Origin: Acidobacteriota bacterium | Lineage (GTDB): Bacteria; Acidobacteriota; UBA890; WLXD01 | Reading direction: 5' to 3' | NCBI GenBank assembly: GCA_965205505.1 | Contig: CBDBHB010000008.1 | Coordinates: 480,001 to 544,000, forward strand | Length of the DNA stretch: 64,000 nt | Shown here: in pieces, positions 1 to 64,000 of the stretch | Position numbering within the stretch: position 1 is the first letter of the stretch | How the letters are laid out: each line of letters begins with the position of its first letter | Position numbers and translations under genes: made by a program | The notes under the pieces: generated by a model | What the model was told of the DNA's origin: nothing | Databases searched by the model: none | What the model saw: the letters and a program-made list of their open reading frames with translations, nothing else

Positions 1-494
1 GATCGTCGATGAGTACACACGAGAAAGCCTGGCGATCGACGTGGCACGGAAGCTCAACTGTGAGGACGTGCTCGAGCGGCTCGGGTGGTTGTTCGTGCAC
101 CGGGGCATACCTGAGCACATCCGGTCCGATAACGGACCGGAGTTCACCGCCGAGGCGGTTCGCGACTGGCTCGGTAGGCTCGGTGTGGGCACGCTGTTCA
201 TCGAGCCGGGCTCGCCGTGGGAGAACGGCTACGTGGAGAGCTTCAACGGCAAGCTCCGAGACGAGCTGCTCAACGGCGAGATCTTCTACACGCTCAAGGA
301 GGCAAAGGTTCTGATCGAGAGATGGAGGCAGCAGTACAACCGCATGCGACCGCACAGCTCGTTGGGCTACCGACCACCGGCCCCGGAGGCGCTGTTGTTG
401 AAGCCGGCTACGCTCCGCTTCGCCGGCCTCAACAACCCCTTGTCAGCACCGAGTTACTGAGATAAGACGTGGTACTAACCGTGGGGTCAGGTCA
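1..494 (+). mobile_element. IS3-family insertion sequence, 3' part (integrase core of OrfB plus right end), cut by the window edge
   Basis: ORF 41..460 has the rve/DDE motifs IRSDNGPEF and [20 protein letters not shown] and [11 protein letters not shown]; the element ends ...GGGGTCAGGTCA at 494 (IS3-type CA end). Confidence 0.9.
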
Positions 495-851
495 GCGGTG
501 GCCCTGATCCTCGCGGTCACCGGCCTGTACGGTGTGATCTCGTATTGGGTCACTCAGCAGACGCGGCAAATCGGCGTACGGATGGCCCTCGGCGCCCGCG
601 GCGCGGACGTGATGCGCATGATTTTGGCGCGCACCGGGTTGATGATCGCCGCTGGCATCGCCCTGGGAGTGCTCGGCGCGCTCGGGCTGACGAGACTCAT
701 GTCGAGCCTGCTGTACGGCGTCGGCAGCAGCGATCCGGTGACCTTCGCTGCGGTGGCCTCGCTGTTGCTCGTGGTGGCGTTCATCGCCAGCGCTATCCCG
801 GCCCGCCGTGCCACTCGCATCGACCCCATCGAGGCATTGCGCGACGACTGA
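495..851 (+). pseudogene. C-terminal fragment of a FtsX/MacB-like ABC permease, truncated by the IS3
   Basis: GLYGVISY..QQTRQIGVRMALGA...IPARRATRIDPIEALR; begins directly at the IS end. Confidence 0.8.
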
Positions 852-927
852 GGTTCGGGCGACCTGGCGCATCGGGGGCAGACGGTTCAGCCGCGCGCCT
901 GGAGCAGCTCGCGGATCTCTGTGAGCA

Positions 928-3366
928 GTGTTTCTTAGGCAGGCTGGGGGTTCAGGTTCGGAAAACCTCTGTCAATTAGCTTCCTACATGGGGTGCCGGC
1001 TACCACATCGGGTACCAGCCACGCGGGCGCCGGCGGCGCCCATTCCGAACCGGCCAGGAGCCACCATGCACGCATGCCTGCGCGGCTCGATTCTGCTGAT
1101 CGCGACCTGTCTGGCGGCGTCGGGATGCACCAATGCCAAGTGTCCGATCGTGAAGACACGCCGTCACTGGGGCCGACGATGGACGCTCCTATTGCTACTG
1201 GGGCTCGTACCCGGATGCAACCACTACGGTACGCCGCTTCGCTACACCCTGGATCCACAGGTGCGCGTGGCGGCAACCGGGCATTTCCGCGCCGGAGTAG
1301 CAAAGACGGACATCACGCCACCGCCGGGCTATTCGACGCTGGGCTACGGACCTTCCGGACGGCATTCGCGCGGATTCTGGACACGGCTCTGGGCGCGCGC
1401 CACGTACCTCGACGATGGCAACGGCAACGCCGTCGCACTTGTGGCGTGCGATCTGGACTTCGTCGGCGGCGGCCTGATCGACCGCGCGGTCGAGCTGCTG
1501 CAGGACTTCGCGCAGCGGACGGGCAACGATCCGCCACCGCTCGGGCGACATCAGATCGTCGTGGCGGGGACCCATACGCATCATGGCCCGGGTAACCTGG
1601 CGACCGCGGTGACCTACAACTTCGGGGGTGGCCGCGGATCCGGGTTCGATCGCGATTTGTTCAATTACGTGGCGCACCAGATTGCGCGCGCCATCCGCGA
1701 GGCGCAGAAGGCGGCAGAGCCTGCGAGCCTGCGCTACTGGTCGCGCATGGTGCCGGGAATCGCGCGCAACCGAATGTACGTTGCCTTCATGCTCAACCCC
1801 GAGGCGAACGAGATAAAGCGCGCTGCGCGCCGTGCTGGGCTGTTTCCGATGACCACCGTGGGCGGGACGTACGACCCTCAGGCCTACCTGGCGGTACGAC
1901 CGCGCATCTCGGTGCTCGATATTCGCTCTGAGGTCGAGGGGCGGCGCGGTCGTGTGATCGGCCGCACGGTCGTATTCCCCACACATCCCACCGTGCTCGA
2001 CTATCCCACCGAGGTGTACTCATCCGACTTCTTTGGCGTCGCCGCCTACATGGCCGAGACCGCCATCAAACGGAGTAACCAGGGCCACCGGCCCATGGTA
2101 TCGATCTTCAACGGCGCCGAGGGCGACGTGCACGCGGCGTTCGAGGTTCGCGATCGCCGCGAGGTGCTCATGTTCGCCCGCCGCCTGGCCCGCGAGATCA
2201 TAGAACCGATCGATCCGGTGGAACAAATTGACACACAGATCCGATGGCGGGCAGAGCTAGTACCTATCGCCAACGCCTGCCTCGACACGCGTTCCTCGGG
2301 GCGCGATGAGGGCGACGCTTTCGAGCGTTGTACGGCGGACCGTCCCCTTAACGGCGTCGCAGCAGTCGGTGGAGGTATCGACGGTCGCACCTTCCTGCAC
2401 GACGCGGGATGGAAGGATGGTGTGGTTGGCGACCGCAGGAACCGCGAAATCTTTCACGACCAGGGCATCAAGCAACCCGCCCTCGACCTCTATATGGAGT
2501 TACCGCTCTCGCTCACTGGGCTCATCCAGAAACCGCGTGACGTAGCGGAGCGGGCGATCGTCGGCATCTACCAGATCGGGCCCATCGCCTTGGCCACGCT
2601 TCCGGGTGAGTTCACTACCACCATGGGGTGGCGCATTGAGCGCAACCTCGAGGAGCGCCTGGAGCCCGAGGGCATCGAGGACGTCGTCATCCTCGGTCTT
2701 GCGCACGAGTACGTCTCCTACGTGACCACGCCGGAGGAATACGAAGCGCAAACCTACGAGGGAGCCTCCACGCTGTACGGACCGGTCACGGGGCCGCTCG
2801 TGATGGAGCATCTGAACAATGTGGCGAAGAAGGGCCTCCAGCCAGCACCGCCCCAGGGAGCCCCGACCCGACCAGCGCTGACTAGCGAGCATCTGCCGGG
2901 CGGCAACGCCAGCTTCACGCTCGCAGACGCGGGCGAGCCCCCGACGAGGCCAGATGCCGGGCTCGGGCATCTTGTCCAGGACCTACGCACCCGAGAGCCG
3001 GCGCGCGACTACCCGACCGCCTGCTGGAGCGAGCAGCTGGTGCGCAACCTGAAGGACATGCGCAAGCAACTCAGCGCTGGCGACCTGGAAGGGCAGCTGG
3101 ATAGCGTCAACCCACTCGTGCGGGTCAGATACCGTTACCACGCTGGCCCTTGGAAGCTCGACGGCGACAATCGCGGCATCCGTGTGGTTACGGTGGCCTC
3201 GGAGCGTTTCGCGGAGAAAGAAGCCGTCTGGTGCGCGATCTGGATGCCGCCGCCGCGCCTCCACTGGCAACGACTCGAGGTCGAGTTCGACGTCACCGGC
3301 ATCGCGCGCGACGCGCCGACGCGAACGCTGACCGGCCGCCGCGACGTGCTGATGACACCCGAGTAG
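928..3366 (+). CDS. Neutral/alkaline ceramidase-family protein, probably secreted or a lipoprotein (true start probably 1066 or later)
   Basis: AGVAKTDITPP, GTHTHHGPG, FNGAEGDV, LPGEFTTTMG, YVTTPEEYEAQTYEGASTLYGP. Confidence 0.8.
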   Translation: MFLRQAGGSGSENLCQLASYMGCRLPHRVPATRAPAAPIPNRPGATMHACLRGSILLIATCLAASGCTNAKCPIVKTRRHWGRRWTLLLLLGLVPGCNHYGTPLRYTLDPQVRVAATGHFRAGVAKTDITPPPGYSTLGYGPSGRHSRGFWTRLWARATYLDDGNGNAVALVACDLDFVGGGLIDRAVELLQDFAQRTGNDPPPLGRHQIVVAGTHTHHGPGNLATAVTYNFGGGRGSGFDRDLFNYVAHQIARAIREAQKAAEPASLRYWSRMVPGIARNRMYVAFMLNPEANEIKRAARRAGLFPMTTVGGTYDPQAYLAVRPRISVLDIRSEVEGRRGRVIGRTVVFPTHPTVLDYPTEVYSSDFFGVAAYMAETAIKRSNQGHRPMVSIFNGAEGDVHAAFEVRDRREVLMFARRLAREIIEPIDPVEQIDTQIRWRAELVPIANACLDTRSSGRDEGDAFERCTADRPLNGVAAVGGGIDGRTFLHDAGWKDGVVGDRRNREIFHDQGIKQPALDLYMELPLSLTGLIQKPRDVAERAIVGIYQIGPIALATLPGEFTTTMGWRIERNLEERLEPEGIEDVVILGLAHEYVSYVTTPEEYEAQTYEGASTLYGPVTGPLVMEHLNNVAKKGLQPAPPQGAPTRPALTSEHLPGGNASFTLADAGEPPTRPDAGLGHLVQDLRTREPARDYPTACWSEQLVRNLKDMRKQLSAGDLEGQLDSVNPLVRVRYRYHAGPWKLDGDNRGIRVVTVASERFAEKEAVWCAIWMPPPRLHWQRLEVEFDVTGIARDAPTRTLTGRRDVLMTPE

Positions 3367-3484
3367 CTGTAGCCAACCGCAGGCGCGAGAACCTCGGAAG
3401 TGCCTCTGCCCTCAGAGACCACAGGCAGGAACTGCTACGATCGCGAAACTTCAAATCCTCGCGCCTCGAAAAGGGTCCGCCTCG

Positions 3485-4507
3485 ATGCCCGAAAGCAACC
3501 GTGAAGTCCACCTTACCGCCCGCCCCGCGGGTCTTCCCAAGCCCTCCGACTTCGCGTTGGTCGACACGCCGATCCCCGAGCCAGGCGACGGCGAGCTCTT
3601 GGTGCGCAACATTTACATGTCGGTCGACCCCTACATGCGTGGCCGGATGCGCGACATCGAGTCGTATATTCCGCCTTTTCAAATCGGCGAAGTGCTGAGC
3701 GGCGGCGCGGTCGGACAGGTGGTGGAGTCGAACCACCCCGACTACCGGACGGGCGACCTCGTGACCGGCGTGGAAGGTTGGCGCCAGTACTACACGACCG
3801 ACGGCACCGGCCAGCGCAAGATCGATCCCGCCGCCGCTCCGCTGTCGACCTATCTAGGGGTGCTCGGCATGCCCGGGATCACCGCCTACGTCGGCCTTCT
3901 CGATATCGGCAAGCCGAAAGAGGGCGAGACTCTGTTCGTCTCAGCGGCCGCCGGAGCCGTCGGCAGCCTGGTGGGGCAGCTCGGCAAGATCAAGGGTTGC
4001 CGGGTGGTCGGCAGCGCTGGCTCCCAAGAAAAGGTCGAGTTATTGACGGGCCAGCTGGGCTTCGACGCCGCCTTCAGCTACAAGGGCGCCGACCTGCACG
4101 AGGAGCTGGCCGAGAGCTGCCCGGACGGCATCGATGTCTACTTCGAAAACGTCGGTGGACCGATGCTCGAGGCGGTACTCGCGCATATGAACCCCTTCGG
4201 ACGCATCCCCGTGTGCGGCATGATCGCCCACTACAACGACGAAGAGGCGACGCCCGGGCCGAGAAATCTATTCTCGGTGATCTCCAAGCGGCTCTTGATG
4301 CAGGGCTTCATCTGCACCGACCGCCTCGACCGGCTCGGCGACTTCACCCGCGAGGTCGGCGGCTGGTTACGCGAGGGCAAAGTCAAGTACCGCGAGACCA
4401 TCGTCGAGGGCATCGATCACGCCGTCGAGGCGTTCATCGGCATGCTGCGGGGGGAGAACATCGGCAAGATGCTGCTGCAGGTGGGAGACGATCCCACCAA
4501 AGCGTGA
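3485..4507 (+). CDS. NADP-dependent oxidoreductase (prostaglandin/curcumin reductase-like, MDR family)
   Basis: SVDPYMRGRM, LGMPGITAYVGL, SAAAGAVGS, DGIDVYFENVGG, GENIGK. Confidence 0.9.
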   Translation: MPESNREVHLTARPAGLPKPSDFALVDTPIPEPGDGELLVRNIYMSVDPYMRGRMRDIESYIPPFQIGEVLSGGAVGQVVESNHPDYRTGDLVTGVEGWRQYYTTDGTGQRKIDPAAAPLSTYLGVLGMPGITAYVGLLDIGKPKEGETLFVSAAAGAVGSLVGQLGKIKGCRVVGSAGSQEKVELLTGQLGFDAAFSYKGADLHEELAESCPDGIDVYFENVGGPMLEAVLAHMNPFGRIPVCGMIAHYNDEEATPGPRNLFSVISKRLLMQGFICTDRLDRLGDFTREVGGWLREGKVKYRETIVEGIDHAVEAFIGMLRGENIGKMLLQVGDDPTKA

Positions 4508-4592
4508 CCACCCCGGATCTGGCGGCTGGCGGAACAGGGTGAATGGTAGGATCGCCCGACGTCAGCTTGGCTGGTAGGGAGGAGGCAGCTCA

Positions 4593-5074
4593 GTGAGAGC
4601 GACGAGGTTCTTCGGCACCATCCTCGCCCTCTCATGCGCCGCGTGCTCGGCAGGAGAGCCTGAGCGAGCGGATCCACCGGCCCCGAACGCGACAGATCGG
4701 ATCGCGGTGACCGGAGCGCTGATCATCGACGGGCTCGGCGGCGAGCCCATCCCGGACGGCGTCGTGCTGATCGAAGGCGAGCGCATCGCGGCGGTCGGTC
4801 CAGCGGATGCGGTGGTTATCCCGGATGACGCGCTGACCATCGACGCCGACGCATGTCCGTGCTCACACCATCCCAGCCACCCACCAGGTGCACGTGCATG
4901 TCGGCCACGGCCGACCTGCTGATCGTTCGCGGAAACCCAGCGCAGAACGTTTCCGACACGCGCAGCATCGTTGCAGTCATGCAACGCGGGAGACTCCTCG
5001 ATCGAGCCGCGCTCGTGTTCGACGCGTCGGCTGACCCCGGGTTCCGTACGGCTGGATCGGTGGCCGCGGAGTAG
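4593..5074 (+). pseudogene. Internally deleted amidohydrolase remnant
   Basis: N-terminal signal plus ALIIDGLGGEPIPDGVVLIEGERIAAVG is joined within ~100 bp to the C-terminal ADLLIVRGNP...VMQRG in another frame; the TIM-barrel core is missing. Confidence 0.7.
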
Positions 5075-5078
5075 GGCG

Positions 5079-5723
5079 ATGACTCCACCGTCGGCTCCCC
5101 CTCCCACAGTGTGGTTAGATCACTTCGTGGTGGCGATCGACGACCTCGAGGCCGGGATCAACGCCTTCGAGTCGATGGCCGGGGTGCGCCCTGCCTACGG
5201 TGGCGAGCACCCTGCCCTTGGCACGCACAACGCGCTCGTGTCGCTCGGTCGGGATCAGTATCTCGAAATTCTCGCGCCGCGACCGGGCGCGAAGCTGGAT
5301 CCCAGGTTCCGCGCCGCCGGCGAGCACACCAGCCTGACCCCGATTCTCTGGGCGCTCGCTACCGACGACATCGAGACTCTTCACAGCGTGGCGACCTCGG
5401 CGGGCTTCGCCGCCGACGAGCCGACGTCCGGATCGCGCCTGACGGAGAACGGCGACACGCTACGCTGGACGATATTCATGGTGCGCACCGAAGGTGTGGC
5501 GAACGCGCCGTTCTTCATCCAATGGGATCCGGACGCCGGGCATCCGGCGGCGAGCTCGCCGGCCGGGTGTCGTCTGCGCTCATTCGCCATTGACTCGCCG
5601 GACCACGAGAGCCTCGAGCGGCTACTTGCTTCGGTGGGGTTCGCGGTGCCGGTAGGATCCAGCCCCGCCCGTACCCTGATCTCGCTCGAGACCCCGAGGG
5701 GCTCCATGAGCCTGGGTGAATAA
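5079..5723 (+). CDS. VOC/glyoxalase-like domain protein
   Basis: LDHFVVAIDDL, GGEHPALGTHNAL..YLEI, PFFIQW. Confidence 0.85.
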   Translation: MTPPSAPPPTVWLDHFVVAIDDLEAGINAFESMAGVRPAYGGEHPALGTHNALVSLGRDQYLEILAPRPGAKLDPRFRAAGEHTSLTPILWALATDDIETLHSVATSAGFAADEPTSGSRLTENGDTLRWTIFMVRTEGVANAPFFIQWDPDAGHPAASSPAGCRLRSFAIDSPDHESLERLLASVGFAVPVGSSPARTLISLETPRGSMSLGE

Positions 5724-5925
5724 GCGCTGTCGATTGAGCGCCCTGCCCGAAACCCTCGGCCACCTCTTCGAGGCTGCGCTCGAGCGCGACCCATCGGCGA
5801 TCGCGCTCATTCAGGACGACCGGCGCCTGAGCTATGGCAAGCTCGACAGCCGGTGCACCCGACGTGCACGACGCCTGCGTCGTGCCGATGCCGCATGCGG
5901 TGAAGGGAAGCGTGCCGGTAGCGTC
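5716..5925 (+). pseudogene. Remnant of an AMP-binding (acyl-CoA ligase) gene
   Basis: N-terminal PETLGHLFEAALERDPSAIALIQDDRRLSYGKLD is fused to a C-terminal-like HPDVHDACVVPMPHAVKGSVPVA. Confidence 0.55.
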
Positions 5926-6931
5926 AAGGAACGAGAACGACCTTGCCGAAGACCTCGCGATCCTCGAGCAGGCGCTCCGCCTCGCGCGCTTCAGACAGCG
6001 GCAACACCTTGTCGATGGCCGGCGTCAGTGTCCCCTCGGAGACGTAGCGCAGCAGCTCTTCGAGATCTTCACGGGTCCAGCCGTCGGACCCGATGATGTG
6101 CTGCTCGAAGGTCCAGATATAGCGGATGTCGGTTTTGGGGTCGAACCCCGCCGTGGCTCCACAGGTGAGCAACCGACCCCCCTTGGTCAGGCATTTCAGC
6201 GATTCGGCCCAGGTAGCTCCGCCGGTGAAGTTGACCACCACGTCGACGCCGCCGCCACCGCGCACCCGGGGCTTGCCACAGATGCGATAGATCTCGTTGC
6301 GGAAATCGCTCGCCCGGTAGTTGATGAGGTGATCGGCGCCGAGCTCACGAAGGCGCTCTAGCTTGTCGTCGGAACTGGCGCAGGCGATCACTTCACAGCC
6401 GGCGCGCTTCGCCAGAAGGACGCACCCGGTTCCGACGCCACCGCTCGCGCCTAGCACCAGAACCTTCTCGCCGGCCTTGATCGCACCGCGCGTCACCATC
6501 ATCCGGTTGGCCGTACCGTAGGCGAGCGGCAGACTGGCGGCGGTCTCGAAGCTGACGTTGTCCGGTATGCGAATCAGCTGGGCTGCATTTACGGCAAGCA
6601 GCTCGGCGCGGCCGCCGGGAGAGGTTTCGCCGATCATTCCTGGCCGATCGCTTTGCCAGTCGACCGGATCAACAACGACGCGATCCCCGACCTTCCAGGC
6701 ATCCACCGCGCCGCCGACTTCGCAAATCTCGCCGGCCACATCGGAACCGGTGATGAGCGGCATGTTGATGGTGATTCCGGGCATGCCACGGCGCGTGAAG
6801 ATGTCGTGGAAATTCACCGCCGTAGCCTTCACAGACAGCAGCACCTCGTGCACACCAGCGGCCGGATCAGGAACCTCCCGATAGACGATCTGGTCGCGAT
6901 CACCGTGACCTTCGAGGATCGCTGCCTTCAT
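5924..6931 (-). CDS. Zinc-binding alcohol dehydrogenase / quinone oxidoreductase family (MDR)
   Basis: GSDVAGEI, VLVLGASGGVG, LGADHLINY, VFGKVVL. Confidence 0.88.
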   Translation of the reverse strand: MKAAILEGHGDRDQIVYREVPDPAAGVHEVLLSVKATAVNFHDIFTRRGMPGITINMPLITGSDVAGEICEVGGAVDAWKVGDRVVVDPVDWQSDRPGMIGETSPGGRAELLAVNAAQLIRIPDNVSFETAASLPLAYGTANRMMVTRGAIKAGEKVLVLGASGGVGTGCVLLAKRAGCEVIACASSDDKLERLRELGADHLINYRASDFRNEIYRICGKPRVRGGGGVDVVVNFTGGATWAESLKCLTKGGRLLTCGATAGFDPKTDIRYIWTFEQHIIGSDGWTREDLEELLRYVSEGTLTPAIDKVLPLSEAREAERLLEDREVFGKVVLVP

Positions 6932-7001
6932 ATCCTGCCGTCGTCGGCTGCAATGTCGGGTGATGCTGCGATCGTCGGGGCGGCTCGGCAGCTCTCGAAG
7001 T

Positions 7002-7391
7002 TCATGTTCCGGAGCCCAGGAACGTGCCTCGACCGATAGCCACCAGGTCGCAATTGGCGGCGCGAACTTCCATGTCGGCGCGGCAGATCCGGCGGCCGAC
7101 CTTCACCACCCGACCGATCGCGACGAGATCGCCCCGCAGGGCCGGCTTCAAGTAATCGATTCGTAGATCGACGGTCGCGCCGCTCCCCTTGCCGGCGGCC
7201 ATCACCACCGCGAACGCGCCAACGATGTCGGCCAAGGCGGAGATTATCCCCCCGTGGTACCAGTCCGAGTCGTCCATCCTCAGGAAGTCCTCTCGGAAGG
7301 GAAGTCTTATCTCGACCAGACCCTCTTCCGCGCGCACCATCTCCGCGCCCAGGAAGCGGGCGTACGGTGACTGGTCGAGGCTGATCTGCAT
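7002..7391 (-). CDS. PaaI-family hot-dog thioesterase
   Basis: HGGIISALAD, ATVDLRIDYLKPA; ATG at 7391. Confidence 0.85.
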   Translation of the reverse strand: MQISLDQSPYARFLGAEMVRAEEGLVEIRLPFREDFLRMDDSDWYHGGIISALADIVGAFAVVMAAGKGSGATVDLRIDYLKPALRGDLVAIGRVVKVGRRICRADMEVRAANCDLVAIGRGTFLGSGT

Positions 7392-7597
7392 GGCTGCATC
7401 GTCGGGAGTGAGCAGACGATCGCTCGGAACGCGGGGAGCGAAGTTACCACGCCGACCGTACGGAGCAGGGCGGGCCTGTATCCGCTGCGGCAGTTGGCCA
7501 AGACCCGGCACGTGGCTGCAGCTCAAGGTCCGCAATATGTTACAAACATGTATGATACAACTATGTAGTATAAAGAATCCCACACACCGGGAGGCAC

Positions 7598-7930
7598 ATG
7601 GTGAGGCCGCTCACCGCACACGGCTTTCAGATTCTGCTGGCGCTATCCGACGAGGATCGGCACGGCAGCGGCATCGTACGGCGGGTGCTGGAGCTCACCG
7701 ACGGCGCCGTGCGCCTATGGCCGGTAACCTTGTATCGAACCCTCGATGAGCTGCGCCACGCCGAACTGGTAGAGGAGCTCAGCGGCAGCGGCCACCCGCA
7801 GGGCGAGAGCCGGCGCCGACGCTTCTATCGCCTCACCGACGCGGGTGCCGACCGGCTGGCGGCGGAGGCGGATCGGCTCGACCAGCTTGCCTCGGTAGCA
7901 CGGCGTAATCTCGGACACCGCGGCGCATGA
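7598..7930 (+). CDS. PadR-family transcriptional regulator
   Basis: FQILLAL...HGSGI...LWPVTLYRTLDEL...RRRFYRLT; ATGA overlap with the downstream permease; AT-rich upstream spacer at 7535-7580. Confidence 0.85.
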   Translation: MVRPLTAHGFQILLALSDEDRHGSGIVRRVLELTDGAVRLWPVTLYRTLDELRHAELVEELSGSGHPQGESRRRRFYRLTDAGADRLAAEADRLDQLASVARRNLGHRGA

Positions 7931-10613
7931 GCAAGCCCTGGCCGTATCGCGCTCTGCTGCGCATGCTACCGCCCAACTTTCGGGCTCGGCATCGTGCCGC
8001 CATCGACGAGGCGCTGGCCGCGGCGTGGAACGAGTCGGGTGCCGCCTCCCCGGCCTGGCGGGTCTGGCTACGCGCCAGCCTCGACCTGCTGACGGGCCTG
8101 CCGCCCGCTTGGATCAGCACCGTGCAACGTGGGTTCCCCACGCGCCGGACGGACCGACACGTCGACGAGGCAACGTCAATGGATGGATGGTTGCAGGACA
8201 TTCGCTACGGCGCCCGTGGGTTGATGCGGGCCCCCGCTCTGACTCTCCTTTGTACCGCGGCGATCGGTCTCGGCATGGGCGCCAACACGGCCGTGTTCAC
8301 GCTGGTCAACGAGATCCTGCTGCGGCCGCTTCCGGTGCGCGAGCCCGCGCAACTGGTCGACGTGCACCTCGACCAGCCCGGTGCCAACAGCTTCCTCGGT
8401 TTCTCGTTTCCGGAGTATGAAGACTACCGCTCCCGCCGGAAATCGCTCGAGGGATTGGTGGCGCACAGTGGCATCGGGTTGCGCCTTGGCGACCAAGTCG
8501 GCGGCGACCGCATCCGTGGTCAGCTGAACTCTGCCGATTACTTCGAGGTGCTCGGCGTCACTCCGGCCCGGGGCCGCGCGTTCACCGCGCGAGAGGCAGA
8601 GACCGAGGGCGGCGGCAACGTGGCGGTGGTCAGCCACGGGTTTTGGCAGCGGCGCTTCGGCGGCTCTGATGACCTGATCGGCAGCGATATCGAGTTCAAC
8701 GGTATCGACTTTACCGTTGTGGGAATCCTGCCGGCCGGGTTCACCGGGCGGTTCATTGGCTTCCCGTCGGAGGTGTGGCTACCGCTGGCGATGATGGATC
8801 GGCTACGACCGGGCACCGAATTGCGCTCGCGCGGCGAGCAGGCGCTGGAGATGTTCGGGCGTCTGCGCGCCGAGGATTCGATCGCCGCCGCCAGCGATGA
8901 GCTCAACGCCATCGCGGCGCAGCTAGAGCGCGAACATCCCGACATGAACCGTAACCGACGCGTTGCGTTGTCGGCCTTCAGCGGCCTCGACCAGAGTCTG
9001 GTGAGCCCGGTGATGGGCTTCCTGGGCATCCTCTTGGTGTTGTCGGCGCTGGTGTTACTGGCGGCGTGTCTCAATGTCGGCAACCTGCTGCTGGCACGCG
9101 GCCACGCACGGCGCGCCGAGATCGCTACGCGAGTGGCGGTGGGAGCCACGCCGGCACGGGTGGTGCGGCAGATCCTCACCGAAACCTTACTGCTGTTCGC
9201 GCTCGGTGCTGGCGCGGCTGTGCTGGCGCGGCTGTGCTGGTAGCGTTGCAGGTAAACGGCCTGTTGGGCGCCTTCATCGAATCGCTTCCCGTAGGGCTCG
9301 GCTTCAGCCTGACGCTCGACGTTCGGGTACTGGCGATCATCGCGGCCGTGGCGCTAGTCACCGCGTTGGCAACGGGGCTCAGCCCGGCTGTGAAAGCGAT
9401 CCGCGGTGGGCAGGCGGCAGTGCTGCGCGCCTCGCGTAGCGGTGACTCGACCCGACTCCGCCAATTGTTCGTGGTGGGGCAGGTCGCGGTGTCGGTTGTG
9501 CTGCTGATCACCGCCGGCCTGTTCCTGCGTGCTTTTGAGCGCGGGCAACAGCTCGATCCCGGGTTCTCCACGAACGGTCTGAGCATGGCCAGCGTGGGGC
9601 TGCCCCCAGAGGGTTATTCGGATGGCGAGGCGCGGGTGTTCTTTCAGGCGCTCGCCGCCGGCCTGGCCGCCGAGCCCGATATCGCTGCGGTGGGACTCAC
9701 CGCCAACGCACCGCTGGGGGTGGCGCGCAGCCCGATGGCAATGACCATCCCCGGGCAGGATCCACCGCAGGGGCAGGACGCCTTCTTCATCGATACACAC
9801 GTGGTGAGCGCCAACTACTTCGCCGCGGTAGGCATCGCCGTACAGGAGGGTAGCGCGCTGCGCGCCGTCGACGACGCTACCGGGGCTCCGGTGGCGGTCG
9901 TAAACGCTCGGATGGCGGAGCGGTTCTGGCCGCGCGGTGCAGTGGGTCAGCGGCTGATGATCGGCGGCGGGGAGATCGAGATCATCGGGGTGGTCGGAGA
10001 CACGCGCTACGTGATCCAGAGTGACACCATTGATCCGCTGGTGTACCTGCCGTTCGCGCAGCGCCCCAGCGGGCGCATGAGCCTGGTGCTCCGCAGCGAA
10101 ACGGCACCGACCACCCTGCAGCGCCTGGTGGCTGAACATCTGGCGCGTGCCGACGCCACGCTGCAGGTCCCCACGGTGGAAAGACTGTCGGAGTTGATCG
10201 AGATCTTCCTGCTACCGCAACGGCTGGCCAGCCGGGTGGCCGGAGCGCTCGGCGCGCTGGGCTTCCTGCTCGCAGTTGCGGGCATCTACGGCATCGTCTC
10301 CTACACCCTCGGTCAACGGCGCCGCGAGCTCGGCATCCGCATGGCGCTCGGCGGGCATCCGGCCGACGTCAGGTCACTGATGCTGAAGTTCGGCCTACGG
10401 ATCGTCGTCGCCGGCAGCGCCGCTGGCCTGGCGGTGTCGGCCCTGCTGGGCCCGTTGCTACGCGACTTCCTGGTCGGTGTGGCGCCCACCGACCCACTGA
10501 CGATGCTCACCGTGGTCGCCTCGCTCGGTGCCTCCGCGTTGCTGGCGGCCTATGTGCCGGCGCGCCGCGCGGCAGCGATCGACCCGGCAACGACGCTCCG
10601 CTACGACGCCTGA
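7927..10613 (+). pseudogene. Duplicated (ADOP-type) ABC permease, frameshifted by a 14-bp tandem duplication
   Basis: ORFs 7927..9243 and 9066..10613 form the two halves; GTGCTGGCGCGGCT is repeated at 9206-9219 and 9220-9233, and removing one copy joins the frames. Confidence 0.85.
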
Positions 10614-10738
10614 TCGCGCGCCGAACGCCTGCGCTGCTCTTCGCTGCGTCGCTTCGCGTATCACCGTAGACAAACCCAGGACATGGTGGTGTAATGCTGC
10701 GCCTTGTCGGACTTCTACCACCCTGCCTTCGCATCGCC

Positions 10739-10975
10739 ATGGTCCAGAACGAGCTCGCCAACCCAGCGCGCACCGCGCTCGCCGGCCAAGGGGCGAGCAA
10801 CGACAAGATCGTCACCGTTGAGGGCCTGGGGCGAGGCGGCAAGCTGACACGGTTGCAACAAGCGTTCGTCGATCACACTGGATCTGCATGCGGGTTCTGC
10901 ACTCCCGGCATGATCATCACGGCCACGGCGCTGCTGGAGAGTAATCGACGTCCGGCCCGCCGGGACATCTACCGC
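10739..10975 (+). pseudogene. (2Fe-2S)-binding CoxS/CutS-like subunit remnant
   Basis: IVTVEGL...LQQAFVDH.GSACGFCTPGMIITATALL; both ends are missing. Confidence 0.7.
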
Positions 10976-11060
10976 ATCGAAGCGGCATGTGCGCTAGTTT
11001 GTTCCGGATGTCCGCAGGCTCCACACGGCCGATTCGCCGCGTCTCGCTCATACGAAACAG

Positions 11061-13688
11061 GTGAAACCTCGCATGCTGAGAACCCTTGCACTCATCGCAG
11101 CCCTGCAAATCGCCGCTCCCCCCCCCCAAGAACTGGTTGTCGGTGCGCGCTACGATCCGAGCATTCCGACGCTCGAGGAAGTGGTCGGTCACGACTTTCG
11201 GGAGGAGATCACCCCACCCGACGAGATCGTTCTCTATATGGAGACGCTCGCCGCGGTGGCGCCGCAGCGCACGCGTCTGATTCAGTACGCGGAGAGCTGG
11301 GAGGGCCGCCCGCTGGTCGTCATGGTGATCGGCTCGGCGGAACGCATAGCGCGGCTCGACGAGGTCAAGGCCGACCTGCGACGACTCGCCTACCCCGAAG
11401 GTCTCTCGGAGGCCGAGGCAGCCGAGCTCATCGGTCGGCTGCCTGTCGTGACGGCCCTCATGCACGGGGTGCATGGAAACGAGATCAGCTCCAACGGCGC
11501 CGCCATGGCCGAGGCATACCACCTGCTCGCGGCGCAGGGAGACGCCACCGTCGACCTGATTCTCGCGGAGTCGCTGGTACTCATCGATCCGGCCGAGAAC
11601 CCGGACGGGCGTGCCCGATTCGTACAACAAAACACCATGGGACAGGCTCGCTGGCCCGACCCGGCGCCCTTCTCCGCCGAGCACGACGAACCCTGGCCGG
11701 GCGGACGCGTGAACCACTACCTGTTCGACCTCAACCGCGACCTGTTTATCCAGAGCCAGTCGGAGACGCGCGGCAAGGTGAAGTTGTTCCTCGACTTCTG
11801 GCCGCAGATCGTCGTCGACCTGCACGAGATGGGGGGCGACGCGACCTACTTCTTCCCGCCCACGGCGCCGCCATCCAACCCGTGGTACGGCGAGCGTCAG
11901 ATCGCCCTGATGGACGTGTTCGGACGTGCCAACGCGACGGCGTTCGATCGGCGTGGCTTCGCCTATTTCAACCGCGACGTCTACGACCTCTTTTACCCCG
12001 GTTATGTCGACATGTGGCCGATGGGCCACGGGGCACTCGGCATGACCTACGAGCAGGCCTCGGCTCGGGCGCTCGTGCTGAAGCGCTCCGACGGCGATCT
12101 GCTGACCTACGGCGACGGCGTGCTGCACCATTTCACCGCGGCGATCACCAGCGCCGAGACTGCGGCCCGCAACCGTGAGGGAATCCTGCGCGATTACCTG
12201 GAATTTCGACGCGAGGGCATCGAGCTCGGCCAGCGGGGGCCGGCAGAGCTCGTGCTGCACTCCTCGCACGACCCCGGGATGGCGGAGCGACTGGCGCGCA
12301 TGCTGGCTCGAAACGGGATCGAGGTACGGGAAGCTACCGGTGCTGTCACGGTCGGAGACCGCACGCTGCCAGCCGTCGGCACCTACATCGTACCCATGGC
12401 GCAGCCGGCGCATCGCTTCGCGCACAACCTGCTGGACGAGCACGTGCCGATGGACGAGGACTTCGTCCGCCGACAGCTAGAGCTGCGCGATGAGCGCAAG
12501 CGCGACGAGATCTACGACCTGACAGCATGGAGCCAGCCGCTGCTATGGGACGTCGAGGTGCTCGAGGCGGAGACGGCGACCGGCGCCGCCGGCAGCGCCA
12601 TGACGCCCGAGCCGCCCGCGATCGGAGCCGACACAACGCTTCCACCGGCCCAGGTCGGCTACCTGATTCCGTGGGGCACCAATGGTGCAGCGACGGTCGC
12701 CGAGGCGCTTCGCGAGGGTATCCGCGTACGCTCGGGCGGCGGTGAGTTCACCCTCGGAGACCGACAGTACGCCGTCGGAACAGCGATCGTCCGCACGGTG
12801 GAGAACGGGCCGGATCTGAGGGAGCGGCTGGGTCGAATCGCCGCGACCCACCGGGCCGAGGTCGTTGCCATCGACGACTCCTATGTACGCGACGGCATGT
12901 CGCTCGGAAGCCGGCGCGTCTCGGCGCTGCGGGATCCGCGCGTCATGCTGGTCTACGACGCGCCAGGAAGATCCTACTCGGTTGGCTGGGCTCGGTACGT
13001 GCTCGAGCGCCGCTACGGTGTGCGCACCACCGCGGTGCGCGCTTCGAGCCTCGGGCGGGCGGCGCTCAGCGACTTCGACGTCATCGTCTTTCCCAGCGGA
13101 GACTATGAAGGCTCCGTCGATTCCGGGATGCTCGACGCGATCCACCGATGGATGCGAGAAGGCGGAACCATCATCACGCTGGCCGAGTCGACGCGCTGGG
13201 CATCGCGCTCGGGTCTGCTGGCAACCACGGCGGAGCGGCGCGGCGGCCGCGCCGAGGACGATGACCCCGACGCAGGCGATACACCCGAGCAACCGATCGA
13301 GTACCTGGAAGAGATCGTGCCCGAGGACGAGTCGCCAGAATCCGTCCCGGGCGCCATCCTGCGCGTGGTGCTCGACACCGATCACTGGCTGGCAGCCGGC
13401 ACGGATGGTGAGATCGGCGTGCTCGTCGAGGGAACCCGTGTGTTTCGTCCCGTCAAACTGGACGACGGAACCAACGTCGGTCGCTACGGTGAGCTCGACA
13501 ACCTGCTGCTGAGCGGCATCGTCTGGGACGAGGGCCGCCCGCAGCTCGCCAGCAAGGCGTTCCTGATCCACCAGCCAGTCGGGCGAGGCCAAATCGTCGC
13601 CTTCGCGGAGGATCCGAACTACCGGGCATACACCGAGGCAACCCAGCTCCTGTTTATCAACGCGGTGCTACTGGGGCCGGGACGGTAG
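11061..13688 (+). CDS. M14-family zinc carboxypeptidase, secreted
   Basis: HGVHGNE, NPDGR, GRVNHYLFDLNRD, DLHEMG; N-terminal signal peptide. Confidence 0.9.
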   Translation: MKPRMLRTLALIAALQIAAPPPQELVVGARYDPSIPTLEEVVGHDFREEITPPDEIVLYMETLAAVAPQRTRLIQYAESWEGRPLVVMVIGSAERIARLDEVKADLRRLAYPEGLSEAEAAELIGRLPVVTALMHGVHGNEISSNGAAMAEAYHLLAAQGDATVDLILAESLVLIDPAENPDGRARFVQQNTMGQARWPDPAPFSAEHDEPWPGGRVNHYLFDLNRDLFIQSQSETRGKVKLFLDFWPQIVVDLHEMGGDATYFFPPTAPPSNPWYGERQIALMDVFGRANATAFDRRGFAYFNRDVYDLFYPGYVDMWPMGHGALGMTYEQASARALVLKRSDGDLLTYGDGVLHHFTAAITSAETAARNREGILRDYLEFRREGIELGQRGPAELVLHSSHDPGMAERLARMLARNGIEVREATGAVTVGDRTLPAVGTYIVPMAQPAHRFAHNLLDEHVPMDEDFVRRQLELRDERKRDEIYDLTAWSQPLLWDVEVLEAETATGAAGSAMTPEPPAIGADTTLPPAQVGYLIPWGTNGAATVAEALREGIRVRSGGGEFTLGDRQYAVGTAIVRTVENGPDLRERLGRIAATHRAEVVAIDDSYVRDGMSLGSRRVSALRDPRVMLVYDAPGRSYSVGWARYVLERRYGVRTTAVRASSLGRAALSDFDVIVFPSGDYEGSVDSGMLDAIHRWMREGGTIITLAESTRWASRSGLLATTAERRGGRAEDDDPDAGDTPEQPIEYLEEIVPEDESPESVPGAILRVVLDTDHWLAAGTDGEIGVLVEGTRVFRPVKLDDGTNVGRYGELDNLLLSGIVWDEGRPQLASKAFLIHQPVGRGQIVAFAEDPNYRAYTEATQLLFINAVLLGPGR

Positions 13689-13762
13689 AGTCAGTAGGTG
13701 TACACGACCTGCGCCTCGCCGCGCTCGCCAATTACCGCTCGGTAGTGAGCGACCATCCGCTC

Positions 13763-13892
13763 GGTACTGTCAAGTTAAGTCGAAATCGGCAAGAAACGCG
13801 TGACCCGTAGGACAGGAACCCCTGGTATTCGGGCCTTTGCGGTCTGGGTGAGGCGCCTAAGCGGGCAAGAATCGGCTTAACTTGACAGTACC
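13763..13892. mobile_element. 130-bp MITE with IS6-like terminal inverted repeats
   Basis: GGTACTGTCAAGTTAAGTCGA ... TCGGCTTAACTTGACAGTACC; no transposase and no target duplication. Confidence 0.75.
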
Positions 13893-14885
13893 CTGGTAGG
13901 TGCCCTCATAGCGCAGCGGCAGCCTGCCGGCGCGTTCGAGACGGGCCAGCAGGCCGTAGACGTGGTCCTCGTAGCCGAAATTGCCGCCCTCGTAGACCAT
14001 CGTAACGCCTTTCTCCAGCAGCGTCTGCAGAAACGCCACCACGCTGGCCTCGTGCACGTCGGTATCGACGTCGAACTGCGAAGCTAGGTGCTGCCAGCCC
14101 GCACCCTCCTTGACCCAACCGGTGGGAACACCGTTGGCGTCGCGAGCGTACATGGCGACCCCGGGTCGCGGATCGGGCGTGCTGGCGTCGATCCCGAGCA
14201 CCTCCAGCGCCTTCGAGTTCAGCCAGTTGCTGTGCCAGGAGCGGCTGGCGATCCACACCGGCCGGTCTGCAACGATGCGGTCGAGGTCCCGTCGGTGCGG
14301 CCCCCTGGACCCGTCGACGAACAGCTCGTTGGGCCAGCAGCAAAGTCGGATCCAGCCCTCCCCTGGATTGCTCTCGACGTGGTTGCGCAGCGATTCGAGG
14401 AACTCCTCGCGGCTGGAGCCGCTGACGGACCCGTCGTAGTCCTCGAGGTCCATGTAACCCGGATGCGTGTGACCGTCGATGAGGCCCGGGATTACCAGAC
14501 GACCCGCCAGATCGACCGTGCGCGTCGCGTTCGACACGAAGGCCGCAGCGCCGGCGTCGTCCCCAACGTAGGTGAGCTCGCCGTCCTCGATCGCGACCGC
14601 AGTAGCCGACGGGTTGCCGTCGTCCATCGTCACGATGTCGCCGCCGGTGAGCACCCAGTCGGCGCCAGCGGCGGATCCACCGCTCCCGTCGTCCCCGGCG
14701 TCGCAGCTCACCGTCAGCGCGATCGTTCCCACCAGAGCCAACAAGAGGCTACCCGAGAGGATCGCGCCGCGCGCTCGCGTCCATAGAGTCATCGGCCTAA
14801 GTAGTCGGACTGCTGCGAGATGCCGGTCACCGGGCGGTTCGCCACGACGCTCGAGGTTAGCGGCTTTATCGCTCTTCCTACTCAT
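13893..14885 (-). pseudogene. Amidohydrolase_3 (YtcJ-like) gene truncated at its 3' end by the MITE
   Basis: DLAGRLVIPGLIDGHTH, HSNWLNSKALE, PTGWVKE; the reading frame runs into the MITE end. Confidence 0.8.
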
Positions 14886-15062
14886 CGGATCCGGCTCCGG
14901 TACCTGTACCTGTACCTGTACCTCGTCGCTCGCTCCATGCGGCTGCGATCCTATCGTACCGCAGGGGGGGGACCCGTCCGGCCCTGCCACGCACCCGACT
15001 CTCCCACGGCGGCTGGCACTGTCGCGACCCCGCCGATCACCTCGACCAGCAAGGGGAATTGG

Positions 15063-15644
15063 CTATTCAGGTATGTCCGGAATCGTCCGATCCAGGCCCC
15101 GAGGGATGTTCTTGTCCGCATCGTAGAACGGCAGCGAGACGATCTCCCCGAAGTGGGACGCGCCCTCGAGATCCTGCACCTCGACCCGCTTACCGAGCCA
15201 CTCACCGGGCTCGTCGAAGAGGGCGAAGCCGACGCCGTGCTGCAGAAACGGAGACCAGGCACCGGCGGTTACGCGGCCGACCTGGCGGCCATCGACCATC
15301 ACCTGCCCGTAGGGCGCAGCATCCGTAGACTTGATGCCATACAGCAGCAAGCGTTGGTCGGCGACCTCGAGTGCCTGCTTGCCGATGAAATCAACCTTGT
15401 CGAGGTGGACGAACTTACCAAGCCCGGCCTGGAAAGGATTATCTGCCCGGGTCATGTCGTTGCCGTTGCTGAGGATGCCGGCCTCGATGCGGCGGCTCTC
15501 CAGGAAGTCCACCGCGGTGCCGACCATCTCGAAGTTCTTCCCGGCCGCCAGGATGTGATTCCACAGCGCCGGCCCGTCGACGTCGCTCATCGTCGTGTAC
15601 ACCTCCCAGCCCAGCTCACCTGTCCAGCCGGTACGCGACAACAC
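15063..15644 (-). pseudogene. C-terminal part of a GcvT-like aminomethyltransferase
   Basis: SRTGWTGELGWE, RIEAG, DFIGKQAL; the N-terminal half is absent. Confidence 0.7.
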
Positions 15645-15666
15645 TGTCTCTCATGCCACCACCGCC

Positions 15667-15840
15667 TCACACGCCCGCCTCGTTCCTTACCGCCTCGAAC
15701 TGCTCGATTGCAAAGGTCAGGTCGTCCTTGGTGTGCGCCGCGGAGACCTGGACGCGGATGCGCGCCTGCTCCTGAGGCACGACCGGGAAGCTGAAGGCGA
15801 TCACGCAGACGCCCTTCTCCAGCAGGTCCTCCGCAAGCAT
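15667..15840 (-). pseudogene. C-terminal fragment of glycine C-acetyltransferase (Kbl-like)
   Basis: Manual translation: [36 protein letters not shown]. Confidence 0.75.
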
Positions 15841-15883
15841 GACCTGCGTCTTGCGCCGCAGCAGCGTCTGTGCCCAGTGGCTC

Positions 15884-16696
15884 TCAGTAGGGCCGATCGG
15901 CGAGGAGCTTCTGGAGTACGTCTCTGCGCAGGCCCATTCTGGTCGCGAAGCGACCCCCCGGATGAGGCAGAAACCAAACGTGCATCATCTGCGGCCCGCG
16001 GTACGAAGGCGTACCGATAGCGCACGTTCCATCGGCGAGGGCTGGAACGTGTGTGGCCCTGCCATTGTTGAAGCATCGCACCCTTGACCAGGTATGGAAG
16101 TGCCAGAGGGTTAGCGGGCCACCTATCTGCGGCCCTTCGTCCTCCGGGCTGTTCACGATGAACATGAAGGCGAGCAGTTTCTTGCCTAGCGCTTCGCCGG
16201 AGTACATCAGAAACTCGGGGCGCTGCGGATCAAGGACACGCTCATCGTTGATGAAGTCGGTGTTTAGGTAGTGCGAGCGATCCCCAGGCATGGGCTGGTA
16301 GCCGTCCGCTAGGGCCTGCTCCAAGTCCAGCCAGCCGTGTGCTTTGGCACTGGCAACACTCGTTGCCAGCAGCTCATCGGCAGCCCCTTGCTGCTCAGCA
16401 GTCGGCTCTGAGTTCGGGAACCGGTTGAGCTCGTATATCAGCATGCCTGTAGCCGGCGGCTTCATGTCCACCTCGGATTCCGGACCACAGCCAAGCCTCT
16501 TTCCATCGCTCTGCCACATGCAGACCTCGCGTTCGACGCTGAGGCCGGTCGGTGGGGTGTCAGCTTGATCGGCGGCATTTGCCGAGGCGGCGATCAAAGC
16601 AGCAACGGCGGCAGCGCTCGCCAACCGCAAGACAGCGCTTAATCGCCTTCGGGGCCTTTGCGTTGTTGGAGCGAACTTGACTGCGTCTTGAACCAT
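15884..16696 (-). CDS. Hypothetical secreted protein
   Basis: Signal-like [14 protein letters not shown]; motifs HY.N.....D..LDP.RPE.LMY, GG.LT.WH.H and MMHVW. Confidence 0.6.
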
Positions 16697-16731
16697 GTCT
16701 TGGGTCCACCGTTCAGATCTGATGCCTATTA

Positions 16732-17009
16732 CTAGTGGCCTGTAACAGATGATCGTTGCATATCGTGGTGGCGAAATAGGTCCGGATGCCAGGCGCGACG
16801 ACGAGACGATGTTTGCCCATCGTGGAGGAGGAGCAACGCCGCAGACGGGCCGATTTCGCCGCCATCCTCCGGACAGATGGGCAGTTGCGGGCGATATCGG
16901 CGTTGCGCCTCGTCGACGATGCCCACTGCATCGCCTTCCTCCCCGCTCCTTGATCTCACCCGCAAATCCCATCTGCGATATGCAACGATCATCTGTTACA
17001 GGCCACTAG
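16732..17009. mobile_element. CTAG-flanked 270-bp palindromic element, type A
   Basis: CTAG at 16732-35 and 17006-09; perfect 30-bp TIR TGGCCTGTAACAGATGATCGTTGCATATCG; two internal hairpin half-units. Confidence 0.85.
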
Positions 17010-17063
17010 TCGTATTCATGGCTCTTGCCGAGCTCATTTGTTCCTAGCCGCGACTTCCGAGAT

Positions 17064-17118
17064 CGACCTGACCCCGTGGTTAGTACCCACTCTTATCTCA
17101 CCAACTCGGTGCTGACAA
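17064..17118 (-). mobile_element. Isolated right end of the same IS3 seen at 1-494
   Basis: Near match to the reverse complement of ~440-494 (GACCTGACCCC..GGTTAGTACC...CTTATCTCA..AACTCGGTGCTGACAA). Confidence 0.75.
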
Positions 17119-17199
17119 GATGAGACGAGAAGGCCAGCCACTTCGTGGGGTCGGTTCTGAACCCCACCCTCATCGGTCGTGAACTCTATGTTGCGTTCG

Positions 17200-17285
17200 G
17201 GCTCGACGGGCATGCTCGCTCCGTCCAGGAAGTCGCGACGGTTGATCTCCCGGCTCATGCCCAGCTCGCGGTCGCTCTTCTTCAA
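17200..17285 (-). pseudogene. 5' remnant of a fourth SpdH-like oxidoreductase
   Basis: KKSDRELGMSREINRRDFLDG matches the N-termini of the genes at 24338, 26410 and 30371. Confidence 0.7.
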
Positions 17286-17306
17286 ACGTCTCCTGGGGAA
17301 GAGCCC

Positions 17307-17585
17307 CTAGTGCTCCTGATCATAAGTACGGTGACGTTTGCAGGAGCGAGATGCGGGCGAGATCAAGGAAGGGTGAGGAAGGCGATGCCTTAGCCATCCT
17401 CGACGAACCCTGACGCCGAGATCGCCCGCATAACGCTCCTGCCCTCCGGGTGGCCGCGGGACCGGCCACCTTGGGCGTCGCGGCGCCTCGACGATACACC
17501 CAGCATCGCCCTCGTCGCCGCTCCTACAATTCGTCCCGGTCGCGCGCGCCACAAACGTCACCGTACTTATGATCAGGAGCACTAG
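17307..17585. mobile_element. CTAG-flanked 271-bp palindromic element, type B
   Basis: CTAG at 17307-10 and 17582-85; perfect 30-bp TIR TGCTCCTGATCATAAGTACGGTGACGTTTG; same internal motifs as type A. Confidence 0.85.
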
Positions 17586-19057
17586 TCTTGATTGCGGATC
17601 GAGTACAGGCGGCTCTGAGTCCGCAGGAGCAAGCGATCACCGACGATGGCGGGCGAGGCGAGCGTCCACTCGTTCAGGTCGTTGATATGGGACAGCCGGT
17701 ACTCCCGGCCGGCCTCGATCACGAAGGTGTCGCCTTCCTCGCCCATCGCGAAGATCTTGCCGTTGTATGCCCACGGCGTTGTGGTAAACGCTCCGGCGCC
17801 CCGTGCGACGCGGGAGCGATACAATCGCTCGCCGGTCGCGACATCGTAACGGGCGAAGATGCCTTTCTCGGTGAGCACGTACAAAGCGCCGTCGTAGATG
17901 ATCGGCGTCGGCAGATACGTGCCGCCGGCGACAGGGTTGTACCAGACGACATACTCGTTCTTGTCCGCCGGCGCTTTCGGGGTGATGTCTCCCAACGCGC
18001 CCGGACGGATCGAAGCGATGGCCCTGTTTTGCTGTCCGGAGGACCCGGAGGTCACGAAGAGGTGGCCGCCCCAGACGAACGGACTCTGGATGGTCGTGGT
18101 CGCCATGCCGTGCATCCACCACAGCTCCTCGCCCTCCAGGCTATAGCTGATGACTGCGCGGGGTCCGACCGTCACGATCTCGGTGCGCAGCTCGTGCTCC
18201 CAAACGAAGGGCGTCGACCAGCCGGTCCTTCGCCCTTCGCCCAAGTCGCGCAGCGTGCGCCACAGCTCCTTGCCGGTCCGTTTGTCGAACGCGGCGATGA
18301 AGCCCTGCTCTTCGTTGTCGTTCAATACGATCACGCGGTCACCATGAAGCGCGGGAGATGCGCCGGTGCCGAAATCCCGGACCTTCTGAAACAGCTTCAA
18401 CGGCGTCGCCCACACCGGGTTCCCGTCCAAGTCGAAGGCGAAGAGCCCAAGGTGTCCTAAGTAGACGTAGACGCGCTCACCGTCCGTCACTGGTGTCTCG
18501 GACGCGAAGCTGTTCTTTCGGTGGCGCCCGCCCGGCGGGTTGCCGTGGTAGACCTGACGCTCCCAGAGGCGCGCGCCGCTCGCGAGATCGAAGCAGTAGA
18601 GCATCAGGTCGATTACGACCTCGTGTGGCATCTCGCGATCGCGCTCATAGAGCCGGTCGTTGGCCTCCTCGCTCGACAAACCCTCGGCGCGCAGCTCCGC
18701 GAGGTACTCATTACTGAAATCGGTCCCCAACGAGGGCTGCTTCATCGGCCGATCGCTGACGGCTGAAGTCAGGAAGACCTTGCCGTCCCAGACGATTGGC
18801 GAAGACCATCCGACGCCGGGTACCTCGATCACCCACTCGACGTTTTCGTTCGTCGACCACCGCTCCGGCAGCCTCGGGTTGTCGGCGATGGGGAGGGAAT
18901 CGGGCCCCAGGAAGCGAGGCCAGTTGTGCGTGGGCTTGTCCTCGTCAACGGCCTGGAGAGGACGTGCCCCGGTCGGAGCGGGAGGTTCCTGTCGGACTTC
19001 GGCAGCAACGCAGCCCACCGCGACCAGCAAAGCTACAATCGCCCGGCTAGCGCTCAT
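17582..19057 (-). CDS. PQQ-binding-like beta-propeller protein
   Basis: NWPRFLGP, GWSSPIVW, ASETPVTDGERVY, GWSTP, ASPAIVGDRLLLRT. Confidence 0.85.
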   Translation of the reverse strand: MSASRAIVALLVAVGCVAAEVRQEPPAPTGARPLQAVDEDKPTHNWPRFLGPDSLPIADNPRLPERWSTNENVEWVIEVPGVGWSSPIVWDGKVFLTSAVSDRPMKQPSLGTDFSNEYLAELRAEGLSSEEANDRLYERDREMPHEVVIDLMLYCFDLASGARLWERQVYHGNPPGGRHRKNSFASETPVTDGERVYVYLGHLGLFAFDLDGNPVWATPLKLFQKVRDFGTGASPALHGDRVIVLNDNEEQGFIAAFDKRTGKELWRTLRDLGEGRRTGWSTPFVWEHELRTEIVTVGPRAVISYSLEGEELWWMHGMATTTIQSPFVWGGHLFVTSGSSGQQNRAIASIRPGALGDITPKAPADKNEYVVWYNPVAGGTYLPTPIIYDGALYVLTEKGIFARYDVATGERLYRSRVARGAGAFTTTPWAYNGKIFAMGEEGDTFVIEAGREYRLSHINDLNEWTLASPAIVGDRLLLRTQSRLYSIRNQD

Positions 19058-19282
19058 CGATCAGTCCTCCACGAATTCGGCGGCAATCCGATTGCTATTC
19101 ATGGGCCGCTGGTTTGCTCGAACCTGCCCGGGATCCACTGATTGTGCACGATCAGCCGCGGATAGCTGAGCCGGCGTGCCGATGGCCGCGCGGGTGCTAC
19201 GGGACGGATCAAAGAACGCGATGGGCGCACTCGATGCAATCGAGGATACGCCACCGGTTGTGGCGCACCGGCGCGTGCGAGA

Positions 19283-20875
19283 ATGCCGCCGGCAACGTTC
19301 CCCACGCAGGAGGACACCTTGAACGGATACAGAGGTGCGATCGTGCCGATCGCCGCGGTGCTGCTGCTTATCGGAGCCGCGCAGCAGGGCCAACCCGGAG
19401 TCGATCAGGAGATGGTTGCGCGCATCCGCGAGGAGGGATTCCACCGCTCGCAACTCGCCGACACCCTCTCCTACATGACCGACGTGCTCGGCGCGCGCCT
19501 GACGCTGTCCGACGACATGAAGCGGGCACAGCGCTGGGCGATCGGTGAGATGGAGCGGATCGGGTTGCGCAACACAGTCATCGAGCCTTTCATGGACTAC
19601 GGCGTGAGCTGGGACAACGAGTACGTGTCGCTGCACATGATCGAGCCCGACTACCAGCCAATGGTGGGCTACCCGCTGACGCACACACCTGGCACGGAGG
19701 GTCGGCTCCGGCTGCAGGTCGTCCTCGCCGACGTGCGGATGCGGGGCGATCTCGAGCCGTTGCGCGGCCGACTCGGTGGCAAGGCCGTGCTTTCGACCCC
19801 GCCGGCGGTGATCGACCTGGCACGGCTGAACGCGGGCGTTCCGCGGCGGACCACCGAAGAGCTGCGGGAGATCGCCGGGGCCGCCGCCATCCCGCCGCGG
19901 CCGAGGCCTCGCACTCCGCGAAACCCGGACCTGCTGACCGACGACGAGCGGATGGCGTTCTACAAGGCCGAGGGCGCAACGCTGATGCTCGAGTCGCGCA
20001 GCGGCTGGCCGGGCGCGGTCCGTGGCTTTGCCCGGCCCGGCACCAAGGTCGACATGTGGGGACGCGACGAGAGCCTCGAGTCGCTGCCGATCGTCGCGGT
20101 AACACCCGAGCACTACAACCGTATGGTCCGTATCCGGCAGCGCGGCATCGATGTGGCGATCGAGGTGGAGATCCGCAATCGGATCGGCGCAGCGCGCCAG
20201 CAGGCGAGCAACGTGCTCGGCGATATCCCCGGCTCCGATCTCGCCGACGAGCTGGTGATGCTCGGCGCTCACTTCGACACCTGGCATGCGAGCCCCAACG
20301 CCGCCGACAACACGTCGGGCGTGGCGGTGATGCTGGAGGCCGCCCGGATTCTCACGGCGCTCGGCGTGCAGCCGCGCCGCACCATTCGCGTTGCGCTGTG
20401 GGCGGGAGAGGAGCAGGGTCTCTTCGGCTCACGCGAGTACGTCAAGCAGCACTTCGGCGACCCGGCCGACGCGAGCGTTGGGCGGACGCCGGCCTACGAG
20501 AAGTTCTCGGTGTACTTCAACCAGGACTACGGGCCGGGGCAGTACCGCGGCATCTACCTGCAGGGCAACGAACATGTGCGGCAGACCTTCGCGGCCTGGA
20601 TGGAGCCATTCCGCGACCTCGGCATGACCACGATCGCGTCGACCGGGGTGGGTAGCACCGACCACGTGTCGTTCGACAACGCCGGCCTGCCAGGCTTCCA
20701 GTTCCTGCAGGACCGCGCGGGCGGCACCGGCGGGCACACCAACCTCGATTTCTTCGACACGCTGCCGATCGACGACCTGATGAAGAACGCGGTGATCGTC
20801 GCAGCGTTCGTCTACCACGCGGCGATGAGCGACGAGCGCGTTCCGCGCAAGGACATCCCTAACAGGCCGTGGTGA
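19283..20875 (+). CDS. M28/M20-family metallopeptidase (start probably TTG 19319)
   Basis: GAHFDTW, ADNTSG, WAGEEQGLFGS, STDHVSF. Confidence 0.88.
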   Translation: MPPATFPTQEDTLNGYRGAIVPIAAVLLLIGAAQQGQPGVDQEMVARIREEGFHRSQLADTLSYMTDVLGARLTLSDDMKRAQRWAIGEMERIGLRNTVIEPFMDYGVSWDNEYVSLHMIEPDYQPMVGYPLTHTPGTEGRLRLQVVLADVRMRGDLEPLRGRLGGKAVLSTPPAVIDLARLNAGVPRRTTEELREIAGAAAIPPRPRPRTPRNPDLLTDDERMAFYKAEGATLMLESRSGWPGAVRGFARPGTKVDMWGRDESLESLPIVAVTPEHYNRMVRIRQRGIDVAIEVEIRNRIGAARQQASNVLGDIPGSDLADELVMLGAHFDTWHASPNAADNTSGVAVMLEAARILTALGVQPRRTIRVALWAGEEQGLFGSREYVKQHFGDPADASVGRTPAYEKFSVYFNQDYGPGQYRGIYLQGNEHVRQTFAAWMEPFRDLGMTTIASTGVGSTDHVSFDNAGLPGFQFLQDRAGGTGGHTNLDFFDTLPIDDLMKNAVIVAAFVYHAAMSDERVPRKDIPNRPW

Positions 20876-20896
20876 AAGTGTGGTGGGCCTGGTTAC
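20859..20896. repeat. Orphan left TIR of the type-C element at the end of the M28 gene
   Basis: CTAA followed by CAGGCCGTGGTGAAAGTGTGGTGGGCCTGG (29/30 match to the type-C TIR). Confidence 0.75.
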
Positions 20897-21009
20897 CCAT
20901 AGCATCGTCAGCCGGCCCTCGCGAGCCACGCCACGTACTCCGCGTGATCGAGCACTGGTCTGCGGCCCTCCCTCGATACCACGAGCTGTTCGATCAACGC
21001 ACCGGCGGT

Positions 21010-22180
21010 TCAGCGACTGCCGAGAGCGTACAGATGCCCATCCGCGCTGCCCACATACAGCACGCCGTCGCGCAACACCGGTGAGGACAGGAACGCGCCG
21101 AGGTCGAGGAACATCTCCACCGCCGCGGCGGCTTTGTCTACCGTGTACCCACCGCCGAAGAGCTTCTCGGCATCCCAGCCGCCGTCCGGCAGCAGGATGC
21201 CGTGGGTGTCCTGCATGCTGGCGTCCGTACGAAACTGCCATCTGACGTCCCCGCTGACCGCATCGATAGCGAACAAGAGGCCGCCACAGGTTCCGATGTA
21301 GAAGGTCTCACCGACGATCGCCGGTGACGCGTAGATGCAGGTAGCCAGAGAAACGCCGAACAGCTCCTCGCCGGTCGTCGCGTCGATCGCGCGCAACATA
21401 TTGGTGTCTGAGGTGCCAACGTAGACGCGGTTACCGTAGATGGCGACAGAGCCCAGAACCCATGACCCGCTGGTGTCGAACTTCCACAGGGCGTCTCCGG
21501 TACGGGCGTCGACAACGTGCATGCCGCCGTCGCGGCCGCCAACGTAGACTCGGCCGTTGGCGATGACCGGCGAGGACTGCAGGCCGTGCTGGTTGTAATA
21601 GGTGGGGTCGACGCCGGCCTGGAAGTGCCAGCGCTCCTCGCCCGTGATGGCGTCCACCGCGTAGAGACGACTCTCCATATTGCCGACGTAGACGGTGCCC
21701 TCGGCAATCGCCGGAGTGGAGTGCATCGTGTCGGCCGTCTCGAACGCCCATCGCTCGGCACCGCTATGCGCATCGAGCGCATAAAGTACCCCCTCGCCGG
21801 TGCCGAAGTAGATGACACCGTCGGCGACCACCGGCGACGACAAGAAGAAATCCCACGAGTCGGTGTGCACCTCTCCTTGCGGGGTCATGCCATCGAGATT
21901 CGCGGCGCGCCAGCGGCGCTCGCCGCTGGGCTCGAACCTCCAGACGAGTGCGCCCGAGTCAGCATTCAAGGCGTAGAAGACACCGTCGTAGCTACCGAAG
22001 AAGACGAGCCCGTCGGCAACCGCGGGCGAGGAGCGCACCTGCCCGCCAGTTTCGAAGCGCCACGCCTCACGACCCGTTTCGATGTCGACCGCGTAAAGGG
22101 CGCCGTCGTCGCTGCCGAAATAGACCCTGTCACCGATCACCGCCGGCGAGGAAAGCACCCGCCCGCCGGTGGCAAAACTC
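21010..22180 (-). pseudogene. PQQ-repeat beta-propeller protein, 5' truncated
   Basis: Repeated SSP.V.DG.VYFGS.DG.LYA.DA.TG...W.F; no signal peptide or start codon upstream. Confidence 0.7.
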
Positions 22181-22185
22181 CAGAC

Positions 22186-22442
22186 AATGGAGGGCTCCTG
22201 CTCGACGCATGGAGGCCTGGGGAAAATGGTTCGAGTCGATCGCCGACAAGCAGCTCGACCAGGGCGGTTTCAGCAGTGGGCGTGAGATCTCAAAAAGCGG
22301 AACCGAAGATCTGCCGTGGGGCATGGAGACCATCACCGGCTTCAATATCATCGAAGCCGAAGATCTCGACGCGGCGGAAAGAATCGCACAAGAAAACCCA
22401 TACATCGCAAGCATCAGGGTCTATGAAATTAGGTCGATGTAG
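22186..22442 (+). pseudogene. YCII-related protein fragment
   Basis: [11 protein letters not shown]...ITGFNIIEAEDLDAAERIA...IRVYEI. Confidence 0.65.
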
Positions 22443-22558
22443 GCCGATGGCCCGACCCGGCGCGCGTCATCGTCACCGGCCTGCGGGCTCCTCAGGAGGG
22501 GGCTCCGCAGGCGCCGATCGGTCGAGTTCGACGGCAGAAGCGTAAGCGCGATCTTACG

Positions 22559-23377
22559 TTACTTGAGTGTCACCCAGATCAGATCGATCGTCGTGTCGCC
22601 GGTGTTCCCTGATTCGTGCTGCGCGCTCAGGGGAACCGCGTTCGACCACCCGACGGAGCCGGTCTTCGAGAACGGTGACGGATCGCGCTGCACGCCGCCG
22701 CGGCGTCCCGACCAGATGCCTCCCTTGATGTGGATGTAGACCTGGTTGCCGGGATGCGAGTGGATGCCCTCCCACTCACCGGGGCGGAGGTTGAACCGTT
22801 GTACGACGACACGCTCGTTCTCGAGGAGCACGTCACCGTCGGGATCTGCCAGGTTCGGGTAGGTCAACACAAACTGCGTGTCGGCAGCGGCAACCGGCCC
22901 ATCTTTCTTCAGCGTCACCCAGATCAGATCGATCGGGGCATCGCCGGTGTTGCCGGATTCGTGCCCCTCGCTGAGCGCGATCGGCTCCATCCAGCCCACC
23001 GAACCGTCCTCACGGGCGGCACCGGAGGTAGCCTCGCCTCCTCCTCTACGGCCTGACCATTGCCCGCCCTTGACATGCACGAAAACCTGGTTGCCGGGAT
23101 GCGAGTGGATCCCCTCCCACTCGCCCGGACCCACGACGAACCGTTGCACCACGACAAGCTCGTTCTCGAGCAGCACCTCGCCGCCAGGATTCGCGAGGTT
23201 CGGGTAGGTCAGCAGAAACTGCTCGTCGCTGGCGGCAGCAGGCGCCGGCTCGGGCCGCGTCACAGCTTGCTGACTACCGCCACAGGCGGCAGTGAGGAGG
23301 ATCAAGACAACGTTCAATATCAGGCTACGTCGCACGGTTTTCTCCAGCGCACGATGAGGGGAGCGGGCTGGGGGCAA
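22559..23377 (-). CDS. Lipoprotein with two tandem cupin-like domains
   Basis: Lipobox LTAAC; near-identical repeat LLENE.VVVQRF...PGEWEGIHSHPGNQV...HESGNTGD..IDLIWVTLK occurs twice. Confidence 0.75.
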   Translation of the reverse strand: MPPARSPHRALEKTVRRSLILNVVLILLTAACGGSQQAVTRPEPAPAAASDEQFLLTYPNLANPGGEVLLENELVVVQRFVVGPGEWEGIHSHPGNQVFVHVKGGQWSGRRGGGEATSGAAREDGSVGWMEPIALSEGHESGNTGDAPIDLIWVTLKKDGPVAAADTQFVLTYPNLADPDGDVLLENERVVVQRFNLRPGEWEGIHSHPGNQVYIHIKGGIWSGRRGGVQRDPSPFSKTGSVGWSNAVPLSAQHESGNTGDTTIDLIWVTLK

Positions 23378-23423
23378 TCGCAGGCGGCCCGCTCGCAGCT
23401 CGGTGTCGACCGCATGGACCGCT

Positions 23424-23843
23424 CTACATCCAGCCGAGCTCCTTCATCGCCCACGGGGCATTCCATATCTTGATCATGCGCTCCACTTCATCGCTCTCGT
23501 TCATGGTTATTACATAGACATAGTGCGTGTTCGTTTCTTTGTTGGTCGGAGGGACCGGACCACCGTCGCCAGTATGCGTGGCGTGGTACGTGGCGAAGAA
23601 AACCGCGCTTCTCGTCGCCTCGTCATAAGAAGAGGTGTGTAGGTCGTAGGTCGCGCCGGGAACTGTCACGTTGGCAAAGCCAGCCATCCACTCGCAGTAA
23701 GCCTCGACCGTGTGTATGTCGACCAGAGGTTCACTCTGCGCGGCGAACGTCGCACCGTCAGCGACATACTCCTTACAAGACTCCCATCCCGTTGCTGCGT
23801 CACAAGCCTTGAAGAATTTCCTGGCGTTGTCGAAAGCGCTCAT
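23424..23843 (-). CDS. SnoaL-like / NTF2-fold ester cyclase family protein
   Basis: ATFAAQSEPL...Y..WM, THTGDGGPVPPT, KIWNAPWAMKELGW. Confidence 0.75.
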   Translation of the reverse strand: MSAFDNARKFFKACDAATGWESCKEYVADGATFAAQSEPLVDIHTVEAYCEWMAGFANVTVPGATYDLHTSSYDEATRSAVFFATYHATHTGDGGPVPPTNKETNTHYVYVITMNESDEVERMIKIWNAPWAMKELGWM

Positions 23844-23930
23844 CCTCTCCTCCAATAGATGTTCGTGCTGCTCCGGAAGCGACCGGAATCCGGCGTATGG
23901 TATCCGGTGTGCGGGAGTGAGAGTATGACC

Positions 23931-24209
23931 CTAGCAGGCCGTGGTGAAAGTGTGGTGGGTCTGGCAACAGGGTCTTGCGAAGTGCAGGCAAGGAGAGAGG
24001 AGGAGGCGATGGTTACACCATCGTTGACGAGGAACGACGCAGCATACGCGCGCAACCCCCTGTCGCCCGAAGGGTTACGGCGAGTTGGGGCCATTTGCGG
24101 CGTTGGCCTTCCTCGACGATGGCTTGGGCATCGCCTGTGTCAGGCTGCCTTGCATCTGGCCCCAACTGGCCGTAACCAGACCCACCACACTTTCACCACG
24201 GCCTGCTAG
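23931..24209. mobile_element. CTAG-flanked 271-bp palindromic element, type C
   Basis: CTAG at 23931-34 and 24206-09; perfect 30-bp TIR CAGGCCGTGGTGAAAGTGTGGTGGGTCTGG; same internal motifs as types A and B. Confidence 0.85.
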
Positions 24210-24337
24210 GTCTAGGGAGTCGCGATCACAGCCACTCGGGCGAGCCACTAGCCGACAGTCCTGACCGGTCCGCTCATGAGTAGCGGATCAACGCGATGCA
24301 GGCGTCAACCCGAGTGCGCGAAGACTGGAATGGGCGC

Positions 24338-26353
24338 ATGAAGAAGTCCGACCGCGACCTGGGGATGGACCGGGGGATCACCCGGCGCGACTTCCTGAAC
24401 GGCACCAGCGCAGCGATCGGCGGCGCGGGCGCGATCGGTGCGGCGGTGCTCCCGGGTGCCAAGGCCGCCGCGGCGGAGCCGCCCAGTACCTCTTCCGCCC
24501 GAACACCGTCGGCGCAGGCCTCGCCCGAGTCCGGGGTTTACTACCCGCCAAAGCTGACCGGGATGCGCGGCAGCCACGAGGGGTCTTTCGAGGTCGCGCA
24601 CGAGATGCGTTACGGGAAGACCTGGGACGAGGCGGAGGACACCGGCGAGAGCTACGATCTGATTGTCGTGGGGGGAGGGTTGAGCGGGCTGGCCGCCGCG
24701 TGGTTTTTCAAGAAAGGGCTCCCTGAATCGAAAGTGCTCGTGCTCGACAACCACGACGACTTCGGCGGCCATGCCAAGCGCAACGAATTCATGGTGAACG
24801 GCCGCCAGGTGATCGGCTTCGGCGGCACGATGTCGATCCACGGCGCCAACAGCTACACGTACGAGGCCAAGGCGCTGCTGGAGGAGATCGGCATCGACAA
24901 ACAGCGTTACCTGGCGACCACCGAGTCAGACCGCGGCCTCTACCGGAGGATGGGCCTGCGTCCGGCCGTGTTCTTCGACCGCGAGACATTCGGCGAGGAT
25001 CGGCTAGTGGTCGGGAGGCCGCGGCGGAGCTCCGATCCAGCCCGACCCGGCTCGCTCACCTGGGAGGAGTTCCTCGCCAAGACGCCGCTGTCCGACAACG
25101 TCAAGAAAGACATGCTCCGACTCTACGAGGGCAAGCGCGACTACCTCCCTGGCTTGTCGCTCGAAGAGAAGAAACAGCGGTTACGTAAGATCAGCTATCA
25201 GGACTATCTGCTCGAGGTCGTGAAGGCGGATCCGGGGGTGATCCCCTACTTCATGCGGCGGGGCGACGCCAATGGCTCGGCCGGGATCGACTCCTGTAGT
25301 GCCTGGGGCGCCCTCCGCACCGGGTGGTTCCCGGGCTTCGATGGGCTCGGGGTGGAACGACCGCCGCAGAGCTGGCTCGGCCCCGGCGACGACTTCGGCA
25401 ACAGCATCCACTTCCCCGACGGCAACGCCGCGGTTGCCCGGCTGATCGTCAGATGGCTGATCCCTAAGGCTCTCCCGGGCACGACGATGGAAGACTCGGT
25501 GGCGACGCCCGTCAACTATGCCGCCATCGACGAGGACGGAAGCCCGGTTCGCATCCGGCTCAACAGCACGGTGGTCAACGCCCGCCACGTCGGCGAGCGC
25601 CGCACCGCCAGCGAAGTCGAGGTGACCTACGTGCGCCACGGGAAGGCGCACCGTGCGCGCGGCGCAACCTGCGTAATGGCCTGCTACAACGCCATGATTC
25701 CCTATCTCTGTCCCGACTTTCCGGAGGAGCAGAAGGAAGCCCTGCACATGGCCGTGCGCAGGCCGCTTGTCTACACCAGCGTCGTGTTGCAGAACTGGAA
25801 GGCCTTCGAGAAGCTCGGCGTGGCGAACATCTACAGCCCAGGCGGATACCACGAGGTAATTGACTTGGACTACGGCCGAAGCCTCGGCGACTACCAGTGC
25901 GCACAGACGCCCGAGGATCCGATGGTGTTGCACCTGCAGCGCTTCCCGATCCACCCTGGGTTGACGGCCCGCGAGCAGTTCCGTGCCGGCCGCGAGGAGT
26001 TGCAGTCGACCTCGTTCGAGACCTTCGAGCGCAATATTCGTGATCAACTGGGCCGTGCCTTGGCGGATGGCGGCTTCGATCCGGCACGCGACATCGAGGC
26101 CATCACGGCGAACCGCTGGCCGCACGGCTACGCTGGCGGCGCCAACGACCTCTACGACCCCGAATGGGGATATGACGAGGTGCCCTGGGTTCGCGGCCGT
26201 CAGCGCTTCGGTCGCATCACGGTGGCCAACTCCGACGCCGGCGCCACCAGCTTGACCCACGCCGCCATCGACCAGGCACACCGGGCGGTGCAGGAGCTGT
26301 TGACCGACGTCATCCGTCCCGAGTTCCAGTACCCGTGGGCCGAGCGAACCTGA
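24338..26353 (+). CDS. Tat-exported FAD-dependent oxidoreductase, spermidine dehydrogenase (SpdH)-like, copy 1
   Basis: ITRRDFLNG Tat motif, GMRGSH.GSF, VVGGGLSGLAAA, DNHDDFGGHAKRNEF, NRWPHGYA. Confidence 0.85.
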   Translation: MKKSDRDLGMDRGITRRDFLNGTSAAIGGAGAIGAAVLPGAKAAAAEPPSTSSARTPSAQASPESGVYYPPKLTGMRGSHEGSFEVAHEMRYGKTWDEAEDTGESYDLIVVGGGLSGLAAAWFFKKGLPESKVLVLDNHDDFGGHAKRNEFMVNGRQVIGFGGTMSIHGANSYTYEAKALLEEIGIDKQRYLATTESDRGLYRRMGLRPAVFFDRETFGEDRLVVGRPRRSSDPARPGSLTWEEFLAKTPLSDNVKKDMLRLYEGKRDYLPGLSLEEKKQRLRKISYQDYLLEVVKADPGVIPYFMRRGDANGSAGIDSCSAWGALRTGWFPGFDGLGVERPPQSWLGPGDDFGNSIHFPDGNAAVARLIVRWLIPKALPGTTMEDSVATPVNYAAIDEDGSPVRIRLNSTVVNARHVGERRTASEVEVTYVRHGKAHRARGATCVMACYNAMIPYLCPDFPEEQKEALHMAVRRPLVYTSVVLQNWKAFEKLGVANIYSPGGYHEVIDLDYGRSLGDYQCAQTPEDPMVLHLQRFPIHPGLTAREQFRAGREELQSTSFETFERNIRDQLGRALADGGFDPARDIEAITANRWPHGYAGGANDLYDPEWGYDEVPWVRGRQRFGRITVANSDAGATSLTHAAIDQAHRAVQELLTDVIRPEFQYPWAERT

Positions 26354-26409
26354 TCCCGGCATTTGCCGGGCCGCCGCAGTCACGATCAGGCTTCTAGAGG
26401 AGCAAAACG

Positions 26410-28410
26410 ATGAAAAAGACGGGTCGAGAGCTCGGGATGGATCGCGACATCACGCGGCGCGATTTCTTTAACGGCGCCAGTGTAGCGATCGGTGGCACGT
26501 TGTTCTCCGCAGCCACTCCAGCCACTGGAACGCCGGCGGCGGCCGGCGCCGGGCGCCGATCCCAAGCAGCGACGTTGCCACAGAGCTCACCCGACTACTA
26601 CCCGCCGGCATTGACCGGGCTGCGTGGCAGCCACGAGGGTTCCTACGAAGTCGCTCATGAGATGCGGACCGGCAAGACCTGGGACCGAGCCGAGGAGACC
26701 GGCGAGCTCTACGATCTGATCGTCGTCGGTGGCGGGCTCAGCGGGCTGGCGGCAGCGTATTACTTCCGCAAGGCCTTGCCGGAATCCAAGGTCCTGGTTC
26801 TAGACAACCACGACGACTTCGGGGGGCACGCCAAGCGAAACGAGTTCAGGGTCGGCGACCGTCAGGTGATAGGTCATGGCGGCGCGGTCTACATCACCGG
26901 GGCCTACACGCCGGAGGGTAAGGCGTTGCTCGACGACATCGGGCTCAACGCCGAGCGTTTCCGCAAGCTGCCGGACTTCGATCGCGGCCTCTACGGCAGG
27001 ATGGGTCTCCAACGCGGCGTCTTCTTTGACAAGGAGACGTTCGGCGTCGATCGACTCGCCGTCGGTGAGCCGAGTAGCTCGATCAGCTACATCGGCGCTG
27101 CGGCCAGCATGCAGCCCTGGACGGAGTTCCTTGCCAAGACCCCCCTCTCGGAAACGGTACAACAGGATATCGTCCGGCTCCACGAGGACACCCACGACTA
27201 TCTTCCGGGTTTGACCAAGGAACAGAAGATCGAGCGGCTGCGCAAGATCAGCTATCAGGACTATCTTCTGAAGGTCGCGAAAGTGGACCCGGGCGTCATT
27301 CCCTATCTTCTCCGGCGCGGTGACCCGAATGGCGCCGCCGGTATCGATTCCTATAGCGCCTGGGGAGCGCTGCGCTCCGGCTTGTTTCCCGGGCTCGGCG
27401 GTCTCGGGCTCGAGCGGCCCGACAGAAACTGGCTGGGTGAGGAGGAGAACCCGTTGCAGGGCATCCACTTCCCCGACGGGAATGCCGGCGTCGCACGACT
27501 CATCGTCCGCTGGCTGATCCCGAAAGCGCTGCCGGGACACACCATGGAGGACTCGGTGGCGACCCCGGTTCGCTACGCGGCGCTCGATGAATCCGGAAAT
27601 CGGGTCCGCATCCGCCTCAACAGCACCGTCGTAGGCGCGCGGCACGTGGGCGACAAGCGGACAGCAAGCGAAGTGGAGGTCACCTATGTTCGGGACGACA
27701 AGGCCTACCGTGTGCGGGGTGGGACCTGCGTACTCGCTTGCTACAACTCGATGATTCCTTATCTCTGCCCGGAGCTGCCGGACGAGCAGAAAGAGGCACT
27801 GCACATGGCGGTGCGGCGACCTTTCGTCTACAGCAACGTCGTGGTGCGCGACTGGAAGGCTTTTCACAAGCTCGGTGTGTCGGGCGTTCACTGCCCCGGC
27901 AGTTACTACGAATCGATCGACCTGGACTGGGGCGTCAGCCTGGGCGACTACCAGTGCGCCCATACGCCGGACGAGCCGATGTTCCTGCGCCTGATACGTT
28001 CACCCATCGCACCGGGGCTCACCGCCCGGGATCAATTCCGGGCGGGGCGGGAGGAGCTGCAGACCACCACGTTCGAAACATACGAGCGTAATATCAGAGA
28101 GCTGTTGAGCCGAGTGCTGGAGGGCGGAGGCTTCGACCCGGCGCGCGACATCGCTGCCATCACCGTCAACCGCTGGCCGCATGGCTATGCCGGAGGAGCG
28201 AACGATCTCTACGATCCGGAGTGGTCGTACGATCAGGCACCGTGGGTAAAGGGTCGCAAGCGGTTCGGGCGCATCACCGTTGCCAACTCCGACGCGGCAG
28301 CGGTCTGCTTGACACAAGCGGCCTTCGATCAGGCACACCGCGCCGTCGGAGAGCTGGTGACCGACGTCATCCGTCCCGAGTTCCAGTATCCGTGGGCCGA
28401 GCGAACCTGA
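26410..28410 (+). CDS. SpdH-like Tat FAD oxidoreductase, copy 2
   Basis: Same motifs; C-terminus TDVIRPEFQYPWAERT is identical to copy 1. Confidence 0.85.
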   Translation: MKKTGRELGMDRDITRRDFFNGASVAIGGTLFSAATPATGTPAAAGAGRRSQAATLPQSSPDYYPPALTGLRGSHEGSYEVAHEMRTGKTWDRAEETGELYDLIVVGGGLSGLAAAYYFRKALPESKVLVLDNHDDFGGHAKRNEFRVGDRQVIGHGGAVYITGAYTPEGKALLDDIGLNAERFRKLPDFDRGLYGRMGLQRGVFFDKETFGVDRLAVGEPSSSISYIGAAASMQPWTEFLAKTPLSETVQQDIVRLHEDTHDYLPGLTKEQKIERLRKISYQDYLLKVAKVDPGVIPYLLRRGDPNGAAGIDSYSAWGALRSGLFPGLGGLGLERPDRNWLGEEENPLQGIHFPDGNAGVARLIVRWLIPKALPGHTMEDSVATPVRYAALDESGNRVRIRLNSTVVGARHVGDKRTASEVEVTYVRDDKAYRVRGGTCVLACYNSMIPYLCPELPDEQKEALHMAVRRPFVYSNVVVRDWKAFHKLGVSGVHCPGSYYESIDLDWGVSLGDYQCAHTPDEPMFLRLIRSPIAPGLTARDQFRAGREELQTTTFETYERNIRELLSRVLEGGGFDPARDIAAITVNRWPHGYAGGANDLYDPEWSYDQAPWVKGRKRFGRITVANSDAAAVCLTQAAFDQAHRAVGELVTDVIRPEFQYPWAERT

Positions 28411-28485
28411 TCGCCGCACCCCGAGCCCCATCGATCTCATGAGACAGGGCGCCGTCGGGGCTGGGATTGGGGAGAGACATCGCTT

Positions 28486-28558
28486 CTAGCAGGCCGCCTT
28501 GCATCTGGCCCCAACTCGCCGTAACCAGACCCACCACACTTCCACCACGGCCTGCTAG
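28486..28558. repeat. Internally deleted 65-bp type-C element between two CTAG
   Basis: CTAG-CAGGCCGCCTTGCATCTGGCCCCAACTCGCCGTAACCAGACCCACCACACTTCCACCACGGCCTG-CTAG matches 24141-24205. Confidence 0.8.
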
Positions 28559-30086
28559 GTCCCCATTTGGCGCAGCAACTCGCTGGCGCACATGTAGCCG
28601 GGGGTTCCGGCTACCGAGCCGCAGGGGTAGGTGCTGGAGCCACAGATGGACACGTTCTCGAACTCCCCGAACTGGTAGAAGCGCCGGTTCGCATCGTCGG
28701 CATATTGTCGATCGAAGTAACTTTGCCCCTCGACGAGCATGGTGTGTTCAATGTTGCCACCTGAAAATCCGAAGGTTTGCTGCAGGTCCCGAGGTGTGAG
28801 CAGCCGAGTCCAGACGCAATCCTCGGGATTGGCGATAAAGCTCAGGATGATCTCCTTTACCTCGGCTTCCACCCCGGCGAGTTGTTCTCCGGTTTGCGCC
28901 AGCGCGAGATTCTTGAAGAACACCGTCAGCCGGTCATAGGCCTCGACGAGGCCGATGTGACGCATGGCTGCGCCTTCGCAATAAACCTGGAAGTAGCCCG
29001 GGGCGAACTCCTCCCCATCTACGACCGCCAGGGTCGCTGCTTCAGAGCCTGCCATCGTGTCCACGGCGAACATGTAGCGGAAAGCCGAGTCGGATTCCGG
29101 ATTCTCACCGCCGTGTTTCCACTGCACAGGATTGCGGAACATGAGGTTGAGTTTGCCGGCAGTGCCAAGCACCCGTTCCTGGGCGGTGTGTTGGATTAGC
29201 GCCGGATCACCGGTCAGGCGCGCGGCGGTTTGAGGATCGGTAGCAAACGCTACGTGGTCCGAGTGGAGCGTCTGCGGGCCGGAGGAATTCCCATAGCGCA
29301 CGATGCCGGTCTTGGTGTCCACTTCGTGCACCGTGCAGGACAACACGAGATCCACCCCCAGTTCCTGGTTGATTCGGCCGAGCTCACGCGTAATCTGCCA
29401 GATGCCGCCCCGCACGTAGCCGTAGTAGCCGCCGAATACCGAGCCGGAGCTCATCATCGGAATAATGAATGCAGAGTGGGGCTCGGACAGGGATACCGGA
29501 CCGCTTTCCGTGACGCTCATGGCAATGTGCAGCTTGGTACGCTCGGCGCTCAGGTAATGATCCAATAGCGTCCTGGCGCTCCCGGTGATCCACAGCGCGG
29601 CCAGGTCTGCCCCCAACTCTGCAACCGTTTTCTCAACGCTGGGCGGCTGACCGGCTCGATAGCCAGCTTGCAGAAAGCGCACCACCCGATCTTTATCGGC
29701 GCGTAGGCCGCCAGATCACCTTGTTCTCCCCACCTGTCGGCGAACTCCCGGGCCGCCTCGGACGCATCACGGTAGATCCGGGTGGGCTGTTCGATGCCAG
29801 GGAAGAACACCAGGTCCGGATGGCTGCCTGCCCTGCCCTGCAAGCGATCCGCCAGACCCGTCTCCCACCAGACAAAGTCCTGCATCAGCCCCAGCGTCGT
29901 AGCGCCGAGAGGGTACTCTTGCCGGATGCCCTGCACCTCGACTGTTTCCGACACACAGGCGCCCCCAACCCGCTCGAGCAGGGTGACCTGGTGCCCAGCG
30001 CGCACCAGGTAGTTGGCCGCGACCAGGCCGTTGATACCAGCACCGATGACAGCGATGTTCTGTGAGGTTTTCGTCACGGAGCACAA
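28555..30086 (-). pseudogene. Phytoene dehydrogenase-like FAD oxidoreductase with a frameshift near 29690-29710
   Basis: N-terminal IAVIGAGINGLVAANYL (29550..30086) and C-terminal GGNIEH...CGSSTYPCGSVAG.PG (28555..29685) lie in different frames. Confidence 0.75.
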
Positions 30087-30370
30087 GCTATCATTCCATT
30101 CGGATTCTCAATGTCTCTAGCGGAGAAGGAGAATACCGCGCCGTCAGCCGCCGATTCTCGTTGCACCATTTCGTGCACCCCATTCGCGGCATCCCTGTAG
30201 TACCGTAGTGCACTCTGTGCAACGATCTGCACCGCCACAAGTCTCAGGCGCGTATGTCCGATCGGCCGATGCGGCGTGTTCTCAGGGGTTACCGCAAGCC
30301 TCGGAAACCATAGATACCCGACTCGAAATCTTGTTCCGCGCGGTTGCCGCGTTAGAGAATTGGAGGAGCT

Positions 30371-32377
30371 ATGTCTAGACGTGAGGATCGTGATCTCGGG
30401 ATGCACCGGGACATCAGTCGACGCGACTTCATCAATGGTGTGGGGGTTGCGATCGGCGGGTCGCTCATCGCACCTGGCTGGCTGTCGGCGCGTGAAGGTG
30501 CGCCCTACCCGTCCCTGGGGCAGGACTACTACCCACCGGCCCTGACTGGAATGCGCGGCAGTCACCCCGGTTCCTTCGAGGCCGGCCATGCGCTCCGCGA
30601 CGGCAATAGCTGGACCGATGCCACCGACACGCGCGAGAGCTACGACATGGTGGTGGTCGGAGGGGGGCTGAGCGGGCTCTCGGCGGCCTATTTCTTCCTG
30701 ACCTCGGCGGGCCGCGGCGCACGGGTGCTGGTGCTCGACAACCACGATGACTTCGGCGGTCATGCCAAGCGCAACGAGATGACCTATCGAGGCCGTACGT
30801 TGATGCTCAACGGCGGCACGTCGTACATGGAGTCCGTGGGTCACTACAGCGCCGTCTCCAGGACGCTCCTCGCCGCGCTCGGCATCGACATCGACAGTGC
30901 AGATGCCACCAGCACCGCGGGTGGGAGGTTCTACCGATCGCTGGGCCTCGGTAGCGCCACGTTCTTCGCCGAAGAGGTGTTCGGTGAAGATCGGCTGGTG
31001 ATGGGACGCGGCGGGCAATCCGGTGGATGGGCAGATTGGCTCGCCCAGACCCCGATGTCTCCAGAGGCGCAGAGGGACATCGTGCGGCTCTACGACGACG
31101 GTGCGAACCCGGACTATATGCCCGGACTGTCGGATGCGGACAAGAAGGAGCGCTTGGCCCGAATGAGCTATCGGGACTTCCTCGTCGATCTGGCCAAGGT
31201 TCACCCCGATGTGATCGCCTTCTTCGATGACCGCCCGAAGGGCAGCTTCTGTGTGGGTATCGACGGCCATCCGGCGCTCTATGGATGGGTGCAGGGCTAT
31301 CCCGGCTTCCAAGGAATGAACCTCGAGCCCCTCTCACCCGTGGGCCCCCTCGCACACATCGGCGGCGGCCAACACGGGCGCGAGGACGAGTGGGACGAAG
31401 GACCGAACATCGTGTTTCCCGACGGCAACGCGACGGTCGCCCGGCTGATGGTGCGCGCCATGATTCCCGACGCGCTTCCGGGCACCTCACTGGACGACTC
31501 GATGACGTCACGCCTGAGGTACGACCGCATCGACCGCGAGGGCTCCGACGCCCGGATCCGCCTCAACAGCATGGCCGTATCTGTCCGCCACCTGGGCGAT
31601 CCCGACACCGCTCGCGAGGTCGAGATCACCTATGTGCGCGGCGGCAAGGCCGAGAAGGTACGGGCGGCTCACTGTGTGATGGGGTGCTACAACGGGGTCA
31701 TCCCGCACCTGTGCCCGGAGATGTCCGACGAGCAGAAGGTGGCGCTCATGTATGGCGTCAAGATGCCGCTCGTCTACACCAACGTTCTCATCCGAAATTG
31801 GACGGCCTTCACAAACCTGGGTATCTCACGGGTGACCGCTCCGGGGATGTACCACACCGGGGTGAACCTGGGCCGCTCCATCCAGTTCGGTGACTACCAA
31901 CCCTCCAGATCGGCTGACGACCCGATGATCCTGCACATGTCCAGGATGCCTTGCGCTCCCGGACACCCGAAGAAGGAGCAACATCGCATCGGGCGAGAGG
32001 ATCTGCTGGCCACCACCTTCGAGACCTTCGAGCGCAACATCCGCGACCAGCTCGGTCGAATGCTCGAGGGTGGGGGCTTCGACCCGGCCCGCGACATCGA
32101 AGCGATCACCGTGAATCGCTGGCCGCACGGCTATGCCTATAGCTACAACACCCTGGACGATCCGATCGAGTGGGCGCTGTTCACCCCCGACGATCGGCCG
32201 TGCGTCGTCGGCAGGCGGCGATTCGGGCGGATTTCCATCGCCAACTCCGATGCTGCTGCCTCCACCCACACGGACTCAGCCTTCGACGAGGCGCATCGAG
32301 CCGTCCGCGAGCAACTCCTCGTTCGGAGCCTTGCCCGGCGAAGAACCTCCACTACGGACAAGATGCTGCCCCGGTAG
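30371..32377 (+). CDS. SpdH-like Tat FAD oxidoreductase, copy 3
   Basis: ISRRDFING, GMRGSHPGSF, DNHDDFGGHAKRNE, NRWPHGYA. Confidence 0.85.
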   Translation: MSRREDRDLGMHRDISRRDFINGVGVAIGGSLIAPGWLSAREGAPYPSLGQDYYPPALTGMRGSHPGSFEAGHALRDGNSWTDATDTRESYDMVVVGGGLSGLSAAYFFLTSAGRGARVLVLDNHDDFGGHAKRNEMTYRGRTLMLNGGTSYMESVGHYSAVSRTLLAALGIDIDSADATSTAGGRFYRSLGLGSATFFAEEVFGEDRLVMGRGGQSGGWADWLAQTPMSPEAQRDIVRLYDDGANPDYMPGLSDADKKERLARMSYRDFLVDLAKVHPDVIAFFDDRPKGSFCVGIDGHPALYGWVQGYPGFQGMNLEPLSPVGPLAHIGGGQHGREDEWDEGPNIVFPDGNATVARLMVRAMIPDALPGTSLDDSMTSRLRYDRIDREGSDARIRLNSMAVSVRHLGDPDTAREVEITYVRGGKAEKVRAAHCVMGCYNGVIPHLCPEMSDEQKVALMYGVKMPLVYTNVLIRNWTAFTNLGISRVTAPGMYHTGVNLGRSIQFGDYQPSRSADDPMILHMSRMPCAPGHPKKEQHRIGREDLLATTFETFERNIRDQLGRMLEGGGFDPARDIEAITVNRWPHGYAYSYNTLDDPIEWALFTPDDRPCVVGRRRFGRISIANSDAAASTHTDSAFDEAHRAVREQLLVRSLARRRTSTTDKMLPR

Positions 32378-32569
32378 GACCAGGGCGTGTTTAGCGCGCG
32401 CCGAGACCTCAAAAGACCGCCGTCGCCTTGACGAAGAGGGTGTCGCCCTGGTCGGAGCGCTCGCCGAACTCGGCGGTGCCACGCTGAGGTACTCTCCTGA
32501 TCGGGGTCGAGGTCGAGGTCGAGGCGCTGGAGCTCATACCCTAGCGACAGACCGTCGGTGAGCTTGTAA

Positions 32570-33060
32570 CCGCCCTCGACTGACCAGAACATCTGCGATC
32601 TTGCCGGCGACGCGCCCGGACCCAACTCGGTCAGCGGTGTCGCGGTTCAGTTCCGCGATCCCGACGCCGCAGACTACCGATTGGCTCTGACCGACGTCAC
32701 GGCTTGGAACGCCAGCATGAACCTGTCGGCCGACGGCTTCAACCCCTTCGAGGACGACATCGAGGGTGAGGTGCGCGCCGATCCGTGGGACGTTGGAGCA
32801 GACGAGGTGACGGACGGGCCGCTGACGGTGAGCAACATGCTGGTCGCGGCCGTGACAGAAGGCTCGGCGACCGTAACGTGGTCCACGAGCATTCCGGCCA
32901 ACAATCGTGTCGAGCACGGCCTGGATTCGGGCTATGGCTCGACGTGACACGAGCGAGCATTCACCACTACATGCGAGTGAATGTCGACGGTGGAACGATC
33001 ACCGTGGAGGCCGTAGACAGCAACGGCGTGGTGATCGACACGTTTCGTGGTGCAGTAGGA
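32570..33060 (+). pseudogene. Remnant of a secreted multidomain protein (WDVGADE motif, Fn3-like strand, metallophosphoesterase-like C-terminus)
   Basis: DYRL...DIEGEVR...WDVGADE; SATVTWST...V.HG...YG; then HHYMRVNVDG..ITVEAVDSNGVVIDTF in another frame. Confidence 0.5.
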
Positions 33061-33124
33061 ATTACGGCAGCGCGCCGAACACGACTCGACCGTCGAGCAG
33101 TTGGTGCCGATATCGACGAACACA

Positions 33125-33164
33125 ATCGGGCCCGGGGCGAAAACGGATACGCCCCGGGCCCGGT
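33125..33164 (-). terminator. GC-rich hairpin downstream of groEL
   Basis: ATCGGGCCCGGGGCG-10 nt-CGCCCCGGGCCCGGT. Confidence 0.6.
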
Positions 33165-33196
33165 GTGATCTTGTGATCGGCTAAACGGGTCGAAGA

Positions 33197-34837
<1,641 letters not shown>

Positions 34838-34857
34838 TTAAGAGTTCAGTGCCTGCG

Positions 34858-35163
34858 TTAGCCGACTACGCCGAGGATCTCGTCCTCGCGGACGATCAGG
34901 TGGTCGACGCCATCGAGCTTGATTTCCGTCCCCCCATACTTGCCGACCAGGACGGTGTCGCCGGCCGAAACCGACATCTCGGCGGTCGAGCCATCGTCGA
35001 GCCGCTTGCCCGGACCGATTGCCACGACCTCGGCCTCGAGCGGCTTCTCCTTGGCGGTGTCGGGGATGATGATGCCGCCGCTAACCTCTTCGGCGGCGTC
35101 CAAACGACGGAGCAGAACCCGGTCGTACAGAGGACGCACGCCGACACTCTTCTTCTTCGCCAT
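34858..35163 (-). CDS. groS: Co-chaperonin GroES
   Basis: [29 protein letters not shown]. Confidence 0.98.
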
Positions 35164-35268
35164 TGACTGTGAGCTCCTTGTGAAGTGGGTGATTGCAGAC
35201 GCTGTTGGTTGTCAATTCGTCTGCTGGCAGCGAGTCCGCGCGGAATTAGCGCTTTGAGTTGGACTCCG

Positions 35269-35323
35269 CTAGCACTCTACTAAGACGACTGCCAATCCTA
35301 CACGTGATGCCCGGTCGCGGCAA
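35269..35323 (-). promoter_or_regulatory. Sigma70-type promoter plus CIRCE (HrcA operator) of groES-groEL
   Basis: Minus strand TTGCCG-N17-TAGGAT runs directly into TTGGCAGTC-N9-GAGTGCTAG (CIRCE consensus TTAGCACTC-N9-GAGTGCTAA). Confidence 0.85.
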
Positions 35324-35380
35324 GCTACCCGGGGCAGCTGGGCACGCGCTCATCGCAGTTGGTATGGACCGACACAGTGA

Positions 35381-36751
35381 CTATCGGATCACGTACCACT
35401 CGGTTTCGCGACCGCCGGGGAATTCCATGCCATCCGGGGTGAAGGTCATGCCTGTTTCCGAGAAAAACACGACGCGCTGACCATCCCACTCGGGCACTTC
35501 GTATTCGATGTCCAGCTCCAGGGCGAACAGCGTGTCGTAGCGCAGCGGGCTGCCTCCATCGCCTCTACCGCGTCCCGAGCTCAGACCAGACCCGGCCGAG
35601 TGCACCTCGTCGGAGAAGAACCGGCCGAGCAGCCCGTAGCGCATGAAGTAGTAAGCGAGGGAGTGCGCATAGAGTTTTGCCTGGATGCCTTCCGCCCGGG
35701 CTCGCTCGACCGCCGCGATGCCGATCTCATTGCCGCTGCGGCCCGGGTGCATCTCCTCGCCGATCAGGTCCTGGAAGCGGATGATGTGCCGCAGAGCTTC
35801 CTGGATCCCCTCGGGAGGCTCGTCTTCGCCCCCTTTGAGGACGTAGGCAGACTGCTGCGTATCGGTGTACAGACCCAAGTACATGATGCCCGTATCACAG
35901 AAGATGAGGTCTCCTCGCCGGATGATGAGATTGAGTCCCACCCTGGGTGACGGATCGTCCACGAAGCGTTCGTCGAAGACCCTGAAGTACTCGTCGTCGT
36001 CGTCGTACTTGGCGCGCTCGGCCTTGCTCCTCTGAACCGTGACGGTGGGATGGTCGACGGTTCCCAGCCCCAGGTCTGCGTATCGCTGCCGGATCCACCA
36101 GTTGACGTCATCGGTCGTCGTGACGTCGGGGACGATCACCTTGTTGGAGAAGGCCTCGGCGATGATCTCGTGGGCCAGCCGGAGAACCTGCTTGAAGACA
36201 CTCTGTTCCCGGGGGGTGCGAGTTCCTAGCCAGTGATTGGCGAGCGTTGCTGCCGGCACGACGCGGGAAGCAAGATTCTCGCCGAGCCGTCGCGTCATCT
36301 CTGCGAGCTCTGACTCTGAGGCGGCACTGCGGTTCCGGCGGCTGCGTCCGCCGCCGATGGCGATTCGAGCAGGGTCTCTGGCTCTGACGATTCCGGCAAG
36401 ATCGTCGCTTTCTGCCATCAGGCTCTCGATGCCCGCCGCTTCGCCTCTATCGAAGAAGACCAGGTGGGAGGGGGTCTCCAGCACGGCGCCATCCGCTTCC
36501 GATTGCAGCAGCGAGACGTAGAGGGGACCGTCGCCCTCGTTGACGATCCACATGTCGATTCCGTTCTCTCGCATCACCTGCGGCAAGATCGTTCGCTGCT
36601 TCTCCTTGAGCAGGGCGTTCATCAGAATCGCCTGCTGACGCCTCGTCAAGACACTCTCGGCATCATCGACCAGGACGATCCCGGCGCCCTGGGCAAACAC
36701 CGGACCGCTCACGGCCATCACGAGGAGCGCTGCTATGAGTCGCAAGTGCAT
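35381..36751 (-). CDS. M24-family (Xaa-Pro aminopeptidase-like) secreted protein
   Basis: MRENGIDMWI, TTTDDVNWW, RGDLIFCDTGIMYLGLYTDTQQ. Confidence 0.8.
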   Translation of the reverse strand: MHLRLIAALLVMAVSGPVFAQGAGIVLVDDAESVLTRRQQAILMNALLKEKQRTILPQVMRENGIDMWIVNEGDGPLYVSLLQSEADGAVLETPSHLVFFDRGEAAGIESLMAESDDLAGIVRARDPARIAIGGGRSRRNRSAASESELAEMTRRLGENLASRVVPAATLANHWLGTRTPREQSVFKQVLRLAHEIIAEAFSNKVIVPDVTTTDDVNWWIRQRYADLGLGTVDHPTVTVQRSKAERAKYDDDDEYFRVFDERFVDDPSPRVGLNLIIRRGDLIFCDTGIMYLGLYTDTQQSAYVLKGGEDEPPEGIQEALRHIIRFQDLIGEEMHPGRSGNEIGIAAVERARAEGIQAKLYAHSLAYYFMRYGLLGRFFSDEVHSAGSGLSSGRGRGDGGSPLRYDTLFALELDIEYEVPEWDGQRVVFFSETGMTFTPDGMEFPGGRETEWYVIR

Positions 36752-36757
36752 GATCCG

Positions 36758-37687
36758 CTAAGGCTGGCCGGCAGCGCCCTTGCCCTGGTTAATGACACTC
36801 ATCGCGGTGGCTATTATCGAAGCCGCATCGGCGACGCTCGCCGGCAGGATCATGGTGTTGTTGGTCTTGGCCAGCTCTCCGAACTTCTCGATGTAATCCT
36901 GCGCGACCTTCAGCTGCACCGCCTCCGGACCGCCGGGGGCACCAATCGCCTCGGCGACACGAGTGATCCCGTCGGCAGTCGCGGCGGCAACAGCGAGGAT
37001 CGCCTCGGCTTCGCCCTGTGCCTCGTTGATCTGCTTTTGTTTGGCGGCTTCCGAAGCCTTGATGACCTGCTGCTTGGTGCCTTCCGCCTCGTTGACTGCC
37101 GCATCACGCTCGCCTTCCGAGGTCAGCACCACGGCGCGCTTTTCCCGCTCGGCGCGCATTTGCTTTTCCATTGCGGCGAGGACGTCCTGCGGCGGAGTGA
37201 TGTTCTTGATCTCGTATCGCAGCACCTTGATCCCCCAGGGCTCGGAGGCCTTGTCCACTTCTTCGACGACCCGGATGTTTATCGTGGTGCGCTCTTCGAA
37301 GGTCCGGTCCAGATCGATCTTGCCGATTTCGCTGCGCAGGGTGGTTTGGGCGAGCTGGCTGATCGCGAACATGTAGTTGGCCACACCGTAGGAGGCGCGT
37401 TTCGGATCCATGACCTTGAGGTAGAGCACCCCGTCAACGCCGACTTGCACGTTGTCGCGCGTGATGCAGATCTGTTCCGGAATGTCGACGGCCGTCTCCT
37501 TGAGACCGTGCTGGTAGCGAATCACATCGAGGAACGGCAGGAGGATATGGAATCCCGGTTCGAGCGTCTTGTGGAACTTGCCCAGCCGCTCGACGATGAA
37601 GGCGTTCTGTTGTGGAACGACCTTCGCCGTCTTGGTAATAACGATGACAACGAAAGCTGCAAAAACGGTGAAAACGAAGACTGTCAT
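36758..37687 (-). CDS. SPFH/band-7 (stomatin/paraslipin, QmcA-like) protein
   Basis: VERLGKF, CITRDNV, QLAQTTLRSEIG, QMRAEREKRA. Confidence 0.92.
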   Translation of the reverse strand: MTVFVFTVFAAFVVIVITKTAKVVPQQNAFIVERLGKFHKTLEPGFHILLPFLDVIRYQHGLKETAVDIPEQICITRDNVQVGVDGVLYLKVMDPKRASYGVANYMFAISQLAQTTLRSEIGKIDLDRTFEERTTINIRVVEEVDKASEPWGIKVLRYEIKNITPPQDVLAAMEKQMRAEREKRAVVLTSEGERDAAVNEAEGTKQQVIKASEAAKQKQINEAQGEAEAILAVAAATADGITRVAEAIGAPGGPEAVQLKVAQDYIEKFGELAKTNNTMILPASVADAASIIATAMSVINQGKGAAGQP

Positions 37688-37689
37688 GC

Positions 37690-38130
37690 TCACGCCTGGC
37701 TCCTCCGTATATAGAGTTTCAACCCGTCGACCCACTCAACTACACCCCTGTCACCTTGGGCAAGAGCCTCTGCGCCTACGTTCTGCGCACCCCAGGAAGT
37801 GCCGCGAAGCTCAGCTCTGCCGTCGGCGCCGGGAGCGATGTCCTCGGCGACGACCACCGACTTGCCCACCAGCGAGTCGACATGCCCAGCAGCGTCTTCA
37901 GTTCTTTCCAACCTTCGTAGAATCGGCCCGCGAAGCATGAGCAGGGACGCCACCGAGAGCACCGAGAACACGGCCCACTGAAACCACACGGGGCCGCCGA
38001 TACCGAGCGAGACCAGTACCCCCACGACGACAGCAGCGGCACCAAAGAACAGCAGGATGATACCGCCCGGAACCATGACCTCGAGGGCCAGCAGCCCCAG
38101 CCCGACGAGTATCCAAATCCACCAGTCCAT
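37690..38130 (-). CDS. NfeD-family protein
   Basis: W.WILVG..LL.LE...PG, GRAELRGTSW; adjacent to the SPFH gene. Confidence 0.85.
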   Translation of the reverse strand: MDWWIWILVGLGLLALEVMVPGGIILLFFGAAAVVVGVLVSLGIGGPVWFQWAVFSVLSVASLLMLRGPILRRLERTEDAAGHVDSLVGKSVVVAEDIAPGADGRAELRGTSWGAQNVGAEALAQGDRGVVEWVDGLKLYIRRSQA

Positions 38131-38243
38131 GTCAGATCTCCTTTCGGCCGGCGAGCTTGAGAGTCTACATGTACGTACTCTGGGTAGGGTTCGGAATCGT
38201 GAACCACCCGGCCGCGTGTCGCCGAGCTGACGAATGTGCACCG

Positions 38244-39455
38244 TCACTCACTGGGAGCGGACGCAACGCCCGCACCGCGCAACTTCACTCGTGTCTTGCT
38301 GCCGTTGGGGTCATTGGACACGATGACGACCTTGGCCCGCTGCAGCCCCGTCGCGGTGGGCTCGAAACGGACCCGGAAATCGCAGGACTGCTGAGGGGCC
38401 AAGACGGCGCTCGAACAGGTGTCCCTGCGGTTCGGCAGAGTGAACTGCGATCGGCCGCCGCCGGTGAGCTTGATCGTGAAGATGTCGACATCCTGGGGTG
38501 CTTGGTTGGTGACGGTGACCCTTTGCAACGCACCCGCACCGATTTCGACCTCCCCGAAGTCGAGCTTCGGCTCGACGGTCAGACCACCGACAGTGCTGTC
38601 CTCGACCCACAGCGGATCGGCCCCGTCCGGGTCGCGGCTCTCTCCGAGAAAGCCGTGGTTCTGGGCGGGCGACAAGTCTTCGAGGGCCTGCCCTGCACCC
38701 TCGTCGAAAGCCCAGTAGCCGACGAGGCCGGACGAGAGAGGATCCACCCCCAGCCTGTGGACGTCCGCGATCTCAGCATCGGTGAGAGCGACGTTCCACA
38801 TGGCAGGCTCGTCGATCTGTCCGGGGAAAAACCAGGTCGGCGGCTCCACGCCTCCGGGGGGCGGGCCGATCGTGCCGAACGTGCAGCCGATGGACAGGTC
38901 CTGGAAATTGTTCGATGAAGGCAGGCCGGTTCCCTGACAACTCGCCCGCCTTTGTCCGTCTATGTAGAGAGCCAGGTCCGCCGATGAGTGGCGCGCCACA
39001 GCCACGTGGTGCCAGGCATCATCGGCTACGAAAAGATCGCCATTGACAGCGCACGTACCCGACGGGAAGCAGTCGTTTAATGGATAGCAGTAGTTGTTCT
39101 CGCGCGTGTCCTCGAGCATGACCTCCAGAGTCCCGTCGCCGGTAACGTAGAGTTGCCAGCTCAGGTTGAACGAATTGTCGTCCTCCCCGCGAGCGACGAT
39201 GGCCGCTCTACCGCTGGGCTGTGTGAGCTTGATCCAGGCGCCGGCGGTGAAGACCTCGGTGGGGAACGAAGCATCGTAGGGAACAATCACGCGGTCATCG
39301 GTCCCGTCAAACTGGAGAACCGTTGCGCCCTCTAGCAGGCCGGTCGTCTGCGCCGGGGCGTTCCCATGAGCCAACAGCACGATGGCAAGCAACATCGCCC
39401 AGTACAGCGAACGGTGCAGTGCGGGTCCTTGCCGGTGCAATCGTCTGCGCCACAT
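38244..39455 (-). CDS. Secreted LamG/concanavalin-like jelly-roll protein with a C-terminal Ig-like (ASH/choice-of-anchor D) domain
   Basis: LQFDGTDD, WHHVAV, GQIDE..MWNVAL, LVGYWAFDEG, LDFGEV...VTVTN. Confidence 0.75.
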   Translation of the reverse strand: MWRRRLHRQGPALHRSLYWAMLLAIVLLAHGNAPAQTTGLLEGATVLQFDGTDDRVIVPYDASFPTEVFTAGAWIKLTQPSGRAAIVARGEDDNSFNLSWQLYVTGDGTLEVMLEDTRENNYCYPLNDCFPSGTCAVNGDLFVADDAWHHVAVARHSSADLALYIDGQRRASCQGTGLPSSNNFQDLSIGCTFGTIGPPPGGVEPPTWFFPGQIDEPAMWNVALTDAEIADVHRLGVDPLSSGLVGYWAFDEGAGQALEDLSPAQNHGFLGESRDPDGADPLWVEDSTVGGLTVEPKLDFGEVEIGAGALQRVTVTNQAPQDVDIFTIKLTGGGRSQFTLPNRRDTCSSAVLAPQQSCDFRVRFEPTATGLQRAKVVIVSNDPNGSKTRVKLRGAGVASAPSE

Positions 39456-39458
39456 TCT

Positions 39459-40995
39459 CTACTCCACCACGAACTGGCCCATCATCCCGACGTCTTCGTG
39501 CTCGAGGATGTGGCAATGGAACATGTACGGGCTCAGCGGATCCGCGTAGTCGCGAAATCGCTTGATGATGCGTACGGTCTCGAAGGGGCGCACCAGCACC
39601 ACGTCCTTCCAGCCGAGCTCTTGTGCCGGCGGCAGCACGCCGTCCCGCGACAGGACCTGGAACGAGTTTCCGTGCACGTGGAACGGATGGGCCTGAGTGT
39701 TGGGGTTGGTGATCTCCCAGATCTCGGTATCGCCAACGCGGATGCGTGCGTCGATGATCGCCATGTCCATCCGCTTGCCGTTGATTCCAAAGGGGTTGGC
39801 ATTGAGCTCGAAAGACCGTGGGCTCGTGGCGTTCACGGCTTCTGACTCCGGAATCCGAGCGACCGTTGCCAGGCGCTCGGGAACGCTCGTAACCGCATTG
39901 GCCTTGGTACGCTTGACGCGGATGGTGAGCAGATCGAAATCCGCCCTGTCCCATGAATCCTGCAACGGACGCGGTACCAACCGCGTGCCGTTCTCCGAAT
40001 TGAAGCTGCGAAGCTCGATCTTCCGGCCCTTGTCGGCACCCAGGTCGACCAGGATCTCGGCGCGCTCCGCGGGCGCCAGGATCAGCCGGGACAAGGGCAC
40101 CGGAGCGACGAGGAAGCCGCCGTCCGAGCCCACCTGATAGAAGATCCGCTCGTCACTGAAGCCTAGGTTGTAGATGCGCGCATTGGAGGCGTTCAGGGAG
40201 GCGAAGGCGGATTACCTGGGCGCCAACCTTCAGGAGCGGAGCCTCGACGCCGTTTACCAGGAAGTGACCGCCCTTGCGGAGCGCCGGATCAGTGGCGGGG
40301 TTCCAGTCGTCGGGGAAATGCATGAGGCGGCCGTCCTCGTGAAACCGTCGGTCCTGGAGAATCAGCGGGATGTCATCGCGCCCGTAGGACCGCGGCAACG
40401 CAAGCATGTCCGAGGTGTCGTCCTCGACGATGAGCATGCCGGCGAGCCCCTGGTAGACCTGGTAGCCAGTCCCCATCGGATCCATGAGCACCGACTGACC
40501 CAGCGAGGCGTGCGGGTGTGGGTGGTACCAATACGTTGCGGCGCGGTTGAGCACCGGGAACGAGGCTGCCCACGTGTCCCCGGGCTCGATCCTCTGATGG
40601 GGGCCACCATCCATGGCCGCAGGCACGTGCATGCCATGCCAGTGGGTGGTGGCGGTGACGCCGAAGCTGTTGGTCACATTGATCGCCACCAGATCGCCTT
40701 TTCGCACTACCAAGGTAGGTCCGAGGTAGTCACCGTTGTATCCGACGGTCTCCGTTTGCCTGCCAGCGAGGAATTTCCGCGTACCTGGCTACGCTGTCAG
40801 CTCGTAAGTCATGAGGCCATCTCGCGCCGTGCCCTCGAGCAGCGGGGGAATAGGTAGCGCCTGGAGCTTCAAGGCAGCCCTGACCTTCTGAGGCTCGGGA
40901 GCTCTCCAAGCGGACGTCGCTAGCAGCAGGGAGCTCGCGGTTCCTGTGGAGAGCTCCACAAACGATCGGCGTGAGAGCGTTGGCCGTTTCCGCAT
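39459..40995 (-). pseudogene. Multicopper oxidase (CueO/SufI-like, Tat) with an in-frame TAG (~40790) and a +1 frameshift (~40197)
   Basis: HWHG, WYHPH, HPFHVHG, MFHCHILEHED; reading LTA*PGTRK and RLRL/LNASNARIY shows the two lesions. Confidence 0.85.
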
Positions 40996-41264
40996 GGAGT
41001 CTGCCTTCGTCCGGTGCTGAGCGTAGATCGAGCTTGTGCGGGGTGCGCATTCCACCGTCGAGCGCAAGCCTCGCAAGCAACGCCACGATATGACCTGCTG
41101 ACCAGACCCCGCGGCCAGTGGTGTCAAGTTAGACGCAACATCGGCGAGAAACGTCGATCCACGAGCCCAAGTCGTCGCTTGTCCTCCGGGCGCTGCACGT
41201 CCACCCAAGAGGACTGGGCTGCCCGCAATCGACCTGAGTAGCCAGCACCCGTGGTGCAAACCGG

Positions 41265-41346
41265 GACACGGCTATGTGGAGAGCTCCAACGGCAAGCTAC
41301 GCGACGATTTGCTGAACGGGGAGATCTTCTACGCGCTCACAGAAGC
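41265..41346 (+). mobile_element. Small IS3 transposase relic
   Basis: [26 protein letters not shown], similar to 1-494. Confidence 0.7.
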
Positions 41347-41386
41347 GACCGCCTCAAGAACAGAGGGCGTGCTTCTCAGGAAGTCA

Positions 41387-42634
41387 CTATCGTCGAACTG
41401 TTCGATCACGGAATCGAAGAACTTCAACACTTGTCAACGAATCGGTGCCATCCCTGTTCAGGCGATTATCACGGACTGTCACCAACCCCTCGTGAGTCGT
41501 CACGGAGTAGCCTTCATAGGCCCCGGAAAACACTGCGGTGTCATCTCCAACGTTCCCGTTGAGTCGGTCGTCCCCTCCGCCTCCTCTCAATACGTTGTTC
41601 CCGGAATTCCCCGTCAGCGTATTGGCGTGACGGTTTCCAGTCAGGCTTGCATCGTTGTTTCCCGTCAGAGTCACGTTCCGCAGGTGCTGTGACTTGTAGG
41701 TATAGACCTGCGATTCATCAACTTGAATCGAGAACGTGCCCTCAAAGTCTTCTGGTAGCAAGGGCGTGTACGTCAGGTACGGGTGGAAGAAACTCGTGAT
41801 GAGCTCATAGGCGACCGGGTCGATCTCCAACAGGCGCGCGCGGGTGTTGGCCGCATTCTGCCCCCAATGAGCGGTCCCTTCCGGCATTTCTCCGGGTAGA
41901 ACATCCCTTCCTTCCCATCTCTTCGGCTGCACTACCCATAGGTCGTAGTAGACATCGAACTCTTGGGCAAAGTACTCAACCGAATTGCTCCCGTCGTTGT
42001 AATCCCTCGACCAGCCTCTTGCAGCCGCAGCCTCATGCGCCGCCGCGATCTCCGCTTGGAATTCTGGCAGCGCGGTCATGATGCCGCTGCGTTGCACGAG
42101 GTGGAGAACTTCCTCGTAGGACGCATCCCGGGTGAGGTGGCTCATGTAATCGTCAGTGCCCTCGACGGCAGTTTCCTTCGTCCACATAGACTGCAATTGA
42201 AGGTCGGTCGTACTGCCGAGCGGGCCACGCCTCGCCTCTCTGGCCGTGTCGGAGCTATTGAACAAGAGCATGGTCGCCTTTCTGTCGCCCATGGCGTTGG
42301 CGACCGCTGCCTTATTGCTGCCATATTTGGAGCCAGGATAGTCAGTTAACATATGCCTCATGACATTCCTGATCTTTATGACCTCGTCCTCAGGCCACTC
42401 GTCTTGGACAAGAAAATGAATCGGCTTCCCGTTCGTCGCGAGTACTTTGGTGTATTTCGAAAACACATCTGTAAATACGGAGGGGGTATCGGATGGAAAC
42501 GAGACAATACCGTTGGGAGAATCGGAGGTGTCGATTTCTGGCAACGTAACAATCTGCGCGTATCCCGACGCGGCGACGGAGCATGACAATAGAAACAATG
42601 TCCCGAGTGAATACATGGTTGCGTTGTTGTGCAC
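41387..42634 (-). CDS. Secreted hypothetical protein with a C-terminal RTX/haemolysin-type Ca-binding repeat
   Basis: Signal peptide; RDASYEEVLHLV; GN...N.L.GNSGNNVLRGGGGDDRLNG, GTDSLTSVE. Confidence 0.7.
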   Translation of the reverse strand: MHNNATMYSLGTLFLLSCSVAASGYAQIVTLPEIDTSDSPNGIVSFPSDTPSVFTDVFSKYTKVLATNGKPIHFLVQDEWPEDEVIKIRNVMRHMLTDYPGSKYGSNKAAVANAMGDRKATMLLFNSSDTAREARRGPLGSTTDLQLQSMWTKETAVEGTDDYMSHLTRDASYEEVLHLVQRSGIMTALPEFQAEIAAAHEAAAARGWSRDYNDGSNSVEYFAQEFDVYYDLWVVQPKRWEGRDVLPGEMPEGTAHWGQNAANTRARLLEIDPVAYELITSFFHPYLTYTPLLPEDFEGTFSIQVDESQVYTYKSQHLRNVTLTGNNDASLTGNRHANTLTGNSGNNVLRGGGGDDRLNGNVGDDTAVFSGAYEGYSVTTHEGLVTVRDNRLNRDGTDSLTSVEVLRFRDRTVRR

Positions 42635-42677
42635 GATCACCTCTCGAATTGTGGTAAAGAGACCATGGCCTGCTAGT

Positions 42678-45419
42678 TCAACGGTCGAACCAATGGTCCT
42701 GCAGGATCTCGACTGTGCGTCGATGTTCGACACCATCGACGGTCAAGACGATCGTGTACTCGCCGGGTGGGACGCGAACGTGCTTGAATTCGCGCTCGGT
42801 CGGGCCCGGGTCATGGACGCGGGTGCGCATGGAGCGGCCGGTCATCGTGACCTCTTCGTCGGCCGCGCCATAGTAGTCGACGAGGTCGTAGTAGTCGTAA
42901 TACTCATTGTCCTCTGCGCGGAAGCGGTTTCGCCGATCCCAGGTAGCGATCTCCTCCGGCGTGCGAAGAATGCGCTCGGTCATGCCCCACTCGAGAGCGT
43001 TGAGGCCCGGTTCACCAGAGCCTGTGTACTCGCTGATAAGCCGTGCACCCTTGAAAATCTCGACGACGACTTCGCCAGCGGATCCATCTCTCAAGTAATA
43101 GTTGACGACCACCCCATGTGGCTCGTTCTCGCCGGCGAAGTTCTGGGCACTCACCGTCGTTTGGTGGGCGATGATCCATTGCACCTTGGGCTCGATGCGA
43201 AACAGGTGGGCGTCTCGCGATAGCACGTCTGAGGTGAGCTCCTGCAGCGGCGAGATGTCGGCAATGAAAAAACCGCGGCCGTGCGTGCCGACGATCAGGT
43301 CGCTCTCACGCGGGTGGATCAGCAAGTCTTGGATGCCTACGGTCGGCATGTCGTTCTGCATACGTGTCCAATGTGAGCCGCCGTCGAGGCTGACGTGGAC
43401 CGAGCGATTGGTGCCGACGAAGAGCAGGTTCGGGTTCCGGGGATCTTCCTGCAGAGCGGCAATCGATTCCTCCGGCAGGTTGCCGACGACCCATGACCAA
43501 GTCTCACCGAAATCCGTCGTTTTGTAGAGGTAGGGGGAAAAATCGTCGCGGAAGTAACCACTGAGGGCAACGTACGCGGTCCCGGCATCGTGATGGGATG
43601 CGACGATGCGTTTCACCCAGTACCCCGGGTTGTCGGGAATACGATCGTTGAGCAGCGTCCATGTGGCGCCACCATCGCGGCTGAGCTGCACGTTGCCATC
43701 GTCGGTGCCGACCCAGATAACACCTTGCTGCACGGGCGACTCGGCGATCGTGCTGATGGTGCAATAGAGGCCGCGGCGGGCAGGGTCGTCGGTCGTCAGA
43801 TCCGGGCTGACGATCTCCCACGCCTCGCCACGGAAGGGGGAGCGCAGCAGAACGTTGGCCCCCTGATACAACACGTTGGGATCGTGCGGGGAGATCAGCA
43901 CGGGTGCGTTGAAGTTGAAGCGCACGGAAGCATCGCCCTCATAGCGTATGTTCCTGCGTCGTCCCGTCTCTTGATCGACGCGCACCAATCCACCGTTCTG
44001 AGATTCGCTGTATAGCCAGCGACTATTGCTCGGATCGACCCGGTTGTAGAAACCGTCGCCTCCCGTGATGTGCTCCCAGTCCTCGAAGCGAATGGGAAAG
44101 CGCCCCTTCTTGGTGCTCGGACCCTTCCAGGACCCGAAATCATAGATGCCAGCGTAGACGTTGTACGGGTAGTCGTTGTCGGCGTCGATCTCGTAGAGTT
44201 GCGCCAGCGGCAATTCGTCGGGGTGATACCAGTTCTTGCCTGCGTCGTGGCTTATCGCGAAGCCGTAGTCGTATCCGAACAACATGCGGCGAGAATCGTT
44301 GGGGTCGATCCACAGGGCGTGGTTGTCGCCGCCGTAACGGAATGCCTCCTGCCACGTGCGGCCACCGTCTCGCGACTCGTGGGACCCGTTAGAGAGAATG
44401 TAGACGTGATCGGGATCGTTCGGATCAACGCGGATAACGCCGAAATAGGAACCGCCGGGTAGCCGTTGGTCCGCCGGGCTGACCAGGCGCCACGTCTCGC
44501 CCGCATCGTCGGAGCGGTAAATACGGGTGTTGTCGAAGCGACCGCCCGATACGCGCCCCTCATCAATCGAGGCATAGAGGATGTTGGGATCACGCCGATA
44601 GATGTCGATGCCGATCCGGCCGGGTTCGCCTTTCGGCAGGCCGTTCGTCAGCTCTCTCCATGTGCGACCGCCATCCGTCGTCTTGTGAATGCCGGCGCTC
44701 GGGTTCGGTAGGTTGAAGTCCCAGGCCGTCCACGGCCGTCGCACTTTGTTCCAGGCGGCGGCGTACAGCGTTTCCGCGTCCGTCGGGTCCATGACCACGT
44801 CAATGACACCGACGTGGAACCCATTGCGAACGATCTCGAGGACTTTGCTCCACGTCTGCCCGCCGTCGGTGGTCTTGTAGAGACCACGCTCCGCGCTCTC
44901 GGAGTAAAGCTTCCCATGGGCGGCAACATAGACCGTGTTCGGGTCATCGGGGTGAATCAGAACGCGGCCGATATGGTGGGTCTCGGACAGGCCCATGTTT
45001 CGCCAGGTCGCACCGCCGTCGACCGACTTGTACACACCGTCGCCCCAGTAGAAACCACCGTCGTTGGCTTCTCCCGTGCCAACCCAGACGACATTCGGAT
45101 CTGAAGGAGCCACGGCGAGCGAGCCGATCGAACTGACGGTCTGACGGTCGAAGATCGGCTCGAACGTGTTGCCGTTGTTGGCCGTCTTCCAAACGCCGCC
45201 ATTCGCCGTGCCAACGTAGAAAGTCGTGGAGTCCTGTGGGTTGACTGCAAAGTCGGCAATGCGACCCCCTTGCCGCGTGGGGCCGGTCTCACGGTAGTGG
45301 ATAGGCGCCAGCAACTCTTCCGATAGCTGCTGTGCTTGGATGCCCTCCGTCAGCGGGATCGCCAGAAGGAGCCCGGAGACTACGAGGATGGACTGCAGCG
45401 ATGCGAACTTGGCAAGCAT
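42678..45419 (-). CDS. VPS10/sortilin-like BNR (Asp-box) beta-propeller protein
   Basis: GP..QGGRI, repeated S.DGG.TW Asp-boxes, LIVGTHGRG. Confidence 0.88.
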   Translation of the reverse strand: MLAKFASLQSILVVSGLLLAIPLTEGIQAQQLSEELLAPIHYRETGPTRQGGRIADFAVNPQDSTTFYVGTANGGVWKTANNGNTFEPIFDRQTVSSIGSLAVAPSDPNVVWVGTGEANDGGFYWGDGVYKSVDGGATWRNMGLSETHHIGRVLIHPDDPNTVYVAAHGKLYSESAERGLYKTTDGGQTWSKVLEIVRNGFHVGVIDVVMDPTDAETLYAAAWNKVRRPWTAWDFNLPNPSAGIHKTTDGGRTWRELTNGLPKGEPGRIGIDIYRRDPNILYASIDEGRVSGGRFDNTRIYRSDDAGETWRLVSPADQRLPGGSYFGVIRVDPNDPDHVYILSNGSHESRDGGRTWQEAFRYGGDNHALWIDPNDSRRMLFGYDYGFAISHDAGKNWYHPDELPLAQLYEIDADNDYPYNVYAGIYDFGSWKGPSTKKGRFPIRFEDWEHITGGDGFYNRVDPSNSRWLYSESQNGGLVRVDQETGRRRNIRYEGDASVRFNFNAPVLISPHDPNVLYQGANVLLRSPFRGEAWEIVSPDLTTDDPARRGLYCTISTIAESPVQQGVIWVGTDDGNVQLSRDGGATWTLLNDRIPDNPGYWVKRIVASHHDAGTAYVALSGYFRDDFSPYLYKTTDFGETWSWVVGNLPEESIAALQEDPRNPNLLFVGTNRSVHVSLDGGSHWTRMQNDMPTVGIQDLLIHPRESDLIVGTHGRGFFIADISPLQELTSDVLSRDAHLFRIEPKVQWIIAHQTTVSAQNFAGENEPHGVVVNYYLRDGSAGEVVVEIFKGARLISEYTGSGEPGLNALEWGMTERILRTPEEIATWDRRNRFRAEDNEYYDYYDLVDYYGAADEEVTMTGRSMRTRVHDPGPTEREFKHVRVPPGEYTIVLTVDGVEHRRTVEILQDHWFDR

Positions 45420-45634
45420 GGACCCCTTCTCGAGCCTCCTCGGATCCGGGCTCAGAGGATCAGGAAACTGTCTTTCTTGGGTGGCTGAACGAACTGGACT
45501 TCCCGACCGGTGGGTGAGCTTCGTGCACGGGAGCTTAGTTCGTGCGGGCGCTCATTACCGCAACCTCTTCATCGAGCCCGTCCGGGCAGGTTGTCTCTCA
45601 GGGAACGATCATGCCGGAGCATCGGCATTGCTTT

Positions 45635-45797
45635 GACGAACGCGCATGTCAAGATGCACTTCCCCGACGGGACCAGCAAGGAAATGATCCGCAACGCCGG
45701 CGACGTTGAAGCATATCGAGCGGGAGACAACCCACCCGAGAACTTGGGCGATGAGGTCGTCGAGGTTGCGTTGGTGGAGTTGAAAGGGAAAGAGTGA
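45635..45797 (+). pseudogene. C-terminal cupin-like fragment
   Basis: FPDGTSKE...AGDV......ENLG.......VELK. Confidence 0.5.
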
Positions 45798-48044
45798 CGC
45801 GCCCCCGAGCACACCGAATGCACGACCAACACACGCACGGGCACGATCACGAATCCGACCCCGAGCCGACCCCGACGCTCGACCCGGTCTGCGGGATGGT
45901 GGTCGATCCCGACACGACCCTTCATCATGCGGTCCACGACGGACAGGAGTTCCACTTCTGCGGCGCCGGGTGCAAGGCGAGGTTCGAGGCCGACCCGGCT
46001 GCGTTTGGCGATGAGGCGCCACCGCCTGCGGACGTAGCGGCGGGCACGGAATACACGTGTCCCATGCACCCCGAGATCCGCCAGATCGGACCAGGGACCT
46101 GCCCGATTTGCGGCATGGCGCTCGAACCGGTGCTGATCACGGCCGAGCCCAAAGACGACGGCGAGCTGCGCGACATGACGCGGCGCCTGGTGGTCAGCGC
46201 CGCGTTCACCCTGCCGGTGTTCGTCATCGCCATGGGCGACCTCATCCCTGGCCGTCCGCTGCAGGCGGTGGCGTCTCCCGCGGCGTACGCCTGGATCGAG
46301 CTGGCCCTGGCCACGCCGGTCATCTTCTATGGAGCGTGGCCGTTCTTCGTGCGGGGCGTGCAGTCGTTGGTCAACCGCAGCCTGAACATGTTTACTCTGA
46401 TCAGCCTCGGTGTCGCGGTCGCGTACGGATACTCGGTGGTCGCCGTGCTCCTGCCGGATGTCTTTCCGCCGGCGTTCCGTGAGCACGGCGTAGTGGCGCG
46501 CTATTTCGAGGCCGCCGCCGTTATCACCACCCTGGTCCTGGTGGGCCAGGTGATGGAGCTCCGGGCCCGCAGCCAGACCGGTGCGGCGATCCGTGCCCTG
46601 CTCGGCCTGGCGCCCAAGACGGCCCGCCGCGTCGAAGACGACGGCACCGAAGGCGACGTGCCCCTCGATCAGGTGCAACTCGGCGACAAGCTTCGGGTAC
46701 GACCCGGCGAGAAGGTACCCGTCGACGGCGTCGTGCTCGAGGGCACCAGCAACATCGACGAATCGATGGTCACCGGAGAGGCCTTGCCGGTGACCAAGCA
46801 GGTCGGCGATCCGGTGATCGGCGCAACGGTGAACGGAACGGGCGGGTTGGTGATCCGCGCCGAGAGAGTGGGTGCCGACACCCTGCTCGCCCGTATCGTG
46901 CAGATGGTGGCCGAGGCACAGCGCAGCCGAGCGCCGATCCAGAAGCTAGCCGACCAGGTGGCGGGTGTGTTCGTTCCCGGCGTCATCCTGATCGCCATCG
47001 TGACCTTCGCGATCTGGGCGCTGGGCGGGCCCGAGCCGCGATTGGCGACTGCGCTCGTCAATGCCGTCGCGGTGCTGATCATCGCCTGTCCATGTGCACT
47101 GGGGCTGGCCACGCCGATGTCCATCATGGTGGCGACCGGAAAGGGCGCGCTATCGGGCGTGCTGTTCAAGAATGCCGAAGCCATCGAGGTCATGCGCCAG
47201 GTCGACACGCTGGTCACCGACAAGACCGGCACGCTGACCGAGGGCCATCCCGCGCTGGTCGCCGTCGAGTCCCTCGGCGCACTGGTCGACGACGAGCTCC
47301 TGACGCTCGCCGCCTCACTAGAGCGTGGGAGCGAGCACCCGCTCGCCGAGGCCATCGTGCGGGGCGCCGAGAAGCGGGCGCTCACTTTGCTGCCCGTCGA
47401 GGACTTCGGCTCGGTGACGGGTAAGGGCGTGCGCGGCCGGGTCGACGGCCACGACGTGGCGCTCGGAAACGCGAAGATGCTCGCGGAGATCGGCCTAGAA
47501 CCAGGTGACACATTGGCGAAGGCCGACGCGCGGCGGGCAGGGGGTCAGACGGTCATGTTCGTTGCGGTGGACGCGTCGCTTGCGGGTTTGCTGGCGGTGG
47601 CCGATCCAATCAAGGAGACGACACCGGCCGCCATCGCCGCGCTCAAGGCGGAGGGACTGCGCATCGTCATGTTGACCGGGGACGCGCGTGGTACCGCCGA
47701 AGCGGTGGCGCACCAGCTCGGTATCGACGAGGTGAAGGCCGAGGTTCTGCCCGAGGACAAGGTGGTGGAGGTGAGGCACCTGCAGGCCGCGGGGCGCATC
47801 GTCGCAATGGCCGGCGATGGCATCAACGACGCGCCGGCTCTCGCGGGCCACCATGCGCAACATTCGCCAGAATCTGGTATTCGCGTTCGGCTACAACGCG
47901 GTTGGCGTGCCGATCGCCGCCGGGGTGCTGTACCCGTTCGTAGGTCTGCTGCTATCGCCGATGCTCGCCGCCGCAGCGATGAGCCTCTCGTCCGTCTCGG
48001 TCATCGCCAACGCACTCCGCCTGGGTCGCGACCGGACTCCCTGA
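45794..48044 (+). pseudogene. Copper-translocating P1B-ATPase (CopA-like, YHS + heavy-metal-binding domain) with a frameshifting internal deletion
   Basis: [33 protein letters not shown], then [11 protein letters not shown] jumps to [14 protein letters not shown] in another frame. Confidence 0.88.
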
Positions 48045-48075
48045 GCCGAAAACTCGTTCTGGGCAACCGCGGCGC

Positions 48076-49413
48076 TTACCGGCCCGCGCTCTTGAGTTGA
48101 TACCAGAGACTGAGCCCGTTATCACGGACCCCACCAAACAGCTGCTCGGAGTCGTTCCAGATCCGTCGGCTCGTCACATCAACGCCGGCACGGTCGACGA
48201 ATACGAGGGCAAACGCAACCGCGTACTGGGGCGGCATCCGCGAACCCTCGATATCGCCGGCGATCGTCCGGTAGTCAAGATCCGAATCCGCGATCCAGAC
48301 GGCCGCCTGCTCGACCGCATACGTCACGGACGGGTACAACGTCGGCGAGTTGGCGACGGTGTAGGTGCCGACCTGAATCTGATACATCAGATCCTCGAGG
48401 CGCGACTCCGTGCTCGGCGGAAGAATCTCGAGCGAGTCGCTCTTGTTGGGAATCCTGCGATCGCGCTGGCGACCGACGGTCCGCACCGTCCAGTCGCGCC
48501 AGTCGGCATCCGAGAGCACGACCCATCCATCGCGGCGAGCCACCATGTCCCTGGCACCGTCGTCGGATCGAAAATACGCTCCGACCGGCGATGTCACGAC
48601 AATCGACTGACCACCGGTTCGCCTGATGCGAATCGTCACCGCTTCGTTGCCGGCGCCAACCGCCTGAACCTCGACAAGGCCGGCGTCGATAGCGTCGAAC
48701 AGATCGTAGTCGTCGAGTGACCCTCCTGTCGTGGCGCTGCTGGAGCGAAAGAAGAAGAGGTGCTGGCTTGGAAGAAAGTCGTGCAGCTCTACCAACTCGA
48801 AGCCGGCAGCCTTCCACTCCAGCAGCACCTGGCGCACCGACATCCGGTGGTCGGCCTTGATCTGGTCTCCGGTGCCGTCCTCGACGCGATACTCGAGCAG
48901 TGCGACGCGCCCACCGGGCGAGAGCGCTCGACGGATACCCGCCAGCATCGGCTCTGGATCGGACATCTCGTGATAGACGTCGGCGATGATCACCCAGTCG
49001 ACCTCGCCGGCGGGAAGCTTCGGGTCGACGGCGGTACCGAGAATGGCCTCAATGCCGGTGACGTTTTCATCGGCGGCCAGCCCCTTCATGATCTCGAGCA
49101 TCTCTGGCTGGATGTCCTCGCAGTACACCGTTCCGCCCGGCCCTACCAACGGTGCCATCTGACGCGCGTAGTACCCTGAGCCGCACCCCACATCAGCCAC
49201 CACGTCACCGGGGCTCAGAGCCATCGCCTCCAAGACGCGTCGCGGCTGTTCCTCGACCACCCGGTCTTCACGCTCGAGCCACTCTGCACCGAGATAGGTC
49301 ATGAATTCCGCCGGCACCCGATGACGTTGCTGGCGGTCGGTCTGCGCTCCGGCCGAATGGAAACCGGTGGCGATGCCCAGGAGAACGGCGAGTACAACAG
49401 GACGGTTCTTCAA
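48076..49413 (-). CDS. Secreted class I SAM-dependent methyltransferase fused to an uncharacterised C-terminal domain
   Basis: [32 protein letters not shown]; ~220 aa of extra C-terminus. Confidence 0.8.
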
Positions 49414-49501
49414 GAGAGATCCCTCAGAGAGCAGCGTTCTTTCAGCCTACCATTGGTCACTGTCAAGTCCCTCTGGTCTCCGCGTACGGCTACGCACGCC
49501 G

Positions 49502-50674
49502 TCAGGTGTTCACGAAGAGCTTTCGCGGCAGGGTCGAGAAGCTCTCCGGTGCGCCGTCCTCGGTCACCCGGATCGTCTCGCTGAGCTCGAAGCCCCAGTT
49601 GTCCATCCACATCCCGAGGATCATGTGGAAGGTCATGTCGGGCTCCAGCACGGTGGTGTCGCCGGGGCGCAGGCTGGCGGTGTGCTCACCCCAGTCCGGC
49701 GGATAGCCGATGCCGATCGAGTAGCCGATGCGCGACTCCTTCTCCAAGTCGGCCTTGGTGATCACCGCGCGCCAGGCGGCCTCCACCTGCTCGCACGTGG
49801 TACCCGGACGGGCCTTCTCGAGCGCCACCTCCATGCCCTCCACGACCACGTCGGCAACCCGGGTGAGGCGGGGCGGCGGCGAGCCTAGGAATACGGTGCG
49901 AGCCAGCCCGGCGTGGTAGCGATGCCGGCAACCGGCGAGCTCGATGTTGGTTGCCTCCCCCACCCTGAAGCGATTGTCCGTCCAGCTCAGGTGGGGGGCC
50001 GACGCCTTCTCGCCGGTTGGCATGAACAGCACGTGGCTGGGGAGATCGCCCCCGAATTCCGGTGTGCCCTCGATCTCGGTAGCGTAGAAAGTCGCCGCCG
50101 CGTCGCACTCGCGCACCCCCGGCTCGATCCGATCGATGACGGCTTGCATGGCGCGGTCCGCAATCGCGCCCGCCGCGCGCAGGTGCTCGATCTCACGCGT
50201 CGACTTGACCAATCGGACCCAGTTCACCAGCAGGTTGGCGTCGACGAAAGTGGCATCGGGGAGACCCAGCCGAAGTTGCTCGTAGGCGCGGGCGGTAAAG
50301 AAGTAGCTGTCCATCTCCACACCGAGGGAACGGTCGCCCCAGCCCCTGTCCGCGAGCACGCCGGCAATGAAGTCCATCTCGTGCCGCGCTGCCGACTGCA
50401 CGTACTCCTCCGGATAGCCGACCAGGCTGTCGGAGCTCAGGAAGGCGGAGTGCCGAGCGCAGGCGATGTCCATTTGCCGCCCGATCCAGAGTGGCTCCGC
50501 CGTGTCCAGCGCCAGCGCTGCCAGCTGGTGCACGTAAAACGACCAACCGTTGTAGCCGGTCAGGTAGTTCATGTTGGACGGATCGGTGACGAGCAACACC
50601 TCGATGCCCGCCGCCTCCATACGGCGCTTGGTCTCTTCGATGCGGCTCAGGTACTCGTGCGTCTCGAAGGGCAT
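49502..50674 (-). CDS. M24 peptidase, ectoine hydrolase (DoeA/EutD)-like
   Basis: DPSNMNYLTGY.GWSFYVHQ, APHLSW, SRIGYSIGIGYPPDWGE.TASLRPGD. Confidence 0.85.
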   Translation of the reverse strand: MPFETHEYLSRIEETKRRMEAAGIEVLLVTDPSNMNYLTGYNGWSFYVHQLAALALDTAEPLWIGRQMDIACARHSAFLSSDSLVGYPEEYVQSAARHEMDFIAGVLADRGWGDRSLGVEMDSYFFTARAYEQLRLGLPDATFVDANLLVNWVRLVKSTREIEHLRAAGAIADRAMQAVIDRIEPGVRECDAAATFYATEIEGTPEFGGDLPSHVLFMPTGEKASAPHLSWTDNRFRVGEATNIELAGCRHRYHAGLARTVFLGSPPPRLTRVADVVVEGMEVALEKARPGTTCEQVEAAWRAVITKADLEKESRIGYSIGIGYPPDWGEHTASLRPGDTTVLEPDMTFHMILGMWMDNWGFELSETIRVTEDGAPESFSTLPRKLFVNT

Positions 50675-50752
50675 CTTCGAACTTCCGTCTGTTGGCTCGT
50701 CGATTGTCGGGACGGCGGCCGGGGGGAGCCCCCGGAAATCGCGGGCAGACAT

Positions 50753-52651
50753 CTACCGAACGATCGGTAGCACCACGTAGGAGGCGTGGTCGCCGGCGTG
50801 GTGGATGGTGTTGTACGCCACCACCCACTCTGTCTCGTCGAAGTTGTTTCCCCCGGTGTTCAGGTTGCGATCAAAGCGCGGAAAGCTGGAGCTCGACACC
50901 TCCACGCGAATCCTGTGCTCGGGCCCGAAATAGTTGCTGGTGGCGTGCATATCGACCCGCAAGGCGTATACGTCGCCTGGGCTCATCCACACCGAGCGAT
51001 CGAAGCCCTCCCGGTAGCGCGCTCGCAGGATGCCTTCCTGCACATTGTAGGCGGTGCCGTCCGGATACACGTCGACCAGCTTGACGAGGAAGTCGGTGTC
51101 CCTGGCCGAGGACGATACGTACAGCATCGCCTCGATCGGCCCGGTCACCTCAACGCCCGCCTCGAGCGGCGGCGTCGTGTACACGAGCACATCCTGCCGC
51201 ATCTCGACCTCCCGCTGATCGAACGACCCTCCCTCGGCCTCGGGCGTGCCCGAGCAACAGAAGTTCCCTCCCCGCGACGGCACCGGCGTGGCCGGGTCGT
51301 AGGTGTACCGGTCGGGTGGCTCGTCGCCGGGAGACGCGACCGACAGCGTGCCGCTGCCGAAGCGACTGTTAGCCAGTCCGTCGCTATGCAGGTAGTACTT
51401 GGTAAACCGGGTGTCGGGTACGGGCCACTGCGGCGCGGAGCGCCACTCGTTCCTACCCATCAGGTAGTACTGCACCTTGGGCATCGTGGTGATGCCGTTG
51501 TCCACGCCTGCGAGCCAGTGATCGAACCAATCGACGTAGATCCTCCGGAAATCTTTGCGAGCATCGCCGAGGTCACGCTCCCCGACGATGGTGCGCTGTG
51601 TGGTTCTCTCCGAGCCGCAGTGCGTCGTCGGCGAGATGATCACGAACTGGTTGTCACGCGCGCGGGTGCTCTCGGAGTTGCGCTGCAGCAGGTTGAACTC
51701 GTAGAGGGTCTCGGCAACGCCGTAGTCGTACCAGGAGTTGATGAACAGTGCGGGAACGTCGAAGCGATCCTCGTCGGTCAGGTAGTGGAACTGGTCCCAC
51801 CAGGGGTCGGTGAGCGGTGTCGACACGACACGCTCCCAATCGGTCGGAGGCGTGCGGCCTTTGTTCATCATGTCCACGATGGGCAAGGTCGGCCAGATCT
51901 CCGCGTGATCGATGTCGGGTAGCTTCGGGGCCGGATCGAAGTACTGTGCGTCATCGGACGCGAGCCACTCGCCGCGGTCCAGCTGCGGCGGCGGCGCGTA
52001 GTAGATCTTGTTGCCGCTGCCACGGAACCAGCCGAAGCCGAGAGCAAGCTCGATGGCGCCCCCGTTGATGAGCCCGAAGTAGCGATATCGCCCGCCCGCG
52101 GAACCCACGGCACCGCCTGTGGCCTGCGGGATCATGGCCGCATGATGGGGGCTCCTGAGCGTTGCCTGGAACATCTGGTAGTCGCCCGGCGAGGAGCAGC
52201 CGTAGGTCCCCACCCGGCCGTTGGACCAGGGCTGCGCCGCCAGCCAGTCCACCGTGTCGTAGCCGTCCTCCGCATCGCCGCCGTAGACCAGGAACCGTCC
52301 CTCCGATTCGTACCGCCCACGCTTGTCCTGCACGGCGACCACGTGCCCCCGGCCGGCGAACAGATTCGCCACCGACCGAGGCCGGCTGCGGTAGGCGTTC
52401 TTGTCGTACGGGGTGCGGATCAGAACGGTCGGCAGCCGGTCTCCGGCGCCCTCGGGGAAATACAAGTCGGTGGACAGGCGCACCCCGTCGCGCATCGGGA
52501 CCATGGCGCTTCGTTGTAGACGCACCTGGTACGTCGCGCTCGGCATGTCGTACTGCGCCGGACCGGCGCTCAGCGGCAAGGCCGCGGACTCGACAGAGCC
52601 GGCCGATACCGCGGCCGAGACGAACAGGAGGCCGGAAAGGACACGCCCCAT
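50753..52651 (-). CDS. CocE/NonD-family hydrolase
   Basis: MRDGVRLSTD, RTPY, QDKRGRYESEG, QPWSNGRVGTYGCS, SSFPRFDRNLNTG. Confidence 0.9.
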   Translation of the reverse strand: MGRVLSGLLFVSAAVSAGSVESAALPLSAGPAQYDMPSATYQVRLQRSAMVPMRDGVRLSTDLYFPEGAGDRLPTVLIRTPYDKNAYRSRPRSVANLFAGRGHVVAVQDKRGRYESEGRFLVYGGDAEDGYDTVDWLAAQPWSNGRVGTYGCSSPGDYQMFQATLRSPHHAAMIPQATGGAVGSAGGRYRYFGLINGGAIELALGFGWFRGSGNKIYYAPPPQLDRGEWLASDDAQYFDPAPKLPDIDHAEIWPTLPIVDMMNKGRTPPTDWERVVSTPLTDPWWDQFHYLTDEDRFDVPALFINSWYDYGVAETLYEFNLLQRNSESTRARDNQFVIISPTTHCGSERTTQRTIVGERDLGDARKDFRRIYVDWFDHWLAGVDNGITTMPKVQYYLMGRNEWRSAPQWPVPDTRFTKYYLHSDGLANSRFGSGTLSVASPGDEPPDRYTYDPATPVPSRGGNFCCSGTPEAEGGSFDQREVEMRQDVLVYTTPPLEAGVEVTGPIEAMLYVSSSARDTDFLVKLVDVYPDGTAYNVQEGILRARYREGFDRSVWMSPGDVYALRVDMHATSNYFGPEHRIRVEVSSSSFPRFDRNLNTGGNNFDETEWVVAYNTIHHAGDHASYVVLPIVR

Positions 52652-52834
52652 GAATCACCTCCTCGTTGGCTGCCAAGATCCGCACGCCACAGCGGTCAGA
52701 TCTGACCACAGGCTCACCACGGGCTCAACTGGAGACCCGTTGCCTCGCTGGCCGCGACAGCCGTAGTCTCGCCCCCTGCGACCGAGTACATTGGTGTTCC
52801 CCAAGTTCCTCCCCTGCGGCCTCGGCTGCCGACC

Positions 52835-54730
52835 ATGGACACGATGAGAGAGATCTCAGTTGCGACCCGGTCCGGGTCATCCGGGACAGTCCGTGCTCGT
52901 GTCGTATGGATCGGCGTCCTGCTACTGACCCTGTGGGCGGGGTTTCTCTCGGGTCAGCAGGGCTTCCCGCGCAACCAGGCCCTCTATGTGACGATGCGCG
53001 ACGGAGTCAAGATTGCGATCGATGTCTGGTTACCTGCAAGCCTGGAGCCTGACCAGGAGATCCCGACGGTTCTTCGTGCAACGCGCTACTGGCGCGCCAC
53101 CGATACCCGCAGCGACCGGCCCGAGGACGATCGCAACTTTGGCGAGGCGGAGCGCTTCAACAACAATGGGTACGCCCTGGTCCTCGTCGACGCGCGCGGC
53201 AGTGGAGCTTCCTTCGGTACCCGGCCCTATGAGCTCAGCCAAGAAGAGGTGCAGGACTACGGTGAGGTCGTCGATTGGGTCGTCGGGCAGCCTTGGTCCA
53301 ACGGCCGGGTTGGAGCGTGGGGCGTTTCCTACTCCGGCAACACGGCGGAGATGCTGGCCGTAACCGGTCACCCAGCGGTCAAGGCGATCGCACCGCTGTT
53401 CAACGACTTCGACAACTTCGGTCACCTGGTGTTTCCGAACAGCTTGCTCACCGTCGGCTTCCTGCAAGCCTGGGGCGAGGCGGTCCATAACATGGACATG
53501 AACGATATCTGCGCGCTGCGGGATGTGACCGGAGACGCCTGTGCCGAGCTCGAGCAGCAAACGAGTGGCGTAAAGCCGGTCGACAGCGATCATGACCGGC
53601 AACAGCTCGCCGCCGCGATCCGCCAGCATGCCGCCAACACCCAGCCATACTTCGCAGCGCTGGACTACGACTTCCGCGACGACCCCTTCGGCTCTGCCGG
53701 CGTGCGGGACGTTGGCTTCAAGCGCAGCCCTGCCGGTTACCTACCTCAGATCGAGGCGTCGGGAGTAGCGATGTTGATCCGAGTCGGTTGGCTGGATGCC
53801 GCAACCGTCAACGGCGCTCTCGGCCGCTACACGACGATCGATAATCCACAGCTGGTGAAGATCGGACCCTGGGACCACGGGGCTAACAACGACACCGATC
53901 CGTTCAAGCCTGTGGCAACAGCGGTCTCGCCTTCTCGCCAGGCACAAGACGAGGAATTGATCGAGTTCTTCGATCAATTCCTCAAGACAGACACCCCGGT
54001 GACGCCGGCGAGCCGTATCGACTACTACACGATGGGCTCCGGTCAATGGAATAGCACTCAGGTGTGGCCACCCGAGGGGTTTGCGCCTCAGCGTTGGTAC
54101 TTTGCTGCAGGTTCCGCCTTGAGCAGAGACGCGCCGGCACAGGCAACCGGCGCCGACAGCTACGTAGTGGACTTCGAGGCCACCACCGGACGGCACAATC
54201 GCTGGTTCACCAATGGTGGGGCCGGAGACGTGACCTACCCGGACCGTGCGCGAGCGGATCAACGGCTTCTGACGTACACCGGCAGCCCATTGAGCAGCGA
54301 CGTCGAGATCACCGGCCACCCCCTGGTCACGCTCTACGTGGCTTCGACACACAGCGACGGCGCATTCATCGCCTATCTTGAAGACGTCGCTCCGAACGGG
54401 AAAGTGACCTATATCACCGAAGGCGGGCTACGAGCCGTGGTTCGACGCGTGACCGAGGAGCCTCCCCTCTACACGAAGTTCGGACCTCACCGCACGGAAA
54501 GGCGTGCCGACGCCTGGCACCTGATACCGGGAGAAGTCGCCGAGCTGACGTTCGACCTTTGGGCGACGTCCGTCCTTGTGAAGAAGGGACACAGAATTCG
54601 CGTAGCGATCGCGGGAGCAGACCAGGATACGTTCTTTCGCTACCCCAAAGAGGGCGGCACCCCGACGATCACGGTGTACCGGGACCGCTTGCACGCGTCC
54701 CATATCGAGCTACCCGTCAAGGCACGCTAA
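52835..54730 (+). CDS. CocE/NonD-family hydrolase
   Basis: MRDGVKIAID, TRYWR, DARGSGASFG, QPWSNGRVGAWGVSYSG. Confidence 0.9.
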   Translation: MDTMREISVATRSGSSGTVRARVVWIGVLLLTLWAGFLSGQQGFPRNQALYVTMRDGVKIAIDVWLPASLEPDQEIPTVLRATRYWRATDTRSDRPEDDRNFGEAERFNNNGYALVLVDARGSGASFGTRPYELSQEEVQDYGEVVDWVVGQPWSNGRVGAWGVSYSGNTAEMLAVTGHPAVKAIAPLFNDFDNFGHLVFPNSLLTVGFLQAWGEAVHNMDMNDICALRDVTGDACAELEQQTSGVKPVDSDHDRQQLAAAIRQHAANTQPYFAALDYDFRDDPFGSAGVRDVGFKRSPAGYLPQIEASGVAMLIRVGWLDAATVNGALGRYTTIDNPQLVKIGPWDHGANNDTDPFKPVATAVSPSRQAQDEELIEFFDQFLKTDTPVTPASRIDYYTMGSGQWNSTQVWPPEGFAPQRWYFAAGSALSRDAPAQATGADSYVVDFEATTGRHNRWFTNGGAGDVTYPDRARADQRLLTYTGSPLSSDVEITGHPLVTLYVASTHSDGAFIAYLEDVAPNGKVTYITEGGLRAVVRRVTEEPPLYTKFGPHRTERRADAWHLIPGEVAELTFDLWATSVLVKKGHRIRVAIAGADQDTFFRYPKEGGTPTITVYRDRLHASHIELPVKAR

Positions 54731-55192
54731 TCGCTGCCCGCTGCGAAACCCGGGCCACTTCCTCTGCGTAATGCAAGCAAGGAGAGCCCGGACGCCCGAC
54801 CGTCGCCCGCTCCTCCCCGTTTCCGAGGCCGGTCATGATCACCCAGAAGCTCCGCACCACGATACGCAAGCTCGCCCTGTCGCCCTTCTTCTCGATCGTC
54901 GCAATATTGACGTTGGCGTTGGGGATCTCCGCCATAGTAATGTAACTAAATTACGTATTTACAATAGTTTACAGGAACTTCTAGTAGGCTATCACCTCAC
55001 TATTACCACCATTAAATCTGGGAATAAAGCGAACTTCTCCGGACCTCTGGGGAGCCCTGAACACACCGAGCGCCGAGGCCACAATCGCACCCGGGGCTGC
55101 AACTACACCACGCATCGCGGCCTCTTATTGCCCCATCTTCGGGTCGCTAGCACAGCGAGCCGACCTTCACGGGCGCGCCCGAGCTGTACCTT

Positions 55193-55444
55193 TCACCCCT
55201 CATGTGACCAAGGCACTGCCTGGTCCCATAGCGCCTCCAGGGCTTCGGTGTCGCCGGCAGCGCGGGCGCGTACCAGCGCCGCCAGGAGTGCCCCATCCAT
55301 CCGGAACACCTCTGTGCGCCGGTACCAGGTCGGTGGCCCTCCAGCCGTGGTGAGCTCCACTGCCTGGTCGGTCACGGCCAGCACACGCCGCAATGCGGCG
55401 CGCCCATCCGCCATGCGGCACACAACCAGCTGGCCTCTCTTCAT
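55193..55444 (-). CDS. Small hypothetical protein, divergent from the wHTH gene
   Basis: 83-aa ORF with a plausible beta-then-helix composition; no family recognised. Confidence 0.4.
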   Translation of the reverse strand: MKRGQLVVCRMADGRAALRRVLAVTDQAVELTTAGGPPTWYRRTEVFRMDGALLAALVRARAAGDTEALEALWDQAVPWSHEG

Positions 55445-55457
55445 GCAGCACGATAAG

Positions 55458-55488
55458 AGCTTAAGCTAGGAAGTTCCGGATGGAACTT
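55458..55488. promoter_or_regulatory. Two palindromic operator-like sites in a 54-bp divergent intergenic gap
   Basis: AGCTTAAGCT (55458-67) and AAGTTCC-GGAT-GGAACTT (55471-88). Confidence 0.5.
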
Positions 55489-55498
55489 TAACCTACTG

Positions 55499-56047
55499 AT
55501 GGAGAACAAGGTGATGGCTATCAACAAGGCAGTTCGTGACGGACTCCAAGCAGAACAAGCAGACGTTGCGGATGAGATGGCTCAGCTTGAGGCACGGCTG
55601 CAGTGGCTCAAGACACGACAGGACGCCCTCCACTTAATCCTGCAACAAGAGGCAGCACCTCCGGAACAAAAGGCGGCACCGGACGCCGGACTGCGCCGAC
55701 TCAGTGTTCGTGATGCGGCCCGAGCGGTACTCAAGGAGGCTGGGGCGCTGAAGCCTTCGCGGGTCACGCAGATTCTGCGCGATCGTGGCTATCAGCTCAA
55801 AGGAAAGATGAAGCCGGGTGCGCGTGTCGGGCAGGAGCTTTGGGCGATGGCCAAGTCGGGCACGCTGAGCAAGAACTCCGCTGGAGAGTACTTCTTGCCC
55901 GGTGAGGAACAAGACGAACCGAACACGGCTGCGCCACCGCCGCCCAGCTCCGATGAGGATGCCTCAGCCGTTGTCCGGAACGAATCAGCCGGCGCAACAG
56001 GTGCGGACAGCGGTACCGAGGCAGAAGGGTCAGGAGCATCGAGTTGA
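55499..56047 (+). CDS. Coiled-coil + winged-helix (HARE-HTH-like) DNA-binding protein
   Basis: Heptad-rich N-terminus, then SVRDAARAVLKEAGAL...VTQILRDRGY...G.YFL. Confidence 0.55.
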   Translation: MENKVMAINKAVRDGLQAEQADVADEMAQLEARLQWLKTRQDALHLILQQEAAPPEQKAAPDAGLRRLSVRDAARAVLKEAGALKPSRVTQILRDRGYQLKGKMKPGARVGQELWAMAKSGTLSKNSAGEYFLPGEEQDEPNTAAPPPPSSDEDASAVVRNESAGATGADSGTEAEGSGASS

Positions 56048-56529
56048 CGGTCTTGAGGTGGTGCCGGTGAGTTCCACTCCATTCGAGCCGTCACTGCCGG
56101 GTGATGGACCTTAGCCCCTTCGGCGGCGCTCAGGGTCCGGTGGCGTTTGTCTTTCACGACGGCGGCACGACGCCGCTCGATCTTTCCTTTCACTTCCTCG
56201 ACGCCGATGGCGGTTCCGAAGTTACTCCGGAACTGTGCGCCGCCGAGACCGGTGGCCGCGTCCGAGTTCATGTTGACGGGCTTCCTGACATATTCGACGT
56301 GCGGTGGCAGGACTCGGCACTGTGCTGCGACGGCGCGCCAGGGCAGCTTTTCGTTCTTCCTCGGACGTTGCGACTCGACCTCGGTCACACCTCGTTACGG
56401 TGGCTGCTCACTGGCTCATGCGGCCAACGGGGCTGGAGTGTGGCGCAAAACGACACGGCGGGGAGGTCGGTCGACAGCGTGCCACTCGACCGGGTGCAGC
56501 GCATTGACTTCGTATTGCAGTAGGGGGCC

Positions 56530-56745
56530 TACATCAAGCCCGATCGCCTTCGGCGACAGATCCAGAGAGTCCATCAAAATTTGGTGGAACAATGCCTCGC
56601 AGCCGATGCCGATCTGTCGGTACACACTCGTCATCCCACCGGCGGCCTTGTGCGCCGTGTACATCAGCGGGATTAGCGAGGCACATCCAGTGATAGGAGG
56701 GGTCGCTTCCACGCATCTGCTCGAAGTCCGCGAGCGAGAAGCCGA
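56530..56745 (-). pseudogene. Frameshifted fragment resembling a type II restriction-endonuclease-like family
   Basis: FSLADFEQM.GSDP.YHW...NP followed by LMYTAHKAAGGMTSVYRQIGIGCE.LF in an adjacent frame; the family assignment is from memory only. Confidence 0.35.
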
Positions 56746-56747
56746 CC

Positions 56748-56805
56748 TTAGGTTCAGGACCTAGTGGGCGCAAGCCCGTGGGGGTTCAAGTCCCTCCTTG
56801 GGCAC
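56748..56805 (+). tRNA. 3' half of tRNA-Leu(CAG) (att-site duplication, not a complete gene)
   Basis: Anticodon arm TTAGG-TTCAGGA-CCTAG, variable arm GGGC-GCAA-GCCC, T-arm GGGGGTTCAAGTCCCTC, acceptor 3' strand CTTGGGCA; no 5' GCCCAAG or D-arm upstream. Confidence 0.8.
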
Positions 56806-56840
56806 TACGGGTTAACCTCTTATAAAACAAGAAGATGTCG

Positions 56841-56873
56841 AGGGGACCGGGGCATTTCGTCTCGGTCCCCTTT
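56841..56873 (+). terminator. Hairpin following the tRNA fragment
   Basis: AGGGGACCGGGGC-ATTTC-GTCTCGGTCCCCT-TT. Confidence 0.55.
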
Positions 56874-57179
56874 CGCCGTTTCCAGGGCGAAAATTAACAA
56901 ACAGTTAACAAAACGGTCGCGAATTCGTCGTCGGTGGCGGTGATGATGCTGTTTGCCGACGGAGACATCGTCCGCTCGATGCAGCGGGCCGATACGGCAT
57001 AGCAACCGTTACGGGCCCTTTTCACCGAAGTCCGACCCGGCGCGCGTACGGACCCGACGCTTAGAGGTGACCCGGGAGGGTCCCGACGGCCTCGGCGATC
57101 GGATTCTTTACCGTGAGGATGAGCCCCGACTTCGCGATGTCGCACCGGGCCGCTCCTACGCGTTCGATGGTGACGGCCA

Positions 57180-57724
57180 TTACTTCCTGCTCATCATGGA
57201 CGACTGGCTGCTCATGCCCTTCATCACCACCGAGCGGCGCAAGATCCTCAAGGTCATCGAGGATCGCCACGAGCTTGCCTCAACGTTGATCGCCTCCCGC
57301 CTGCCGATCCCAGCCTGGCACGAGGCGCTGGCGAACCGACGGTCGCGGGCGCGATCTGTGACCGCCTGATCCACGCGGCTCACAAGATCCAGCTCAAGGG
57401 CTGCTCGATGCGTGAGATCCGCGCCCAGAGTCGATCGAAAAGCTAGTCGATGACGCCCGTCGCTGCGCTCCGATCCCGAACGCCGCCTCAGGGCCGTGGA
57501 TCCTGCCTGGCCTGTAGAAAACGCTGCGCGTTTACCACCGATCCTTGGGCGGCGCTGCGCGCCGCAGCACAGTTTCCACAGTCCCCCACGGCTACTACTC
57601 CTGCAACCCCGACTCCCAAGCAGATAAGCTACTCGTCGCTTCACTCCGATGGTGTGATCCCGTTCAGCCGAAACTGCTGATTACGTTGCACCGAAACGAG
57701 CGATCACGTTCCCCGAAATAGGCT
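57180..57724 (+). mobile_element. IS21-family relic: frameshifted istB 3' end plus right terminal repeats
   Basis: LLIMDDW...IEDRHE..STLIASRLP..WH then ICDRLIHAAHKIQLKG.SMR; three GAT.(A/C)CGTT....CGAAA repeats at 57655-57719. Confidence 0.8.
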
Positions 57725-57827
57725 GTGCCCGCCTTCGACGAAGGGTAGAGCGTGGAGGTGGCACTCAGAAAGCGCTGAGGACGGATCGTTTTCCCGCAGC
57801 CTGCTCGAGCACAACGGAATACGCTGT

Positions 57828-59402
57828 ATGGCCAAGCTACGCCGACTTCTAACACATGGGTACCTCCCTGAGGAGTTGCCGCAAGCCTTCAACAGCAACT
57901 CCTTTGGCCGACTACTTGGGGTAGCGAGCGCGAGTCCGCAACGAGGCTTCTATCGAACAAGGGGCAAAAAACTTCCTGTATATGAACTGGCCCGCCACAA
58001 CATCGCGCGCGCCGGTCAACTACGACGAGTTCTTTCGATCCCGAACCCTCTCGGACACTACTCTCTGGCACGTGAGATCGCCGTTAATTGGGAGCCCATT
58101 CAATCTCAATGTCGACGGAGTTCTCTTTCCCGAACCACGCCGTTGGCGGTGGACCAAGGTCCCCGGGCACTCATGTCCGAGACAGGAATCGAAGATCGGG
58201 TCCGACTTCGAGCTAGGTACAGAGCAACTGGCGGGTACCTTCTACGTGCGGACATCCAGAGCTTCTATCAATCGATCTACACGCACTCCATCCGCTGGGC
58301 GCTCTACGGTAAGGTCAAAGCAAAGCAGAACCGTTATGGACGCAACTTAGGCAACAATCTCGATTATTGGATTCGCCAAGCACAGGATCAGCAGACCAAG
58401 GGCATTCCTATCGGGCCCGACACCTCGTTGGTTATCGCAGAGATCGTGTTGAGTGCTGTCGATGAGGCTCTCGAAAAGAAGCTCGGTCGCGTCGTGGGAT
58501 TCAGGGCAATCGATGACTACGAACTCGCCTTCAAATCGCGAGACGAGGCCGAGGGAGCACTCGCCGGCCTCCAGACAGAGCTAATGCGCTTCGAGCTCCA
58601 ACTCAATCAGAACAAGTGTTCTGTACACCCACTGCCGGAGCCTATCACGCCGCTATGGACGACACAGTTGCGCACCTTCAAGATCCGATCGACTAGTCGC
58701 GAGCAGATCTCGGACCTCATGGAGTTCTTCAGCTTGGCGTTCGAACTTTTCCAACAATTCTCCGCTTCGTCGATACTACGATACGCAATTGGGCGGACAA
58801 GCAATGAGAACATCGACCCGGCGGCATGGCCCGTCTACCAAGATCTCCTGCTTCAGTGCGCCACTTCCGAGTCAGGCACCATCAGGTGGGTGCTTGCAGA
58901 GCTAGACCGCTACGCGAGCAATAGCGGGTGCTTGGATCACGACCGCATCCAACAGATGCTCACCGGTCTCATTACTCGCCATCTGCCCCTTGGCCACGGA
59001 AGTGAGGTGGCGTGGGCCATCTGGACCGCCATCAAACTAAAGATCAGGCTCGGGCATGAAGCGAGCGTCGATCTGACTCAAATGGAGGATCCTCTAGTAC
59101 CCATCCTGGCACTGGATGCGGACGCAAGAGGGTTGTTTGACTCTCATCTGGATAAGGGCCCGTGGAGCGCTATGATGACCGTGCAGGATCTCCACGGCGC
59201 GAATTGGCTGCTCGCCTACGAGGCTAGCGTTCAGGGGTGGCTTCCCTCCGTGGGAACACGCGATCACATAAAAGACTCGAGAGGATTTTCTTATCTGCGT
59301 CGGAACGATGTCCGCTTCTACAATCGCGCCGCGTCCGCTCGCTACATCAAGACGTGGCCGAGTCGGTTCACATTCTCGCAGCTGATTGGCTATGGCATCT
59401 AG
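57828..59402 (+). CDS. Stand-alone UG/Abi-type reverse transcriptase (putative anti-phage DRT/Abi polymerase) with a helical C-terminal domain
   Basis: GYLPEELP, RRVLSIPNP, ADIQSFYQSIYTHSIRWA, GIPIGPDTSLVIAEI, FRAIDDY, LQLNQNK; C-terminal EVAWAIW and WLLAYEA; lower GC than its flanks. Confidence 0.88.
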   Translation: MAKLRRLLTHGYLPEELPQAFNSNSFGRLLGVASASPQRGFYRTRGKKLPVYELARHNIARAGQLRRVLSIPNPLGHYSLAREIAVNWEPIQSQCRRSSLSRTTPLAVDQGPRALMSETGIEDRVRLRARYRATGGYLLRADIQSFYQSIYTHSIRWALYGKVKAKQNRYGRNLGNNLDYWIRQAQDQQTKGIPIGPDTSLVIAEIVLSAVDEALEKKLGRVVGFRAIDDYELAFKSRDEAEGALAGLQTELMRFELQLNQNKCSVHPLPEPITPLWTTQLRTFKIRSTSREQISDLMEFFSLAFELFQQFSASSILRYAIGRTSNENIDPAAWPVYQDLLLQCATSESGTIRWVLAELDRYASNSGCLDHDRIQQMLTGLITRHLPLGHGSEVAWAIWTAIKLKIRLGHEASVDLTQMEDPLVPILALDADARGLFDSHLDKGPWSAMMTVQDLHGANWLLAYEASVQGWLPSVGTRDHIKDSRGFSYLRRNDVRFYNRAASARYIKTWPSRFTFSQLIGYGI

Positions 59403-59429
59403 TTCGGCGTCTCCGACTCTCGTGACGAT

Positions 59430-62033
59430 TGACCTTGCCCCGCTTTCCCGGACACTTAGTTAAGATCCATTGTCGTAGTCGTGACCTGCCCCCCAAAGCT
59501 GGACACATCAAAACGAGAAAATCTCGGGGTATGAGTGCTCATCCTTCGGCAACCTGTTGGAGCTGTTGGACATACACAGCCGGAGCTAGATATCCCAAGG
59601 AAGAATGCGGTCTCGTTTCGTTGTACTCCCGGCGCCACCCCTCCAGCTGTTCCTGGGCCTCAGAGAGGCTCAGGAACCAGCTCTGGCTCAGACACTCGTC
59701 CCTGAGTTTGCCGTTGAAGCTCTCGATGTAGCCGTTCTCGACCGGTCGGCCGGGGCTGATGAAGTCCAGTTGGATACCGGCCGTGTAGGCCCAAGCGTCG
59801 AAGTGGTTGGAAGTGAACTCCGTGCCGTTGTCGAGCGTCAAGGCGATCGGCGCACCTCGTTGCGCCACGACCTTCTCGAGCACGTCCGTGACTCGCCTGG
59901 AGGGCAGCGACACGTCCGCCTCCAGCGCTAGGCATTCGCGGCTGTGGATGTCGATCACCGTGAGCACGCGGAACCTCCGGCCGTTGGCCAGAGCATCGCT
60001 GACGAAGTCCAGACTCCACCGCTCGTTGGGTGCCGACGGGGCCGGCAGATGAGCCCGCGGCCGCGCCGCGACCTTTCGCCGACGGGGTCGCGTTCGTAAC
60101 TGCAGTCTCTCCTGCTGGTAGAGCCGCAGCACTCGCTTGGCGTTGATCTTCCAGCCCTCCCGGCACAACAGCACATGCAATCGTCGATATCCGTAACGCG
60201 GCCGGGCCGCCGCCAGGTCGCGGATTCTGAGTCGCAGTGCCTCCTGCGGATCTTTTCGGTGCCGATAGTAGAAACTGCTGCGCTGAAGTTGCATCAGCCC
60301 GCACGCGCGGCGTGTCCCGATCTGGTACCGCTGTCGGGTTTGACGCACCAGCTGGCGCTTGCGCGCGGGCCTCAGACTTTTCTTGCCAGCACATCCTGGA
60401 GGATCTGCTTGTCCAATCTCAGATCGGCTACCAGCTTCTTGAGTTGACCGTTCTCCCGCTCCAGCTCTTTGAGCCGTCGCAGCTCGCTCGGCGCTAACCC
60501 CCCGTACTTGCTGCGCCACCGATAAAACGTCTGCTGGCTGACCCCGTACTTGCGGCACAACTCCGGAATCGGTACGCCGAGCTCCACCTGCTTGATCGCC
60601 GTGACGATCTGCGCGTCGCTGAATCGGGACCTCTTCACGAGTTTCTCCTCCTCTTTCGATTACGGAGATTTTCTCGCTTCGATGCGTCCAGTTTCCAGGG
60701 GCAGGTCAGTCGTATTAGCGGCTGTGGGAGCTGTTGGCAACGCGGAGCGTTGTCCAAGCGACGGTGGAAATCGGGAGTCGATTTCCACGGGCGCGTCAGC
60801 TTCCACAGCTGATTGGCCGCTCTGGCCTGGCCGCCGCATTGCCGCCTCGAACTGAGCCGGACTCTGGTCTCCGATCGAGGTGTGCATGCGAGCCCGGTTG
60901 TAGAACACTTCGATGTAGTGGAACAACTCGGCTCGGGCCGCCGCCCGGGAACTGAAGCAGCCACCGAGTTGGAACTTCAGGGTAGAGAAGAAACTCTCCA
61001 TCGGCGCGTTATCCCAGCAGTCTCCTTTCCTGCTCATGCTGATGGTGAAGCCACGGTCACGCAGCTTGTCTAGGTAATCGTCGCTGCTGTACTGGCTGCC
61101 GCGGTCGCTGTGATGGAGCACTCCGGAACCGGGACGGCGTTGCTCCAAGGCCTGATCCAGGACCGCCAGCGTCAAATCGTCCGTCATCGTCTCGCTCACC
61201 GCCCAGCCGATGATCCGTCGCGAGCACAGATCCATCACCACGGCCAGGTATAGCCATCCTTCCTGCGTCCACAGGTATGTCAGGTCGCCCACCCAGACGC
61301 TGTCCACGGCATCCACCGTGAAGCGCCGTGCCAGCACGTTGGGCGCCGCTGACCGGCCAGGTGTGGGCCGTGTTGTCACCCGGAACCGACGGGGTTGGCG
61401 AGCTCGAAGTCCTTCCTGGCGCATCAGCCGAGCTACCCGCTTGCGAGAGCAGCGGATCCCTCGTTGCCGAAGTTGCTTGTGGATGCGCGGACTTCCGTAA
61501 CGGTCGCGGCTCTCTCGGAATGCAGCTCTGATCTGCACACGTAGACGGCGATCTTCTCGCGCTCTCGGGCTCGGCCCCCTTCCTCGCCACTCGTAGTAAC
61601 CGCCGTGAGACACCTCGAGCATCTTGCACAACCGCCGCACCGGGAACTTGCCGGACAGTTGCTTGATGATCGGGTACTTCATCGCGGGCGTTCCGAGAAG
61701 ATCGCCAACGCTTTTTTTAGAATGTCGCGCACCTGCCGTACTCGCCGCACGTCCCGCCGTAGCTGTTGCCCGTCCAGGTCCTGGTCGGGCATCTTCCCCG
61801 CGCCCGGAAACGCCGTGACCCCCTGCTCCTGGAGCTGTTTGCGCCACTTGGTCAACATGCCGCGGCCAACACCCAGATCCCGGGCCACCTCAGACACCGG
61901 ATGGCCCAGCTGCGTCACCATCCTCACTGCCTCAATCTTGAACTCGCGACTGTACCGCCGTCGTGACCCCATGCTTCACCTCCGAGCCCATTATCGGGCT
62001 TCCAAAGGTGTCCGGGAAATCGGGGGAGGCCCA
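59430..62033 (-). mobile_element. IS3-family element (outer): OrfA 61679..61972, OrfB from 61682
   Basis: TIRs TGACCTTGCCCCGCTTTCCCGGACAC / GTGTCCGGGAAATCGGGGGAGGCCCA; 3-bp GAT duplication on both sides; WVGDLTY, HHSDRGSQY, GDCWDNAPMESFF. Confidence 0.92.
59482..60708 (-). mobile_element. IS3-family element (inner, IS407-like): OrfA 60372..60638, OrfB ending 59539
   Basis: TIRs TGACCTGCCCC...; 4-bp GTCG duplication; [32 protein letters not shown]; A-rich slippery site at the OrfA/OrfB junction. Confidence 0.93.
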
Positions 62034-62348
62034 GATGTCGATCTGCTGGTCGAGATCGAAACCGGCCCCGGTCGTAGGCCTGTAGCTCGTCCAGGTAGCG
62101 CGTCAAGTGATCGGCGCGCCGCGAAGCCGGCGGCCCTCATCGCCTCCGGAGCGACGTCGCCGCGCTGGATCGGCGGCGCCAGGCCGCCAGGGCCACCGAC
62201 GACGACGACTCGCGCAGTACCGGTCGATGAAGGCTTCGAAGCACCCGCCCGCCGCGGCGTACTGAGGCTCCGGCCCCTCGTGACGCGTAGGTGCGGGGCA
62301 GCGCACCGCGTACGGATCTCGTTACGGACGTTCCTCCGCCCGTGGGGC

Positions 62349-62520
62349 TCAATCTCTCGTTGCGGCGCCGAACTCTTGTTCCAGCTCGTAGAACAACGCG
62401 TCGCGCACGAGCACGACCGGCGAGAACCCGATGCGGTAGATACGGTCGTGAAAGTCCTTCAACGTTCCCCCCTGATCGAGCTCGCGCATCTCTTGGAAGT
62501 AGCCCTCGTCACGGAGAAGG
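62349..62520 (-). pseudogene. C-terminal fragment resembling the DUF885 family
   Basis: TLKDFHDRIYRIG.SPVVLVR. Confidence 0.45.
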
Positions 62521-62639
62521 CGGATCCCGAGGACGAAGCCGTCTACACGCTCGGGGTCAACACCAGCGGCCAGGTCGAGGAAGCCACGGTGCGGATCCTG
62601 TCGGCCTCGGGCACGGCCGGGCAACATCCGGGCAGCATC

Positions 62640-63148
62640 CGGTAGACTCTCCCGCATGGATTCACCGCACCACACCGGGCGCCGCGGCCGCGTTCAAGTG
62701 CTACCGGGATCTCGGGCCACGTCGAACGATCCGAGCCGCGGCACGTGCGGCCGGTCACGCACAGACGCCGGGTTCATGGAGCCGATGGGCGAAGCGTCAT
62801 GAATGGGCGCAGCGCGCGGCCGAGTGGGACGCTCGCGTTGATGATCGAACGCTCGACGGCTGCCGAGAATCCGCGCGGGCCCGTCGGCGAGATTGGGAGC
62901 CACTCGCGGCCGAGCTCGCGGCGGGCTGCCGAGCCGAACTCGCCGCGATGTCGAAGGGCGGCATGCGGATGACCGTCGGTGAGCTCTGCCGGCTGATCCG
63001 GGCCGGCGTTGCGATCGAAGCGATGCTCACGGGCGCGAAGGCGGCGCAAGATCGCTCCGGTGTGGATGCAGCTCAACGCTGGGCCGCAAAGCTCGAACGG
63101 ATCGCGCAACGGCAGCATGGCCTCCGATCCGACGGTGCGCTTCACTGA
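62640..63148 (+). CDS. Phage terminase-small-subunit-like HTH protein
   Basis: W......AAAAFKCYRDLGPRRTIRAAA.......WSRWAKRHEWAQRAAEWD. Confidence 0.5.
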
Positions 63149-63179
63149 GAACGCGGCCGACGTCGGAGCGGCTGGTGAG

Positions 63180-63305
63180 CTGTTTATGAAAAGGGGGATC
63201 CCGGAGCATATTGGCTCCGATAACGGCCCGGAGTTCACGGTCGAGGCCGTGCGTGACTGGCTATCACGGTGAGGAATCGGGACGCTGTTCGTCGAGCCGG
63301 TTCGA
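63180..63305 (+). mobile_element. Degenerate IS3 relic related to 1-494
   Basis: [30 protein letters not shown] followed by IGTLFVEPG. Confidence 0.75.
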
Positions 63306-63334
63306 ACAACCACCGGCACGCTACCTCCGCCGCT

Positions 63335-64000
63335 CTGGCGTCGAGGGCGATTCCACTGATTGCTGCGGCCGTTGGCCTCGCGCTGGTGACATGGGGGGGT
63401 ACCTCATGCTGCGCGGGCGGAGGCGCAGCAGGCACCTTCGGTGCCGCGGCTCTTGCGGCCCGATGCGGACGGCCGCCAGGTGCCGCTTGTGCCGGATTCC
63501 AACGTCACCCGTTCTCGTCGGGTTCGCGTAAGGACGCGGCTGCTCGGTGGCCTGTCGTTTTCTGAGCGCCGAGCACCGGATCCCGGAAGCACCGTCACGC
63601 TGAACCTCTTTGACGATGCCCGGTTCGTGGCGGTGCTCGAGTACGTCGAGCCGCTCGGGGACGGAGGCTACGCCTGGGCTGGCCACTTGGCGGATCGGCC
63701 CGACGCCAGCGTGATCCTCACTGTTCGAGACGGGCGCATACAAGCCAGCGTCAACGCCCTGCAGGACGGCTTCTACCTGCTCCGGGCAACACGTGATGGC
63801 GCCCAGCTCGTAGTGCAGATCGAAGGCGCGCCACCGCCCGACGCGGTGGAGATTTCCCCGAGCGACGGTGTTTCAGTTCAGCCGGACGACGATCGCACTA
63901 CGGGATCGGTTCAAAGAACCGCGCAGATTGACATGCTCGTCGTCTACACGCGGGCGGCGCAGCGAAGCGCTAGCAACATTCACGGCGTTATCGACCTGGC
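63335..64000 (+). CDS. Secreted reprolysin/M12-like metallopeptidase N-terminus (runs off the window), frameshifted at a G7 tract
   Basis: RSRRVRV...TVTLNLFDD...YAWAGHL...SVILTVRDG...IDMLVVYT; the signal peptide is in a different frame upstream of G7 at 63393-63399. Confidence 0.65.

Follow-up and report, generated by a model that had tools for sequence, protein, structure and literature searches.

Correia and Nezha elements are flanked by TA and fold as long RNA hairpins, and we know of no shared internal module across terminal inverted repeat (TIR) families described for these two or for ERIC. In the pneumococcus, RUP is a short, non-coding element with IS630-like TIRs. It lies at TA targets in about 100 intergenic copies and, in the account given in parts of PMC2229807, is thought to be moved by IS630-Spn1. 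The CIR repeats of Caulobacter and Brucella are presented in the same source as RNA models with two long arms, a linker and a short conserved motif. ERIC is placed, as MITEEc1, under IS630 in a section of a MITE census (bioRxiv 10.1101/2024.01.18.576219). The autonomous elements IS630 and ISY100, of the IS630/Tc1-mariner group, duplicate TA according to passages of PMC2170065, and a title cited there names the preference of IS630 for TA within CTAG (Tenzen and Ohtsubo 1991). REPs, as portrayed in parts of PMC3733652 and PMC2817692, are 20-40 nt long, show no target duplication and need the Y1 HUH enzyme RAYT.

The window studied here, a stretch of 64,000 nucleotides from an Acidobacteriota bacterium (genome G000), holds three elements, E1, E2 and E3. 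We read them as MITEs (non-autonomous DNA transposons) of the IS630/Tc1-mariner type, with a probability of roughly 0.85. Each contains two opposed hairpin half-units, put at about 100 nt in an earlier note on this DNA and at about 105 nt here, which folding and a covariance model confirmed. The elements, for which no strand is assigned, their parts and two remnants are located as follows.

16735-17006, no strand, MITE E1, TIR type A, 272 bp counting the terminal G and C
16732-16735 and 17006-17009, CTAG flanks of E1
16733-16734 and 17007-17008, TA duplication of E1
16736-16765, plus strand, left 30-bp TIR of E1, with the right copy at 16976-17005
16762-16868, sense on the plus strand, half-unit 1 of E1 (cmsearch with R1: 84.7 bits, E 7.8e-17)
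16871-16979, sense on the minus strand, half-unit 2 of E1 (cmsearch with R1: 95.2 bits)
17310-17582, no strand, MITE E2, TIR type B, 273 bp, TIRs at 17311-17340 and 17552-17581
17307-17310 and 17582-17585, CTAG flanks of E2
17337-17445, plus strand, half-unit 1 of E2 (R1: 94.4 bits)
17447-17554, minus strand, half-unit 2 of E2 (R1: 76.2 bits)
20859-20896, plus strand, remnant, solo type-C left TIR with the first half-unit bases, flank CTAA
23934-24206, no strand, MITE E3, TIR type C, 273 bp, TIRs at 23935-23964 and 24176-24205
23931-23934 and 24206-24209, CTAG flanks of E3
23961-24069, plus strand, half-unit 1 of E3 (R1: 67.5 bits)
24071-24179, minus strand, half-unit 2 of E3 (R1: 101.9 bits)
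28478-28558, plus strand, remnant, final 81 bp of a type-C element, terminating in CTAG

Coordinates and sequence agree with the earlier note on the lengths between the CTAGs (270, 271 and 271 bp), on CTAG at both sides and on perfect 30-bp TIRs. The T/C difference at position 31 could be read off all three elements, and the central TCC-TCC-GGA, CCC-TCC-GGG and CCC-GAA-GGG are all present. With CTAG counted, the arms of E2 are 100% complementary over 34 nt and those of E3 over 35 nt; the arms of E1 are complementary at 91% over 44 nt with flanks, the TIR itself being perfect over 30 bp. The TAG stop codon of a minus-strand ORF at 17582-19057 is provided by the right CTAG of E2. Folding energies of E1, E2 and E3 were -160.7, -170.8 and -174.3 kcal/mol (z = -12.6, -12.8 and -11.3), a stability that none of 200 shuffles matched for any of the three. 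The covariance model picked up all six half-units at E <= 1e-12. ORFs across the elements are inconsistent in frame among families (270 vs 271 bp) and their translations are junk-like, which argues against any coding capacity of their own. A coding reading of the Shine-Dalgarno-like GAGGA and the ATG of the core was ruled out, since the loop of the core hairpin P3 varies in length and no reading frame is therefore kept. No sigma-70-like promoters or intrinsic terminators were found within the elements. The earlier note could name no described family that fits; cmscan of window positions 16000-25000, on both strands, gave no Rfam match at E <= 1. A full-text literature search returned no description of the family, which the supplementary tables of preprint 10.1101/2024.01.18.576219 might list.

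The elements insert at TA, preferably within CTAG, and duplicate the TA. At one empty/filled pair of sites, G000 reads ...ATCTAAATACC... and genome G004 reads ...ATC-TA-[GCAGGG...CCCTGC]-TA-AATACC, with TA duplicated at a C-TA-A target. The flanking CTAG is therefore the target C-TA-G plus the terminal G and C of the element; the target duplication is TA, not CTAG, and the element proper takes in these two bases. Of the elements bounded by TIRs, 136 in all, 83 are flanked by CTAG at both ends, and 14 more have nTAG/CTAG or CTAG/CTAn, flanks that are predicted by a TA duplication. The empty site proposed as a check in the earlier note was found for E1, whose orthologous site in G004 carries a single CTAG. 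At seven MITE loci examined, no orthologous copy was common to G000 and G004, and the elements are presence/absence polymorphic between congeneric genomes. Breaks of synteny between congeners fall at their positions; they also share CTAGs with one another and with ISs, and nest into each other. E3-like copies of 96-97% identity were recorded in both G000 and G004. Some phylum-level relatives show 3-bp TAA/TTA flanks.

Copies are numerous in the studied genome, and intergenic. TIR matches at up to 5 mismatches number 525, far above chance, and 323 BLAST regions cover 55,084 bp in total, about 0.9% of the genome. There are 372 half-units and 119 doublets, every doublet being arranged '+-'; short forms of the element carry a single half-unit. 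Copies were found in 22 of 40 relatives and the half-unit in 34 of 150 other Acidobacteriota genomes; throughout the phylum, the core is enclosed by TA-flanked TIRs of many unrelated kinds. The module also occurs in three MAGs that bear the labels Gemmatimonadota, Myxococcota and 'delta proteobacterium' (taxonomy as per these labels); in one copy of the Gemmatimonadota MAG, P3 is swapped for a different, longer hairpin and the flanking boxes are kept. A search of viral contigs with the core pattern gave no match. By crude gene calls, 5.2% of MITE bases lie in predicted coding sequence vs 70% genome-wide, and of the 54 gene 3' ends next to an element, 32 are no more than 5 bp away from it, an abutment on stop codons that is expected anyway from the CTAG target. 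With the same crude calls, orientation relative to upstream genes is weakly biased for family C (17 vs 6, p = 0.035) and unbiased for A and B. Near-full-length elements appear as contigs in three metatranscriptome runs from two studies, a record of presence only and not of transcription, strand, ends or level.

The earlier note had set different TIRs against a conserved interior. This contrast holds between families but not within family C, the most abundant one, where the TIR is the best-conserved part (0.85-0.88 vs 0.75-0.78 for the interior, in nine genomes). Nor are all the TIRs unrelated: A, A2, A3 and B are diverged homologues (identities 0.73-0.87, with A-B at 0.63), and C alone resembles the others no better than chance (0.57-0.63, for a 99th percentile of shuffles of 0.60-0.63). 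Some elements are chimeric and combine two TIR types, for example A2/C or B/A3. Judged by sequence, the A2 and A3 TIRs match the ends of IS630-family ISs in the studied genome or its sister genus. G000 has six matches to PF13358, and two ORFs tested against NCBIfam NF033545 (IS630 family) scored 272.9 and 292.5 bits for a cut-off of 100. TIR A3 aligns with the end of the type-2 IS of G000 at 0.77, the first 15 of 15 bases being identical, and TIR A2 with the end of a 370-aa IS of G007, from the sister genus, at 0.77 in a scripted alignment and at 24/30 when compared by eye. TIR B resembles one IS end more weakly, and the match of A is likewise weaker; the IS in L133 resembles the MITE TIR of L045. 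All matching IS630-family ISs sit in CTAG. The conservation of the TIR in family C, and the IS ends that match A2 and A3, contradict the idea of a variable, homogenised arm. The refuting case named in the earlier note, a separate autonomous IS with this interior for each TIR, is borne out by half: separate ISs match the A2 and A3 TIRs, but the half-unit module was not found inside them. No IS with a type-C TIR was found in 26 genomes searched with PF13358 (30 loci inspected), and 13 of 20 MITE-positive relatives gave no PF13358 match, including G003 and G011, each 96% complete and assembled in 2 and 3 contigs, respectively.

Other sources of mobility were considered and rejected. PF13586 and PF13340 (IS427/IS1031-group, DUF4096 / DDE_Tnp_1_2) had no match in G000, so that an IS5-family MITE of that group would have no cognate transposase there. 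The single PF01609 IS of G000 has one end slightly like TIR C but no TA or CTAG flanks, and its ends are unrelated. Retro-mobility was set aside as well. Of the two reverse transcriptases of G000, the one in the window, checked as a candidate partner, is Drt4/Drt6-like and of defence type with no half-unit nearby; the nearest half-units to the other, at C9:297046, are 16 kb away. Genes between like TIRs 1.0-2.2 kb apart include no evident transposase in the two pairs inspected (C8:961286-962648, C8:853492-854853), as judged from translations alone.

The core pattern reported in the earlier note, CAAGG..GA(C/G)GA(A/G)..GGCGATG-loop-CATCG..GA(C/G)GA(A/G)..(A/G)ACGC, is shared by all six aligned half-units. 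The stems diverge yet still pair, with 92.6% of cells paired vs 71.1% in shuffles (0 of 500). When a covariance model was built from the half-units, as had been proposed, the stems covaried strongly: 509 cells were altered on both sides vs 164 expected, in an alignment that is fitted to the model and in which many rows were found with the core pattern. Among the rows not picked by that pattern, 30 of 38 keep GGCGATG. The arms of P3 are an inverted repeat, GGCGATG-N7-CATCGTC, that does not vary and shows no covariation, and the GA(C/G)GA(A/G) boxes beside P3 are conserved as sequence. Between lineages, G-T outnumbers A-C (56 vs 17) and purine-purine outnumbers pyrimidine-pyrimidine (138 vs 27). 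The sense strand is stabler in 84 of 96 half-units by RNA parameters (p = 1e-12) and in 46 of 96 by DNA parameters, these energies being computed among related, non-independent sequences. Since the fold is favoured on one strand and under RNA energy rules only, we read the module as an RNA structure, and with these models the core looks selected as RNA. In sense-oriented resident copies, G-T and A-C number 39 vs 55 (20 vs 29 for singletons only), and singleton rates are alike in core, stems and loops. Individual copies decay neutrally.

The earlier note had leaned towards mobilisation or use through single-stranded cruciform geometry by an HUH/RAYT-like enzyme, the TIR being an arm and not a transposase site. 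The conserved interior between families with different TIRs, the strong covariation and the inverted doublets, which recall REPINs, would suit such a mechanism, and a single-stranded, strand-specific fold is indeed indicated. However, G000, which is 96.3% complete, has no match to PF01797 (Y1 HUH, RAYT) or to PF07282 (TnpB). The TA duplication at a CTAG target, the TIRs that match IS630 ISs and are best conserved within family C, and the absence of a strand preference by DNA energy rules also speak against it. This proposal is already largely refuted and we give it hardly any credit. An IS200/IS605-derived identity (PATE, omega-RNA) was rejected too, with TIRs present and no TnpA (Y1) or TnpB gene. 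It is also unlikely that each copy serves the host as a domesticated 3'-UTR element (transcript stabiliser or insulator, processing site, protein sponge) for which the TIRs are mere delivery. Such a role would agree with the 32 of 54 gene 3' ends next to elements, the RNA-specific energy asymmetry, the elements among RNA-library contigs and the weak orientation bias of C, and bacterial MITE RNAs are known to regulate adjoining mRNAs, as exemplified in parts of PMC2229807. Yet recent mutations are unfiltered for the sense fold, singleton rates of the core equal those elsewhere, none of the seven loci retains an orthologous copy in G000 and G004, and stop-codon abutment follows from the CTAG target regardless.

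It seems quite improbable that a host protein, architectural or regulatory, recognises the core as double-stranded DNA and, through the two sites of each element, bends the stiff 270-bp DNA so that the TIRs meet; IHF in Correia elements would provide the analogy. A protein site could account for the invariant P3 arms without covariation and for boxes conserved as sequence, but it leaves the compensatory P1/P2 changes, the G-U and purine-purine asymmetry and the RNA-only energy difference unexplained, and the Gemmatimonadota MAG copy keeps its boxes around a longer, different hairpin in place of P3. About as improbable, in our view, is an interior without function, shared only through recent ancestry and recombination and with stems kept paired by palindrome-homogenising repair. 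The chimeras do show recombination between families, and the neutral decay of resident copies would fit. Against this, near-invariance of the core throughout the phylum contrasts with stems that, in the same module, have changed almost wholly, arm homogenisation would not yield a strand-specific G-U excess, and many unrelated TIRs enclose the module, which also turns up in MAGs assigned by label to three other phyla.

We therefore return to E1-E3 as MITEs of the IS630/Tc1-mariner type. As a kind of element they are ordinary selfish DNA; the conserved internal module across TIR families is the unusual part. On the evidence of the ends, IS630-family DDE transposases would move the elements in trans, by cut-and-paste, through recognition of the TIRs. 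The interior would consist of two inverted copies of the hairpin module, common to the TIR families by shared descent and by recombination in the conserved interior. Compensatory change would keep the stems of the module paired, with the core sequence nearly invariant. As an RNA structure, the module would always present its sense half 5'-proximally in a read-through transcript from either side, and selection would work in lineages still transposing, not on each resident copy. We suggest tentatively, at somewhat below even odds, that the module RNA aids spread of the element or establishment of new insertions. An effect of each copy on the host in 3' UTRs comes next and is less likely, while a double-stranded protein site and a lack of any function are improbable to an equal degree. 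A stronger proposal, rather doubtful, is that the half-unit represents an undescribed structured RNA class, carried as cargo by TA-inserting MITEs with a variety of TIRs and required for their own proliferation; the RNA might then, for instance, act on the IS630-type transposase or its expression, or make new insertions survivable. We know of no DDE cut-and-paste transposase that needs an RNA fold; if the proposal is true, it would mean an RNA requirement in such a system, not known for this superfamily. The module outlasts its TIRs, with a near-invariant core in freely covarying stems and RNA-type strand-specific folding in spreading lineages. Should spread depend on the module, IS630/Tc1-mariner transposition would have an RNA component that acts in cis or in trans; should the module act on host transcripts, it would be a widely distributed portable 3'-UTR element. 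Recognising the elements aids annotation of these uncultured Acidobacteriota.

Among known systems, REP/REPIN sequences resemble the present elements as high-copy palindromic units, often in inverted doublets; a REP/REPIN-RAYT identity was rejected in view of the TA duplication, the units of about 105 nt, the lack of a GTAG/CGTC head and the lack of a RAYT gene in G000. Correia, ERIC (MITEEc1) and Nezha are, like the elements here, TA-flanked bacterial MITEs that fold as long RNA hairpins, but they are shorter and have one TIR family each, a distinction drawn by description only. In CIR repeats, compared by their description in parts of PMC2229807, conservation falls on a GANTC methylation site within a loop, whereas here it falls on a stem with purine-rich internal loops. 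The TA duplication is common to IS630 and ISY100, and the G000 transposases score as IS630 family; in contrast to these autonomous elements, those studied here have no transposase, and the ISs seen are not the source of their interior. RUP inserts beside other mobile elements, in the part of PMC2229807 devoted to it, much as CTAGs are shared among E1-E3 and their relatives, and between these and ISs. By description, RUP is set apart by its 107 bp without a two-hairpin interior, whereas the elements described here measure 272-273 bp and carry their module across TIR families.

Re-inspection of the sequence confirmed the positions and anatomy that an earlier note had assigned to the three MITEs of the window. 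They are listed here by type of terminal inverted repeat (TIR), with two remnants.

16735-17006: E1, full MITE, TIR type A
17310-17582: E2, full MITE, TIR type B
23934-24206: E3, full MITE, TIR type C
20859-20896: element remnant
28478-28558: element remnant

Counting the CTAG, E2 and E3 have arms that pair without mismatch over 34-35 nt, and E1 has a perfect 30-bp TIR. In the predicted fold, the TIRs form the outer stem and enclose two ~105-nt hairpins with a mini-hairpin of 3 bp between them; z-scores against shuffled sequences are -11.3 to -12.8, and none of 200 shuffles was equally stable for any of the three. Each hairpin is a half-unit (HU), two of which stand inverted in a full element. 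An alignment showed that the core described in the earlier note is present in all six HUs.

The whole genome (G000; 5.98 Mb, 9 contigs, 64% G+C), in which the window corresponds to C8:480001-544000, was scanned. Perfect inverted repeats numbered 107 pairs, nearly all with one of a few TIR types. The types A, A2, A3, B, C and C2 gave 525 matches at ≤5 mismatches, BLAST returned 323 element regions totalling 55,084 bp, and an HMM found 372 HUs. Clustering of 104 full-length copies gave families C (44), A (20), B (20), A2 (10) and A3 (5), with 5 singletons. The HUs formed 212 groups, namely 119 doublets, 79 single HUs and a remainder of nests. All doublets are oriented '+-' without exception, so that whichever strand is read, its 5' HU is in sense orientation. 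Some elements are short, with a single HU (~175 bp), and others are dimers or are piled up in nests or in tandem. In one pile-up of truncated elements outside the window (G000:C8:1309990-1310690), 3 or 4 tandem CTAG-ended units of 51 bp each combine a type-C TIR with 17 further nt.

The earlier note had proposed a search for empty single-CTAG sites in relatives. E1 is absent from the congeneric genome G004, where its site is a single CTAG. A clean empty/filled pair between G000 (ATCTAAATACC) and G004 (ATC-TA-[GCAGGG...CCCTGC]-TA-AATACC) shows that the target duplication is TA and that the element termini are G...C. CTAG stands at both ends of 83 of the 136 elements bounded by TIRs, and a further 14 differ in the outermost base alone, as expected from TA insertion at C-TA-G-like sites. 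A preference of IS630 for TA within CTAG is stated in the title of a reference in PMC2170065. CTAG is scarce in G000, with 5,853 sites as compared to 19,712 expected by base composition (3.4-fold under-represented). By a rough estimate, ~9% of all its CTAGs flank these elements, which thus generate an appreciable part of the sites that they target. Going by crude home-made gene calls, the elements are intergenic, 5% of their bases lying within predicted CDS as compared to 70% genome-wide. With the same calls, neighbouring gene 3' ends lie ≤5 bp from the element in 32 of 54 cases, and elements often start at a stop codon. The TAG stop of ORF 17582-19057 lies in the right CTAG of E2; insertion of G...C at C-TA-G regenerates TAG.

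CTAG is also the site of every IS630-family IS found in G000 and its relatives. The two IS ORFs tested were assigned to the IS630 family with NCBIfam and to HTH and DDE_3 domains with Pfam. The transposase of the G000 type-2 IS is at C9:263590-264779. One end of this IS is identical to TIR A3 over the first 15 of 15 bases (0.77 overall), and its other end shows likeness to TIR B (0.63). In a sister genus, an end of a 370-aa IS matches TIR A2 at 0.77 by script alignment and at 24/30 by eye. An IS at another locus (L133) has ends similar to the TIR of a MITE at locus L045. The MITEs would be mobilised by IS630-family transposases. No autonomous partner for type C was found among the IS630-family ISs of G000 and relatives, and a PF13358 search of MITE-positive relatives gave no match in 13 of 20. 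G000 also carries a separate single-copy IS of 1,084 bp with a PF01609 transposase (G000:C8:559608-560693; ends GGCGTTGGTGCATGGCTC). Its ~380-bp internal-deletion derivative at C9:2059880-2060259 is a conventional MITE-like derivative, separate from the HU elements.

Other identities were considered. An HUH/RAYT-like enzyme, given as an example in the earlier note, is very unlikely. No Y1 HUH gene is present in G000; TnpB and IS427/IS1031-type genes are likewise absent from this genome. The reverse transcriptase of the window, a 524-aa ORF at 57828-59402 (+), matches PADLOC Drt6 (536.9 bits) and Drt4 (530.7 bits) and is therefore of the defence type. No HU lies within 20 kb of it and it is unrelated to the MITEs. 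The module is absent from the ISs found. No Rfam family matched.

The earlier note had also described a reverse pattern, with conserved interiors and variable TIRs. Between families this holds, as interiors are homologous along their whole length (0.66-0.88) and the type-C TIR is at chance-level identity with all other types. Within the A/A2/A3/B group, TIR identities are 0.73-0.87, with A-B at 0.63. Within family C, however, the pattern fails. There, conservation across nine genomes from seven genera is highest in the TIR (0.85-0.88) and lower in the interior (0.75-0.78), which is the ordinary MITE profile. Reassortment of TIRs and interiors is seen in chimeric 270-bp elements, which carry two different TIR types and have the crossover within an HU.

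Covariation was analysed in 102 distinct HUs. Overall, 92.6% of cells pair, as compared to 71.1% when shuffled (0/500) and 30-55% with slid partners. Changes on both sides of a pair were found in 509 cells against 164 expected and in 20 of 28 pairs. Covariation was never seen in helix P3 (GGCGATG/CATCGTC, with a conserved G-U). The boxes CAAGG, GA(C/G)G.A, GAGGAG and AACGC are conserved in sequence. Conservation of the core is partly ascertainment, many rows having been picked by the scan pattern; in the 38 rows not so picked, GGCGATG is kept in 30 and CGATG in 37.

In the variable helices, non-Watson-Crick cells are strand-biased, with G-T 56 vs A-C 17 and purine-purine 138 vs pyrimidine-pyrimidine 27. 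With RNA parameters the sense strand is the stabler in 84 of 96 HUs, by a mean of 5.2 kcal/mol (p = 1e-12, overstated because the sequences are related). With DNA parameters it is the stabler in 46 of 96 (p = 0.56). The same filter was sought in the resident copies of one genome and was absent (G-T 39 vs A-C 55; singletons 20 vs 29). There, the singleton rate is 1.4% for TIRs, compared with 0.7-1.0% for the core, stems and loops. None of seven loci compared has an orthologous MITE copy in G004; for E2 and E3 the flanks map to separate positions, and at locus L168 all four MITEs are absent or at breaks. Resident copies would thus be neutral with fast turnover, and selection for an RNA-type fold may act only in lineages still transposing or establishing.

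Logan contigs from three metatranscriptome runs of two studies cover elements nearly end to end, one of 270 nt spanning 16736-17005; this is evidence of presence only, since strand, transcript ends and level are not readable from contigs, which may also derive from carried-over DNA. Promoter-like and terminator-like sites are absent from the elements. Orientation with respect to the abutting upstream gene (home-made gene calls) is 17 vs 6 for C, 5 vs 4 for A and 3 vs 7 for B, weakly indicating a bias for C and none for A or B.

Synteny between G000 and G004 is broken at or beside MITEs in every place examined (window 17010-17306 / 17586 onward and 23931 / 24210 onward; L168 13627-13976), which suggests a role of the repeats as markers or mediators of rearrangement. 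A second repeat, a 71-nt inverted repeat with 82% complementarity, adjoins the MITEs at 17214-17284 and 24339-24409 and recurs at L168 10794-10850 and 12150-12200. A related motif, GATGAGA.GAGAAGGCCA, opens an insertion of 1.7 kb that is specific to G000, lies at a CTAG and terminates in a type-A MITE. The outer flank ...TCTCATAGA|AGTGGCC is common to several type-A copies. Two direct-repeat pairs with 345-bp spacing at 22559-23243 (D1, 204 nt, 77%; D2, 103 nt, 75%) suggest that a stretch with the appearance of coding sequence has undergone an internal tandem duplication of ~345 bp.

Beyond G000, the C element itself was found in 22 of 40 relatives. The HU model gave hits in 34 of the 150 other Acidobacteriota genomes searched (the unpublished genome G071 counted among the positive ones), and 26 of 105 genera are positive when that of the window is counted. 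At the phylum scale, the core scan gave at least 107 stretches, nearly all in Acidobacteriota MAGs among the matches listed, and the elements that hold the core there are inverted repeats of ~270-295 bp, TA-type in their flanks and diverse in their TIRs. TA-flanked single-HU elements are also found in MAGs with the labels Gemmatimonadota and 'delta proteobacterium', and a Myxococcota MAG has one single-HU element with long TIRs. In a Gemmatimonadota MAG (L072 4177-4302), an HU carries a longer, unrelated hairpin in place of P3 and keeps the flanking boxes GCAAGG..GACGAG and GAGGAG..AACGC. In some phylum-level relatives (L028, L035, L037, L059, L063 and others; genome_contigs MAGs), the element is bordered at both ends by TAA or TTA and has TIRs of the form (A/G)GGCCTGTC... 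or AGAGCCTGTCC.... Such flanks suggest a 3-bp duplication, in which case the same core may be carried by another group of transposases.

Overall, the elements are IS630-type MITEs, hence of a known kind, but form a new superfamily. Their unusual, testable feature is the shared, RNA-like structured core.

Follow-up and report, generated by a model that had tools for sequence, protein, structure and literature searches.

An intact DRT6 (UG12) reverse transcriptase gene with alanine in place of the motif C tyrosine in an Acidobacteriota genome

The open reading frame at 57828-59402 on the + strand of the window (the whole stretch of 64,000 nucleotides analysed here) is probably an intact member of the DRT6 (UG12) family that arrived by horizontal transfer and works as a single-gene abortive-infection system. 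It encodes a full-length DRT6/UG12 protein, a class-1 UG/Abi reverse transcriptase, with DRT4/UG15 clearly second as a label. The original prediction described a single-gene defence polymerase of UG/Abi type; its stand-alone layout holds, but it is not an unplaced enzyme, as PADLOC, the scores of its homologues and Foldseek all put it inside DRT6/UG12. It thus lies within a DRT type that is largely characterised already: its defence phenotype, biochemistry and phage trigger have been described, and its structure has been solved by cryo-EM (9wy8). We regard it as a fairly ordinary DRT6 member, a few of whose details merit testing, and DRT6/UG12 is the proper annotation, rather than "unusual RT", DRT4 or a truncated 409-aa call.

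The ORF listing gives 524 aa plus a stop, beginning at an ATG that is the earliest start codon in a frame open for 573 codons. All the motifs quoted in the original prediction are real and were located by script on the translation: ADIQSFYQSIYTHSI at residue 141, GIPIGPDTS at 192, FRAIDDY at 225 (AIDD being 227-230), HGYLP at 10 and IGYGI at 520. Although the protein database carries a shorter gene call of 409 aa (P0001), homologues align end to end with the longer reading (residues 1-524 to 1-526), and invariant family positions are present within its first 115 residues, indicating that the 524-aa reading is the correct one. Pfam RVT_1 matches residues 132-267 with 33.2 bits, above the gathering threshold of 29.6, and the gene is present as a single copy in the 5.98-Mb genome. 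The features discussed below are collected in Table 1.

Table 1. Position of the DRT6/UG12 gene and of its parts in the window, with the basis of each assignment
Feature	Coordinates	Strand	Basis
DRT6/UG12 reverse-transcriptase-like defence gene	57828..59402	+	ORF; PADLOC Drt6 residues 2-509
RT lobe (fingers + palm), residues 1 to ~285	57828..58682	+	Pfam RVT_1; AlphaFold secondary structure; 9wy8/DRT4 alignment
Loop P105-R128, equivalent of the DRT4 priming-Tyr125 loop	58140..58211	+	HMMER alignment to UG15 chain 21ou_A; family columns
Motif A block ADIQSFYQSIYTHSI: metal-binding D142, gate-position Y147, H153	58248..58292	+	Script; DRT4 D149/H160 alignment
D179, equivalent of DRT4 D192 (proposed RNase His-Asp site)	58362..58364	+	Alignment NLDYWIRQ / KLDYFQRQ
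Motif B-like GIPIGPDTS	58401..58427	+	Script; family conservation
Motif C AIDD (A227 I228 D229 D230), replacing YxDD	58506..58517	+	Script; clade counts
Alpha-helical repeat lobe in the thumb's place, including Y319	58683..59318	+	Model helices 290-468; TM 0.89 to DRT6
Flexible tail at the C-terminus (residues 498-524), with W510...QLIGYGI at its end	59319..59399	+	pLDDT drop; tail motif
Upstream non-coding stretch	57370..57827	+	Rfam, fold, conservation and promoter scans, all without a match

The PADLOC Drt6 model (PDLC03748) matched residues 2-509 with 536.9 bits (E 1.4e-161), while the UG15 model PDLC03752 reached 269 bits, RT_UG30 197, RT_UG14 158 and AbiK 122. A phmmer search of PDB sequences returned 9wy8_A (E 5.8e-71, residues 1-502), and the structure led to the same place. 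The AlphaFold model of the 524-aa protein (pLDDT 95.0, pTM 0.94) has helices from ~290 to 468, bearing out the long helical C-terminus that had been read from the sequence, and its pLDDT drops to 71 and 49 in the final two blocks of the tail. The best Foldseek match was again 9wy8_A, "hexameric DRT6" (TM 0.89/0.94, rmsd 2.1 A, 511 columns, 32% identity), followed by DRT4 (TM 0.78-0.79) and AbiK (0.65-0.69). With this Sphingopyxis sp. DRT6 (PHR10625.1) our protein shares the full-length HMM match, the two-lobe fold, the single-gene layout, the aspartates of the active site and, in the fingers, the His/Asp pair. It differs in reading AIDD instead of YVDD and in lying in a distinct clade of 58 tips, marked by characteristic residues at 19, 144, 191, 261 and 425 and a conserved basic GYG(I/L) tail, and the identity of only 32% counts against the preferred reading. 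A hexamer (dimer of trimers) is expected by analogy with 9wy8 and the published work.

Apart from the alanine in motif C, our protein retains the residues that are catalytic or near-invariant, which makes the gene look functional. Compared with 251 homologues, it departs from positions conserved in at least 90% only at T264C and in a 2-residue loop insertion. D142, H153, D179 and D229 show no variation across the family, and our protein carries all four, together with the near-invariant D230 (D 239, N 9, E 4; n=252); D142 and D229 were likewise invariant in a set of 143 sequences, D179 was Asp in 119/119, and G192, P194, G196, P197, D198 and S200 of the motif B-like stretch are each at least 95% conserved. 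The DNA and metal contacts of DRT4 map to R67 (R in 252/252), D142, D229/D230 and Y319 (Y in 230/252). Y319 is the equivalent of Tyr337, which stacks on the DNA product according to PMC12783706, and thus one of the two 3'-end-stacking tyrosines of DRT4 is retained.

E. coli carrying UG12 is protected from T5 and ZL-19, but not when the RT motif is mutated (PMC9226505). For the Sphingopyxis DRT6, PMC12783706 describes an oligomeric, single-gene abortive-infection system. The DNA it synthesises is template-independent and covalently attached to the protein, toxicity is seen with T5 ORF55 as well as in sbcB-knockout cells, and the trigger is an SSB-like protein from phage. By homology, our protein would prime from one of its own residues and produce template-free, protein-linked single-stranded DNA, which a host 3'-5' exonuclease would keep in check. 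An SSB-like phage protein, by binding this DNA, would then make synthesis toxic, by DNA accumulation and/or by an RNase site in the fingers like that described for DRT4. Our own results bear on family membership, fold, the intact catalytic residues, the single-gene layout and the acquired context, whereas the oligomer, priming, product, trigger and effector step are carried over from studies of related enzymes.

The alanine at position 227 is not confined to this copy: it is the majority residue of the clade in which the protein lies (support 1.0), occurring in 45 of the 58 tips, so it is not the case that close homologues all carry Y/FxDD. Across the family, 83/252 sequences have none of Y, F, H or W at this position, as do 22/140 representatives at 50% identity, among which alanine is rare (4/140); canonical YxDD is therefore not defining for DRT6/UG12 in practice. 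Outside the clade, 27/194 sequences also have no aromatic residue at 227, without sharing the clade's co-changes, so this position is generally tolerant. The alignments thus indicate that alanine for the YxDD tyrosine is an inherited clade trait, and it is compatible with an active enzyme. A sizeable part of UG12 does without the tyrosine that stacks on the primer in DRT4, one well-supported clade having alanine instead. This gives the field a modest but usable lead: these natural variants can be used for asking how the primer is positioned in template-free synthesis and what sets the composition of the product. Two points weigh against the preferred reading. The only bench-tested DRT6 reads YVDD at motif C in our alignment, and in DRT4 the YxDD tyrosine, Tyr238, stacks on the primer's 3' base (PMC12783706; bioRxiv 2026.10.21.760695), and without it synthesis could be weaker or altered. 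We found no Ala-type DRT6 with a reported assay in the literature searched, and none of the literature matches listed joins AIDD or AVDD with UG12, the AIDD matches concerning drug discovery or unrelated subjects by title.

The strongest alternative is that the Ala clade forms a functionally distinct DRT6 subtype, with a remodelled primer/nucleotide pocket, its own tail and a different product (in length or base composition) or trigger; we consider this possible, though we would not expect it. In addition to the full support for the clade, its members have concerted residues in or near the RT motifs, namely Q19 (P in 170/194 outside), Q144, K/R191, A227 and E/Q261, as well as P425 (100% in the clade vs 1% outside), E358 and Y337. 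The conserved basic GYG(I/L) tail agrees with such a split: a pattern search for a GY[GD]-hydrophobic end matched 23/58 clade sequences and 0/194 outside, and the fuller motif W(K/R)xR..QL(I/V)GYG(I/L) is common to the sub-branch of our protein. In DRT4 a flexible C-terminal subdomain acts as the sensor of phage SSB (bioRxiv 2026.10.21.760695), which makes a trigger-related role for the tail conceivable. However, all of these differences may be plain shared ancestry, the non-aromatic sequences outside the clade do without the co-changes, and the PADLOC scores do not set the clade apart from the rest of the family.

Seven clade members go further and read AIDN: they are intact, with D230N and with D142, H153, D179 and D229 retained, a hint that constraint on the polymerase may have loosened in some of the clade, and it is a point against the preferred reading that a few UG12 relatives have even the second catalytic Asp replaced by Asn. 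These sequences fit an enzyme whose polymerase is weakened and whose RNase site is the real effector, DNA synthesis being either limited to making a short sensing primer or absent, as in the AIDN relatives. The missing stacking tyrosine would fit as well, and the invariant H153 and D179 align with His160/Asp192, the RNase His-Asp site proposed for DRT4 (bioRxiv 2026.10.21.760695). We nevertheless judge it distinctly unlikely for our protein, which keeps both motif C Asp residues and every other polymerase residue; in the literature searched, RNase activity is reported for DRT4 only. The motif around H153 is conserved in many reverse transcriptases not known to be RNases, which makes the invariance of this residue a weak argument for RNase activity, and this also tempers the RNase step allowed for in the abortive-infection mechanism. 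The AIDN variants could serve for asking whether DNA synthesis or the proposed RNase is the killing step in DRT6.

Two tyrosines had been put forward as candidate primers, and neither keeps this role easily. The tyrosine of the N-terminal GY, at position 12, is an unlikely primer because the hydroxyl there varies across the family (Y 162, F 55, M 11 and L 6; n=252). The tyrosine of the terminal IGYGI belongs to a family-wide aromatic tip, as Tyr occurs within the final 6 residues in 146/247 sequences (~13% expected); Phe often stands in the same place, so the tip resembles a docking peptide rather than a source of the priming hydroxyl. The DRT4 primer offers no substitute: Tyr125, for which PMC12783706 reports absolute conservation in 174 DRT4s, aligns to E118, flanked by S117 and T119, and no conserved Tyr was found in the equivalent loop, any Tyr between P105 and R132 being present in only 95/252 UG12-type sequences. 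That no tyrosine aligns with Tyr125 counts against the preferred reading. The aromatic tips provide a second testable handle on how DRT6 enzymes are restrained or triggered. It is tempting to combine these observations, and we put forward the following picture as rather unlikely in its entirety. The Ala clade would be a distinct DRT6 subtype in which loss of the tyrosine, the changes at 19, 144, 191 and 261 and the basic GYG(I/L) tail lead to another DNA product or to another coupling of synthesis to effector. The AIDN members would be a working system with a crippled polymerase and with His153/Asp179 as the killing activity, and the aromatic, often acidic tips of UG12 would be SSB-tail-like peptides that dock to the restraining host exonuclease or to the triggering phage SSB.

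The surroundings of the gene are those of an acquired element. G+C is 0.54-0.58 across the gene and 0.63-0.69 in the flanks. Upstream, a 138-aa ORF (56953-57369) has an IstB match limited to 49 residues; downstream lies an IS3-family element nested in another, the first starting 36 bp past the gene's stop, and an rve fragment is found at 63009-63272. The claim that the neighbours are decayed is borne out by the IstB remnant, the rve fragment and the nesting of the IS3 copies, but not by the IS3 transposase ORFs, which are long and open. A small-terminase-like ORF also lies near the gene. No tRNA gene that could mark an integration site was found in 40000-64000.

The gene stands alone in these searches, which found no ncRNA or effector partner. 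Rfam gave 0 matches at E<=1 in 54500-60000, PADLOC assigned 0 families to 7 neighbouring ORFs, and no repeat array was found in 54000-64000, all consistent with the predicted lack of a group II intron, CRISPR, DGR or retron partner. An ncRNA partner was also rejected on the 298 nt upstream, whose fold z-score is 0.31 (124/200 shuffles fold at least as well) and in which an alignment of five loci (ours and 4 related) has 41% mean identity and no conserved block. A conserved partner gene was rejected likewise, the most widespread neighbour family being shared by 9/80 related genome loci. The protein itself is neither a group II intron RT (group_II_RT_mat, 34 bits vs a cut-off of 300) nor a retron RT (retron_St85_RT, 23 bits vs 235), and DGR profiles scored far under their cut-off, Rfam again being without a match.

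An IS-ridden, decaying mobile region could also hold a dead relic that has survived by chance, and the IstB and rve fragments, the nested IS3 copies and the non-canonical residue in motif C can be read in this way. The sigma-70-like scan adds to this, and weighs against the abortive-infection reading, as its sole match lies inside the gene (59149-59176) with none upstream, although shuffled sequences also give one match. A relic is very improbable, since the frame is full-length and aligns end to end with homologues, T264C is the sole substitution at a site conserved in at least 90%, and alanine is the normal residue of the clade.

That the gene encodes a DRT4 (UG15) enzyme, as two older "Drt4"-labelled PADLOC models would have it (PDLC02177/02179, 531 and 508 bits, near the 537 of Drt6), is scarcely credible, as the NCBIfam Drt4 equivalog scores 250.4 bits against a cut-off of 450, the UG15-derived PADLOC model stays at the 269 bits given above, solved UG15 chains match residues 7-344 only (E ~1e-32, TM 0.78), and the hallmark Tyr125 is replaced by glutamate. 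The two older models and PDLC03748 were the top three for 10/10 homologues (4 inside the Ala clade, 6 outside), indicating that PDLC02177/02179 overlap UG12. As a DRT6 member, our protein still shares with the E. coli DRT4 (9vdo, 9vdv, 9l9s, 21ou) the class-1 architecture and equivalents of R75, D149, D240/D241, Tyr337, His160 and Asp192, and a hexamer and template-independent, protein-primed synthesis would be expected of our protein too. It differs in overall identity (~25%), in lacking counterparts of both the priming Tyr125 and the stacking Tyr238, and in the purine-reading residues, which are not kept: N124 becomes S117, N285/D286 become T274/P275, and the 6-residue insertion that holds Q23/K24 is missing from our protein. 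This counts against the preferred reading, and the product of our enzyme cannot be read off from that of DRT4.

In a phage collection, 0 of 8 matches covered at least 80% of the protein, the best being P2-type Abi-P2-like RTs, and 9 plasmid records had at least 80% cover with identity of at most 34%. AbiK and Abi-P2 are protein-primed, template-independent Abi polymerases (PMC9508834), and AbiK primes from the N-terminal Tyr44 according to the title of entry 7z0z. Our protein resembles both (7r06/7r07 and 7r08) in having an RT palm followed by a helical lobe, and differs in that only its palm can be matched by sequence (residues 134-270, E 1e-13 to 1e-15) and the TM scores are 0.55-0.69.

The reverse transcriptase is a DRT6 (UG12) enzyme of the class-1 UG/Abi group. 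Pfam RVT_1 gave a modest match (33.2 bits), and the PADLOC Drt6 model, built on UG12, matched at full length (residues 2-509, 536.9 bits, E 1.4e-161). Two older PADLOC models labelled Drt4 came next (531 and 508 bits), and the PADLOC Drt4 model derived from UG15 scored 269 bits. When PADLOC was run on 10 homologues, 4 inside the query's clade (the 58-tip branch described below) and 6 outside it, the same three models scored best in all 10 and the UG15-derived model gave about half the bits, so the older Drt4-labelled models overlap UG12. Assignment to DRT4 was rejected, as the NCBIfam Drt4 equivalog reached 250 bits, under its cut-off of 450. The top PDB-sequence match was 9wy8_A (E 5.8e-71, residues 1-502); UG15/DRT4 chains matched residues 7-344 only, at ~1e-32, and matches to Abi-P2 and AbiK chains were confined to the palm. 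An AlphaFold model from a 143-sequence alignment (mean pLDDT 95.0, pTM 0.94) gave, in Foldseek rank order, 9wy8_A ("Cryo-EM structure of the hexameric DRT6"; TM 0.89/0.94, rmsd 2.1 Å, 32% identity), DRT4/UG15 (TM 0.78-0.79), AbiK (TM 0.65-0.69) and Abi-P2 (TM 0.55). The original prediction of a single-gene defence polymerase was right about the kind of enzyme, but profiles and fold place it within an already characterised type.

Passages in Mestre et al. (2022, PMC9226505) name the UG12 system DRT type 6 and report that it gives E. coli moderate protection against T5 and ZL-19, which is lost in an RT-motif mutant. In passages of Wang et al. (PMC12783706), the Sphingopyxis DRT6 is oligomeric, acts by abortive infection and synthesizes DNA without a template, the product being covalently attached to the protein; toxicity is described with T5 ORF55 and also in sbcB-knockout cells. 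The family is widespread, with at least 546 confirmed stretches from many phyla in a species-representative genome set. One full-length relative (locus L010, 8001-9527; 40% identity over residues 1-511) belongs to a contig that carries an archaeal MAG label.

The gene is present in one copy in the 5.98-Mb genome (9 contigs), and its ATG is the earliest start codon of a frame open over 573 codons. All motifs quoted in the original prediction were found by script in the translation. The only protein-database entry for the query, P0001, is a 409-aa product starting at Met116 (100% identity, 78% cover); it omits the first 115 codons, so that most of the fingers would be missing. Alignments to homologues begin at residue 1 (one runs 1-524 against 1-526), and the invariant P18, R67 and P74 fall within those 115 residues, so the 524-aa gene call, not the 409-aa one, is correct.

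Features of the reverse transcriptase and its surroundings, in window coordinates and query residue numbers
Feature	Window position	Query residue	Strand	Detail
RT ORF	57828..59402		+	ATG start, 524 aa (ORF listing)
HGYLP		10		motif script on translation
ADIQSFYQSIYTHSI		141		motif script on translation
GIPIGPDTS		192		motif script on translation
FRAIDDY		225		AIDD = 227-230; motif script on translation
IGYGI		520		motif script on translation
Codons omitted from P0001	57828-58172
Second catalytic Asp	58515-58517	230
Cys264	58617-58619	264
RT tail	59319-59399
ORF, 632 aa	50753-52651		-
ORF, 631 aa	52835-54730		+
IstB debris ORF, 138 aa	56953-57369		+	upstream of RT; IstB_IS21 match, 49 residues of 238-position profile
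Outer IS3-family element	59438-59455 / 62008-62025			18-nt inverted repeats; start 36 bp past RT stop
Inner IS3-family element	59482-59525 / 60665-60708			44-nt inverted repeats; nested in outer element
Small-terminase-like ORF, 285 aa	62291-63148		+	phrog_6299, E 8.4e-10, residues 128-223
rve fragment, transposase debris	63009-63272		+	weak match, E 0.0035

The non-canonical AIDD motif is present as first described, but it is not peculiar to this copy. We aligned 252 sequences (262 proteins from two database searches, minus 11 that were <470 aa, >600 aa or a self-hit, plus the query) and built a midpoint-rooted FastTree phylogeny on 515 trimmed columns. Position 227 was Y in 112, A in 48, F in 29, H in 22, S in 10, W in 6 and another residue in 25, so that an aromatic residue or His was absent in 83/252, in a sample skewed toward the query's closest relatives. 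The query falls in a 58-tip clade (support 1.0), and checking close homologues, as had been proposed, showed Ala to be the majority there (Ala 45, Ser 6, Leu 2, Met 2, Tyr 1, Ile 1, Trp 1). Nine parsimony changes between Ala and non-Ala were counted over the whole tree; outside the clade, an aromatic residue or His was absent in 27/194, without consistent co-changes. Among 140 placed representatives at 50% identity, the clade accounted for 6, Ala for 4 and absence of an aromatic residue or His for 22, and in the best 80 genome loci, not counting the query, the first motif-C residue was Y in 41, F in 26, S in 5, H in 4, A in 2 and M in 2. With Ala in 45 of 58 clade tips and so many relatives lacking an aromatic residue or His, AIDD is an inherited clade trait at a change-tolerant position; it is not a mutation confined to this copy and does not signal decay. 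Since the enzyme belongs to a characterised type and AIDD is common to a clade, the surprise is small. A literature search, with supplements and two key papers outside its scope, found nothing linking AIDD or AVDD variants to UG12.

At sites at least 90% conserved in 251 homologues, the query departs only by T264C and a two-residue loop insertion. Residue 264, which in the LNxxKT block comes directly after the invariant Lys263, is Thr in 234/251 and Cys in just 2 others. Residues specific to the clade are Q19 (P in 170/194 outside), Q144, K/R191, which adjoins motif B, E/Q261, Y337, E358 and P425 (100% in the clade versus 1% outside). Seven intact clade members of 481-526 aa (P0003, P0004, P0006, P0009, P0011, P0016 and P0030) read AIDN, the second catalytic Asp being replaced by Asn with D142, H153, D179 and D229 retained; outside the clade, position 230 is Asn in two sequences, and Glu occurs in four of the 252-sequence set.

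Passages of two preprints on DRT4 (10.64898/2026.10.21.760695, 10.64898/2026.10.27.754916) describe a dimer-of-trimers hexamer primed from Tyr125, in which the primer 3′ base stacks on Tyr238 of YxDD, synthesis prefers purines, and an RNase with a site including His160 and Asp192 needs dNTP and SSB. We mapped these residues through a HMMER alignment to the UG15 chain 21ou_A and the numbering in the papers. The metal ligands D149 and D240/D241 correspond to D142 and D229/D230, the phosphate contact R75 to R67 (R in 252/252), the second stacking Tyr337 to Y319 (Y in 230/252), and the RNase-site His160 and Asp192 to H153 and D179 (conserved in 118/119 and 119/119). The query retains the polymerase core and, of the two stacking tyrosines, one. 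His at the H153 spot of motif A is common among reverse transcriptases without RNase activity, which makes the RNase inference weaker than it appears. The purine-reading N124 is replaced by S117 and N285/D286 by T274/P275, and the base and phosphate contacts Q23/K24 sit in a six-residue insertion missing from the query; the composition of its product cannot be inferred from DRT4.

DRT4 Tyr125 aligns to E118 in the same alignment. The stretch P105-R132 contains any Tyr in only 95/252 family sequences and Ser or Thr in 245/252; position 103 is always Ser/Thr (118/119, the remaining one being a gap), and S101 is Ser/Thr in 115/119. Neither tyrosine originally put forward as a primer fared well. 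The N-terminal one, Y12, has no conserved hydroxyl, since the position is Tyr in 162, Phe in 55, Met in 11 and Leu in 6 of 252 sequences. The terminal one lies in a tail extending ~25-45 residues past the invariant F497, where pLDDT of the query model drops to 71 and then 49. Among the C-termini of protein-database relatives (P0002-P0262) and genome loci (L002-L081), Tyr occurs in the last six residues of 146/247 (59%) family sequences, against ~13% expected from tail composition, and of 38/74 (51%) locus ORFs ending at a real stop (~13% expected). In 19-23% the final residue is Tyr, and in 11-18% it is Phe; such Tyr/Phe interchange favours a docking peptide over a priming hydroxyl. Many tails are acidic, ending in DDDLPF, DDDPF, EDGDF or SDDDF, and are similar to the bacterial SSB C-terminal tip. 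The query's sub-branch instead carries a basic, conserved tail, W(K/R)xR(F/L)(S/T)xxQL(I/V)GYG(I/L), and a pattern search found the GY[GD]-hydrophobic end in 23/58 clade sequences and 0/194 outside. A tie between the tails and the control of DRT6 toxicity by SbcB, or the sensing of SSB by the C-terminal subdomain of DRT4, would be speculative. Comparative interest remains in features that ordinary mutants can test: the natural loss of the primer-stacking Tyr, the few relatives with D230N and the aromatic tips of the C-terminal tails.

The claim that no partner lies beside the gene agreed with the searches: none of seven unknown neighbouring ORFs matched defence models, Rfam, fold energy and upstream alignment gave no sign of an ncRNA partner, and no neighbour family was shared by more than 9 of 80 related loci. 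G+C is 0.54-0.58 over the gene versus 0.63-0.69 in the flanks. The small-terminase-like ORF beside the IS cluster suggests a prophage remnant. Just before the low-G+C island, the divergent 632-aa and 631-aa ORFs look, by eye, like paralogous alpha/beta-hydrolase-type peptidases.
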